Part shown: positions 1 through 64,000 of the stretch, piece by piece
Layout: every line of letters begins with the position of its first letter
Position numbering within the stretch: the first letter of the stretch is position 1
From: Eledone cirrhosa
Lineage: Eukaryota
DNA: 64,000 nucleotides
Assembly: GCA_964016885.1 (NCBI GenBank)
Contig: OZ024759.1
Location: forward strand, 15,686,001 to 15,750,000
Direction of reading: 5' to 3'
The notes under the pieces: model-generated
Databases searched by the model: none
The model's input: the letters and a program-made list of their open reading frames with translations, nothing else
Told to the model about the DNA's origin: nothing
Program-made: the position numbers and the translations under genes

Positions 1-228
1 TTCACGGCACAGGCATTGCTTTATATCTGGAGATATCTCTGCACTTGTCATCACATGTACCATGGGCCCAGCACTATATGTCAATAATGGTCACAAGTGG
101 GGTATTTGTGCCAGAGTTTTCAAGTCGCTGACTGGACTAAAAAGTCACACTCGTTCAGCGCATCGGTAGGGGTTCTCCTACATGGATATAAAGTAGTGGC
201 CGTACTCGAAAACGAGTTGGCAGCCACC

Positions 229-230
<2 letters not shown>
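1..230 (+). mobile_element. 3' end of an RTE-derived non-autonomous retroelement (same family as 51221-52403)
   Basis: Near-identical to the reverse complement of ~51221-51450. Encodes a remnant of the RTE C-terminal zinc-finger-like motif ([18 protein letters not shown]) and runs into an (AT)n/ATGT tail. Confidence 0.8.
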
Positions 231-1177
<947 letters not shown>

Positions 1178-1484
1178 TGGAAAAAAATTTAAAATCAACA
1201 ACCTTTCATAGCGTTGCTATTAGTTTTAGTTTCGTTGTAATGTTTCAGATAAAATCATGACTTCGGGCCGTTTATGTATTTTTAATTATATTTCTGTATA
1301 TATTCGTATAAGGAAAATATCACGTGACATCCACTAGCTCTTGTTTGATATGTTTTATTATATTTTATTTTGAATTATTTATTTTTAGTTTATTTAAATA
1401 TTATCTATTTTGTGAACAATACCGTGGTTATTTTACTTATAGCAGTTCTGCAAACGAATCTATCAATGTTTGGCTATATTTTTG

Positions 1485-1860
1485 ATGGTGGTGAATAAGC
1501 AGAATCCTTAGAACATCGAATAAAAGGCTTTGTGGTATTAGTTCAAGCTCTCTGCTCTCTGAGTTCAAATCCCGTCGAGGTCAACTTTGCTTTCATCCAT
1601 TTGAGGTCGATAAAAAGGTACCAGTCTGATACTGGGGTCGATTTTTACTCTATATCTCTTTCGCACTCCCATTCTCTTACTCTCTCTTTCATGATACTGG
1701 GGTCGATTTTTACTCTATATCTCTTTCGCACTTTTTACTCTATATCTCTTACTCTCTCTTTCAATCCTTCTCTGTAAGAAATCTGCTGTATTCAGACCTG
1801 GAGGGATTGGCTTCCCCATGTTTCAAAATGCCCTAGAAATGCCGTGTATTATTTCTAATC
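1485..1860 (+). mobile_element. tRNA-derived octopus-type SINE, variant with an alternative 3' tail
   Basis: B-box-like GAGTTCAAATCCC and core GAGGTCAACTTTGCTTTCATCC...GGTCGATAAAA..GTACCAGT. The tail CTGCTGTATTCAGACCTGGAG...ATGCCCTAGAAATGCC is shared with 46760-47030. Confidence 0.75.
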
Positions 1861-2264
1861 TAATCTAATCTGCCGCCCGAGTTTACGCTTGCAAATAAGA
1901 AAAACCAGGGCCAGCCCTAGGAGCATTGGATTTGGTGTACTTCATATCTGTTTCGGTTGCTGAATACAATCAGGGGTCACTACTTCTCCTGAAGGTCAAT
2001 AGTTCTCTTGTAACTCGAGCGGGAGCGCCTTTCCATTGTCAATTTGCATTGATCATCTGCAAAGCCGCATTGTTCTCAGAACCACTACACCAGTCTTTCG
2101 ATGCGTGCAGCTTGAACTATTGCCACCCATTGATTTGGCAGGATTTTCTTTTTTTTTTTTTTTTTTTAGAAGGCCTTTGACCCTTATGAGTTCTTCTCCC
2201 CTTTGTCAGGTTTTGTATTTTGTCCTGTAGGGCGTCCGAAATCACTCTCCTCGCCAAGTAAACT

Positions 2265-2490
2265 TGGTTGGGTTGGCAGTAAAGGCATCAAGCCGTAGAG
2301 TGCTTTCCAAACAAAGAGTGTGAGTACCATTCAGCTTGTGTCAAAGGGCACTCGGTATGACTGACGTAAGCAGAATATAGGCCCCTCGGCCTCGGCCTCG
2401 GCCTCTGTGGGACGTCAGCAACCCCACTTCACTGCTGACTTGGTCTATGTAGACCCGTCCAACCCTTGCTAGCAGGGGTTAAACATTTTC
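2265..2490 (+). mobile_element. degenerate 3' half of a Nin-domain-like SINE
   Basis: GGTTGGCAGTAAAGGCATCAAGCCGTAGA resembles the Nin core and ends CCCGTCCAACCCTTGCTAGCA. A related core lies on the minus strand at ~42115-42150. Recognised from memory of the consensus. Confidence 0.5.
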
Positions 2491-2491
2491 C

Positions 2492-2522
<31 letters not shown>

Positions 2523-2618
2523 CATTGATAAATGAAACAAAAGACAGGGATGCAAAAATACAAAGTTTTATTAGGGTCACGATTAGAGGAAGTACGTGTG
2601 TGTATATATATATATATG

Positions 2619-2840
2619 TAAAAGGTAAGCAGAAATAACAACACAGTCGGTACAGTATATGGAAGGAATATATTAGGTTAACGCTTGAAATAGCAGGAAG
2701 AGGGTCTTAAAATTTCGGACACTAGTCCTTCATCAGAAGAAAGAATGAGAAATAAGATAGATTGAAGGGACGGGCGGGTTGGAATTGGAAAAAATGTCTT
2801 TAGATAAAAAATAACAGGTCCATTCATGTTGACATCTCTT
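2619..2840 (-). mobile_element. Penelope-like pseudo-LTR fragment, family A, copy 1
   Basis: Highly similar to 53243-53465 and to the reverse complement of 62517-62737. Contains a hammerhead core and is flanked by (AT)n. Confidence 0.75.
2705..2740 (-). ncRNA. minimal type-I hammerhead ribozyme motif (family A; helix III palindrome mutated)
   Basis: TCTT-CTGATGA-A-GGAC TAGT GTCC-GAAA-TTTT-AAGA. Confidence 0.7.
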
Positions 2841-2847
2841 AGATATA

Positions 2848-2902
<55 letters not shown>

Positions 2903-3098
2903 CAAAATGTTAAATGAAAACTATTCTCATAATCAAAATATATATTTTATTATACATATGTCAAAGGTACAATGGTGTTTAAGTATGTTTTCATCAGACA
3001 AAATATATGATCTGATAGGTGACATACCGCTACCGTTTTGATTATTAAATTCCAGTATTGGTTATATATATATATATATAGGAAAAAGTATGACACCG

Positions 3099-3173
3099 AC
3101 GGCAGAGCACAAGCCGTTTCGACGGCTATTTCTAGTCCAGAAGTAGCCGTCGAAACGGCTTGAGCTCTGCCGT
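3099..3173. repeat. fold-back palindrome of hammerhead family B
   Basis: ~35-bp inverted arms around AGTCC; the arms match the 3' half of the 53926-54021 ribozyme. Confidence 0.85.
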
Positions 3174-3273
3174 TTCAGAAGCGTTCTCCGTATTTCTCTA
3201 ACTAAAGAAATTTTAGCCTGACAGTGGGGTTTAGAAACCTCTAAAACTGGAAAAAGATGAGTATTGACAAACT

Positions 3274-3311
<38 letters not shown>

Positions 3312-3715
3312 GTGTGTGTGTGTGTGAGTGAGTGTGTGTGTGTGTATTTATAGCAACAGTATCAACATCAACACCGCCTTAAGCGCAAACACACGTCCAC
3401 ACCCTAATCCCAACAACCGCCATACCCACTAATAACATAGCTTAACACTAGCTTGGGAAAGAACCTCTACCTGGTCTCTTGACTTACTAGAAGCAGTAGG
3501 TAAACATCCCTCAAAACTCAAATGGGTGTCACAGAAATAAATAAATAAAATAGATAAATGTTACAATCTACCGACAGAGGCAAAACATTACAGGGTTGTC
3601 ACGGTTGGAACTCCTACTGATCCAAATGTCTGCTCGGCCAACACGAACCTAGGGCTAAAACAACAACAGCCTGTTGAATAATCCAGACCAAGTGCAGCTG
3701 TTGTTGTAGTTTGTA

Positions 3716-4260
3716 TCTACCACTATTACTACTACTACTGTTACTAACATTACTACTACTACCACAACTACTACTACCACTACTACCACTACCACCACAA
3801 CTGCTACTACTCTTGCTACACTACTACTAATGCTACTACCACCACTACTACTAATGCTACTACCACCACTACTAGTGCTACTAACACTATTACTACTGCT
3901 ACTAACACTGCCACTACCACTACCACCACTACTACCACAACTACTACCACTACCACCACCACAACTGCTACTACTCTTACTACACTACTACTAATGCTAC
4001 TAATGCTACTACCACCACTACTACTAATGCTACTACCACCACTACTACCATTACTACTAGTGCTACTAACACTATTACTACCACTGCTACTAACATTACT
4101 ACTACTGCTACTAACACTGCCACCACTACCACTACCACCACTACTACCACTACTACTACCACAACTACACTAAGTAGCAACGGCATTAGCAGCAGCACCA
4201 ACTTTAAAAGTAGTAGTGGTGGTAATGGCAGTAGTAGTATTAGTAATAGTAGTAGTAATG

Positions 4261-4311
<51 letters not shown>

Positions 4312-4338
4312 ATACTAGTAATAATAATGGTAGTAATA
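3716..4338. repeat. (ACT/ACC)n and (TAG)n trinucleotide low-complexity tracts
   Basis: Directly visible. Confidence 0.95.
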
Positions 4339-4359
4339 AAAACCTTACCGTCATCAGTC

Positions 4360-4582
4360 TTACACACACACACATACATACATACATACATATACATACA
4401 TTGGCATACACAAGCATACACAAGCATACACACACACCATATAGACGCATTCGTAACCAAAGCATTTACACATAGATTTACACACAGAGACACACACACA
4501 CACACACACAGACGCATAGCTACGTACACACAAAAACTATAAGGCAAACACACACACACGTATATATATATATAAGCGTGTG

Positions 4583-4649
<67 letters not shown>

Positions 4650-4889
4650 TGCGTCAGTGTGTGCTTTATAGGCTCTTATAGTTTTATGTATACGTGTCTA
4701 TGCGTCAGTGTGTGTGTGTTGTGTGTGTGTGTGTAAATCTATGTATGCATGCTTTGGTTACCATATGTGTATATGGTGTGTGTGCGTGTTTGAAAGTGTA
4801 TGCGTGTGGGTGTATATGTGTGTGTGTCTGTGTGTGTGTGTGTGTGCATATACTCATACATTGGGTACACGTACATACAAAAACACATA

Positions 4890-4924
<35 letters not shown>

Positions 4925-5129
4925 GCATATATCAGCTTATATACACACACATACACTGTGGCAGGCATGAAAACACATACACACAAGCATGTAAACATAC
5001 ACAATGCCACAGAAACGCAAACACAGACATACGTAGATGCCTACACACACACTATTAGATATATGTGTGTATATGTGTATACACATATGCATGATTAAAC
5101 ATATACATACATACATATACATACATACA

Positions 5130-5165
<36 letters not shown>

Positions 5166-5431
5166 CATATATGCACATATACATGATTAAACATATACAT
5201 ACATACATATATATACATACATACATACATATATATATATATATACATACACATACATATGCACATATGCATGATTAAACATACATACATATATATACAT
5301 ACATACATATATATATATACATACACACATACATATATATATATATACATACACATACATATGCACATATGCATGATTATACATATACATACATATACAT
5401 ACATACATACATACATACATACATACATACA

Positions 5432-5464
<33 letters not shown>

Positions 5465-6500
5465 GTATATATATACATACACACATATGCACATATGCAT
5501 GATTAAACATATACATACATACATATATACATACATATATACATACATACATATGCACATAGCATGATTAAACACATTCATACATACATACATATACACA
5601 CATATACGTACATACAAGCATACATACATACATACATACATACAAACACATATACACTTGTAAAAACCTCAATTTGATACACATCTCTCTCTCTCACTCT
5701 CTCTCTCTCCCTTTCTCACTCTCTCTATTCCTCAGTCTCTTACACCTACATACAGTCTCTCTTTCTCTCTCTCTTCCTCACCCTCTCAAACACACATACG
5801 TTCTCTCTCTCTCGCTCTCTTTCTCTCTCTCATCATACACACATACACAGTAAACACACCGGCACGCTCGCTGTTTCCGTTGACCATACATCGAAACACC
5901 GGTACAACTACACACACACACACACATACATACATACAGACATATACACACATATATATACATACATACACACACACACATACATACATCCATACATACA
6001 TACATACATACACACATACGCACATACACACATACATACATATATATACACATACATGTATACACACATACACACATACATACATACACATACACACATA
6101 CATACTTACACATATACATACACACATACATACATACACATACACACATACACACATACACACATACATATATATACACATACATATATACACATACACA
6201 CATACATACACACACACATACATACACACACACATACACACATACATACATACACACATACATACACACACACACATACATATATCCATACATACATACA
6301 CACATACGCACATACACACATACATACATACATATATATACACATACATATATACACACATACACACATACACACACACACACATACATACACACATACA
6401 TATATACACACATACACACATACATAAACACACACATACATACACACACACATACACACATACATACATACATACACACATACATACATACACACTGACA
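4360..6500. repeat. compound (AC)n/(TACA)n/(GT)n microsatellite field, including a mosaic unit marked by ATGCATGATTAAAC
   Basis: Directly visible; the GCATGATTAAAC marker recurs between ~5088 and ~5575. Confidence 0.92.
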
Positions 6501-6721
6501 TATAATGACACATCCATATAAATATATGTATGGCTGAATATACCTAAATACCTATAACTAATATGGAACAGAAAATAAATATATACATGGAACCACAGAC
6601 ACACACAGACAGACATATATATATATCGAGAGGGTGAGAGAGTGCGTGTATGTGTCTGTGTGTGTGTGTGTGTGTGTATGTATGTGTGTGTGTGTATGCG
6701 TGTGTGTATTAGATAGATAGA

Positions 6722-7061
6722 TTTCTTTATTAGCCACAAGGGCGCAACAAGAAAGGGGACAATACAAAGACATGCCGGGGATTTTACATACAGTCGTGTA
6801 AAAAATATAAAAACAAACAATTTCAACAATCGAAATCCCCAATAGGGGGGAGGCGCCGCAAATGGGTTGTTTAATACCCCGTCGATAGAACAACCCTCAA
6901 CTCAAGGAGCGTGTTGTGCAAGTGCTCCTTTCTTCCTTTTGCTCTCTTCCTCAACCTACAGGCTTATAAACAGAGAAGGCCCAATCACTCGGGCCATTTT
7001 CGCTTCATTCACCCACCTTTCAGTAAATTTACTGGGGTGCCTCTCTCTCCACCCTGATTCT

Positions 7062-7062
<1 letters not shown>
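6722..7062 (-). mobile_element. 5'-truncated Tx1-clade LINE (diverged relative of 33337-39042) inside (GATA)n
   Basis: The minus strand encodes RIRVERE...ERWVNEAKMARVIGPSLFISL*, against ORF2 RIRMERE...ERWVKEARMARVNGPSLYIVL*. It has the same 3' terminus TGTCCCCTT..TTG.GCCC..GTGGC.AATAAA.GAAA. GATA repeats lie at 6710-6722 and 7062-7145. Confidence 0.92.
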
Positions 7063-7145
<83 letters not shown>

Positions 7146-7199
7146 ATAAATATATGTAGATAGATAGATAGAGTGTGTGTGTATGAGATAGATTTACGT

Positions 7200-7206
7200 T
7201 TGTATG

Positions 7207-7287
<81 letters not shown>

Positions 7288-7400
7288 TTCACTCATACTA
7301 ATTTATATATACATGCATATATAGAAGCCACCGTAAGCCGACAGTACCACTGTACCACAGTACGTAAGGACTATGAGCTGAGTAAACGTTGAAACCAGGA

Positions 7401-7469
<69 letters not shown>

Positions 7470-7896
7470 CAAACATATATATATACATACATCTATTCAT
7501 ATACATACAAACATCAATATTTATATATATATATTTATAGACCTATACATATACATACAAACTTATATATATATACATACATCTATACATATACATACAA
7601 ACATATACATATATATATATACACACATACATCTATACATACACATACAAAGTTATATATATATACATATATATATATACACACATACATCGATACATAT
7701 ACATACAAAGTTATATATATATACATATATATATACACACATACATCTATACATATACATACAAACTTATATATATACATATATATATATACACACACAT
7801 ATACATACAAACATATATATATACATATATATATACACACACATATATATATACATACACACATATATATATACATATATATATACACACACACAC

Positions 7897-7960
<64 letters not shown>

Positions 7961-7961
7961 T

Positions 7962-7994
<33 letters not shown>

Positions 7995-7995
7995 T

Positions 7996-8028
<33 letters not shown>

Positions 8029-8438
8029 GAAAGACGTAAAATAAGAAAATTATAAAAATTAACTTACTAAAAATATATATATATACACATATACATACAT
8101 ACACAAATATATATATATATATATACATACATCCATACATATATATATACATATCCATACATATACACACATATATATATACATATCCATACATATACAC
8201 ATATATATACATATCCATACATATACACACATATATATATATATATATATACATATCCATATATATATCCATATCCATACATATACACATATATATATAC
8301 ATATCCATACATATACACATATATATATACATATCCATACATATACACATATATATATATACATATCCATATATATATACATATATATATATTTACATAC
8401 ATATATATACACTCACACATATAGTTACAAATATCCAG

Positions 8439-8480
<42 letters not shown>
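7200..8480. repeat. (AT)n/(ACAT)n/(AC)n compound microsatellite field
   Basis: Directly visible. Confidence 0.92.
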
Positions 8481-8573
8481 CATGTAACACTGCTGAGTGG
8501 ATCACTTTTACTATATAATACTATCTACACAGCCTTCTGACGCACGGAAACGGTAAAACAACCACACACACAA

Positions 8574-8624
<51 letters not shown>

Positions 8625-8760
8625 ACCACACGCACACACACACGACCACACACACACAGACACTATAATCACTCACGCAAACACACACGCAAGCAACACT
8701 ACACAGACAGGTACCAACACACACACACACACGTAATAAAGACACACACACGTAATAAAG

Positions 8761-8792
<32 letters not shown>

Positions 8793-9169
8793 TAATACAT
8801 GTTACACAGAATGACACACACAGACATACACACAGATACACGCACAGTTGCTAATACACGCAAGCACGAGAACACACACATACACCGAGCTACACACACG
8901 CACAGATGCTCATACACGTACAGAGAAGAACACACACACACACACATACATACACACAGATACACACACGCACAGATGCTAATGCATGTACACAGAACGA
9001 CACACACACGCACAGATGCTAATACACGCACACACATATATTAATACACACGCACAGAACGACACACACCCACACACACACACAAATTAATACATGTACT
9101 CACAACAACACACACATGCATAACAGAGACACATGCACACAGACAATAATACACGCACACACAACGACG

Positions 9170-10165
9170 CATACACAGTCACATACATACGCACACACGC
9201 ACACAAACACACACACAGCCACATAACAGAGACACTTGCATAAAGACGCACAGTCACATATATACGTACACACACACACACATACTTACACGCACACACA
9301 AACACACACACAGTCACATAATAGAGACACTTGCATAAAGACAGACAATCACATATATACGTACATACACACACACACATACTTACACGCACACACAAAC
9401 ACACACACAGTCACATAATAGAGACACTTGCATAAAGACAGACAATCACATATATACGTACATACACACACACACACATACTTACACGCACACACAAACA
9501 CACACACAGTCACATAATAGAGACACTTGCATAAAGACAGACAATCACATATATACGTACATACACACACACACATACTTACACGCACACACAAACACAC
9601 ACACAGCCACATAATAGAGACACTTGCATAAAGACAGACAATCACATATATATACACACATACACACACACATACTTACACGCACACACAAACACACACA
9701 CAGTCACATAACAGAGACACTTGCATAAAGACGCACAGTCACATATATACGTACATACACACACACACATACTTACACGCACACACAAACACACACACAG
9801 CCACATAACAGAGACACTTGCATAAAGACGCACAGTCACATATATACGTACATACACACACACACATACTTACACGCACACACAAACACACACACAGTCA
9901 CATAACAGAGACACTTGCATAAAGACAGACAATCACATATATATATACACATACACACACACACATACTTACACGCACACACAAACACACACACAGTCAC
10001 ATAACAGAGACACTTGCATAAAGACGCACAGTCACATATATACGTACATACACACACACACATACTTACACGCACACACAAACACACACACAGCCACATA
10101 ACAGAGACACTTGCATAAAGACAGACAATCACATATATATATATACACACATACACACACAGTCA
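9170..10165. repeat. ~97-bp minisatellite, about 10 copies
   Basis: GAGACACTTGCATAAAGAC recurs at 9229, 9324, 9421, 9520, 9617, 9714, 9811, 9908, 10007 and 10104. Confidence 0.95.
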
Positions 10166-10469
10166 TACAGTCACATAGCAGTGACACTCGCAGGCAGGCA
10201 CACACAGACACGAGCTCACCGGCATACACACAGGCACACAGTGAAAGACACACGCAGTGACAGCGGCGCACAGACGCAGGCACGCATACACTCACACACA
10301 GACACGCATGCCCACGAAACAAGCACGCACAACACTCCACTTACACATCACATAACATCCACTACACAACACAACACACAACACACAACAACACAACAGT
10401 AAACCACACAACATCAACATCAAACCAAAAACAGCGAGCTTACCTTACAAAGTCTAACACACAAGCAAG

Positions 10470-10532
<63 letters not shown>

Positions 10533-10645
10533 TACATACATATATATACATATATACACACACTCACACACAAGTTCATAAACATATGCGGCGTGCGTGC
10601 ATATAACACTCGGATACATATACATACATATATATATACATATAC

Positions 10646-10684
<39 letters not shown>

Positions 10685-10703
10685 TATAAATATATATAAA
10701 TAT

Positions 10704-10736
<33 letters not shown>

Positions 10737-10821
10737 AATATATATATAAATAAATATATATATATATAACTATATATAAATATATATATATATATAAACA
10801 CATATATAAACATATATATAC

Positions 10822-10857
<36 letters not shown>

Positions 10858-10902
10858 GACATAGGCAAACCAGAGGATATCTACCTACGTGAAATCTACT
10901 AT

Positions 10903-10943
<41 letters not shown>

Positions 10944-11434
10944 TATATTACACTACCTTGTAATATAATATAACAAACACCCATAACGTACGTACTATGT
11001 GATTACTATATGAGATGATGCTATGCTAGTGCTTGTGAAAATATGAGCTAAGTGAATTATGAGCTGGGAGTACCAATATGTTTAGAGAGCTATGTATATG
11101 TATCATAGTTCTCTTTATAAAAATGTGTCTTTCTGTCAACGTCAATGTAAGTACCAATATTACTATCATTAGTAGAACAATTATTTTTATTACTATTACC
11201 ATTAATATTATTATCACCATTGTTGTTATAAATATTATTATTTTTGTGGATAGGATATTGTTTAAATGAAGCTGTCTGTAAGGTTACAACTTGCTATAGT
11301 ATTCCCGGTTTTGTTATTTGGTGTGTTTTTTTTTATTGTTTTATCTAATGTTATAATATATATGTATGTGTGTGTGTGTGTGTGCGTGCGAGTATCTGTA
11401 TATGTATGCATGAATGGAACGTATATGGATATGC

Positions 11435-11482
<48 letters not shown>

Positions 11483-11556
11483 TCTTTTACCTGTTCCAAC
11501 CATTCGGCTGAAGCCATGCTGGGGCACCGCCCTTGAAAATCAATATGAATTATGAA

Positions 11557-11620
<64 letters not shown>

Positions 11621-11948
11621 TACACCTAGCCAGCCATAAGGTTTTCATTTTTGTACCACATAAAAGGAAACAATATATATGTATATATATATATATATAC
11701 ATCCGTTTGCCTGTGTATATGTATATAAGCATGTATACATACACACCCACACATTCATAAATACATATATATTAAAATGTGTATATCAGCTTTCCACGTG
11801 TACATGTACACACACGTACACACACTGTTTATGTGTAACTATATATATATATATATATATATATAATGTTACTAGTATGACTGTTTAACTTATTTCTCTA
11901 TGCGCTATCGAAATGGTAGAAGCTTAACCGAACGACAGAGAATCCTTA

Positions 11949-11985
<37 letters not shown>

Positions 11986-12090
11986 TTAGTGTATATAAGC
12001 TCTATATATATACACACGCACCTGCATACACACATCCATACGTAAGCAAACATACATTGATATATAGCTCCGTACATATATACACACACA

Positions 12091-12175
<85 letters not shown>

Positions 12176-12308
12176 TTGATATATATCATATCAAATGATA
12201 CAGCCAATTTTCCACACAATACGTTTAATTAGGAATATACTCAGGTATTTCCTAATGTTTGTTTAGTGAGTTGGGATTTGGCCGGAGTATCGCTATTAGC
12301 TTTCTCCG

Positions 12309-12387
<79 letters not shown>

Positions 12388-12402
12388 AGTGTTGATGATT
12401 TT

Positions 12403-12442
<40 letters not shown>

Positions 12443-12494
12443 ACAGTGTTGATGATTTTATATATATACATATATATGTTTTATAAAACTGCTA

Positions 12495-13853
12495 AAGTTG
12501 CTGTTGTCGTTGCTTCTGTTGTCATTGCTGTTGTTGTTCTTGCTGCTGTTGTCGTTGTCAGTATGTTTTTTTTATTTTTTGTTTATTTGATCTACCTATT
12601 TTTATTTTTCTGTCTTCTTGTGTGTTGTTGTAGTTGTTGTTGTTGTTGTCATTTGTCAGCTGTTGTTGTTGTTGTTGTTGCAGTTGTTGCTTTGTCAATT
12701 TTTCTTGTCAATATCTTTTATAATAATGTTGCTGGTTTATTTTTTTCTTGTCATTGTTGACATTGTTGTTGTCATTGTTACTGTTGCTTTTACTGCTGTT
12801 GCTACTGTTGTTATTGTTGTTGTTGCTGTTGCTGCTGTTGTTGTTGTTGCTGCTATTGCTGCTGTTGTTGTTGCTGCTGCTGCTGTCATTTGTGAGTTGT
12901 TGCAGTTATCGTTGCTGTTGTAGTAGAGGTACTTGTTGCAATGGCAACTGTTACTGTTGTTGTTGTTGTAATTGCTGTTACTGTTGTTGTATGGTGTTGT
13001 AGTTGGTGTTGTTGTTGCTGTTGTAGTTGGTGTTGGTGTTGTAGTTGTTGTTGTTGGTGGTGTTGTAGTTGTTGGTGTTGTTGCTGTTGTTGTTACTGTT
13101 GTAGTAGATGTAGTTGAAATTGTATCTTACTGTCGTTGTTGTACTAGATGTTGTTGTTGCTGTTGTATCTGTCATTGTCATCATAAGATGATGATGATGA
13201 TGGTGATGGTGGTGGTGACTGGTGACGATGGTGGTGATGGTGGTGACTGGTGACGATGGAGATGATGACAATGGTGATGATGGTGGTGACTGGTGACGAT
13301 GGAGATGATGACAATGGTGATGATGGTGGCGACTGGTGACGATGGTGGTGATGGTGGTGACTGGTGACGATGGTGGTGATGATGACGATGATGATGGTGG
13401 TGGCTGATGACGATGGTGGTGATGACAATGGTGATGATGGTGGCGACTGGTGACGATGGTGACTGATGACAATCGTGATGATGATGATGATGACAGCAAT
13501 AGTGTTGATGATGACGGTGGTGGTGATGATGATAACGACGATGGTGATAATGATGATGGCGGTGGTGATGGGGCTGACAATGATGACAATGATGATGATG
13601 ATGGCGACAATGGCGACGATGACGACGATGGGTAGGCAGGGTGGTGGTGACGGCGATGACAAAACATCGTTACAACGACAGCGACGATGAAGCCGACGAC
13701 GAAAGCAATGACACTGATGGTGATGATGATTGTTATTATTATAATGATGATGATGATGATGATGATGGTAATAATTGTGATTACAACGATGATGATGATG
13801 ATGATGATGATGACAGCGTTGATAATTGTGATGATGATGACAGCGTTGATAAC

Positions 13854-13886
<33 letters not shown>

Positions 13887-13899
13887 CAGGGGTGATAAC

Positions 13900-13935
<36 letters not shown>

Positions 13936-14132
13936 CAGGGGTGATAATTGTGATGATGATGACAGCGTTGATAACTGATGATGATGATGATGACAGGGGT
14001 GATAACTGATGATGATGATGACAGCGGTGATGATGGTGATTGCTCTGAAAATTGTGATGATGATGATGATGATGACAGCGTTGATAACTATGATGATGAT
14101 GAGGAGGAGGAGGACAGGGGGTGATAATTGTG

Positions 14133-14164
<32 letters not shown>

Positions 14165-14420
14165 GAGGGCGCTCATGACGATGATGACGCTGTCGACGAC
14201 AGTGGTGATAGTGTGATGATGATGATGATAATAATGAGGAGAAGGAGGAAGAGGAGGATGAGGATGAGGAGGAGGAGGAGGACAGGAGTGATAATTGCGA
14301 AGACGACGACGACGACAAAGACGACTGATGTTTGCGAACACAACGACAATAATAAATGATGGTGATGACGACGATGGCGATGATGACGATGATGATGATG
14401 ATGGTGGTAGTAATGGTAAC
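12495..14420. repeat. (TTG)n/(CTG)n followed by (GAT)n/(GGT)n trinucleotide-based low-complexity repeats
   Basis: Directly visible; includes the sub-units GGTGACTGGTGACGAT and GACAGGGGTGATAACT. Confidence 0.95.
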
Positions 14421-14566
14421 TTTGGCACATTGCCAATTAATTTACAGGTGATGTGTTAGTATTGATTTCTCTGCCCGTTCCACTCCTCCGCTCCACCCCA
14501 GATGGTAGAATTACTAGACACAACATACAAAGTATCTTATAATATTTAAGAAACACTCACAGTAAC

Positions 14567-15392
14567 TCTTTTGATATCAAACCGCCTGAAAGAACCCCTG
14601 GTTCTACGATGTGGTACAGTACTGTTTACTGTAAAGTGCTTACATTTATCTTTAAAACAATCTCCAATCATAATTTTATATAAGAACCTCCTGAAAAAAT
14701 CCACTGGACTTGTCATAAAATACAAAATTCTGTTGGTATTTTCTTGGGGGTTTTTTTTTTTTAATCTTAAAACCTTCGGTCACAATTTTCTGTAAGAACC
14801 TCTCATATAAACCCTTCGATATAAAACCACCTGAAACATGCCCCTGGACTTATATAATACAAAATTCTTTATTTTGAAGGGTGTACCGTGTTTCCCGGCG
14901 CCGAAAGAGGCACCCTAATTTTGACAATCAAAAAAAAAATTTTTTTAATAATAAACAACATTCGGCCTCCAGGACGCATGGTAGAATTTTTAGACTTATT
15001 TTAGGGAAAAAAGTAGTGTCGTCGAGGCCGATAAATACGGTATCTACAAAAGATCTCCAATCATAATTTTATATAAGAACCTCCTGAAAAAACCTTGGAC
15101 CTATCATAAAATACAAAATTCTGTTGTTTAATTTTTTTAAAAGTATACATTTATCTTAAAACCTGCGGTCACAATTTTCTGTAAGGACCTTAGTAAATCT
15201 TTTTATATCAAACCGCAGGAAACACCCCTGGATTTATATAATACAAAATTCTTTATATATAAGGGTATATATTTATCTAAAAACCTTCAGTCACAATTTT
15301 ATGTACAGACCTTTTTTAACTAACCTTTTTATATCAAACCGCCTAAAACAACCCCTAGACTTATATCATAAAAAATTCTTTATTTTGAAGGG

Positions 15393-15436
<44 letters not shown>

Positions 15437-15600
15437 TTCAGTCATGATTTCATGTAAGGGCTTTTTTAACCCTTTTATATCAAACCGCTTGAAACAACTC
15501 CTGGACTTATCATATAATACAAAATTCTTTATTTTGAAGGGTATGTATTTATGTAAAAAACCTTCAGTCACATTTTTATGTAAAATCCTTTGTTGAGTTA
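14567..15600. repeat. degenerate ~120-bp AT-rich tandem repeat
   Basis: The unit TATATCAAACCGCCTGAAAC..CCCTGGACTTAT..AATACAAAATTCTTTATTTTGAAGGG..AAACCTTCAGTCAC recurs at ~14570, 14815, 15200, 15325 and 15475. Confidence 0.85.
14886..15040. mobile_element. Tc2/pogo-like MITE inserted in the 120-bp satellite
   Basis: Termini TA|CCGTGTTT...AAATACGG|TA; a partial reverse-complement copy lies at ~63908-64000. Confidence 0.7.
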
Positions 15601-15859
15601 TGTTCCGAACCCCAGCTCTATTAGAAAGTTAGTTATGTTTTCTAAATCCTCCAAAGTTTTGATTATTTTCGAAATCATATGTCACGGCTTTTGGTAAAAA
15701 GTATAGTAAAGTAAACCTTTAATTCTCGAGTTCAAATCCCACCCCACTAGCCACTGGTTTCACCTTTTATGCACTGTTGGAATGAGATATGATCAAAATC
15801 ACGCAATCGATCAGGTTCGATTTAATCGAATGTGGTACTATTACCACAATCACTAACTG

Positions 15860-17060
15860 AAACACCACCAACAGCAGCACAAACACCACCAACAGCAGCA
15901 TAAACACCAACAACAAGCACAAACACCACCAACAGCAGCACAAACACTACCAACACATACACCACCAACTGCACAAACACTATCAACATCAGCACAAACA
16001 CCACCAACAGCAGCATAAACACCAACAACAAGCACAAACACTACCAACACAAACGCCACCAACTGCACAAACACTACCAACACAAACACCACCAACTGCA
16101 CAAACACTATCAACATCAGCACAAACACCACCAACAGCAGCATAAACACCACCAACTGCACAAACACTACCAACACAAACGCCACCAACTGCACAAACAC
16201 TACCAACACAAACACCACCAACTGCACAAACATTATCAACAGCAGCACAAACACCACCATCAACAGCACAAACACCACCAACAGCAGCACAAACACCACC
16301 AACAGCAGCAGAAACACTACCAACACAAACACCACCAACTGCACAAACACTACCAACACAAACACCACCAACTGCACAAACATTACCATGAACAGCACAA
16401 ACACCACCAACAGCAGCACAAACACTACCAACACAAACACCACCAACTGCACAAACACTACCAACACAAACACCACCAACTGCACAAACACTACCAACAC
16501 AAACACCACCAACACAAACACCACCAACAGCAGCACAAACACCACCAAGAGCAGCAGAAACACTACCAACACAAACACCACCAACTGCACAAACATTACC
16601 ATCAACAGCACAAACACCACCAACAGCAGCACAAACACCACCAACAGCAGCACAAACACTACCAACACAAACACCACCAACAGCAGCACAAACACCACCA
16701 ACAGCAGCACAAACACCACCAACAGCAGCACAAACACTACCAACACAAACACCACCAACAGCAGCACAAACACCACCAACAGCAGCACAAACACTACCAA
16801 CACAAACACCACCAACTGCACAAACACTACCAACACAAACACCACCAACTGCACAAACACGACCAACACAAACACCACCAGCACAAACACCACCAACAGC
16901 AGCACAAACACTACCAACACAAACACCACCAACTGCACAAACACTACCAACACAAACACCACCAACACAAACACTACCAACAGCAGCACAAACACCACCA
17001 TCAACAGCACAAACACAACCAGTAGCCCATATACTATCACCAACTTCACCACTACTGGCA
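15860..17060. repeat. minisatellite of 15-21-bp ACAAACACCACCAAC(AGCAGC/TGC) units
   Basis: Directly visible; unit lengths in multiples of 3 explain the long NT-rich and V-rich ORFs. Confidence 0.95.
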
Positions 17061-17070
17061 ATTATGATGG

Positions 17071-17163
17071 TTTCTTATATAGGCACAAGGCCTGCAATTG
17101 GGGGGAAGGGGAAAGGCGATTAAATCGACCCCAGTACGTTACTGGTATTTATTTTATCGATCC
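17071..17163 (-). mobile_element. octopus-type SINE 3' fragment
   Basis: GGCACAAGGCC...ATCGACCCCAGTAC..ACTGGTATTTATTTTATCGA. Confidence 0.75.
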
Positions 17164-17451
17164 TACTGCCTTTAATAATACCAACACCACCATTACAATC
17201 AGCACAAACACAAACAACACCACCACCATCACCACTGCTGTCAACAACAAGAACGATAAAAATACCATCAACGATAACAACAACAATGATAGCAACACTA
17301 TCACTACTATCAGCAACACAAACAACACCAACAACAACAACATCAATATTACCACTACTGTCAACAACAACAACAACAATACCACTAACGCCACATCAGC
17401 ACTACAAACACCACCACTCCCACCACCCCAACCATCATCACTAACCTCTTG

Positions 17452-19020
17452 ACTATCACCACCATCACCTGCACCATCGCCACTACCACCACCACTACCA
17501 TCACCACCACCATCACCTGCACCATCACCACTACCATCACCACTACCATCACCACCACCATCACCTGCACCATCACCACTACCATCACCACTACCATCAC
17601 CACCACCATCACCTGCACCATCACCACTACCACCACCACTACCATCACCACCACCATCACCTGCACCATCACCACTACCATCACCACTACCATCACCACC
17701 ACCATCACCTGCACCATCACCACTACCATCACCACTACCATCACCACCACCATCACCTGTACCATCACCACCACCATTACCTGCACCATCACCACCACCA
17801 TCACCTGCACCATCACCACTACCACCACCACTACCATCACCACCACCATCACCTGCACCATCACCACTACCATCACCACTACCATCACCACCACCATCAC
17901 CTGCACCATCACCACTACCACCACCACTACCATCACCACCACCATCACCTGCACCATCACCACTACCACCACCACTACCATCACCACCACCATCACCTGC
18001 ACCATCACCACCACCATCACCTGCACCATCACCACTACCATCACCACTACCATCACCACCACCATCACCTGCACCATCACCACTACCATCACCACTACCA
18101 TCACCACCACCATCACCTGCACCATCACCACTACCACCACCACTACCATCACCACCACCATCACCTGCACCATCACCACTACCACCACCACTACCATCAC
18201 CACCACCATCACCTGCACCATCACCACTACCATCACCACTACCATCACCACCACCATCACCTGCACCATCACCACCACCATCACCTGCACCATCACCACT
18301 ACCATCACCACTACCATCACCACCACCATCACCTGCACCATCACCACCACCATCACCTGCACCATCACCACTACCATCACCACTACCATCACCACCACCA
18401 TCACCTGTACCATCACCACCACCATCACCTGCACCATCACCACTACCATCACCACTACCATCACCACCACCATCACCTGTACCATCACCACTACCATCAC
18501 CTGTACCATCACCTGTACCATCACCACTACCACCACCTTTACCATCACCACTACCTGTACCATCACCGTCACCACTACCACCACAATCACCTGTACCACC
18601 ACCATCACCTGTACCATCACCACTACCACTACCACCACCATCACCTCTACCATCGCCACTCCCACCACCACCACCTGTACCATCACCACCACCTGTACCA
18701 TCACCACCACCTGTACCATCACCACTACCTGTACCATCACCACCACCTGTACCACCACCATCACCTGTACCACCACCATCACCTGTACCATCACCACTAA
18801 CAACACCATTCCCACCTTCATCACTACCACTACCACCACCACCACCACCACTACCACCACCACTACCACCACCACAACCACTACCACCACCACAACCACT
18901 ACCACCACCACCACTATCACCACCACCACTACCACCACCACAACCACCACCACAACCACTACCACCACCACCACCACTATCACCACCACCACTACCACCA
19001 CCACCACCACTATCACCACA
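17452..19020. repeat. (ACCATCACC/ACT/TGC)n minisatellite
   Basis: Directly visible; it explains the TITTTITC and VVVM ORFs. Confidence 0.95.
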
Positions 19021-19344
19021 GATCCTTTCATTAATATATATTTACAACCATGCAGCCATCTACATCCACACCACACCACACCACGCCACCCCCACTCTCA
19101 CTCCCACACACAATTTGACAAATTTTATATTACACCTTGTTGCATGAATAAAACTGTAAATATGTAAATAACATTACAAATATTGATGGAAATATTTTTT
19201 AAATAAAAGAGTAAAACAAAACCAAGCAACGAAGAGAGAGAGGGGGAGGGGGGTAAAGAAGGGCAGGTCTGGCTGTAGAGGAATATAGAGGAAAGGACTA
19301 TAAATGACATAAGTGAGAGGAAAGGGAGGGGAAAGGGAGAGGGT

Positions 19345-19684
<340 letters not shown>

Positions 19685-19695
19685 CAGCTCTTAAA

Positions 19696-19900
19696 TATTA
19701 CTGGAATTCTATAAGAATCCAGCTTCTATAATTTTCGGCAAAGGCAGGGGAGTGTGGTCTTGATAAACGACAACAAGCAAGAAACAGACTGTCGATCACT
19801 CTCCCTTTGTCAAGTAAGTGATATAGTCACTACTTTAAAACTCATAGCGAATAGTCTTCAAAATCTTTTTAATAAAACATACAGTATATTTCCAAATATA
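19696..19900 (+). repeat. unclassified dispersed repeat (second copy at ~29223-29440)
   Basis: Both copies share ATTACTGGAATTCTATAAGAATCCA.CTTCTATAAT..TCGGC and ATAGTCACTACTTTAAAA. Confidence 0.7.
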
Positions 19901-19903
19901 CTA

Positions 19904-19952
<49 letters not shown>

Positions 19953-19955
<3 letters not shown>

Positions 19956-19987
19956 GGAGGTCACAGGATGTGTGACGAAAGGGCTTT
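19953..19987 (+). ncRNA. 5'-truncated minimal hammerhead motif (family D)
   Basis: TGAGGA-G-GTCACA GGATG TGTGAC-GAAA-GGGC-TT; C3 and the helix I 5' strand are replaced by (AT)n. Confidence 0.5.
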
Positions 19988-20242
19988 GACAATATATAAA
20001 CAACCATCAGGTTATCGAACCAACCAATCAACCGGAAATTTATAATAAATTAAAGTGAAAACCAACAGGTGCGTGTGTCTTTATTGGCATCATGACCCTC
20101 CCAAAGTATAACTATATATATATATATATATAAGATATTATTTTGACAATGAAAACAATAACAAAGTCAAGTTATTTTACCTATTCATTTCATTGTTTTA
20201 CGATAGTTTCGGAGGGGAGACCACATTGAATATATATATATA

Positions 20243-20417
20243 CAATATATTAATAAATGGAAACTATATTTATAAAACCATAATTATTTTATTATATATA
20301 TTTAAAGAGCAACCAATGCAAATTATGGTGCGCTTTCATCAGATAAAATACAGATTTGTTTTATAAATAAATATTACCATACCCGGAAAAAAGACAACCT
20401 TAACGTTTGAAGTTCCA
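20243..20417 (-). mobile_element. Penelope-like pseudo-LTR fragment, family C, with a mutated hammerhead (GAAA>TAAA)
   Basis: The reverse complement aligns with 22906-23072 and contains TATTTTAT-CTGATGA...TAAA-TATATA-TA-ATAAAATA. Confidence 0.7.
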
Positions 20418-20741
20418 ATATTAATATATTGAATATTTACTCCACAAATCTGTTGAGTGCTTTATATCAGTTATAAAATTGTTAAGCTTGTTGAATCCCA
20501 ACAAATTAAATATAACCTCTGCATATATATATATATATATAGGAAAAGAAATAGAAAATGCAACTGGGGTCTTTTTAAAAATATTTATTTGTTTACTTTA
20601 CCGGTTTCACAGTTCTTATGCTTTTCAAAAGTAGAATTAGGATGGAGGATGTGGTTTTTTATATTGCATAGAAACGGAATCTGTCCAGGAGTTAGATATA
20701 TGAGATATCTTTACCAAAACACTGCTACTGTACACACTAAA

Positions 20742-20779
<38 letters not shown>

Positions 20780-20802
20780 AAAATGTTCAACCCCGTTGAA
20801 AA

Positions 20803-20887
20803 TGTTCCTATTACCCACTCTACTACTCTAAGTATTGAGTACTCTGGTGCGTTATGGTCCATCTGGTTCCTTACCACACTTCCTTCG

Positions 20888-20890
<3 letters not shown>
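20803..20890 (+). mobile_element. 3' end of the family B Penelope-like pseudo-LTR
   Basis: GTTCCTATTACCCACTCTACTACTCTAAGTATTGAGTAC...CCTTCGTTA matches 54030-54115. Confidence 0.8.
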
Positions 20891-20951
<61 letters not shown>

Positions 20952-20968
20952 GTATATATATATGTATA

Positions 20969-21027
<59 letters not shown>

Positions 21028-21032
21028 GTATA

Positions 21033-21105
<73 letters not shown>

Positions 21106-21235
21106 TGGAAAATGTGTGAAATCCTTGGTACAGTTAAGTATATTTGAAAAAAGGAAAAGAATGACTTCACTTGTAGTTCTAAATAATTTGATTTAATTTT
21201 ATAATATTATTATTTTACAATTTAGTTTTGTAGAT

Positions 21236-21655
21236 CTAGTCGTTATCAAAAAGGTAGTGATTGTTCTCCAATACTAATTTGAGTCCTTCCAAAATAAACT
21301 TTTTGGGGAATCCCTCTGAAATGAAGTCTGGGTGTTTTGTAATCAAGAAGTCAACAGCTTCGATTCCTAAGTCGTGTGGGATGTTAGTATCTAAGCCTGT
21401 TACGTCAAAGCTAACTAAGATTGCTTCTTGGTGTACTTTCTGGGGTATATAGTTCAGGAATTCCATATCATCTCTGATGAAGCTTGGCACTTTTTTACAT
21501 AAGGCTTTCAATATGATGTCTAATAGGTTAAGACGGTATGTGCTTGAAGCTGGACCAGCAACAATTGGGCGTAATTTTAAATCTGTCGGTTTTGGTACTT
21601 CAACATATGGTGTATTTTTGCCTTTTATGTTGTTTTGGATTTCTCTGGATTCTAC
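21236..21655 (-). pseudogene. Penelope-like element reverse transcriptase fragment
   Basis: Continuous frame ESREIQ...PKPTDLKLRPIVAGPASSTYRL..LDIILKAL..KVPSFIRDDMEFL...ILVSFDVTGLDTNIPHDLGIEA...LVLENNHYLFD. The RPIV, SFDV..L.TNIP and VLENN motifs are typical of PLE RTs. Confidence 0.9.
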
Positions 21656-22693
21656 AGATTTTAAAGCTAAATTGTAAAATTATAATATTATAAAATTAAA
21701 TCAAATTTTTTAGAACTACAAGTGAAGTTATTCTTTTCCTTTTTTCAAATATATTGAAAGAGTGAAGAATAACATCAAAGGACTTTCTGATGATCTGGTT
21801 AAGCTAACATCATATTTAAAATTGAGAGGCACAGCTTCAAGTGTTCAGCAATTTTTAGACAACTTGATCGGTGAAACAATTGTTAAACTGTAAATAAAAC
21901 CCCTTTTTTTTTGTACTGTTGACCATGTTATTCTTCACTCTTTCAATATTATTACTCCAAGATAAACTTAGGAATTCAAGAGAACTCACAAACTCGCCAC
22001 CTACGGAAACCTCTTGTTGAGTGAAACAACGCCGTACGCTAAAACTCTCCACAATACGGAGTATTCACAACCTCTAACTGGATTACCTATAACGATATTT
22101 TGTTATCTCTTATATTTAGAACACTGGAAGGTAATATCCATCATCATCAATAGTCATCACCATCATCATCAACACCATTAACATCAATATCATCATCATC
22201 ATCACCATCACAACCACTACCATCATCATCACCATCGTCACCCCCACCATCATCATCACCCCCCCCCCTTCCCACCATCATCATCATCACCACCATCAAC
22301 ACCCGCACCATCATCACCACCACCACTGCCATCGCCCCCACCACCACCATTATTAATGTCTTTCTCCTACTGTACTGTTTGTCCTCAATATTTGTTTGTT
22401 GTTTTTTGTTTGTTGTCGTTGTTATTGTTATTGTTTGTTTATATTTTGTTTGTTCTTTTTTTGTAATTCGTATTTTCTCCCAAAAATTCCCAACATTCTA
22501 ATTATGATTAACGACTTTAAAACTTATTACTCTCTTACCCACCCACCCTCCTCCCATCTCCCCCTTACTCTTCCTCCTCCCTTGACCTATACTGTATCTT
22601 TACCGTCTTCCTCTTTCTACCACACTTCCCCTATTCCCTATCACCTCCCACCCCCCACTCTCCCTCCTTATACTTCGTAATTCTGTATTTTAT

Positions 22694-22732
<39 letters not shown>

Positions 22733-22743
22733 GCATATGCCAT

Positions 22744-22792
<49 letters not shown>

Positions 22793-22968
22793 ATCCAACG
22801 CTTTCTTTCTTGCTCTCTTTCTTTATCCGTTTAATGAGATCGTTAGAGAAACTATGTTTGCGGCTCTGTGTATGTGTGTATGTGTGTATGTATGTGTGTG
22901 TGTGTGGAAAAACTTGAACCGTTAAGATCTCGTTCCTGGATATGTCAATATTTATAAAACAAACTTTG

Positions 22969-23029
22969 TATTTTATCTGATGAGAGCGTACCAAAGTTTT
23001 GGTACCTTTGAAATATATATAATAGAATA
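22969..23029 (+). ncRNA. type-I hammerhead ribozyme motif (family C) with an apparently intact core
   Basis: Helix I TATTTTAT/ATAGAATA (8 bp, one G-U), CTGATGA at 22977-83, helix II GTACCAA/TTGGTAC, GAAA at 23010-13, helix III ATATATAT, predicted cleavage after A23021. Confidence 0.75.
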
Positions 23030-23585
23030 AATAGGGTTTTATAAATATAGTTTCCATTTATTAATATCATTGATATATATTATATATATATATACATACA
23101 TACACATATATACACATAGATATGTACGTATGGGTTATATCAAATATCACACACACAAATACATTAAAATGTAAGATGTGATGTGAATTTGATAATAAAC
23201 AATTTTAGCCTCCCTGACGTTAAACAAGTTTTGGTTCTGTGTAGTCAGAACGATAAAAGGACATTTCTGATATTCATCTGTTTACAAAGATGTTGGCAAC
23301 TCGTGTCTATTTACAGTATCTACAAACCGGGACGCAACTAAACTGGTCTGTCCAATTTGCATAACAGTATGCTCTAACAATGATGAAAAATTAACAGCAA
23401 TAGCAATAAGATCAATAAACACACGGGGTATGGACACTGTTAAGGAATACCAATTTGATAAAAGATGTGTCACCGTTGAAATTCCTTCGATCGTGGGACT
23501 ACTGGATCAGGACCGACTGGAGGTTAAACAACAACATATGCAAGAAGGGATGGTTCCTTAATGAGGGAGTTGGGATGGCCACTGT

Positions 23586-23651
23586 TGAAACGGATTTGAT
23601 CATAGATTGAAACGGATTTGATCATAGATTGAAACGGATTTGATCATAGAT
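23586..23651. repeat. 22-bp triple tandem repeat TGAAACGGATTTGATCATAGAT
   Basis: Three perfect copies. Confidence 0.95.
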
Positions 23652-23860
23652 CTGCTGTGTCTGGGCTGATATGACTTTAAACAGAAACAACAACATCAAC
23701 AGAAAACAGTGATATCAAGGAAGCATATACTGGATTATTTAGTTTGAGAAAAGATGTGACGGCAACAGACGGAAAAAAACATTTATTGTGGATTTACTGA
23801 GTCCGGTCTGGTCTGGATTTTATCAAATACGACATTTATATAATGTAGTTTTTATATATA

Positions 23861-24043
23861 TAATTGTTTCTACTTTTGGCACAAGGCCAGCATTTACCCA
23901 GTACATTATTGGTACTTTATTTTATCGACCCCCGTGAGGATGAAAGGCAAAGTTAACCTGGACGGGATTTGAAATCAGACCGTAAAGGGACGTAACTATA
24001 CTAGAAAGCATGGCGTCCAATCCTCTACCGATAATGCTGGTTG
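23861..24043 (-). mobile_element. octopus-type tRNA-derived SINE
   Basis: GTTTCTACTTTTGGCACAAGGCCAGC..TTTTATCGACCCC..GGATGAAAGGCAAAGTTAACCT..GGATTTGAA. Confidence 0.85.
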
Positions 24044-24575
24044 CAGAGGTGACATTGTTTATGTCTCGCCACTACCATGACTACCTACATTATTTTTTCA
24101 AACTCAAGAAACCGTATAAATATAAGTTTAAAAGCTGAGGAAACGAAAAGGATTTTCAGATAGAGCGTTTTCTTCTTCTTCGCCGTCCACTTATTCCTAA
24201 GGGGGTCGAGAGGGAGAGAGGGGGAGAGAGGAGGGATAGGGGGGGAGGGAGAAAGAGGGGGAGAGAGGGATAAAGAGAGGGAGAGAGAGGGAGAGAGAGG
24301 GAGAAAGAGAGAGAGGGAGAGAGAGAGGGAGAGAGGGAGAGAGAGGGAGAGAGAGAGAAAAGAAAGTAATCGATTTCCTGAACTCGCAAAGATCCATAAA
24401 GTCAGCTTACTTCTCCGATTACTCGAGTGTTAACAGCAGATAATATTAAATATAATGTCCCAGATCGCTGGATTGGTGGTAAGCTGGATTATCACAGATA
24501 ACGTCTTTCACCTTCTCCTTCCCTTCCTCCTCTTCCCTTACACACTTTCATTGTTTTATCTATTGCTGGAGTGGA

Positions 24576-26108
24576 GGCGCTGAAATGACTGCGCTGAAAT
24601 GGCGGCGCTGAAATGGCGACGCCGAAATGGCGGCGCTAAAATGACTGTGCTGAAATAATTGCGTTGAAATGGTGGAGCTGAATTGACTGCGCTGAAATAA
24701 TTGCGTTGAAATGGTGGAGCTGAAATGGTGGCACTGAAATAACTGCGCTGAAATGACCGCGCTAATTTCGCTGCGCTGAAATGGCGGCGCTAAAATGGCG
24801 GCGCTGAAATGGCTGCGCTGAAATGGCGGCGCTGAAATGACTGCGCTGAAATGGCGGCGCTAAAGTGGCGGCGCTGAAATGACGACGCTGAAATGATGGC
24901 GATGAAATAATTGCGTTGAAATGGTGGCGCTGAAATGGTGGCGCTGAAATAACTGCGCTGAAATGGCCGCGCTAATTTCGCTGCGCTGAAATGGCGGCGC
25001 TAAAATGGCGGCGCTGAAATGGCTGCGCTGAAATGGCGGCGCTGAAATGACTGCGCTGAAATGGCGGCGCTAAAGTGGCGGCGCTGAAATGACGACGCTG
25101 AAATGATGGCGATGAAATAATTGCGTTGAAATGGTGGCGCTGAAATGGTGGCGCTGAAATAACTGCGCTGAAATGGCCGCGCTAATTTCGCTGCGCTGAA
25201 ATGGCGGCGCTAAAATGGCGGCGCTGAAATGACTGCGCTGAAATGGCGGCGCTGAAATGACTGCGCTGAAATGGCGGCGCTAAAGTGGCGGCGCTGAAAT
25301 GGCGGCGCTGAAATGACGACGCTGAAATGATGGCGATGAAATAATTGCGTTGAAATGGTGGCGCTGAAATAATTGCGTTGAAATGGTGGAGCTGAAATGG
25401 CGGCGCTGAAATGGCGACGCCGAAATGGCGGCGCTAAAATGACTGTGCTAAAATAATTGCGCTGAAATGGTGGCGCTGAAATGGCCGCGCTGAAATGACT
25501 GCGCTGAAATGGCGGCGATGAAATGACTGCGCTGAAATGGCGGCGCTGAAATGACTGCGCTGAAATGGCGGCGCTAAAGTGGCGGCGCTGAAATGGCGGC
25601 GCTGAAATGACGACGCTGAAATAATTGCGTTGAAATGGTGGCGCTGAAATAATTGCGTTGAAATGGTGGAGCTGAAATGGTGGCGCTGAAATAACTGCGC
25701 TGAAATGGCCGCGCTAAAGTGGCGGCGCTGAAATGGCGGCGCTGAAATGACGACGCTGAAATGATGGCGATGAAATAATTGCGTTGAAATGGTGGAGCTG
25801 AAATGGTGGCGCTGAAATGGTGGCGCTGAAATAACTGCGCTGAAATGGCCGCGCTAATTTCGCTGCGCTGAAATGGCGGCGCTAAAATGGCGGCGCTGAA
25901 ATGGCGGCGCTGAAATGATGGCGATGAAATAATTGCGTTGAAATGGTGGCGCTGAAATAATTGCGTTGAAATGGTGGCGCTGAAATAAATGCGCTGAAAT
26001 CGCCGCGCTAATTTCTCTGCGCTGAAATGGCGGGGCTAAAATGGCGGCGCTGAAATGGCGGCGCTGAAATGACGACGCTAAAATGATGGCGATGAAATGG
26101 CGCTGAAT
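24576..26108. repeat. CpG-rich 14-bp satellite (GGCGGCGCTGAAAT)n with a 210-bp higher-order repeat
   Basis: About 1.5 kb of 14-mers; the diagnostic variant GCTAATTTCG occurs at 24761, 24971 and 25181 (period 210 = 15 x 14). Confidence 0.97.
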
Positions 26109-26384
26109 TGACGGCTGTCTTTGATATGTTAACAAGATCGCTTCGCAAACAACCACGTAGTTATGAGTTCAATCACACACTGGATTGACATCGATTGTAA
26201 CAAAAATCTTTAGTCTACTCCTCGTAATTTGTATTTTATTAGTTTACGCGAGAATATCGTTTGTCAACGTTTGTCATAGAGTTTTGAGAGTCCAGGGTAA
26301 CAGGGTAAAGTTGTTTGTGAATTCATTATTCATTATTATATTTTCTATCTAAAGAATATCAGATCGTGCATGCTCAAGTGTGTA

Positions 26385-26427
<43 letters not shown>

Positions 26428-26536
26428 TTGTGCGTGTATATGTATGTGTGTGTAAGTATGTGTGCGTGTGCGTCAGTGTGCGTGTGTATATATATGTGTG
26501 TGTATATATGTGTCTGTATGTATATAAATGTGTGTG

Positions 26537-26634
<98 letters not shown>

Positions 26635-27429
26635 AGAGAGAGTTTGCGTGTGTGTGTGTATGCATATGTGCGTGTACACGCGGGTTTGTATTTTTTCCCC
26701 CAGAGTTGGTCGATGTTTTGCAGTAATCCATTTTGGTTGTGTGTTATCATATCGATCTTTCGTTGTCACGCCTATTTTTTGAAAAATGACAATTACATTA
26801 CAATAGAATATAGCAAAACATTCAATGTCTAAAAACTTGGGGGCTTCAATTTTTGAAAGGGTTTTTTTTTCTTTAGCAACTTCATCGATCACAACTAACG
26901 ACAAGGTAGTAGATTTCTTCTGTCGATTCATGTGATAATAGTTCTTTCATTTGGTCGCTCGTTAATGTAAACAGTGAAGAAGTCCTCCTAAAATCTTGCA
27001 GAGAGTTGTATTCTGAGTTGTTTGTATCCTTCGTTTCTTTCTATTTGTTCATAAGCAGCTGCCGCGCCACGTCATTGTAATGGCGACTGTTCTATCTTTA
27101 TAACATCGAACGTGTTATGTCTTTTTTATTTTCTAGTTGAGGTTCATATTTTTAATATATTTCTCGAGATCAGAATTTTCAGCGTTTTCTGATACGATAT
27201 AAATATTTACATATGTGTGTGTGCGTATATATATATGTGTGTGTGTATATATGCGTGTATGTGTGTATATATATATATATATAGGTGTGTATGTGTGTGT
27301 GCGTGTGCGTGTGTTTGAATATATATATATATATATATACTGTATATATATGTGTGTGTGTATATGTGTGTACATATGTGTGTATATATATGTGCGTGTG
27401 CGAGTGGGCATGTGCGAGTGTGAGCGCGT

Positions 27430-27528
<99 letters not shown>

Positions 27529-28029
27529 TAAATTATATAAGTTCATAATATGACAGTAAGGCGTTCAGATATTTAAAGCTCAGATGTGGTATTTTCAATA
27601 TCCAGATTGAAAGGTAGTGCTGAGATAAATCCAGATAGTATACGTCATATCATCGTAGATTTATAATCATAGAGAATAAATAAAAGCAAGAAATAGCTCA
27701 CCAAGGTTCAACAATTAATAGAAGGAATTCGTGGTTTACTTGAAGCATTGTATATAGTATAAAAAATTGCAAGTTGTAAATCCATGACAATGTGAATTGG
27801 ACGGAAAATAATCAAGTCGTAAGAAACGGGAGATGTTTTTTTTTTTACCTTAATTTATTCCTATGTCCTGATATTTCGAGAGTAATATCCCTTATTCCGA
27901 GGAAAATAAAGGAACTATTCCAGTGTCCGTCCGGCTTGCTATACCAAGCAGGAGCATGGCATTGCAAGGAAATATCAGGACCTATGAATAAATTAAGCTG
28001 ATATGGTGAACTAACTGGTGTGTTACCAC

Positions 28030-28081
<52 letters not shown>

Positions 28082-28085
<4 letters not shown>

Positions 28086-28920
28086 GCCTGGAGTTGCGAC
28101 AAACAGATAGTATTAGCAATTGGAAAGACCAATGGAAACATTGTTTCTTCGGTCCGATTTGACGAGCTCCACCTTACCCGTTAAACGAATGAACTCTGGG
28201 ATCTTGTGGATATATATGAGTGTATGTATGTAAATATAATTATGGTTTTTGAAGCTAGTCGAATAGATTCCGTGTAGCCTCAGCATTTTTCGTTTGTCCA
28301 TTCAGTTGCAGTCGATAAAGCTGTGCATAATTTAGTTCTGTTGTTATTTGTGATGCAAGATGAAGTGTGTATGTTGTTATCGTCTGCAAAATTCCTATAC
28401 TTCCACAATTTCATAGAGAAATGTAAATACATCTTATTTAAAATGGAAAGAGAATGGGTGAAACTGGAGAGCCCTGTGGGAGATACATTAGAAGCTAAAT
28501 AATTTGGCCTATCTCGTCTCCAAGAGTCTGTCTTGCACTACATTTAGTGAGAAAGCTTTCAGCCCAGTTGGAAATGTTATTATATAACTTTTTAACTAGT
28601 TTCAATGGACTACGTTATCATAAGTTGCCAATATTTCAAGCTGTTTGATGTTTTTCAATAGTTTTGAGTTTCTGATGAATGTGGATATATCATGTACACA
28701 ATTCTCAATGTTCCTGTTTACTCGAAATCCGAACTACGATTTCGGGGAAAAGGTCCATTGTCTCTGGTAAGAAAGATAATTTTGTTAACCATAATGTTTT
28801 TTCGCCTTTTAGATAGATTACTTAGTAGTGCTATTGGACTATATGTTCTGGTAGAATAGTAGTATTTATTTATTTTTTTGTATTACTAACGTATTGGTAA
28901 ATTTCCATATATCTGGAAGT
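28082..28920 (-). pseudogene. decayed LINE reverse transcriptase (Jockey/I/CR1-like)
   Basis: Ordered motifs on the minus strand, interrupted by stops and frameshifts: YSPIALLSNLSK, FGFRVNR, ATYDNVVH..LVKKL, NWAESFLT, PQGSPVSPILF, NFADDNNI, TEWTNEK. Confidence 0.85.
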
Positions 28921-28931
28921 TCTTTGCTATT

Positions 28932-28965
<34 letters not shown>

Positions 28966-28978
28966 CAGATTAATGTTT

Positions 28979-29069
28979 AAGCAAAGAAACGCTGCTTTCA
29001 CTCTTATCGGGATCTTCTGAAACAGTTTCAGAAGATCCCCTTAAGGGTGAAAGCAGCGACTCTTTGCTT
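28979..29069. repeat. fold-back palindrome (~45-bp arms), related to 62845-62925
   Basis: AAGCAAAGAAACGCTGCTTTCACTCTTATCGGGATCTTCTGAAAC-A-GTTTCAGAAGATCCCCTTAAGGGTGAAAGCAGCGACTCTTTGCTT. Confidence 0.9.
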
Positions 29070-29121
29070 TAACTTTTATATAAACATGTTTTAACGGTAT
29101 ATTCTCCTTTGTAATCATTTC

Positions 29122-29152
<31 letters not shown>

Positions 29153-29443
29153 TTCAGCGCACCAATCCTAATATTTAATTTTTGCTGGACCGGCAATCGC
29201 TCTGTGTAATCAACTCCTGATTATTACTGGAATTCTATAAGAATCCACCTTCTATAATATTCGGCGGAAGAGGGCAGTTCGTAGCTCTGATGATTGCCAA
29301 ACAGCATGAAACAGACAGTTATCTTCTCTGTCTTCTTTCGCCGAAAAGAAGTAAGAGACATAGTCACTACTTTAAAATGATAGCGTAAGGTCTTCAAAAT
29401 GTTTTTAATTAAACATACTGTATATTGCCGAATATACACTGCG

Positions 29444-29494
<51 letters not shown>

Positions 29495-30559
29495 CAGGGA
29501 GGACAACAAACAGAGGTACAAAAAGTCTTAGTTTCAAGGACGTATCGACCGGTCGGGGAATTGAACACACAATCTTACGATTTTGAATCCAACACTTTAA
29601 CCACAAAGCTATCCGTCATCACGTATAATAAAATACATCGTTCGTTGTATTACAGACGGCACGTGTTTTTTTTATCTTTACTTTCTTTTTAAGTGTTAAT
29701 GAAATGCGTGTAATTCAATATCTTAAGCCAGTACCACATCTTAGCATCTCAGAATGTTTTCTGCGACAATATAATTACCCAGAATTGCCATATCAATTAT
29801 TAAGATATTATTATCAATTATTTGTTTCTTTTGGTTAAATTATGTCGAGTGTATTATGTGTAAACTGGCGATCAATCAGTATGCAATATATGATTTCTCC
29901 AAGCAATATTGAATAACCATTTTCCGAGACGTGAAGATTCGTATGAATATATTATCATCATCACCACCACCACTCCACCACCATCATCATGTCTCTTCGT
30001 GTCTCTTGGTTGGCAAATAAGTGATGAAAAACTCCTCTCCATTCTTCACTATATCTTCCATTTTAATATACATATATTTATTGGTGACCATTTCTGAACA
30101 TACCAAACAATTCGTTTGCGGTTTCGTCCAGTCTTCTTCTCAGTTGCTGCGGTAATGACCTTTATCTCTCTTTCCTCTCGTTCCATAACTCCTGGGAGTC
30201 AGTCGTCGGGGCATTGTTTTAACATTCAACGTTTCTATGGCTTTTTATACATGGTGGAGTCCATCTCCTTTCCGGCTTTCATGACAGAAAATTCATTCCA
30301 AAGAAGGATAAAGAGTGAAAGAATTGAAGAGAGGAAGAAATGTAGATGAAGAATCCACCCCAGTATTAGATTGGTGCTGATCTATCGACCTTGAATGGAT
30401 GAAAGGCAAAGTTGACCTCGACGGGATCTAAGTTGCTTCAAATCCATTCCAGCAGAACTGTGTAATATGTCCAAGATATTGCAATTGTCTTCTCCTTGAT
30501 GTCTTGTAATGGTATCAGGTCATCTAGTTGTATTATGTCCAGTACCTCCATTTTATATA

Positions 30560-30835
30560 TAAACATACATTGCCTTTCTTTAAATGGTCGACAGAATCGT
30601 AGTACCTCCATTTTGTCTATAACCACACATTTCATTTTAGAGAAATTTACTGTTTTGTTAAATTCACGCGCAATCAATAATAGCTCCCCAAGAAGATTTT
30701 CAAAGCTCCTTCGCTATCAGCAACCAATATCGTAACCAGTATCTCCTGCATATATAATACAATTAAAATTTTTATCTCCTACACAAACACAGTCACCACT
30801 TTCTAATGTTTCAAAGGCTACATTGAATAAGTGTC
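30560..30835 (-). pseudogene. highly decayed RTE-like reverse transcriptase fragment
   Basis: LFNVAFE...VCVGDKNFNCIIYAGDT (YADD-like), then LLGELLLIAREFNKTVNFSKMKC (resembling IN..KTK). Confidence 0.55.
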
Positions 30836-31019
30836 ATAAAATGTCGGTGTCAGCACGCACCCCTCCCTAACCCCTTTATATACAATAATGGGCAGACTGC
30901 CAAACTCCTTTATAATGCCTTCTGGTTTTTATATAGGTTAGGGATGATAATTCGTAGACATTTCGCGTTCACTCCTCGTTCTTCGGGTGCTGAGATAAAC
31001 AAGCAACGATCCACTACAG

Positions 31020-31300
31020 CAATGGTTCCCAACCTTTTATACACTATTCCTCACCTCAACATCTCACAAATGATTATGCTCCCCCCATGATATGAAAACA
31101 GCGACGGTCAACTGCAAAGTGTAAAGATATTGGTGTGTAGGAGATGCCAGATGCACAACATATGTAGAGGAGGTGATACAAGAGTTACCGACGGTAATGT
31201 GTACCAAAGTTGCCTTGGTGTAAAAGTAATGAGGTCATTGCCCCTACAAATGTTCAAAATGCCTCCTTGTAGTGTATGCGACCCACGTTAGGTATTGCTG
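31020..31300. mobile_element. degenerate hAT (Charlie-like) MITE
   Basis: Termini CAATGGTTCCCAAC...GTTAGGTATTGCTG, with 8-bp flanks CACTACAG/CACAACAG (7/8 TSD match). Confidence 0.6.
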
Positions 31301-31957
31301 CACAACAGTGAAAGACTTTGGGAGGTCAACGAATGCAACATACGTATATGCTCAGGTTTCTATTTATCTGGTTGATTATTACTGATTCTAAAGCTGTCAT
31401 TGTTTCCATCATCCCATGGTATGGCATGAAGTCGTATTCGGGTCCATTAATGTCTCCATTTAATGTATCCGAAATAATCGGTAACACATCGTTGCAGAAT
31501 TTTCGCCGTATGGAGATGTTAATGGTATTGTTCTGGGTTCTTCACATCCCATTGTTAAGTGGCTTTTAAGGTAACGCAATTATCTCGCTCGTAATAAAAC
31601 CTTCAAGCTCCTTAGTGTCAAAAGCTTTCATTTTTTTTTTTTTGTCACAATATTCAGTAAAGCTACCCTCAAGTTTCGCTCCACCGGCTCTTATCAAATC
31701 TACTGGGATTTTACTATTATTCATTTAGGGACAAGGCCGTTCGAAATATTTCGAATACACAGAACGATTATATCGTAAGAGAGTCATGTTATTCATTCAA
31801 AAACAAAACACAAACCGTTGAACGATTGTAGACACGGTGACGAGAATGTTTACAGCATAAAACAAATAAAACATGGACGCCTATGAACATTTTTGTTTTT
31901 GGTTTGAAGCATTTATAGCGCCATATAAATGCTTTATTATTGTTATTATTATAATAA

Positions 31958-32073
31958 TAATTGTTTCTATTATAGGCACAAGGCCAGCAATTTGGGGGTA
32001 GGGGAAAGTCTATTAAATCCGACCCCAGTGATTTACTGGTACTTTATTTTATCGACCCCGTAAGGATGAAAGG
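31958..32073 (-). mobile_element. octopus-type SINE 3' half
   Basis: GGCACAAGGCCAGC..ACTGGTACTTTATTTTATCGACCCCGTAAGGATGAAAGG. Confidence 0.8.
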
Positions 32074-32324
32074 TGTACAGTTAATCGAACAACTACTCTT
32101 GAGTTTCAAATAATCGTGCCACCCCCACTTATTAATTTTTCAGATTGTTAATCTTTCTGCGGTGAAATTTTATTTTAACTGGTAGCATTCCTGCAACAAT
32201 TAATTTTCTTTGTACATTAAAAACACATTATACATGACCATGTACATTATACATTATACATTGTACAAAGACATTATAATGCACATTATACATTATATGG
32301 ACGCCATGCTTGGACGCATAGAGT

Positions 32325-32441
32325 TACGGTCCTTGCCATTCTGAGTTCAATCCCCCCTCCCCTACTGGGGTCGATAAAATATAGTACCAGTAATGCACTG
32401 GGGTATTTGCTGGCCTTGTGCCAAAAGTAGAAACAATTATA
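32325..32441 (+). mobile_element. octopus-type SINE fragment
   Basis: CTGAGTTCAA..GGGGTCGATAAAATATAGTACCAG..GCTGGCCTTGTGCCAAAAGTAGAAAC. Confidence 0.8.
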
Positions 32442-32948
32442 CATGACAAGAAAAAAATACATTACTAGAATTCCTATATGTTATAAAACAAATAGGATGG
32501 GTTGGGGGGTCTCAAGATGTAAACTAAATGACTAATTCGGGGGCGCGTGGGGGGTTTAAATCAATGAAGACAGCCTAGACAGATTAACAATCTTACAACC
32601 CCCACCACATTCCACCCCAGTTAATTGGGACCCGAATTAATTAATAGTTCCATCTCCAGCCGATCACTAATCAATGATTTCAGGTTTTAAAATGGCCACC
32701 AAATTTTACCTTGTTACGCGAAAGAAGATTCATCTTTAAAACCGACGGAGGTCCATTCTGTAATCGGTATGTGGTAGATCTTAGTATTGATTGTGTCTGC
32801 TTATATCATGCTTTAATCTAATAGTACAAAACTTAGTAAGTCATGTCTAATGCTGTAAGTGCATTTGAAACTGTAATGATATTTTAACTTACTGACTGGA
32901 GAAATTTAGACTCCTATTATTTACCATATGTATATATCTGCGTGTGCC

Positions 32949-33004
<56 letters not shown>

Positions 33005-33267
33005 GGTGTGTGTGTGTGTGTGCGTGCGCGCGTATCTATGTGTGTGTGCGTGCGTGCGTGCGTATTTATGTGTGTGTGTGCGTATATATATATATATATA
33101 TATTTCCATATATATGTGAGTGTGTGTGTAAATATATATATATATGTGTGTGTATATATATATATATATATGTGCGTATATATATACATGTGTGTGTGTA
33201 TGTGTGCATATATATATGTGTGTGTGTGCGTCTATTCTTGCTATCTCATACTATTCATTCTCATTTC

Positions 33268-33298
<31 letters not shown>

Positions 33299-33299
33299 T

Positions 33300-33334
<35 letters not shown>
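33268..33334. repeat. (GATA)n tract at the 3' flank of the LINE
   Basis: Directly visible. Confidence 0.98.
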
Positions 33335-33335
<1 letters not shown>

Positions 33336-33566
33336 ATTTCTATTTATTTGCCACGAGGGCACAAAAGAAGGGGACATTTACACAGTGGGGGAGTTTACAT
33401 AAATCGAGTAAAGAAAAAAGGAATAACAATAATAATATAACAATAAAAAGTCCTCAAAAGGGAGGGGGCGTGTTGGGGATTGCACATACCCCCGAAAAGT
33501 GTGCAACTCTTTTCGCGGGGGAAGCCCAGAGAGGAGGCGCTCCCCCTTTCCTCTTCACTTCTTCAC

Positions 33567-36500
33567 CTACAGAACAATGTAGAGAGAAGGCCCATTTACA
33601 CGGGCCATTCTCGCTTCTTTCACCCACCTTTCATAAAACTGTCTGGGACCAAGCACTTCTCTCTCCATCCTGATTCTTCTTCCGAAGTGGTATCGGAAGA
33701 AGTAAACCAGGTGATGGCCGGAGAGAAAGTCACCCGACCTCAGACCTTTCAGGCGCGTCCACCACACAACCTCTTTCATCATGGCTATTACGCACAGAAA
33801 GACCGCCTCTGCTTCATTTCTGAAGGGAGGAGGCGGCTTGATGTTCACCACAGACTCGGCGGTTAATCGAATCGGCGCCACACGCGACAGCAGTCGTTCG
33901 ACGTAGCCCCACAGATCGGCAACGCCCGGGCAGTGTACCAGTGCATGCGCAACGGTTTCCTCGTCGCGCACGCATCTGGGACAGATCTTTTTCGCGGGAT
34001 CCCTGCCCGGGCGCCCGTGTCTGTAGAGCTTTTCTCGAACGGGCAGAGCCCCCCGGTAACACTGCCAGGCTAGGGACCTCTGGAAGTTGTCCATGGGTCC
34101 CGGGCCGAAAGTTCTACCGAACAGGCTGGCCAGTTCGTCCTCCTCCATGCCTAGCGACTCTCCAAGGGTGTCGTCGCCCCTGCTAGCCACCAACCCTCTA
34201 TAGAATGTCGAGGTGGATTCTCCACTGACAGTCGGGTCCGCTTGCCAGATAGCCGTGAGCGCCTGGGCACACTCAGTGTGCCAGTTGCCCAGTTTTCTCG
34301 GTCTTTGCTTCACCCAGGATTGCAGTTCGGTGAGCGAGACGAGCTGTGGGAAGGCTCGCCTCACAAACGGGGCCCACACCGGCTGACCGTTGAGGAATAC
34401 CTGTAGATGCCGTAGCCTCAATGCGTGCCTACGCATCAACAGCCACGGCATACCCAGCCCTCCTTTCGAAGGGTGCTGGCAGCAGATGGATCTCCTCACC
34501 ATGGGAGGCCGCTTCTTCCAGAGGAACTGGAAGAGCATGCGTTCCATGATGGTGAGCTTTTCCTTGGGGCAAGGCACGACGGTCAGGCGGTAGTAGATGA
34601 CGGACGCTATGTAAGCGTTCGTCACCTCCGCCCGACCTTTCAGTGATAGTTTGCACTTGGCCCACTTCTGGGTCAGCGCAAACACCCTGCTCGTCACCTC
34701 GCCCCAATTCTTCTCCACCTGGAGGTCCGGTCCGAACCAGACCCCGAGCAGCTTCACCGGGCCCTCCGTCCACCGCCCGACGACACCGTCCAACGGCATC
34801 GGTTTGCCCCTCCACGTTCCGAGTTGCAAACCGACCGACTTGTCCTGGTTCAGCTTAGCCCCCGTCAGCCTTTCGTATTCCTCCAGTAGGGTGGCGATCG
34901 CCCCGATTTCCGAGGCGTCCGCCACCATTACTGTTACGTCGTCGGCATAGGCCGAGACCGCTTTGTGCAATCCCGGTTCCAGGGGTATGCCCCGCAGCAA
35001 CTCCAACTTCCGCAGCAGTGGCTCGAGAGTCAATACGTACAGAAGGGAGGAGAGGGGGCACCCCTGTCTGATGGATCGGGTGATTTGAAACGGCTCCGAG
35101 AGGTAGCCGTTTACTTTAATCCTAGAGTAGATGTTGCCACTGTGCATGGCAGAAATCCAGCCCCTGAAAACGGGTCCGAAGCCCGCCGCCGCTAGCACCG
35201 CATCCAGGTAACCATGGTCGACCCTATCGAACGCCTTAGATTGATCCAAGTTGATCAGGGCCCCACCAAAGCCGGGTTCGTAGCCAACCCTCTCTATGAT
35301 GTATCGCATGAGGTGGAGGTTGTCGTGAATGGACCTGGACGGGATAGCGCATGTCTGCGCGTCTCCCACCAAACCACCCACCACAAGCGCCAACCTCTTC
35401 GTCAACACCTTGGCCAAAATCTGTAACTCTGCATTCAGCAGAGTTATGGGCCTAAAGTTACTTAAGTCGTCCCCCTTGCTCTCGTCCTTCCTCACTAGCG
35501 TGACCACGCCCTTGGTCACAGAACAGGGAATTCTCCCGTTCTGTTGCCAGTTGCAATAGACAGCCTCGAGGAGTTCGGAGAACAAGACCGGCATAGCTAA
35601 ATAAAGTTCGTATGGTAGACCATCGAGACCCGGGGATTTGCGTCTGCTGCATTGGCTGAGCGCTTCCCCGATTTCAGTGGCTGTGATTGGCCCTTCGCAG
35701 CACTCCGCTTCGCCGCTCGAAAGACGCGGTAGACCGTCGAGGTATGGACCGAAGTCCACATCCCCGTCCGGCCCCCCGCCACCTCCGAACAGTCGAGCAA
35801 AGTGCCTTTGAAAGGTCTCGCACATTCGCTCAGGTTCAAGGATCACCCGTCCATCCTGGTCTCGCAAAGACCGAATGGTGGATTTAATCCCACTCTTGGC
35901 TTCTGTCACGCGGGCCCAGCTAACAGCTTTGGTCCCCTCGTTTCCTAAAGCACGTATTTTACTTCGGACAACGCAGCCTTCGTGCTTCGCGTCAAAGAAC
36001 TGGCTCAATGCCGTTCTCGTCGCTAACACTCTGGCTACGTCTCCGCTCCTAATCGCCTCTTCTAGTTTATCTGTTAACTCCCTTTCCCTCCTATTTCTAT
36101 TCGCCGCTAGTTCCTTACTGTAACCTATCGAACTTACTCTAATCTCTCTCTTTAGAGATACCCACCACCTGCTGTTGACGATCGCTCCCGTCAACCGCAT
36201 CTTAACTAAGCTACTAATCCGGTTTCTGTAATCTTTCTTTGTCGGTAAGGACAAGTTCATCTTCCAGTAACCGGGACCCTGTCTATGCGTTCTATCAAGG
36301 TTGACCACGCAGGTCACTAATTTGTGATCTGAATAGCCAACCATGATCAGTTCTGGACAACTAAATACGTCCCTATCCTTACTCCTAACCAAAAACCTAT
36401 CTAGGTACGATCTAGATTGTCCACTGCGGTTTGCCCAGGTCCAGGTTGGCGCAGTTGGACAATCTAGTCGAAATCTATCGACCAGGTCGAATCGATCGAG

Positions 36501-36995
36501 TAACCCCTTGAGGCTGCTACACCCCCCTCTATCGGGACATGCCCCTGCATAGTCCCAACGCGCATCTAGGATTCCATTCCAGTCCCCCACTAAAAGCAGG
36601 GAACGCGACGTTCCTAGAAAAGTCTCCAGACGTTGGAAGAAGTCGGCTCTCTCCGCCCCGAAGGGAGCATAAAGACCGACCAGTCTGAAAGCCCCGCCTT
36701 CACCACCTCCGACGTCCAGCACCAGTAATCGACCCCCCGGGTCCGAGTGAACAATCTGTACGTCGAGAGTCAGACGTTTATCCAGCAGTACGGCAACTCC
36801 CCCCCCGCCTCCGGGTTGACAGAGAGATGCGTGCATCTCAAAGTCATCGAAGGCGGGCGCCAGCTGTCTCACGCTGCTGATCCGACTCTCGCAAACAACC
36901 ATCACATCTATACTTTGTGACCTGAGGTCACTTAGAAGCTTTGCTTGCTTCCAAGCTGAGCTCAGGCCACGCGCGTTCAAACAGCCAACTCTCAA
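33567..36995 (-). CDS. LINE ORF2: AP-like endonuclease, reverse transcriptase and C-terminal CCHC zinc finger (1142 aa, uninterrupted)
   Basis: EN motifs LNARGL, CESR, LYAP, GDWN, YLDRF, SDH. Linker GPGYWKMN. RT motifs SPGLDG, FRPITLLN, LDQSKAFD, RQGCPLS, YADD, KLLG, KGGLG. Zinc finger CPRC..EETVAHALVHC. The start codon is uncertain (TTG). Confidence 0.97.
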   Translation of the reverse strand: MRVGCLNARGLSSAWKQAKLLSDLRSQSIDVMVVCESRISSVRQLAPAFDDFEMHASLCQPGGGGGVAVLLDKRLTLDVQIVHSDPGGRLLVLDVGGGEGGAFRLVGLYAPFGAERADFFQRLETFLGTSRSLLLVGDWNGILDARWDYAGACPDRGGCSSLKGLLDRFDLVDRFRLDCPTAPTWTWANRSGQSRSYLDRFLVRSKDRDVFSCPELIMVGYSDHKLVTCVVNLDRTHRQGPGYWKMNLSLPTKKDYRNRISSLVKMRLTGAIVNSRWWVSLKREIRVSSIGYSKELAANRNRRERELTDKLEEAIRSGDVARVLATRTALSQFFDAKHEGCVVRSKIRALGNEGTKAVSWARVTEAKSGIKSTIRSLRDQDGRVILEPERMCETFQRHFARLFGGGGGPDGDVDFGPYLDGLPRLSSGEAECCEGPITATEIGEALSQCSRRKSPGLDGLPYELYLAMPVLFSELLEAVYCNWQQNGRIPCSVTKGVVTLVRKDESKGDDLSNFRPITLLNAELQILAKVLTKRLALVVGGLVGDAQTCAIPSRSIHDNLHLMRYIIERVGYEPGFGGALINLDQSKAFDRVDHGYLDAVLAAAGFGPVFRGWISAMHSGNIYSRIKVNGYLSEPFQITRSIRQGCPLSSLLYVLTLEPLLRKLELLRGIPLEPGLHKAVSAYADDVTVMVADASEIGAIATLLEEYERLTGAKLNQDKSVGLQLGTWRGKPMPLDGVVGRWTEGPVKLLGVWFGPDLQVEKNWGEVTSRVFALTQKWAKCKLSLKGRAEVTNAYIASVIYYRLTVVPCPKEKLTIMERMLFQFLWKKRPPMVRRSICCQHPSKGGLGMPWLLMRRHALRLRHLQVFLNGQPVWAPFVRRAFPQLVSLTELQSWVKQRPRKLGNWHTECAQALTAIWQADPTVSGESTSTFYRGLVASRGDDTLGESLGMEEDELASLFGRTFGPGPMDNFQRSLAWQCYRGALPVREKLYRHGRPGRDPAKKICPRCVRDEETVAHALVHCPGVADLWGYVERLLSRVAPIRLTAESVVNIKPPPPFRNEAEAVFLCVIAMMKEVVWWTRLKGLRSGDFLSGHHLVYFFRYHFGRRIRMEREVLGPRQFYERWVKEARMARVNGPSLYIVL

Positions 36996-37000
36996 TTGAT

Positions 37001-38840
37001 CTATTTTGGTGTTGAAAGTGAAGAAAGAAAAGCACTTACCTCTCCGGGTTGCGTAATTTCCATGGCATCAGGTGTGTTGGGTGGAGGGATGTTTTGTGGT
37101 GGTGTGGGGGTACACGTGTGTGGTGGGGTTGGGGTATTTGGAGTTGTGTCAGGGAGAGGGGCGGTTATGGGGAAATCTTTCAAGAGGACGCGATTCAACG
37201 GTTTTAAACAGGGGGGGCTCACGTCCCGTCTAAATTGTTCTTTTAAGGAACGATAAAGGTCCAGAGGGACCTTTATCATTTTTAAATGGGTGAAGTTCTC
37301 TGTTGAGATAAAGTTTGGCCCTTCGGTCTGCACCATAGGGTTATTGTTTATTAATTTAACCAGTTTTTTGTTTTCTTTATTTATATATGTGTATTGCAAC
37401 GTCTTTTTTTTGTGATGCTGTCAATGTTTCGGAGAGGGGAGGCGCAGATTTATTTTTGTTTGTTGAGGGTGGGGTGTTTTTGATTGGAGTTGGTGTTTGT
37501 GTGTGGGTTATTTGTGGTGTGCTGGGTGTGTGTTTTCTTTTTTTTCTTTTAACTTGTCTGAAGGCTTCTCCTCCTTCTTCTTCAGAAGTTGGGGGAAACT
37601 CTTCAGCGCTAGGTGGGAGGGACGTGTTGTGTGGTTGTTTTTTTTTTGCGGGAGGGGTAGATTTGTTACTGTTTTTTTTATTATTTGTTTGGAATGGGTT
37701 TTGTGGTGGTGGTGGTGGTGGTAATGTTTGTGTCGTGCTTGTGGTTGGTAATGGTGGTGGTGATGTTTGTGTTGTGGTTGGTGGTGGTGATTTTTGTGTC
37801 GTGCTTGTGTTTGGTGCTGGTGGTGGTGATGTTTGTGTTGTGTTTGTGGTTGGTGGTGTCTGTATTTTGTTTGCTGTGTGTGGTATTAGTGTATTTTTGG
37901 AGGTGGGTGGTGCTGGTGTACTGTTTGTGGTGGGTGTGGGCAATAGTCCTTTTTGGGGGATACGTTTCGGGCAGTTAGCCTTAACGTGTCCCCTTTCCAT
38001 GCATAAATAGCATGCTGGTCTTCTCCCCTCTACAATTATGTCTATTGGGGTAAGGTCATCCAGCCAGATGCGATCCGGGATTTGTGCTATTCTTTCGGGC
38101 CTCATTTGGACTAGTATGTCGAGGCCCATTCCCAGGAACGCATCTCCAGTTGCCTTCCCCATTGACAGCATAGTGTCTTCGCCCATATCAATGAAGCCAG
38201 CAATAGCCCACCAGAAGTCCATTGTGGGCAGCATTGTTTTTACTTTTATTCTCTGAGTTCTTCTACCCATGTAGGAGGGATAGAAGCTATATGTTGTCGA
38301 CGAGAGTGGGCTTAGGGAAAGCTGAACCGCCGTTTCTTTGTCTCTTGTTAGGACCGAAATGCTGCCATAGAGTCGGTCCTTTCGTATGAAGAGAATATTC
38401 TTCATATAGTCTTTTAGGACTAACTCTATTTCCATTTGGCTGGGCTGTGCTGGCTTTCTTGACTGGTTTAGTATAGTTCTGTATATAACTGTGTTTTCTG
38501 CTCTGGCTTTCTTGAATTCTGGGGGGGAGTTAATGGAAAACATTCCGTTTTCCCCCAAAACAATATGTTTCTTTGCTTCGGCCAGTTTTTCTCTGGCGGC
38601 AGTTAGGTCAATTGGTGTGTATGTAATGGATTGCTTTGTTTTCTGGGCGAAAGTTGCCCTGTCGTTATTTGTATTATTTTCTGTTTGTTTGTTTTCTGTT
38701 TGCTCATTTTCCTTAACATTTGTTTTTTCATTTTGTTTGTTTGTTTCAATGTCTAATTTTGTTGTAATTATTTTTTGTTCTTCAGACTTGGGGGGCGTGG
38801 CAGAGCTAATGGCAGACATGTCTGCCATCTTTTCCGCCAT
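37001..38840 (-). CDS. LINE ORF1 (gag-like, CCHC zinc knuckle, Pro/Thr-rich C-terminus), split by a 1-nt frameshift in an A8 run
   Basis: ATG at 38840 (MAEKMADM) and VEGRRPACYLCMERGHVKANCP. Removing one A from the run at 37404-37411 joins ORF 37377-38867 to ORF 37001-37399 (SQKK-TLQYTY..), giving ~612 aa. Confidence 0.85.
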
Positions 38841-39041
38841 GCTGCCAAGAAAGAAATTTTTCGGCAAAAATAGATATTTATTTTACCCCCTAAAAAGGGG
38901 GTAAATGCAAAAATGTTTCCCTAAATAACAGGGGTTAGTGTTCCAAATGTGTTGCACTAAAAAATTTATCCGGTACTTACAATAGCAAGGGTAAATCCCG
39001 ATGGAATAGCGGAGCCGATGCGAAGCGTGTCTTACTCTATC

Positions 39042-39042
<1 letters not shown>

Positions 39043-39081
<39 letters not shown>

Positions 39082-39110
39082 CAGATATATAGACAGATAT
39101 ATAGATAGAT
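39043..39110. repeat. (GATA)n tract at the 5' flank of the LINE
   Basis: Directly visible. Confidence 0.98.
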
Positions 39111-39199
39111 TTTAATTATGTGTTTCACCCTCTGCTTGCTTTCTCTTCCTATCTCGATATCTCTCACACTTTTCTGTAACCATACTTCTGTCTTGCTCA

Positions 39200-39238
<39 letters not shown>

Positions 39239-39257
39239 TATATACACATACACACAC

Positions 39258-39300
<43 letters not shown>

Positions 39301-39514
39301 TATATATATATATACACACACACACACGTATATATATATATACACACACACGTATATATATATATATATACACACAGACACGTATATATATATATGCACA
39401 CACACACACACGTATATATATATTTACACACACTCGTGTGTATATATATATATATATATTCACACACACGCATATATAGATATATATGTATGTATGTGTG
39501 TGTGTGTATTTGTA

Positions 39515-39567
<53 letters not shown>

Positions 39568-39606
39568 GCATATATAGATATATATGTATGTATGTGTGTA
39601 TTTGTA

Positions 39607-39640
<34 letters not shown>

Positions 39641-39719
39641 GTCACACACTTACGTATATATATATAGAGAGATATATAGATATATATATATATATGTATG
39701 TATATTCACACACACTTAC

Positions 39720-39756
<37 letters not shown>

Positions 39757-39956
39757 GACACTTACGTATATACATACACACATACACACACATACATACA
39801 CGTACACGTACACATAATACATACCCACAATCTACACGTGTGTGTGTGTATGTGTGTGTAAGAGTGTTAGTGTGTGTGTGTGCAACTCACAAGAGTGAAT
39901 ACTACATCCGAGAATGCTGTCGGCAGTCGATCGACCGACATGATAACCAGTTGGTA

Positions 39957-41158
39957 GATGGAGGTGGGGGAGAGGGTGGTGGTGGTGGTGGAGAGGATGG
40001 TGGTGGAGTAGAGGGTGGTGGTGGTGGAGAGGATGGTCGTGGAGGAGAGGGTGGTCGTGGAGGAGAGGGTGGTGGTGGAGGAGAGGGTGGTCGTGGTGGA
40101 GGAGAGGGTGGTCGTGGAGGAGAGGGTGGCCGTGGAGGAGAGGAAGGTGGTGGAGGAGAGGATGGTGGTGGAGGAGAGGGTGGTGGTGGAGGAGAGGATG
40201 GTGGTGGAGTAGAGGGTGGTGGTGGTGGAGAGGATGGTGGTGGAGGAGAGGGTGGTGGTGGAGGAGAGGGTGGTCGTGGAGGAGAGGGTGGTCGTGGAGG
40301 AGAGGGTGGTGGTGGAGGAGAGGGTGGTCGTGGTGGAGGAGAGGGTGGTCGTGGAGGAGAGGATGGTCGTGGAGGAGAGGATGGTGGTGGTGGTGGAGAG
40401 GATGATGGTGGTGGAGGAGAGGATGGTGGTGGTGGAGGTGAGGATGGTGGTGGAGGAGAGGATGGTCGTGGAGGAGAGGATGGTGGTGGTGGTGGAGAGG
40501 ATGATGGTGGTGGAGGAGAGGATGGTGGTGGTGGAGGTGAGGATGGTGGTGGAGGAGAGGAAGGTGGTGGTGGAGGAGAGGATGGTGGTGGTGGAGGAGA
40601 GGGTGGCCGTGGAGGTGAGGATGGTGGTGGAGGAGAGGATGGTGGTGGTGGAGGAGAGGGTGGTCGTGGAGGAGAGGATGGTGGTGGTGGTGGAGGAGAG
40701 GATGGTGGTGGTGGAGGAGAGGAAGGTGGTGGTGGAGAGGAAGGTGGTGGTGGAGGAGAGGATGGTGGTCGTGGAGGAGAGGGTGGTCGTGGAGGAGAGG
40801 GTGGTCGTGGAGGTGAGGATGGTGGTGGTGGGGGAGAGGGTGGTCGTGGAGGAGAGGGTGGTCGTGGAGGTGAGGATGGTGGTGGTGGAGGAGAGGATGA
40901 TGGTGGTGGAGGTGAGGATGATGGTGGTGGAGGAGAGGATGATGGTGGTGGAGGTGAGGATGATGGTGGTGGAGGTGAGGATGATGGTGGTGGAGGAGAG
41001 GATGATGGTGGTGGAGGAGAGGATGATGGTGGTGGAGGAGAGGATGATGATGGTGGAGGAGAGGATGGTGGTGGTGGTGGAGAGGATGGTGGTCGTGGAG
41101 GAGAGGATGGTGGTGGTGGAGGAGAGAGGAGGATGGTGGTGGAGGAGAGGATGGAGGT
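39957..41158. repeat. purine-rich minisatellite of 18-21-bp GGAGAGG(A/G)TGGT(C/G)GTGGA units
   Basis: Directly visible; it explains the Gly-rich and Pro-rich ORFs. Confidence 0.96.
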
Positions 41159-41563
41159 ATTACTTATATCGAGCACATAGAAAACTGATGCTAACCACAC
41201 CAATTCTTATCAACTAAGCTGCAAGGACTGTTATCATACACACACACACGCACACACACACATATATATGTGTGTATGTGTATCTGTGTGCGTCTGTGTG
41301 CATGTGTGTATGTGTGCATGTGTGTATGTGTGTGTACACACACAAACATATATGTGTGTGTATTTGTGCGTGGGTGTACACACATACACACACACGAACA
41401 TATATATGTGTGAATGTATCTCTATGCGTGTGTATGTATGTGTGTATACATTTATGTGTGGTGTGTATATGTGTGTGCATGTGTGCATATATATATATAT
41501 ATGTGTGTGTGTGTATGTGTGTTTGTATGGGTGCATATATGTGTATATATGTATGTGTGTGTG

Positions 41564-41598
<35 letters not shown>

Positions 41599-41759
41599 AT
41601 GTTTGTATGTGTATGTATGTGTGTGTATATATATATATATATATGTATGTATGTGTGTGTATATGTTTGTATGTGTGTGTGTGTGTGTACATGTGAGAAT
41701 ATGTATGTGTGTGTGGGTGTTTTTGTGAGTGTATGTGTTTGTGTGTATTGTGTGTGTCT

Positions 41760-42890
41760 GGATTTCCCTGAGAACTAGGTTAATGCTACCCATGATATTC
41801 TAATGCTCGGGCACTTGCACGTTGAAATCACGGGAGCAGGCTGTTCTTTGATTAAATAAACTGCAGCGCTTTTCGTTAGAACCGACGGAGGCCCATCATG
41901 CAGATCTTTAATCTTTAATCATAGGTTTACTGCCCAACAATCTTTCAAACCATCGATTTCAAACGAGAATATCAGAAAGCAGTCTCAATTCTATCTATAT
42001 ATCTATTAAAATAACAAAGGTTTTAATGTCATTTCCCTCGCCACTGCTGGGATTAGCCTTGTGAGTCCAATGAAAGGATTTATATTCAATTGTTGGGGTT
42101 CTTTATTTGAAGCAGAGTTTTACAGTGGGATGCCCTTTCTGACGGCAACCTTTTAGTCGCTCCTTACGCCATACTCGGATAAACTCAGCAAAATCTACCG
42201 ACAGCTTTCTTGTCCTGCCGGTTGCCGTCGAGACCCTATGTGTACTCAGTCCCTGAAATGTTGTTTTCCTCCGTAAGATTGGAAAGACAACAGCCCGCCT
42301 GAGGAGGGACCCTCGTGAGGCATGTGTCGCTAGCCAGTCTCCACGGCAATTCTAACGCCATGTTGTCCTGAGGGTGCAGCTGAAAAAAAAACACAGCGCT
42401 CAGAGAGGAGTGTAGAGTCTTTCACTCTCTCAGTCTTTCTATTTATATCGTTGCTTAATTTTTTCTTCTTTTCCTTCATTTTACTTTTTCGTTTCGATAT
42501 TGCCAATTATATTGCGCAGTTTTTATCACATTTTCTTTTTAGTTTAATAAAGTTAAACGAATTCGCTTACGGGACTAAACCAAGTGTAATATACATATAT
42601 ATGTGTGTGTGTGTGTGTGTGCATCTCCCTGAGAAGTACGTTAACGATACCCATTTTTGTGAAATGCTCGGGTACTTACCCTTTAATTTCACAGGTTGTT
42701 ATGTTGATTAATCAACTGCAACTGGACTAAACTAAATCTTATATACATATATATGTGCGTGTGTGTGTGTGTTTGGATCTCCCTGAGAAGTACGTTAACG
42801 GTACCCATTATGGTGTAATGCTCGGGCATATGCCCGTTAATTTTACAAGCAGATTGTTCTGTCGATAAATCAACTGCAACACTCATCATG
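41760..42890 (+). repeat. three degenerate copies of a SINE-like segment (41760-41890, 42622-42725, 42776-42890)
   Basis: Shared T.TCCCTGAGAA.TA.GTTAA.G.TACCCAT...AATGCTCGGG...TGAT.AA..AACTGCA. Confidence 0.65.
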
Positions 42891-44394
42891 AGACAGTGAA
42901 TTCTACCTTCTAGAACTAATCGAAAAATCTCCTTAAATCTCTAATTGCTATCTTTTTTAAAAACGAAGAATATATAAGATTAGGAAGATCTAGAAACACA
43001 ATATGTGGGAGAAAGTTGAGATAGCTCTGAGCGGGAGGTCTTTAATAATTGGTTTACTGCTCAATAATTTTCAGATCAATAAAAGCAATGTTCAGATTTT
43101 CGTGAAATAGCAGGAAAACCACCCTCAAATTACTCATTCCTTTCGTAAATAGTGTTGTCTTATTAGGCTACCATAGTGGGAATTGAACGGTAAATGTTTA
43201 AAAATATGATGACAAATTTATCGATCGACCTTCATAAAATCGGACCGAGGAAACAATGTGTCCGTTCGTCTTACAAATTCCTAATACTATTTATCGGTCG
43301 CAACTCCAGCTGAGGGAGCAACGTGAAATAAAGTGTCTTGCTCAAGGACATAACCCTTCATCAAAAGATTAATAGAAGAGTCTAATTCTGAGCTGCATAT
43401 GTTTTTGACGAAATTTAAGAAAGACAAAACATTTACATAGAGCACCGAACTAGTTTCTTCTATTAATCTTTTGATGAGGGAATTTTATCCCGAAATACAA
43501 GGTCCCATAAAGAACTGCAATGTAACATCCTAACATCATTTTTATCATCATATTTTTAACATTTACTACTGTCCAATTCATATTGTGCTAGCCTTCAAAG
43601 AAAATACTGTTTTCTACACTTTACACAAATACCCGCCGGAAATTACAACACCCTTGTACTTGTTACTATATTTAGGGAAACAATATGATATTAGCTCATG
43701 TAGTTCTAGACATATAATACCTGAGGAAAAAACATTTGGATAGTAATAAGAAGGAGGTCGTTGATCATCGATCTGCTTTCAATGAAGTTTCAATCAATCG
43801 GGGTCAAACAAAGAACACGTTGTGATGACGAATACAAAGACGTTATCTATAGAGTTACTTGAAACTATTGTGTAACTATTGTGTAATAATATACTTGAAA
43901 CAACGACTGAAGTTGTATAGCCCAGCAGGGTGGTAGCTTTGTCGTGGCCAATGGCGAGGAGAGGCTGGTTCGTTTAATAGTAAACAAATGTGTTCCTTTT
44001 GTTTTCTTTCGCTAATGCTTGTTAGTGAAACTAATTTAATTTCCGATTAGCAAAATAATTATTATCCACTCTCGACATCTATTATCTAGAGTATACAACG
44101 TTTTCGCTATCCATCTACATATATGTGTGTGCATGTGTCTACATTTCTCTGTCTCATTTATATATATATATATATATATACACTCACACATACATATATC
44201 TATATATCCAACTCTCTCTCTATCTATATTTCTACTTATCTATCCACTCACACAAATATATATTGCATATATATATATATATCCAGCTTTCTCTCTCTCT
44301 CTATCTATACATTCACACATACATATATTTCATATCTTTCTATTCAGCTCTCTCTCTATCTATCCACACACATATATATCTATCTATCTATATC

Positions 44395-44448
44395 CTTCCC
44401 CCTTTGTATTTGTCCCCTTCTTTTGTGCCCCTGTGGCTAATAAAGAAA
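44395..44448 (+). mobile_element. ~55-bp extreme 3' end of the same Tx1 LINE family inside (TATC)n
   Basis: TATCTATCTATCTATATC|CTTCCCCCTTTGTATTTGTCCCCTTCTTTTGTGCCCCTGTGGCTAATAAAGAAA|CATATCTAT matches the termini of the other two copies. Confidence 0.85.
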
Positions 44449-44472
44449 CATATCTATATATATATATATATA

Positions 44473-44865
44473 CGAGGGTAATCCCAAAAGTAAGGTCTCC
44501 AAAGCGACGGGGACGCAGAGAAACTGTTCTTACGGCTGTTGGCAACACTGTTGTGATTGGTGCTTCCTTCACTCCCAAACAAGCATGCGCGCGCTTCGCT
44601 GGAATCCTCAATCTTGGCTAGGCAGCCGATGAGAATGGAACTCCCGTTGAACGCTACCGCCAAGTGCGAATTTCGCGCAGCTATTATATAGAGGGAAATC
44701 CCAAAAGTAAGGTCACCTTCCGAGGAAAACATGCGTAAAGATCGGCGGATCACTCTGGATGCTCTTTGTATTTTGGTTCCTGAGGTTTCCCGAAGCACCA
44801 TCCACAGGATTTTAACGGAAAAGTTGCAATATCGGAAGGAGACCTTATTTTGGGGATTGCCCTCG
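44473..44865 (+). mobile_element. internally deleted mariner transposon
   Basis: 28-bp TIRs CGAGGGTAATCCCAAAAGTAAGGTCTCC / GGAGACCTTATTTTGGGGATTGCCCTCG with TA flanks. Transposase remnants MELPLNATAKCEFRAAI and DRRITLDALC..VSRSTIHRILTEKLQYRK. Confidence 0.92.
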
Positions 44866-45060
44866 TATATATATATATATATCATTCTTCTACACGTCTT
44901 ATACACACCACGCATCTCAACGTACACCCACTTACATCTCTCTCTCCACCACCGGATCTTGTTACCCGGAGATTTACTCATTTGCATTGTCGAGGCTTCC
45001 AAACGACTTAAAGATATTTACCTATTATTCCACAATGCTTCAAGCAAACTTCAATACTCT

Positions 45061-45129
<69 letters not shown>

Positions 45130-45234
45130 GCATACATAATCATTTAAAAAACAATCTTCAGGCAACAGCGGAGTCTACGTATTTTGTGTATTTTCCGCAG
45201 TAGTTCATGACGCCATCTTTGTTTGAAATTATTT

Positions 45235-45998
45235 ACAGCTACCACACGCATTACTACAACTGTGACTACTACCATTATTACTACTACTACAACAACTAAC
45301 ATTACTACTACCTCTACTGCTATCACAAGTAGTACCACTGTTACAACTATCACTATTGCCGCTGCTATTACCGCAACCATTACTACTACTAGTATTATTA
45401 CCATTTCTACCACCACCACTACTACCTACTACTAACATTAATACCACCAGGACCACCACTATCACAACCGCTACTACCAACATCGCCACTACAACTACTA
45501 TCACGACTACCACCACTACCTCTACTAATACCACCACTACAACTACAAATACTACTACTACCACCACTACCAGTACTACTATCCCATAAATACCATTACC
45601 ACCAATACCACCTCTACAACTACCACTACCACCACTACAACTACGGTTATCACAACCATTACCACCACCACTACAACTACAATTACTACTACTACTACCA
45701 CAACCACCAATACCACTACCACCACAACTACTACCACCACCACCACAACTATTACAACGACCACCACCACTACCACTATAACTACTATAATCACCACCAC
45801 CAACACCACTACTACTACTACTACTCTTACTACTACTACTACCACTAGTACAACAACTACCACCACTACCACTATAACCACTACAATCACCACCACTACT
45901 ACCACCACCACCACCACCATTACAACTAGTACAACAACCACAAACCACTACCATTATAACTACTACAATCACCACTACTACCACCACCAGCACCCCTA
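45235..45998. repeat. (ACT/ACC)n degenerate trinucleotide tract
   Basis: Directly visible. Confidence 0.93.
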
Positions 45999-46487
45999 CT
46001 GTTTACTAGAACTGTCTAATGTCTATACTCCACACAAGAAACAATACTTAATTATTATAGTTTCCAATATAATGAATCCATGTAATGTTTTTTTTACACA
46101 TTAATGGAATGTAATATATTCTATTGTATTGTATATGGCAGTTAACTTGGAATTATACATGTAAATAGTAGACTTATGGTTGTTGTGTGTTATTGTTTAT
46201 GTCTAAGTATATATGTCTCTACTATATATGTGAGTATTATGTATGTGTGCATATATATGTATATATACATGCATATATGCATACAAATATTCATTTATAT
46301 GCGCACACACATATACATACATACATACATTTATATACACATTTATACATACATACATTTAATATTCCCTAGACAAAATGTATCCAAGGCTGTGTGTGTG
46401 TGTGCGAAAATTAAACAGAAAACAACACAGAAAACGAGGCAGTACAAAGATCTATATTTGTTTAACACTTGACATAGCAAAGAAAGA

Positions 46488-46522
46488 GTCAACGTTTCGG
46501 GCGTTAGTCTTTCATCAGAAGC
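46488..46522 (-). ncRNA. diverged minimal hammerhead motif (family A-like) in a pseudo-LTR-like segment (~46403-46600)
   Basis: GCTT-CTGATGA-A-AGAC TAAC GCCC-GAAACGTT-GAC; the helices are partly mismatched. Confidence 0.55.
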
Positions 46523-46759
46523 TAAAATGAGATATAAAAGGAATAGAAAAGGAGCGGAGTGTGAGAACAAACTGGAAAAATATTTCCCAAAACAATAAGG
46601 TTGTGATCTAAGGAAGATTTGGTATCTATTTCTAACATTTAAGAGCACAAAAATGCAAATTTATAAGGCCTTATTTCTTTCAGTTCCTTTCAGGTTCCAT
46701 ATATTTATGTATGTATGAAATAGTAACTCTCGATGGAGTCGTATGAGCGTCATATTGAG

Positions 46760-47030
46760 ATACAGCGTTTCTTGGGCATTTTTTTTTAAACCTTGCGGAG
46801 ACCATCTCCTCTCCAGGTCTGAACACAGCAGATAGCGAGTAAAAGAAAGGATGTGAGAAAGATATAGAGAGAGAAGGAATCGACACCAGTACTAAACTGG
46901 GACATTTTTGTATCAATATCGAAAGAATGAAAGACAAAGTTGACCTCGGAATGATTTGAACAGAGAGAGCAAATCACCAGAACGAATACCGTAAAGCATT
47001 CTATCTGAGGTTATAATGACTCAGCCAATG
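46760..47030 (-). mobile_element. octopus-type SINE, alternative-tail variant
   Basis: GAAAGACAAAGTTGACCTCGG..ATTTGAAC core, plus a tail shared with ~1780-1850. Confidence 0.65.
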
Positions 47031-47871
47031 TTCCACCTCGGGGTCTATAAGCGAGGAATTAAATAGTGAAATTGTTAGAACATTAGATTCAGATAACCTG
47101 CAGCATTTTTGTGCGGATCTTTGCCTTCTGTGTTAATATCCTACTGTGATTTACAATTGTGGTTGACTTAACTCCGTCGCTCGGTTTAACCCTTTAGCAT
47201 TTAAACCAGCCACATCCAGCCATAATTGCCTCACCTCTTTCTGTTAAAACCGGCTGTAACCGGCTGTTCATACTGATGTTAAGGTATTGTTCTCAAAATA
47301 AATTATATCAAAATCTCATAGATTTGATATTATGCGAGATAAAGTGTTTACGGTGAAAATACAATAGTATATGTAGAGTAATGAAAATGCTAAAGGGTTC
47401 ACACTATCCGGTGCCGTTAGTAAAGTCCACTCTGTTGCAAGCCTTCAGGTAAGCTGTGCAATTTTAGGAAACCTTCATCCCTCCCACCAGTCTTGGAAAG
47501 AGATTTTTGCTTTCTAACTCAATCACTCAATCTAGTTCCCGTAACTGATACCGTCAGTCGTTTGTGTGCCAATCAAGATGTTTTACTGTGTTTCCATCAT
47601 GGCATTCCAATGAGTCTTAGAAATGCTTAGCAGTGGCCATCTCCTCCCCAAGCGTTTATCTCCTCACTAAGTTAAGGCTGCCACTATAAACTGCAAAACA
47701 AAAATGCCTATCAATTGTCCATGCAGGGAAATTTGAATGCGGTGACATTTTAGATCAGAGCTTTCTCTGGTTGTTTTGCCAAGACATGCATGCATGGTCC
47801 CGTAATTCTTGGAGAAATCATAGGGACACCGTATTAGTATATGCCGTTTCTAGGGCATCTTTTTAAACATA

Positions 47872-48320
47872 TTACTTACTACTACTACTACTTTGACGCT
47901 AAACTCCGCCAGTTGCAGACTGCGCAATAACATGAGATATCTCTCTCCACAAAGTTCGATCACCAGCAGCAGAGTTCAAAGAGCAAAGATCAAGTCCAGC
48001 CCATAAGTTAACATTGTCAAGCCATCGTTTTGGCTGCCAGCCTCTGCTTCTGTTACCAGTTAACCTTCCTTCCAGGCATAACCTATTCACACCACGAGTT
48101 GATCTTTTTATATGACCGTATAGTTTGAGTACTCTTGACTTGACAATTGATGTAATTGGTCTCAGTCTGGTAATGTTGAGCAGCTCACTGAGACAGATAC
48201 GGTCGCTGAGTTGATTGCCAGACATAAGTCTCATGGTGTGGTTCTGGCATGTAGAGAGCTTCTCAAGTGACCTTGTCGTCCAATTAACACAGTCCAGACC
48301 ATATAACACAACTAGTAACA
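47872..48320 (-). mobile_element. 3' fragment of an RTE-clade LINE with a (TAG)n tail
   Basis: VLYG...RVLKLYGHIKR...LEGRLTGNRSRGWQPKRWLDNV...AAGDRTLWR is typical of an RTE C-terminus; a short 3'UTR follows, then GTAGTAGTAG. Confidence 0.88.
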
Positions 48321-48334
48321 TTATTAATAATAAT

Positions 48335-48526
48335 AATTGTTTCTACTTTTGGCACAAGGCCAGCAATTAATCCAGTGTATTACTGGTACTTTATTTTATC
48401 GACCCCGTAAGGATGAAAAGCAAAGTTAACCTCGGTGGGATTTGAACTCAGACAATAAAGGGCCGTAATTCTTTGCTGCAAAGAATGGCGTCCGACCCTC
48501 TACCGATACTGCCAAACCACCGCCCT
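48335..48526 (-). mobile_element. full-length octopus-type tRNA-derived SINE
   Basis: Head GGGCGGTGGTTTGGCAGTATCGGTAGAG (A-box-like), GAGTTCAAATCCC (B-box), core and (ATT)n tail. Confidence 0.9.
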
Positions 48527-49637
48527 TACTACTAATAATAATAATGGTTTCTGATTTAAGAACATAACAATATACCACAAAGCATTTCCAACGTTCTACT
48601 GATATTGTCAACCCACTGCTCTAGTTACCTAAGTAATAATTGTTTCTACGTTTGGCACAAGGCCAGCAATTAACCCATTGATTGAGTACTCTTGACTTGA
48701 CAATTTTTAATCCTGCCTACGACCATCTCCTCTCCAAGTCTGACTACAGTCAAATTTTCCAGAGAAAGATAGAGAGAGTGAGAGAATAGAAACGAGATAG
48801 AAATATAGAGGAAAAATCGAACCAGAACTTGACTAGAATGGATGAAAGGCAAAGCTGACACAAAGAACAGAAAACTGAAACAAATACCACAAAGCATTCT
48901 ATCCGACATTTTAAAGACTGCCAAGTCGCCGTCTTTTGCCAATACAATATGGCGAATAAAAGAGAAAAAAACAAACAAACTAGTACATTCCTTTATTTCG
49001 TGAGACATCAAGGGGTCCAGTTAGTACAACTATTCTCCCAAATACTTCCTCTCCAACAACACTACCTCCAAATCCCTCCCACTGGAAATAGTTCGCCGCA
49101 AATGATTTTTTTTTTAAATTTTGAAATATTATAACTGAAAATACTTCGATTTCAAAATTATCCGTATTAATGTCAATCAAATGACCCTATTTCCTTTCGA
49201 TCGATCTGAGAAAACCTGAAAAGATATCGAACATGTTCACTCCGCTTCCTGCTGTTCCTTCTAAAACGCACCCACCCATTGATAGAATATAGATAGAAAA
49301 TTGATAGAGACTGATATTGATCGTGTGCGTGTGTGCGTGCGTGCGTGCGTGTAGACACACAGAGAAGCAAATATATAGGTATTTATACATGGAAAAATAT
49401 ATAGAGGAAGAATCGACACCAGTATTTGACTTGAATGCATGTGTATGGATGTGTGTGTATATTTTTATGTATGTATGTGTGTATGTGTGTGTTTGTGAAT
49501 GTGTGTACATACATAGTTGCGTGTGTCTCAAAGGACAAACACTTTTGATTGATTAACATAAATGCAAACATCAACTAAGAATTGGTGTATTGACTGTGAA
49601 TTAAGACGAAAGATCCATATACTTCAACTTATCTGTA

Positions 49638-49682
<45 letters not shown>

Positions 49683-49683
49683 G

Positions 49684-49718
<35 letters not shown>

Positions 49719-49753
49719 CACGATTATTATTATTATTAAATATATACACGACT

Positions 49754-49799
<46 letters not shown>

Positions 49800-50166
49800 C
49801 GTGTGTGTGTGCCGTTAACAGTGAGTGGTTTCATGTCAGCGAGTGATTGGGTGTGTGACAATATTTTTGAGAATATATATAAATATAGACAGATGTGTGC
49901 CTGTGTGTTTTTGTATTTATGCAAGCGTGTATATATGTAGGTACGTACGTATATATGTACGTGCGTGCGTGCGTGCGTGCGTGCGTGTGTGTGTGTGTGT
50001 GTGTGTCATATCACATATTTTGACATATTAACTATATATATTTTTAAGTAGGTGCCTCACTCTCTCTTTCTCTCTCTATATATATATAGTTTCGTTGATA
50101 ACTATATCAATGTGCACAGCCACGCTGATATATTGCCCTTGGTATGACAGTGTAGTGTTGTTTATA

Positions 50167-50213
50167 GGCTCTGATGATACCTGCCATAGGGTATGGATGA
50201 AACACTGTTAGGT
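50167..50213 (+). ncRNA. degenerate type-I hammerhead motif (family E)
   Basis: GGCT-CTGATGA-TACCTGCC ATAG GGTATGGAT-GAAA-C ACT G-TT-AGGT. Confidence 0.5.
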
Positions 50214-50955
50214 AATAAAACAATGTATTTCTAAGCACTCTTTGGTTATTCCTAAACTTATATATATATATATATATATATTTGTGTATATATACACACA
50301 CACAACACATATACAATATATATATTTATATATATGCGTGTGTGCATAATTATGGTTGAATGAAAATTCCATAAATAGTGGAAATTGAAAAGTATTGGTA
50401 GAAACGTCTATGTGGTGTTACATCCAGTACTTAAGCTATGTTTGGCTCCTCAACTTTCACGCAAGTGTTTCGATATAGCATACTTGAAACAGAAGTCAAA
50501 TTTCCTCGACCTGCAAATTAACACATTTAAGCATTCTTCATGTTTCTATCCGCTGAATGAAGCCTGGTAAAATCATCTTCATCTTATAAGAGTGTTTTAT
50601 CAGCATGGAAGTTTATGTAGCAACACAGATCCTTATGTTCTGCTTTAAAATGTCTCATAGTATGTGTGTGTGTGTGTATTTATGTGCGTATGAATGTTTA
50701 TATGTGTGTGTGTGTCCATTTGCCCATGCATGCGCATATAATATATATATATATATTTGACCAACTAGGCTTGGGTTTAGTAAATCTGTAGTTCGTCACG
50801 AAGCGTATGTGTGACAGTGTTAAAATATATTCATATATATATGTGTATAACTATGTGTGTATATATATATGGGTATATATGTGTGTGTGTGTATGTGTGT
50901 CTGACTGTGTGTTTTGTACTGATGCTCCTATATAGCGGTATACATATAAAGTTAT

Positions 50956-51183
50956 GTATTGTATATTGAATAATATACGGGTTGTTTATGAAAAACATTT
51001 GAAGGCCTTTCGCTTTTAGTCTTGATAACAGCTAATCAGTAAGAAACTATACTTTGTCGATTACCTCCCCCTGCTTTTGCTGAGGTGAGGTGAGTGATGT
51101 GTGTCACAACTTTAAAAAATTCATCGCTAAAGGACTTCACATGTTTTTCATAAACATCCCGTATATTCTTCAATATACAATAC
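50956..51183. mobile_element. MITE with ~55-bp inverted arms and a mariner-like inner TIR
   Basis: GTATTGTATATTGAATAATATACGGGTTGTTTATGAAAAACATTTGAAGGCCTTT / AAAGGACTTCACATGTTTTTCATAAACATCCCGTATATTCTTCAATATACAATAC. Confidence 0.85.
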
Positions 51184-51220
51184 GTACACACAGATACATG
51201 CATACATACATACATACATA

Positions 51221-51780
51221 CATGGTGGCTGCTAACTCGTTTTCGAGTACGGCCACTACTTTATATCCATGTAGGAGAACCCCTACCGATGCGCTGAACG
51301 AGTGTGACTTTTTAGTCCAGCCAGCGACTTGAGAACTCTGGTACAAACACTACACTTATGACAATTATTGACATAGTGCTGGGCCCATGGTACCATGTGA
51401 CGACAAGTGCAGAGAGATCTCCATATATAAAGCAATGCCTGTGCCGTGAAGCTTTTATAGTGAGCAAAGGCACTGCACAAAGCCAGTCCCACTCTCTTAA
51501 CCAAGATGATATTTACCAAAAAGAAGAACAAGTCAACATCATTGGATACCATCAGGGTTGCAGGTGTTATATCAGAATTTTCCTTCTCCTAGAATTCTGC
51601 CTTGACAAAGGCTAAGGGGTCATCTCTCCCGGTGATTTTGAATGGCCATTGACTCTTAAGAGCTCCTTTGCCCTTTGACAGGTTTTGTTTTTAGTCCTGC
51701 AGGATGTCCAAAGTCACCCTCCTCACCAAGAAACCTTGGTGGTGTGCCAGTTTAGTCGCCAACGACCCGACCATGAGACA
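51221..51780 (-). mobile_element. RTE-derived bipartite non-autonomous retroelement, copy A (slightly 5'-truncated)
   Basis: RTE 5'UTR-like motif TAGCCTTTGTCAAGGCAG..CTAGGAGAAGGAAAA.TCTGA joined to an RTE 3' end ([26 protein letters not shown]), with a (TATG)n tail. Confidence 0.85.
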
Positions 51781-51794
51781 TACATACATACATA

Positions 51795-52403
51795 CATGGT
51801 GGCTGCCAACTCGTTTTCGAGTACGGCCACTACTTTATATCCATGTAGGAGAACCCCTGCCGATGCGCTAAACGAGTGTGACTTTTTAGTCCAGCCAGCG
51901 ACTTGAAAACTCTGGTACAAACACTACACTTGTGACAATTATTGACACATAGTGCTGGGCCAATGGTACCATGTGAGGACAAGTGAAGAGAGATCTCCAG
52001 ATATAAAGCAATGCCTGTGCCGTGAAGCTTTTATAGTGAGCAAAGGCACTGCACAAAGCCAGTCCCACTCTCTTAACCAAGATGATATTTACCAAAAAGA
52101 AGAACAAGTCAACATCATTGGATACCATCAGGGTTGCAGGTGTTATATCAGAGTTTTCCTTCTCCTAGAATTCTGCCTTGACAAAGGCTAAGGGGTCATC
52201 TCTCCCGGTGATTTTGGATGGCCATTGACTCTTAAGAGCTCCTTTGCCCTTTGACATGTTTTGTTTTTAGTCCTGCAGGATGTCCAAAGTCACCCTCCTC
52301 ACCAAGAAACCTTGGTGGGGTTGCCAGTTTAGTCGCCAACGTCCCGACCATGAGACAGGTTGTACTGGGATACATGTTACCAGTATCACCAACTGGTGAC
52401 CTG
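51795..52403 (-). mobile_element. RTE-derived bipartite non-autonomous retroelement, copy B (longest)
   Basis: Tandem and highly similar to copy A; (TACA)n on both sides. Confidence 0.85.
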
Positions 52404-52654
52404 ACACATACATACATACATACATACATACATACATACATACATACATACATACATACATGCTTGGTGGTTACCGATCTGTCGAGCTTGTTTGTCTACC
52501 AGCATATGAAAAAAATTATACATTTTATAAAAAGTATACAATGTATTTTGGCTGAGGAAGACATGTTTTACTTTACGTTATACATAAAACTTTACATCCT
52601 CGAAATATATACAATGAAATAAATAGAGATGATATAAAATATATATCTTTCGTT

Positions 52655-52745
52655 TTGCCTTTCATCCTTACGGGGTCGATAAAATAAAGTACCAGTAATA
52701 CACTGGGTAATTTCTGGCCTTGTGCCAAAAGTAGAAACAATTATT
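52655..52745 (+). mobile_element. octopus-type SINE 3' half
   Basis: TTGCCTTTCATCCTTACGGGGTCGATAAAATAAAGTACCAG..GGCCTTGTGCCAAAAGTAGAAAC. Confidence 0.85.
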
Positions 52746-53328
52746 AGAGCGAGAGAGAGAAATGGGATTTAGCTTCAAGCATAGTTGCATACAGATATGT
52801 ATAGAGATTTCGTATTTCTAAAGAAACACGGTATGTTTACAGGGTAAACATTTAGGAAGCCGTAGCTATGCAAAAATCACCGGGGCTAACGCCCTCTGGT
52901 GGTGTCCAGCAGAAGCAAGGGGGGCAAGAAAGGGATAAAGTGTTTATATTTATCTAAAAACCTTTGTTATGTTATGTTCCATCATAATTTTATGTAAGAA
53001 CCTTTGTTAAGTTATAGTAGTGGTGATAGTAGAGTTGCAATTGGATTGCGTTCAGAGACGGTATGCCAAGATGATCACTCAATACGCTTGGGGAGCAGAG
53101 TATCAACAATAATAAAAGAGGGAACAAAAGATCTGTCTTACATCATATATATATATATGTAATATCTAATTAAATATTTATATGATGCAACACTGATTAT
53201 TTTTTCCCTAATTATTATTATATATATATATATACATATATGTAAAAAGTAAACAGAAATAACAACACAAACGGTACAGTATATGGAAGGAATATATTAT
53301 GTTAACGCTTGAAATAGCAGGAAGAGGG

Positions 53329-53364
53329 TCTTAACGTTTCTGACGCTAGTCCTTCATCAGAAGC
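53329..53364 (-). ncRNA. minimal hammerhead motif (family A, copy 2) within pseudo-LTR fragment ~53243-53537
   Basis: GCTT-CTGATGA-A-GGAC TAGC GTCA-GAAACGTT-AAGA. Confidence 0.72.
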
Positions 53365-53828
53365 AAGAATGAGAAATAAGATAGATTGAAGGGACGGGCG
53401 GGTTGGAATTGGAAAAAATGTCTTTAGATAAAAAAATAACAGGTCCATTCATGTTGACACATCTGGATTTTCAAATTGGATTTTCACCCCGAAACTGGAC
53501 ACCAACCTGGAGTATACCTGAACTTCTTTGCTTCTTGCATATATATATATATATATATGCAAGAAGTCGCAGAAACCAATACTGGATTTTACCATCAGTC
53601 CAGGGTCCGGGAAAGTATCAACACATATATTTTTATTGTTTGACCCGAATTACTTTGTCGTTTTGTTTTGGCTGTGCGGATGATATGTTTAACCATCATC
53701 TCAGTGTGTTTGGCCCTTAATGTATGTTGTAGCTCTGATTCATATGATTCATCGAGCGCTTGCCACACATATCGGACGTTGATTTTCGTTAATTCCTGAG
53801 CTGAAAACGATTCTCGCTAAATTATATT

Positions 53829-53885
<57 letters not shown>

Positions 53886-53925
53886 ACCAATCCTTGTGAC
53901 AATCACTTTTACCATATATGGAATT

Positions 53926-54021
53926 ACCCCCTGAGAAGCTCGGCTATTCATATAACAGGATAAAAATGTTCATTTAGTCCAGAATTAGCCGTCGAAACGG
54001 CTTGAGCTCAGCCGTCGGGGT
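53926..54021 (+). ncRNA. type-I hammerhead ribozyme (family B) with full helix III and GUC cleavage triplet; core reads CTGAGAA
   Basis: Helix I ACCCC/GGGGT, CTGAGAA at 53931-37, helix II CGGCTA-TTC/GAATTAGCCG with a ~32-nt loop, GAAA at 53994-97, helix III ACGGCT/AGCCGT, GTC at 54014-16. Confidence 0.75.
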
Positions 54022-54112
54022 CCTACTCGTTCCTATTACCCAAGCTACTACCCTAAGTATTGAGTACTTTGGTGCGTTATGGTCCAACTGGTTCCTTACC
54101 ACATTTCCTTCG

Positions 54113-54159
<47 letters not shown>

Positions 54160-54707
54160 TTTTAAACTGAGGCTTGTTTGCATAATTGTAAACGAATCGA
54201 ATATTATAATTAATATTCGAAAAACTCAGATTAGATTTATTGCATTCAGCCATGTAGAGCGAAATTTTATTTACTTATTTATTTAAATATCGCAAAGTCG
54301 ACCATTGATCGCTCGTATACAGGAAACTGACTGGCCAGTCTGCCGATATGCAAATCTGGCTGATCAGTGGATCTGCTAATATGCAGATCTGACTGATCAG
54401 CCAGTCTGCTATGCAAATCAGGCCGGTCAGTCACTGCATATTTTAGAAAATATCATATATTTTCACTAGGTCTGGCAGTTGGCAGGCGAACAGTGAACTA
54501 AACTGATGAAGGGTAATACTTAGAAACATTAGTGTCTGCAGTTCTGTTTACATGCCAACACAAGAACAAGAATGAGGGGTTCATTCTATTGAAATGGCTT
54601 TAAAATTGAGGCTTGTTTGCATAATTGCAAGCGAATCGAATATCAGAATTAATATTCGAAAAACTCAGATTGCATTTGTATATATATATGTGTGTGTGTG
54701 TGTGTAT

Positions 54708-54784
<77 letters not shown>

Positions 54785-55417
54785 TGTGTGAGTGTGCGTG
54801 TGCGTGTGTGTGTGTGTGTGCACAAACCGATAATTGCATACATACATGCATGCATGCATGCATAAATACGTACATAAATACATGCATATTATTAACAGCT
54901 GCAAACTTGCGGCATTATAACGATATATAAAATCCTGCATACGAAAGACTGTTTTCTGACAAATATAGAATACATTCATGTTTTTCAATCCGTACATGAC
55001 ATTTTAGTAGATGGAATAATAGCGGAATATTACTATCAAAACTTCTGCTAAATTCAAATAAAACCGGAGTGATGTATTTGATATGGAGAAGAAAGACAGG
55101 TTTTATGCAACTACAAAGGTCTGTAGCCCTGCACATATGAACATATCTTTCAAAACAAATAGCAAAAGGAATATTTATTGTCACCTGCTGCAAAACATAT
55201 ATCTCATCTTCTCTATTCGGATTATATATTTAGGTTTCGTATCATAATTATAGGTGCATTCGGTTATGTTACGAAATGTTTAAAGCATAATCTTGAAAAG
55301 AAATGGATTTCCAGACGAAGAACGCAACCAACTAACACGCAAGTTGAGAAACAGAAAATATATGCAAAAATATTCTAACTTTCAAGTTGTAAATTTTTAC
55401 ATTTTTCTTATTATCAT

Positions 55418-55901
55418 TGGCAGTATCGGTAGAGCGTCGGGCGAAATGCTTTGTGGTATATACTGGCGTCGTCAAGTATGTAATTTGTAGAAATTTGTAG
55501 AAGAAAAGACAAACTTTTACAAATTTCATACTTGACGACCCAATAGTTAAGTCTCTTTACGTTCTAAGTTTAAATTCTGCCGAGTTTGGCTTCGCCGTTT
55601 GTCCTTACGGGGTCGATCAAATAAAATACCAGTAATGCACTGGGGTCGATTTAATCGACTTTCCTCTCCCGAAATTGCTGGCCTATTGCATATACTAGAA
55701 ATCAGTATAAGGGCGGTGGTTTGGCAGTATCGGTAGAGCATCAGACACCATGCTTTGCAGCATAGTGTTATGGCCCTTTACGGTTTCAGTTTAAATCCCG
55801 TTGAGGTTAACTTTACCTTTCATCCTTACGGGGTTGATAAAATAAATACTAGTAATGCCCGGATTAATTGCTGGCCTTGTGCCAAAAGTAGAAACAGTTA
55901 T
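55418..55901 (+). mobile_element. two tandem octopus-type SINEs (55418-55708, 55711-55901)
   Basis: Both have TGGCAGTATCGGTAGAGC heads, cores and GCTGGCC tails; the first is interrupted by a MITE. Confidence 0.85.
55463..55543. mobile_element. ~80-bp mariner-type MITE inserted at TA within a SINE
   Basis: TIR GTCGTCAAGTATG.AATTTGTA / TACAAATTTCATACTTGACGAC with TA flanks. Confidence 0.85.
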
Positions 55902-56429
55902 TATCCCACTTATTCCTGAGACGATCGTAGTGGAAAAGTGCTCTCCAATTGCTCTGGCGTGTTCCCCAAGCGTGGCCAACCAAGCTGATGAATGTTATCC
56001 CGCCAGTTTCTTGTCGGTTGTTTTTGCTCTTAAAATATGTTCAGTAATTATTTCCTTATACAATCTAACCACATGACCGTAGTAAGGGAACTATGATATC
56101 TCGATGGAGAGAAGTAATGGCAACTTCCTGATCTCTAGTAGAGCAACTTCCTGATCTCTAAGCTACGTATTTTATCGATTAACGTAACCCCAAAACTCCT
56201 TCGGAGGACAACCATTTTGGTCGTTTGTATTCACGATCGTATTCTTTCGGTCATTACCCGAAATTCATGACCAACTTTTTATACATTTCGTTACTAAAGT
56301 TCCAAAGATTAAGATTTATTCCTTTCCAATAAAATATTTATTTTAAGACTCAAATAACATAACATACGTACATCTATACAGAGATACACATACACACATA
56401 AATATATATGTGTATATATATATATATAT

Positions 56430-56504
<75 letters not shown>

Positions 56505-56586
56505 TTGGGGTCATCAAGTATGAATTTTGTAGAGATTTGTTGTTTTTTTCTACATATTTCTACAAATTTCATACTTGACGAACCAA
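56505..56586. mobile_element. ~80-bp mariner-type MITE, second copy in the opposite orientation
   Basis: TA|TTGGGGTCATCAAGTATGAATTTTGTAGA...TCTACAAATTTCATACTTGACGAACCAA|TA. Confidence 0.88.
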
Positions 56587-56925
56587 TACATACATAGATA
56601 GATTGATAGATATATACATTCATAGATGCATACATACGTAGATGCACACATACATGTATACAATCATGCACAAAAACATGCATACATTATATATGTGTGT
56701 GTGTGTACGTACACATATACATAATCATACACAGACACACTAATACACACACATATCTGCTGACATTAATAATGCCCCAACGTCAGAAGTGTATTTCCAA
56801 GAATTCCAGTATGGAAGTTTGCGTCGCAATATTTGTTCTAAGTGCCAATAATTCTTCAGATCTCTATAAATATGAGAGACTGCATTGCTAGCGTAATGTT
56901 GTATCGCACCTCTCCGCTGCCTTCG

Positions 56926-58145
<1,220 letters not shown>

Positions 58146-58738
58146 ACTTGCTGAAAGTATATGGAATCATTGCACTTGAGTAATGACCATTGCAATTTTG
58201 GTCGTTGATCTAACACACATGGCTGTCCCAGAATGGATTGTGCCCAGAATATGAAGATATAACACGAACACACACATATATACATACGTATATACATACA
58301 TACATAACGAATATACATGCATATAAATATGCATATATATACAGATATATGCATATATATACATATAAATACATATATATGTGCATATATATATGCCTAT
58401 ATATACATATAAATACATGTATATGCATATATATATACATATATATGCATATATATACATATAAATACATATATATGTGCATATATATACATATAAATAC
58501 ATATATATGTGCATATATATATTTCTATATATACATATAAATACATATATATGCATATATATACATATATATGCATATAAATACATATATATGTGCATAT
58601 ATATATGCCTATATATACATATAAATACATATATGTGCATATATATACAATATATATATGCAAATGCACATATACATTATTTTATATATGTACATATATA
58701 CGTATACATACATATGTATATATGTATATGTGTGTATA

Positions 58739-58770
<32 letters not shown>

Positions 58771-59249
58771 CACATATACATATATATATATATACACACA
58801 AATATATATACATACATATACACACATATACATACATACATGTATATAGATATATATACATATATACACACACATATGTGTGTGTGTGTATATATATATA
58901 ATGAAAGTGTACACAGAGAGATGGCATAAATTTTCGCATACACACAAACATGTTCAAATATTCCTAGATACATCAATCTTTCACTGACACTACCCCCCCC
59001 CCCCCCCTCCCTGGTATAAAACTGCAGAATAGCCATAAATAAAGTCAAACAATAAGCGACCATCGTCCACAGACCGTACAATGCCGTATTATACTCAAAA
59101 ATGGTGAGTTGGCAATGTCTTTAGAACAGGGCTTCGCATAGGGGTCTGTTTAGAGCCCTGGGGATGAATAAAATGTTTGGTACGGTTCAATGAAATCTTT
59201 GGCGTTCGCAGGAGCTGAATTTATAAGTTTCCGTTAGCAAAAGAGGATA

Positions 59250-59620
59250 TATATCGCTTGAAAACAAGTGATAAAATTCGCTTGAAAACAGGAGACAAAG
59301 ATTGCTTTAAAACAAGAGACAAAGATTGCTTGAAAACAAGAGACAAAAATCGCTTGATAACGAGAGAGAAAGATAGTTTGATAACAAGAGAGAAAGATAG
59401 TTTGATAACGAGGGAGAGAGAGAAAAATCGCTAAATAACGAGCGATATTGTAAACTTCCTTGATAAAGAGGGATAGAGAAAAATCGCCTGGTAACAAGAG
59501 ATAGGGATAAAATAGTGAGAAAGTTGAAATTCGCTTGATAGCATGAAAGAAGAAATTCGCTTGATAGCATGAAAGATGAAATTCACCTGATAGCAAGAAA
59601 GCAAAGATCGCTTGATCATA
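59250..59620. repeat. degenerate ~24-bp tandem repeat (TCGCTTGATAACAAGAGAGAAAAA-like)
   Basis: The motif TCGCTTGA.AAC/AGC recurs through the segment. Confidence 0.8.
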
Positions 59621-60044
59621 TTGATTAGCTCCCCATTAAAAGATAATTCAAGCATTAAAGATGCCTTTATATGTATAATATACTGATACAATGCAACTTT
59701 CACGGGAAGAGTATTTTTTTTTCTAGGGCGGGTAAAATTCCCGAGATCCATGGACGAGTTCTCTCCAGCGGTCTCTGTCCCTCATTATCGCTGCCATGTC
59801 CTGCCTCTCCAACATTATGGTATCACATTAAACTACATCCAGTGGCAAGGCTCCAGTTCGGGAGTTCAGGAGCTGTAGTGAATGGGGAGTTACCCCCTTA
59901 GTTGTCATAACTCCCAGGTCTGCTCTGGCCCGGAGTAGTAGTACCTGTTAGGGCCCCATTTATGGGTTAAATAACTATCTTATTCGAGTTGCGCCGGCAG
60001 GGTATTGTCAGCCATTGAAAAGAAATATGGGAAGTATGGGAAGA

Positions 60045-60086
<42 letters not shown>

Positions 60087-60265
60087 TTGTATGAACAAGT
60101 AACTCCTAATGGAGTAGTAGAGACACTGTAGTGTCATACGGCGTGAGTTATGCTTTTTAAACCTGGTGGGGCCCAACTCATCTCATATTCAGGACACACA
60201 TGGCTCTCCCAGAATAGATTGTGTCCAGAATATGAAGATATAACACGCACACAAACATATATACA

Positions 60266-60300
<35 letters not shown>

Positions 60301-61139
60301 ACGCATATATATGCATATACAAACATGCATATACATACATATATATACATATACAAACATGCATATATATACATATACAAACATGCATATATATACATAT
60401 ACGTACATGCATATATACATATACATATATATATATACATATACATATACATATATACATATACATATATATATATATACATATACATATATACATATAC
60501 ATATATACATATACATATATACATATACATATATACATATATACATATATATATACATATATACATATACATATATACATATACATATATACATATACAT
60601 ATATACATATACATATATATACATATATATATATACATATATATTTATACATATACATATATATATACATATACATACATATACATGCATGTATATATAT
60701 ATACATATACATAATACATACATATAATGCATACATGCATATATATATATACATATACATACATATATATACATATACATATGATGGTTGCAAACTCTCT
60801 TAAGAGTATTGCAATCGTTTGCCAGATAACGGAAAATGGAACACTTTTAGGCTACGGCCAGCCACACGATCCTGTAACATAACCAGAACAAAGCATTTTT
60901 TTTTAAGTGAGGAAAGGCTTTTTTTAAGTGGGCAAAAGTCTTGCCCTCGACTAATCCCACTCTCTGGGCATCGAAAACACTACCCCAAAAAGAGAATTGG
61001 CCAACATCTTTGGATGCTTTCAAAGCCGTAGGGTTTTTTTTTCAAAGTTTCTCTCTCTTAGAAAAGTGTTGTGACAACTGGAGGCCTTTCACTCCCAAGT
61101 GAAATAAATAAAATACTATTTTGATGGCCGTTGACTATG

Positions 61140-61212
<73 letters not shown>

Positions 61213-61214
<2 letters not shown>

Positions 61215-61406
61215 CGAAAGAAATGTGGTAAGGAACCAGGTGGACCATAACGCACCAAAGTACTCAATACCTAGGGTAGTAGAGTGGGTAATAGGAACCA
61301 GTAAGACCCCGACGGCTGAGCTCAAGCCGTTTCGACGGCTAATTCAGTCCAGAATTAGCCGTCGAAACGGCTTGAGCTCAGCCGTCGGGGTCTTACTGGT
61401 TCCTAT
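61213..61406. mobile_element. family B pseudo-LTR (minus strand) fused to an inverted partial copy, forming a perfect 55-bp-arm palindrome
   Basis: Arms 61291-61345 and 61352-61406 around AGTCCA. Confidence 0.92.
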
Positions 61407-61479
61407 ATATATATATATATATATATATAGTTGTAGGAATATATCTGCATGTCTGGGCATATTGATATATTTATCAACG

Positions 61480-61520
<41 letters not shown>

Positions 61521-61527
<7 letters not shown>

Positions 61528-61667
61528 ATGTAATAAACAACATAAGGCAATTATTCCATTTACCAGTGGTTTCTTAAAAGCAAAGGATTGAAAGCAAAAC
61601 CTTTTGCTTTTAAGAAACCACTGGTAAATGGAATAATTGCCTTATGTTGTTTATTACATAATAATAA
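61521..61667. repeat. near-perfect fold-back palindrome with ~65-bp arms
   Basis: TATTATTATGTAATAAACAAC...AAAAGCAAAGG-ATTGAAAGCAAAA-CCTTTTGCTTTT...GTTGTTTATTACATAATAATA. Confidence 0.93.
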
Positions 61668-61729
61668 TTAAGCTCTGTTACCTACATAGAGCACTCTTTT
61701 TTCCTGGACTTTTCCGACGGAATTACTTC

Positions 61730-61777
<48 letters not shown>

Positions 61778-61781
<4 letters not shown>

Positions 61782-62052
61782 GTATTGCACCAAAAAGAAA
61801 TAAAACGCCGACGTGAAGAGATTATGAATTTACTTGCTTTGACATATGTTTCTTTGTCTATTATAATAGTCTGCATGTGGTGACTACAATATATATTGTT
61901 CAATCATATGTAATACTTAATTATTTATTACACTTGATCAGAAAACCTACAGTACTGGAATTTTACTACGGGGTAGAATTCAGTCATGTCAAAGCAAATA
62001 AGTTCATAACCTCTTCACGCCGGTTTTTTTTATTTTCTTGGTGCAATACTTG
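61778..62052. repeat. diverged inverted repeat (~70-bp arms with a spacer)
   Basis: AGTATTGCACCAA..CGTGAAGAG.TTATGAA.TTA.TTGCTTTGACAT / ATGTCAAAGCAA.TAA.TTCATAA.CTCTTCACG..TTGGTGCAATACT. Confidence 0.8.
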
Positions 62053-62220
62053 CTTATATTAATATACTCCGTGATCTCTTCTGGACCTATATGCCATATT
62101 CACCTACTTGGATTTATGCTATACAACTCATAGGAAACCATCGAGTCAAACTCCCTGGTAAGCAGCTTTCTTGTTTAAACATTCATTCTGGAGATACATA
62201 AATAAATCCTAATCTACCTT

Positions 62221-62302
<82 letters not shown>

Positions 62303-62614
62303 AGTGAAATGGCAGGAGACCAAATATGTTGAATTTCCTTCATTTTTTTTTTCTGCAAACACTATACAGATTTCAGTGCCCGGTTGCTTAAGCACTCTGT
62401 GACCAGATCACGTGTTAATTGCGTAATAAATGTATACCAACAGAATGATGGTAAACTTTAAGGCAACAGGCAAAGAAAAAATGTTTTTGACCACCAAATT
62501 TAAACGTATATATATTAGAGATGTCAAAATGAATGGACCTGATATTTTAATCTAAAGACATTTTTTTCAATTCCAACCTGCCCGTCCCTTCTATCTATTT
62601 TATTTCTCATTCTT

Positions 62615-62650
62615 TCTTCTGATGAAGGACTAGCGTCCAAAACGTTAAGA
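62615..62650 (+). ncRNA. minimal hammerhead motif (family A, copy 3; G12>A) within pseudo-LTR fragment ~62517-62737
   Basis: TCTT-CTGATGA-A-GGAC TAGC GTCC-AAAACGTT-AAGA. Confidence 0.7.
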
Positions 62651-62730
62651 CCCTCTTCCTGCTATTTCAAGCGTTAACCTAATATATTCCTGCCATATAC
62701 TGTACTGATTGTGTTGTTATTTCTGTTTAC

Positions 62731-62765
<35 letters not shown>

Positions 62766-63429
62766 ATAATAATAAATGTGAAGACTAAAATCCAAAGAGG
62801 GCTCGATAAGGATAAATATATAGGAACCCTAGTGCAAATATTTATTAAAATAATAGATTAAAATTTAAGCAAAGGGTGAAAGCAACGATACTTTGCTTAA
62901 ACTTTAATCTGTTATTTTAATAAATAAATATATATATATATCTCCATACATACATGTGCGTATCTTTATGTAGTAACGGTACTTCATTAACACTATTTGC
63001 CCATGAAACGAAGCTATTATCCTGTACTCTATCAGATAATCTACCGTACTATATTTTACTGTTTTCTACCAGACTGTGCCATACTGTACACTGTTATGAT
63101 TCAATTGATTATTCCGCCACCACCCTTATTACTACACTCGTAAATATCTGTAATTTTATGTCTGTGTTATAAATCAATCACCTTCATTATTACCTCAGTT
63201 ATTCCTAAGAACGGATATTAGCAATTACATAAAGTATAGATCGATATAATTAATACCAGACTGTTATAGGTCGAGATTATGACATAATCAAATTAAGCAA
63301 CCTAAATGAAGATTCCCCGGAAATGGCCGCGGCTGTCTAATAATGGTAACAAGTAAAATAACATACGAGTAAATATACAGAGCTCGATTTAACCCTTTCA
63401 ATAGCAAACTCGCTCAAGATCGACTGTTA

Positions 63430-63875
63430 ATATACAAATCTGTGATTCAAGTCCTCATTGTCACAAATCTGTTAAGATACAAAGCTGTCATATAAATCCT
63501 CTTTGTCACAAACAAATCTTTTAAGATACAAATCTGTGATACAAATCCTTTTTGTCACAAATCTTATAAGATACAAATCTGTGATACACATCCTCTGTCA
63601 CAAACCTTTTAAGATACAGACCTTTTAAGATACAAATCTTTTAAGATACAAATTCTCTGTGACACATATCTTTTACGACATATCATTTACGACATATCTT
63701 TTCGCAACATATCGTTTCACGATATCTCTTATAACAAACGTTGTCAACGATACAAAGTCATCAGTGACACATTCTTTTACAATACAAAATATTCTACGAT
63801 ACAAATCATGTATGACATAAATCATCGATAACACATATCTTCCATAAGACAATATTTTTACGATGCAAATCTTCT
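63430..63875. repeat. degenerate ~15-16-bp tandem repeat (AAGATACAAATCTTTT-like)
   Basis: The motifs GATACAAATC and GTCACAAATC recur through the segment. Confidence 0.8.
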
Positions 63876-64000
63876 AAAGTGGTCATATTTAAATTAAAAC
63901 ATTTCACCATCGGCGTCGAAGACGCTACTTTTTCCCTAAAATAATACTAAAAAATTCAACCATACGTCCTGGAGACCGAAGGTTGTTTATTTATTTTTTT

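Follow-up and report, generated by a model that had tools for sequence, protein, structure and literature searches.

LINEs of the Tx1 group are known to insert into microsatellites, with Kibi found in (TC)n, Koshi in (TTC)n and the crocodilian Tx1-1_Crp group in (TTCC)n/(TTTC)n (PMC4494074, PMC3812793), and a family is taken as microsatellite-specific when more than 20% of its flanks are of one repeat type (PMC4494074). Other Tx1 elements occupy snRNA genes, such as Keno on U2 and further families on U5 (PMC4494074). Waldo in (ACAY)n, Mino in (AC)n and Dong in (TAA)n are listed as microsatellite-targeting LINEs in a review which describes the mechanism as poorly understood and believed to be endonuclease-based (PMC3812793). 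Human L1 nicks at R/TTTT, 5' of a purine, and according to its snap-velcro model depends on about four critical paired bases with a weaker zone beyond them (PMC3649969). Precedents for pairing between element RNA and target are SART1 and R1Bm (PMC7265360) as well as the I factor, R1Bm and R2Ol (PMC6007223). Endonuclease swaps between TRAS1 and SART1, on the other hand, moved the target (cited in PMC1919474), which counts against a choice of site by the RNA end.

The window, meaning the whole 64-kb stretch of DNA analysed here, carries three LINE insertions from families A, B1 and C (Table 1). The genome from which it derives is very rich in simple repeats. A preliminary description had placed TATC repeats on both sides of all three insertions, always in one orientation relative to the element and with a shared 3' register. 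We found all three in the TATC register and in a single orientation (3/3), with the 3' junctions GAAA-TT/TATC (copy 1), GAAA-TC/TATC (copy 2) and GAAA-CA/TATC (copy 3). The register is indeed fixed, with the correction that the bases following GAAA (TT, TC, CA) belong to the element and not to the target. Copy 1, whose 5' junction reads TATC/TTGATAG, ends at 39043, one base beyond the 39042 given before, and repeats on both sides is a generous wording for copy 3, as its 3' flank holds a single TATC unit followed by an AT run. Copy 1 could be aligned end to end with 36/38 fetched genome copies of family A at 97.4-99.9%; copy 2 is 98% identical to other genome copies and matches copy 1 at 77% over 125 bp. 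In the window minus the three elements (115,034 strand positions), TATCTAT starts at 25 positions and TATC at 450, a chance background of 0.02-0.4%. GATA tracts number 8 against 184 for AT, 65 for AC and 39 for ACAT, in agreement with the earlier argument that they form a small minority of the simple repeats and that three hits out of three are improbable by chance. Seven of the eight GATA tracts of at least 12 bp are in contact with these elements.

Table 1. Position of the insertions, their parts and their flanks within the window.
Feature	Position	Strand	Remarks
Copy 1, family A LINE, full length	33337..39043	minus	5,707 bp
Copy 1, 3' side: (TATC)n tract, target side	33268..33334	minus	
Copy 1, 5' side: (TATC)n tract, target duplication plus likely element-encoded head	39044..39110	minus	also L045
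ORF1 in copy 1	37377..38840	minus	487 aa, CCHC knuckle
ORF2	33567..37028	minus	1,153 aa stop to stop, open
APE-type endonuclease domain, about aa 12-238 of ORF2	36315..36995	minus	Pfam PF03372, E 1.8e-11
Reverse transcriptase core, aa 520-764 of ORF2	34737..35471	minus	Pfam PF00078, E 1e-23
C-terminal zinc-binding region, aa 985-1040 of ORF2	33909..34076	minus	PF13966, E 2.8e-5, under curated cut-off
Conserved 3' terminus	33335..33358	minus	GCC..GGC hairpin candidate, AATAAA (33343-33348), GAAA, element-encoded TT; no poly(A)
Copy 2, family B1, 5'-truncated (L069)	6720..7062	minus	341 bp (6722-7062) plus terminal TC at 6720-6721
Copy 2 target duplication, 3' copy	6709..6719	minus	11 bp, TATCTATCTAA
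Copy 2 target duplication, 5' copy (7061-7071), plus remainder of (TATC)n tract	7061..7172	minus	
Copy 3, 3' stub of third family (C)	44395..44450	plus	end GAAA-CA
Copy 3 duplication, 5' copy, C before it	44385..44393	plus	9 bp, TATCTATAT, from sequence
Copy 3 duplication, 3' copy	44451..44459	plus	9 bp, TATCTATAT, from sequence

A separate ORF1 with a gag-like CCHC knuckle is a feature of L1/Tx1-type LINEs. Such an ORF1, with the knuckle CYLCMERGHVKANC, is present here; it is frameshifted in copy 1 in an A run near 37411, has 611 aa and a TAG stop at 37001-37003 in open copies, and gave no Pfam match. ORF2 starts without ATG, an ATA overlapping the ORF1 stop in 37/37 copies, and shows the L1/Tx1-type layout of an N-terminal APE endonuclease, a reverse transcriptase (RT) and a C-terminal zinc-binding region, the latter below the Pfam cut-off. 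The endonuclease domain matched L1 endonuclease structures, and the RT core matched human L1 ORF2p (E 6.5e-49) and R2 (E 2.5e-23). 5' truncation and target-site duplication match the same type of LINE. The candidate 3' hairpin appeared in 8/8 folds with just 3-4 pairs and was given no weight in what follows, the final 18-20 bases are almost identical across families A, B, C and the ATT family, and none of 303 distinct 3' ends from the targeted samples was followed by at least five A. In a FastTree phylogeny of 89 RT domains, A and B fell into a clade with U1/U2/U5-flanked elements (support 0.97; inner nodes unsupported), apart from plant L1-like proteins, and the sole protein named 'TX1' by its source (P0020) stood outside this clade on a long branch. 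Membership in Tx1 has only indirect support. The closest outside relatives (P0002-P0011) showed 38-45% identity, and the best 80 of 475 metagenome relatives 24-39%; TATC flanks were seen in none of 16 metagenome relatives read by eye at their ends, and a tRNA scan of 51 gave two weak calls.

Family A copies were followed by TATC in 29/30 positionally sampled cases and in 38/38 top matches, and TATC preceded 30/30 positionally sampled 5' ends. For B1, 48/62 3' flanks began with TATCTATC. A TATC repeat of at least 8 bp was found at the 5' junction of 34/43 truncated B1 copies, at many different truncation points, and 35/43 showed a duplication of at least 6 bp (none seen in 8/43). In one case B1 has inserted at a lone TATC within the coding sequence of another repeat, with an ordinary 16-bp duplication; the empty site of this copy, with the 16-bp motif present once, was found in 4/4 runs and 9/9 paralogous sites. 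As the B1 duplications begin with TATC, extend into unique sequence, and are joined by an observed empty site, the association reflects targeting. A single TATC after a pyrimidine (Y/TATC) suffices and a microsatellite is not required; the base at -1 was C or T in 10/10 informative B1 and 45/45 informative B2 duplications, which agrees with the R/TTTT nick of L1 (PMC3649969). Full-length copies also start with a short TATC head that belongs to the element, as read in three full-length B2 copies outside GATA DNA (duplication, CTATCTA[T/A]CTCTC, element), so that 5' repeats are partly element-encoded. Most family A duplications are not resolvable within perfect repeats, and because several imperfect 3' flanks are not repeated on the 5' side, this family may often make short duplications or none. 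The 303 distinct 3' ends included TATC (191), AATA (68), ATTA (22), TCTC (5) and TTTC (1). For family C, CACA or GTGT was considered as the target and rejected, the five copies being scattered, older and without a coherent subfamily.

B2, a sister group with 123 exact 3' ends as against 1,354, is 99% identical to B1 and inserts at Y/AATA in non-GATA DNA. Its duplications begin with AATA; truncated copies had a TATC repeat at the 5' junction in 0/62, a duplication in 43/62 and none in 19/62. Conservation falls off from T at +5 in 57/65 to 34/65 at +6, in the manner of the L1 snap-velcro rule. When copies were chosen solely by a synonymous SNP that lies inside the element, 520 bp upstream, 29/30 with allele A ended in AAT, and those with allele G were TATC-type in 28/30 and AAT in 2/30. 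Several AATA copies (L149-152, L266/267, L277/278, L129-132) are tandem duplicates or lie in one satellite, and the counts therefore overstate independence. The endonuclease domain of three B2 copies (L194, L206, L212) equals that of B1 (L196) letter for letter; in all, eight B2 copies were read, of which three equal B1, three have one or two private changes and two are frameshifted, and for a second AATA sub-lineage the domain comes from one frameshifted copy only. The sole majority amino-acid difference in ORF2, D932Y, occurs in 28/35 AATA and 1/33 TATC copies. Seven AATA copies lack it: four form a sub-lineage of their own with three SNPs common to 4/4 (two group SNPs also occur in a TATC copy), and three have neither D932Y nor M858I. 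We reject D932Y as the cause of the switch, since it is neither necessary nor sufficient. The ORF1 change Q to R at element position 1658, the only non-synonymous difference scored there, is not fixed in AATA copies, and the 3' UTRs of B1 and B2 show no fixed difference. Among the sequences compared, no amino-acid change tracks the switch from TATC to AATA, which the second sub-lineage made too.

Of the GATA-specific lineage proposed before, the preference for TATC/GATA, the several subfamilies, the open endonuclease-RT ORF2 and the fixed register hold, and the enrichment over background was borne out by tabulating flanks genome-wide. A lack of TATC at the 5' junction in most copies, which would have spoken against the proposal, was not observed in the sampled copies of A and B1. 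Strict specificity for the repeat has to be given up, one Y/TATC being enough, and the claim that 5' repeats are not element-encoded applies to truncated copies, whereas full-length copies bring their TATC head along. A GATA-specific endonuclease as the implied cause fails for B2, whose target is not that of B1 although the endonuclease is the same. The rule of different endonucleases for different targets is thereby broken by B1/B2 and kept by the (ATT)n sister family, whose endonuclease is clearly different, so that protein changes may matter for larger shifts.

From insertion directly after a pyrimidine, duplications of about 7-21 bp, the lack of junction poly(A) and two fixed element bases before the target, we consider it probable that this young L1/Tx1-type lineage, which uses Y/TATC, mostly within (TATC)n, chooses its site in two steps, a loose nick followed by pairing of the RNA 3' end. 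As expected for RNA-target pairing, no non-target tail was found at the junction, and in each lineage the target opens with 4-5 fixed bases. The endonuclease would nick the bottom strand 5' of a purine, at sites like Y/WATMT. Transcription past AATAAA-GAAA-NN into the flank would give an RNA with 4-8 bases of the parent's target, and reverse transcription, starting at NN, would be primed only where the free 3' end of a nick can pair with them; the duplication would come from a second nick at a distance of 7-21 bp. Mis-priming at AATA would hand AATA on to descendants as their target. Insertion in TATC would leave TATC on both sides, from duplication and head, so that the target is renewed and lengthened, which would explain the stacks. 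The further reading, for and against which we see the case as evenly balanced, is a self-templated RNA guide: flank bases read into the RNA would pick the next site, and specificity would be inherited via the flank and switchable by one mis-primed insertion without a change of enzyme, with at least two TATC-to-AATA switches and a TATC loop that built much of the GATA stock.

The protein alone might instead set the target, B2 having shifted through a change elsewhere than in the endonuclease (D932Y, M858I or ORF1) and the exceptions being RNAs that the other protein mobilised in trans. The distribution of D932Y, the retargeting of TRAS1/SART1 by endonuclease swaps (PMC1919474) and the different protein of the ATT family speak for this reading. 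We regard it as unlikely, as the three derived SNPs shared by four AATA copies without D932Y point to a source copy of their own, three more lack M858I as well, the ORF1 change is not fixed, and two unrelated substitutions would be needed for one identical new target. Still less probable is that B2 RNA was moved in trans by an AATA-preferring enzyme of another family. The 3' terminus nearly common to A, B, C and the ATT family would permit this, but B2 L206 has an open ORF2 of its own, the non-TATC ends (first 100 of 552 listed) included no other AATA-ending family, and, with no fixed 3' UTR difference, a foreign enzyme could tell B1 from B2 only by the tail, so that the choice would once more lie with the tail. 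Planting of GATA microsatellites at random sites by an element with TATC head and tail, in the absence of any targeting, is very improbable: full-length copies do have a head (the three B2 copies; L045), and besides the window tracts mentioned above the lineage is in contact with 22 tract starts among the first 30 in the genome, but the 5' TATC of truncated B1 at many truncation points, the duplications running into unique sequence and the empty site holding the motif refute it for B1; GATA tracts are likely lengthened by the elements, but the first TATC is not of their making. Broad insertion with retention only where harmless would suit a repeat-rich genome, but is scarcely credible, given that copies 99-100% identical among themselves keep the strand and, to the base, the register, and that GATA tracts are rare relative to AT, AC and ACAT.

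We return to pairing of the RNA end as the preferred reading, in which the landing site is likely chosen not just by the enzyme but by the last few bases of the element's RNA. The GATA target by itself is a modest addition, because microsatellite targeting by Tx1-type elements is already known. B1 and B2 are worth more: these young groups are 99% identical and have one endonuclease, yet their targets exclude each other, and a two-base change of the template RNA could put the question to a direct test. If the RNA end picks the site, this could explain simply how so many different targets came within reach of Tx1 elements; it would also mean that an APE-type retrotransposon with a short address open to programming exists in nature, and that a LINE and a class of microsatellites are linked by feedback.

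Waldo, Mino and Dong belong to other clades, R1 and R4, and Dong has its TAA/ATT unit in common with the (ATT)n sister family described here. A GATA target is absent from the list in PMC3812793 and may already stand in the tree of PMC4494074 or in Repbase. Unlike in the tandem-repeat-tailed LINEs (CR1, L2, RTE, I), the flank at the truncated 5' end is not unrelated DNA, with TATC in 34/43 B1 copies and an empty site that holds the motif. The RT groups with those of elements at U1, U2 and U5 genes (support 0.97), to which it is only 25-35% identical, and the target is a repeat instead of an RNA gene. Like Kibi and Koshi, the lineage has two ORFs, an APE endonuclease and in-register insertion in a short tandem repeat, and its flanks (A 29/30 and 30/30; B1 48/62) lie above the 20% used in PMC4494074. 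Unlike in those families (TC, TTC, TTCC, TTTC), the unit TATC, with ATT and AATA in the sisters, is not pure pyrimidine, a single Y/TATC is enough, and the target has switched while the endonuclease stayed the same. With SART1Bm and R1Bm the lineage shares a loose endonuclease consensus and, as proposed, a few target-like bases of the RNA that would anneal to the nicked strand and fix the start of reverse transcription (PMC7265360, PMC1919474); these, however, are of the R1 clade, pairing there is described as setting precision while the site is regarded as set by the endonuclease, and SART1 junctions have poly(A), which never occurs here (0/303). Human L1 (PMC3649969) is similar in its nick 5' of a purine and in about four critical pairs plus a weaker zone, except that in L1 it is a poly(A) tail that pairs, with T tracts, whereas the pairing bases here would be mixed parental flank, heritable and switchable.

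All three insertions claimed in the preliminary description are present in the window sequence, and they represent families A (copy 1), B1 (copy 2) and C (copy 3) of one LINE lineage, in line with the proposed existence of more than one subfamily. The intact endonuclease assigned to copy 1 was also recovered, as its ORF2 encodes an APE endonuclease together with a reverse transcriptase (RT) and a weak zinc-binding match, human L1 ORF2p being the nearest solved structure. ORF1 of this copy is frameshifted (487 aa vs 611 aa in open copies), and both frames are open in 12 of 36 other full-length family A copies. Identity of B1 to A is 74% in ORF2 and 67% in the endonuclease. Target duplications of 11 and 9 bp were found for copies 2 and 3, respectively. 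In family A, ORF2 starts without ATG in 37/37 copies, at an ATA overlapping the ORF1 stop codon, which points to a non-AUG start or termination-reinitiation; the corresponding start in B1 is ATG, and a splice-donor-like word, GTAAGT, lies about 40 bases upstream in both families.

Features of the window, in window coordinates
Feature	Position	Strand	Remark
Copy 1, family A	33337-39043	minus	ORF2 open
ORF2 start of copy 1	36990-37030	minus	ATA
Copy 2, B1	6720-7062	minus	
Copy 3, family C stub	44395-44450	plus	
TA-flanked sequence directly behind the stub (tacgagggtaatccc...)	from 44474		resembles a Tc1/mariner-type element end
Tandem array	9170-10157		97-bp unit, 10 copies
Tandem array	17457-19010		48-bp unit, 32 copies

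In the window sequence beyond the elements, 0.39% of strand positions begin a TATC and 0.02% a TATCTAT. TTTATC follows GAAA in 38/38 best family A matches (38 of the 40 best, two tandem neighbours being left out), and 36 of these align over the full length and show TATC|TTGATAG at the 5' end, the bar marking the junction. A genome-wide check of the flanks was likewise positive: in positional samples, two bases and then TATC stand behind 29 of 30 family A 3' ends (5 of the 30 being ends of an about 82% relative rather than of A proper), and TATC directly precedes 30/30 5' ends, with at least two units in 29. Family A is unusually rich in full-length copies, its 5' 23-mer occurring 316 times in the genome vs 776 times for the 3' 22-mer and 29/30 positional copies exceeding 1.5 kb; B1, by contrast, is mostly truncated. 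B1 has 1,354 exact 3' ends in the genome, and among 43 5'-truncated copies a TATC repeat of at least 8 bp lies at the 5' junction in 34 and a target duplication of at least 6 bp was found in 35. Ten B1 duplications reach into non-repeat sequence; they measure 10-20 bp and start with TATC, preceded by C or T. GATA repeats were also detected behind B-type ends in contigs of a second organism (sequencing run X6). TATC targeting is real and not due to chance, and the insertion register is exact. The microsatellite (GATA)n, originally proposed as the target, is indeed the commonest form of the site, but it is not required, as the B1 copy L161 is inserted at a single TATC inside the coding sequence of another repeat. 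Its empty site, with the 16 bp present once, occurs in contigs of 4/4 runs, and 9/9 paralogous sites carry the single motif; the motif therefore predates the insertion. The host (L161:900-2250) is another very abundant RT-type repeat with 3,514 candidates in the genome.

The earlier argument that the 5' repeats are not element-encoded holds for truncated copies and fails for full-length copies, which carry a short TATC repeat head. In L209, L210 and L248, full-length copies of the AATA-inserting group B2 outside GATA DNA, the duplication is followed by CTATCTA[T/A]CTCTC and the element; a fourth, L226, has different bases at this position. The family A copy L045 shows a 20-bp duplication plus three further TATC units. 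TATC thus lies on both sides after each insertion. Runs of four TATC units behind a base other than C begin at 27,717 places in the genome, and the lineage adjoins 22 of the first 30, which come from one 15-Mb stretch with several per locus, the search pattern favouring tails not ending in C. It is likely that insertions of the lineage both restore and extend its TATC target, in agreement with the many stacks of head-to-tail copies.

Among the 30 best matches of copy 2, seven ended in GAAA-TC|AATA in place of TC|TATC. This group, B2, has 123 exact 3' ends and shares 99% identity with B1; its insertions lie in AT-rich unique or satellite DNA. A TATC repeat at the 5' junction was found in 0/62 truncated copies and a target duplication in 43/62, and in 45/45 informative duplications (mostly 7-21 bp) the first bases are AATA, preceded by C or T. 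As the first B2 copies had been collected by their tail, copies were also sampled by an internal synonymous SNP alone (allele A 57, allele G 320 in the genome). AAT ends were observed for 29/30 allele A copies; allele G copies had TATC-type ends in 28/30 and AAT ends in 2/30, a few of the sampled copies being duplicates. The remaining allele A copy, L268, is cut inside its own AATAAA, at GGCTAATA, and, judging from its sequence, may have been primed internally at AATA. On C1, four B2 copies that differ in length (L129-L132; L209, L210, L194), two of them full length, share one AATATT insertion position within a single satellite unit, a candidate for the source region of the AATA lineage.

One endonuclease serves both targets: in the B2 copies L194, L206 and L212 it is identical to that of B1 L196, and of the other B2 endonucleases (n = 8 in all) three differ by 1-2 private changes and two contain a frameshift. 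In ORF2, D932Y alone distinguishes most AATA copies from most TATC copies at the amino-acid level; it was rejected as the cause of the switch, being absent from 7/35 AATA copies and present in 1/33 TATC copies. Four of these seven share three derived SNPs (4/4), one giving M858I, and two SNPs of this group also occur in the TATC copy L201; the remaining three have neither D932Y nor M858I. No protein or 3' UTR change is shared by all of the AATA copies examined. The switch from TATC to AATA was two events, or one plus later recombination.

Junctions and duplications place the nick after a pyrimidine, and Y|TATCT of B1 and Y|AATAT of B2 would share a loose consensus Y|WATMT. Poly(A) is absent from 303 distinct 3' ends, and AATAAA lies 6-10 bases ahead of the 3' junction. 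As RNA cleavage usually occurs 10-30 bases downstream of AATAAA, transcription would read through into the flank; the flank bases of this RNA would pair with the nicked strand, and reverse transcription would begin at the two terminal element bases. From these sequence features we infer that RNA pairing probably chooses the target. At its junction a new copy is bordered by target DNA, these bases being present in both duplicated ends, so that descendants of a mis-primed insertion would receive a new address. Isolated odd junctions such as TC|AATC and TC|CATC were seen. Position +4 of the B2 target, set by the search pattern, is conserved in 27/29 of the unbiased SNP sample, followed by 57/65 at +5 and 34/65 at +6, a decay resembling the four-base snap and the weaker velcro beyond it in L1 priming (PMC3649969). 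Against the mechanism count the approximately one third of truncated B2 copies without duplication, the non-independent duplicates within the copy counts and the small number of B2 endonucleases read.

A sister family with GAAA-NN|ATTA ends, about 65-74% alike in DNA, appeared among those listed of the 552 ends without T at the third base. ATT runs occur at both ends in 7/8 of its long copies. Its ORF2 shows roughly 55-68% identity to that of B1, with many differing positions in the endonuclease. Its copies L494, L495, L496, L497, L503, L504 and L505 are (ATT)n inserts with the same 3' terminus.

The RT of A/B groups with U1-, U2- and U5-flanked elements (support 0.97; comparators carry no family names) in a tree built from 97 candidates, one dropped and identical rows merged, and on this indirect evidence the lineage likely belongs to Tx1. 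Distant metagenome relatives (L349, L351, L358, L364, L374, L411, L416) lie directly at U2, U1 or U5 snRNA sequences. Neither a GATA target nor a natural change of target under an unaltered endonuclease was found among the literature search results or in the passages covered of PMC3812793, PMC13282606, PMC10294476, PMC5035012 and PMC10830416. The B1/B2 pair matters more than the GATA target alone, because it brings an open question about mechanism within reach of a two-base experiment. Microsatellite targeting itself is shared with the Tx1 families Kibi and Koshi and with the crocodilian TTCC/TTTC Tx1 group, as described in PMC4494074, and the proposed priming would resemble that of SART1, R1Bm and L1 (PMC7265360, PMC6007223, PMC3649969, PMC1919474).
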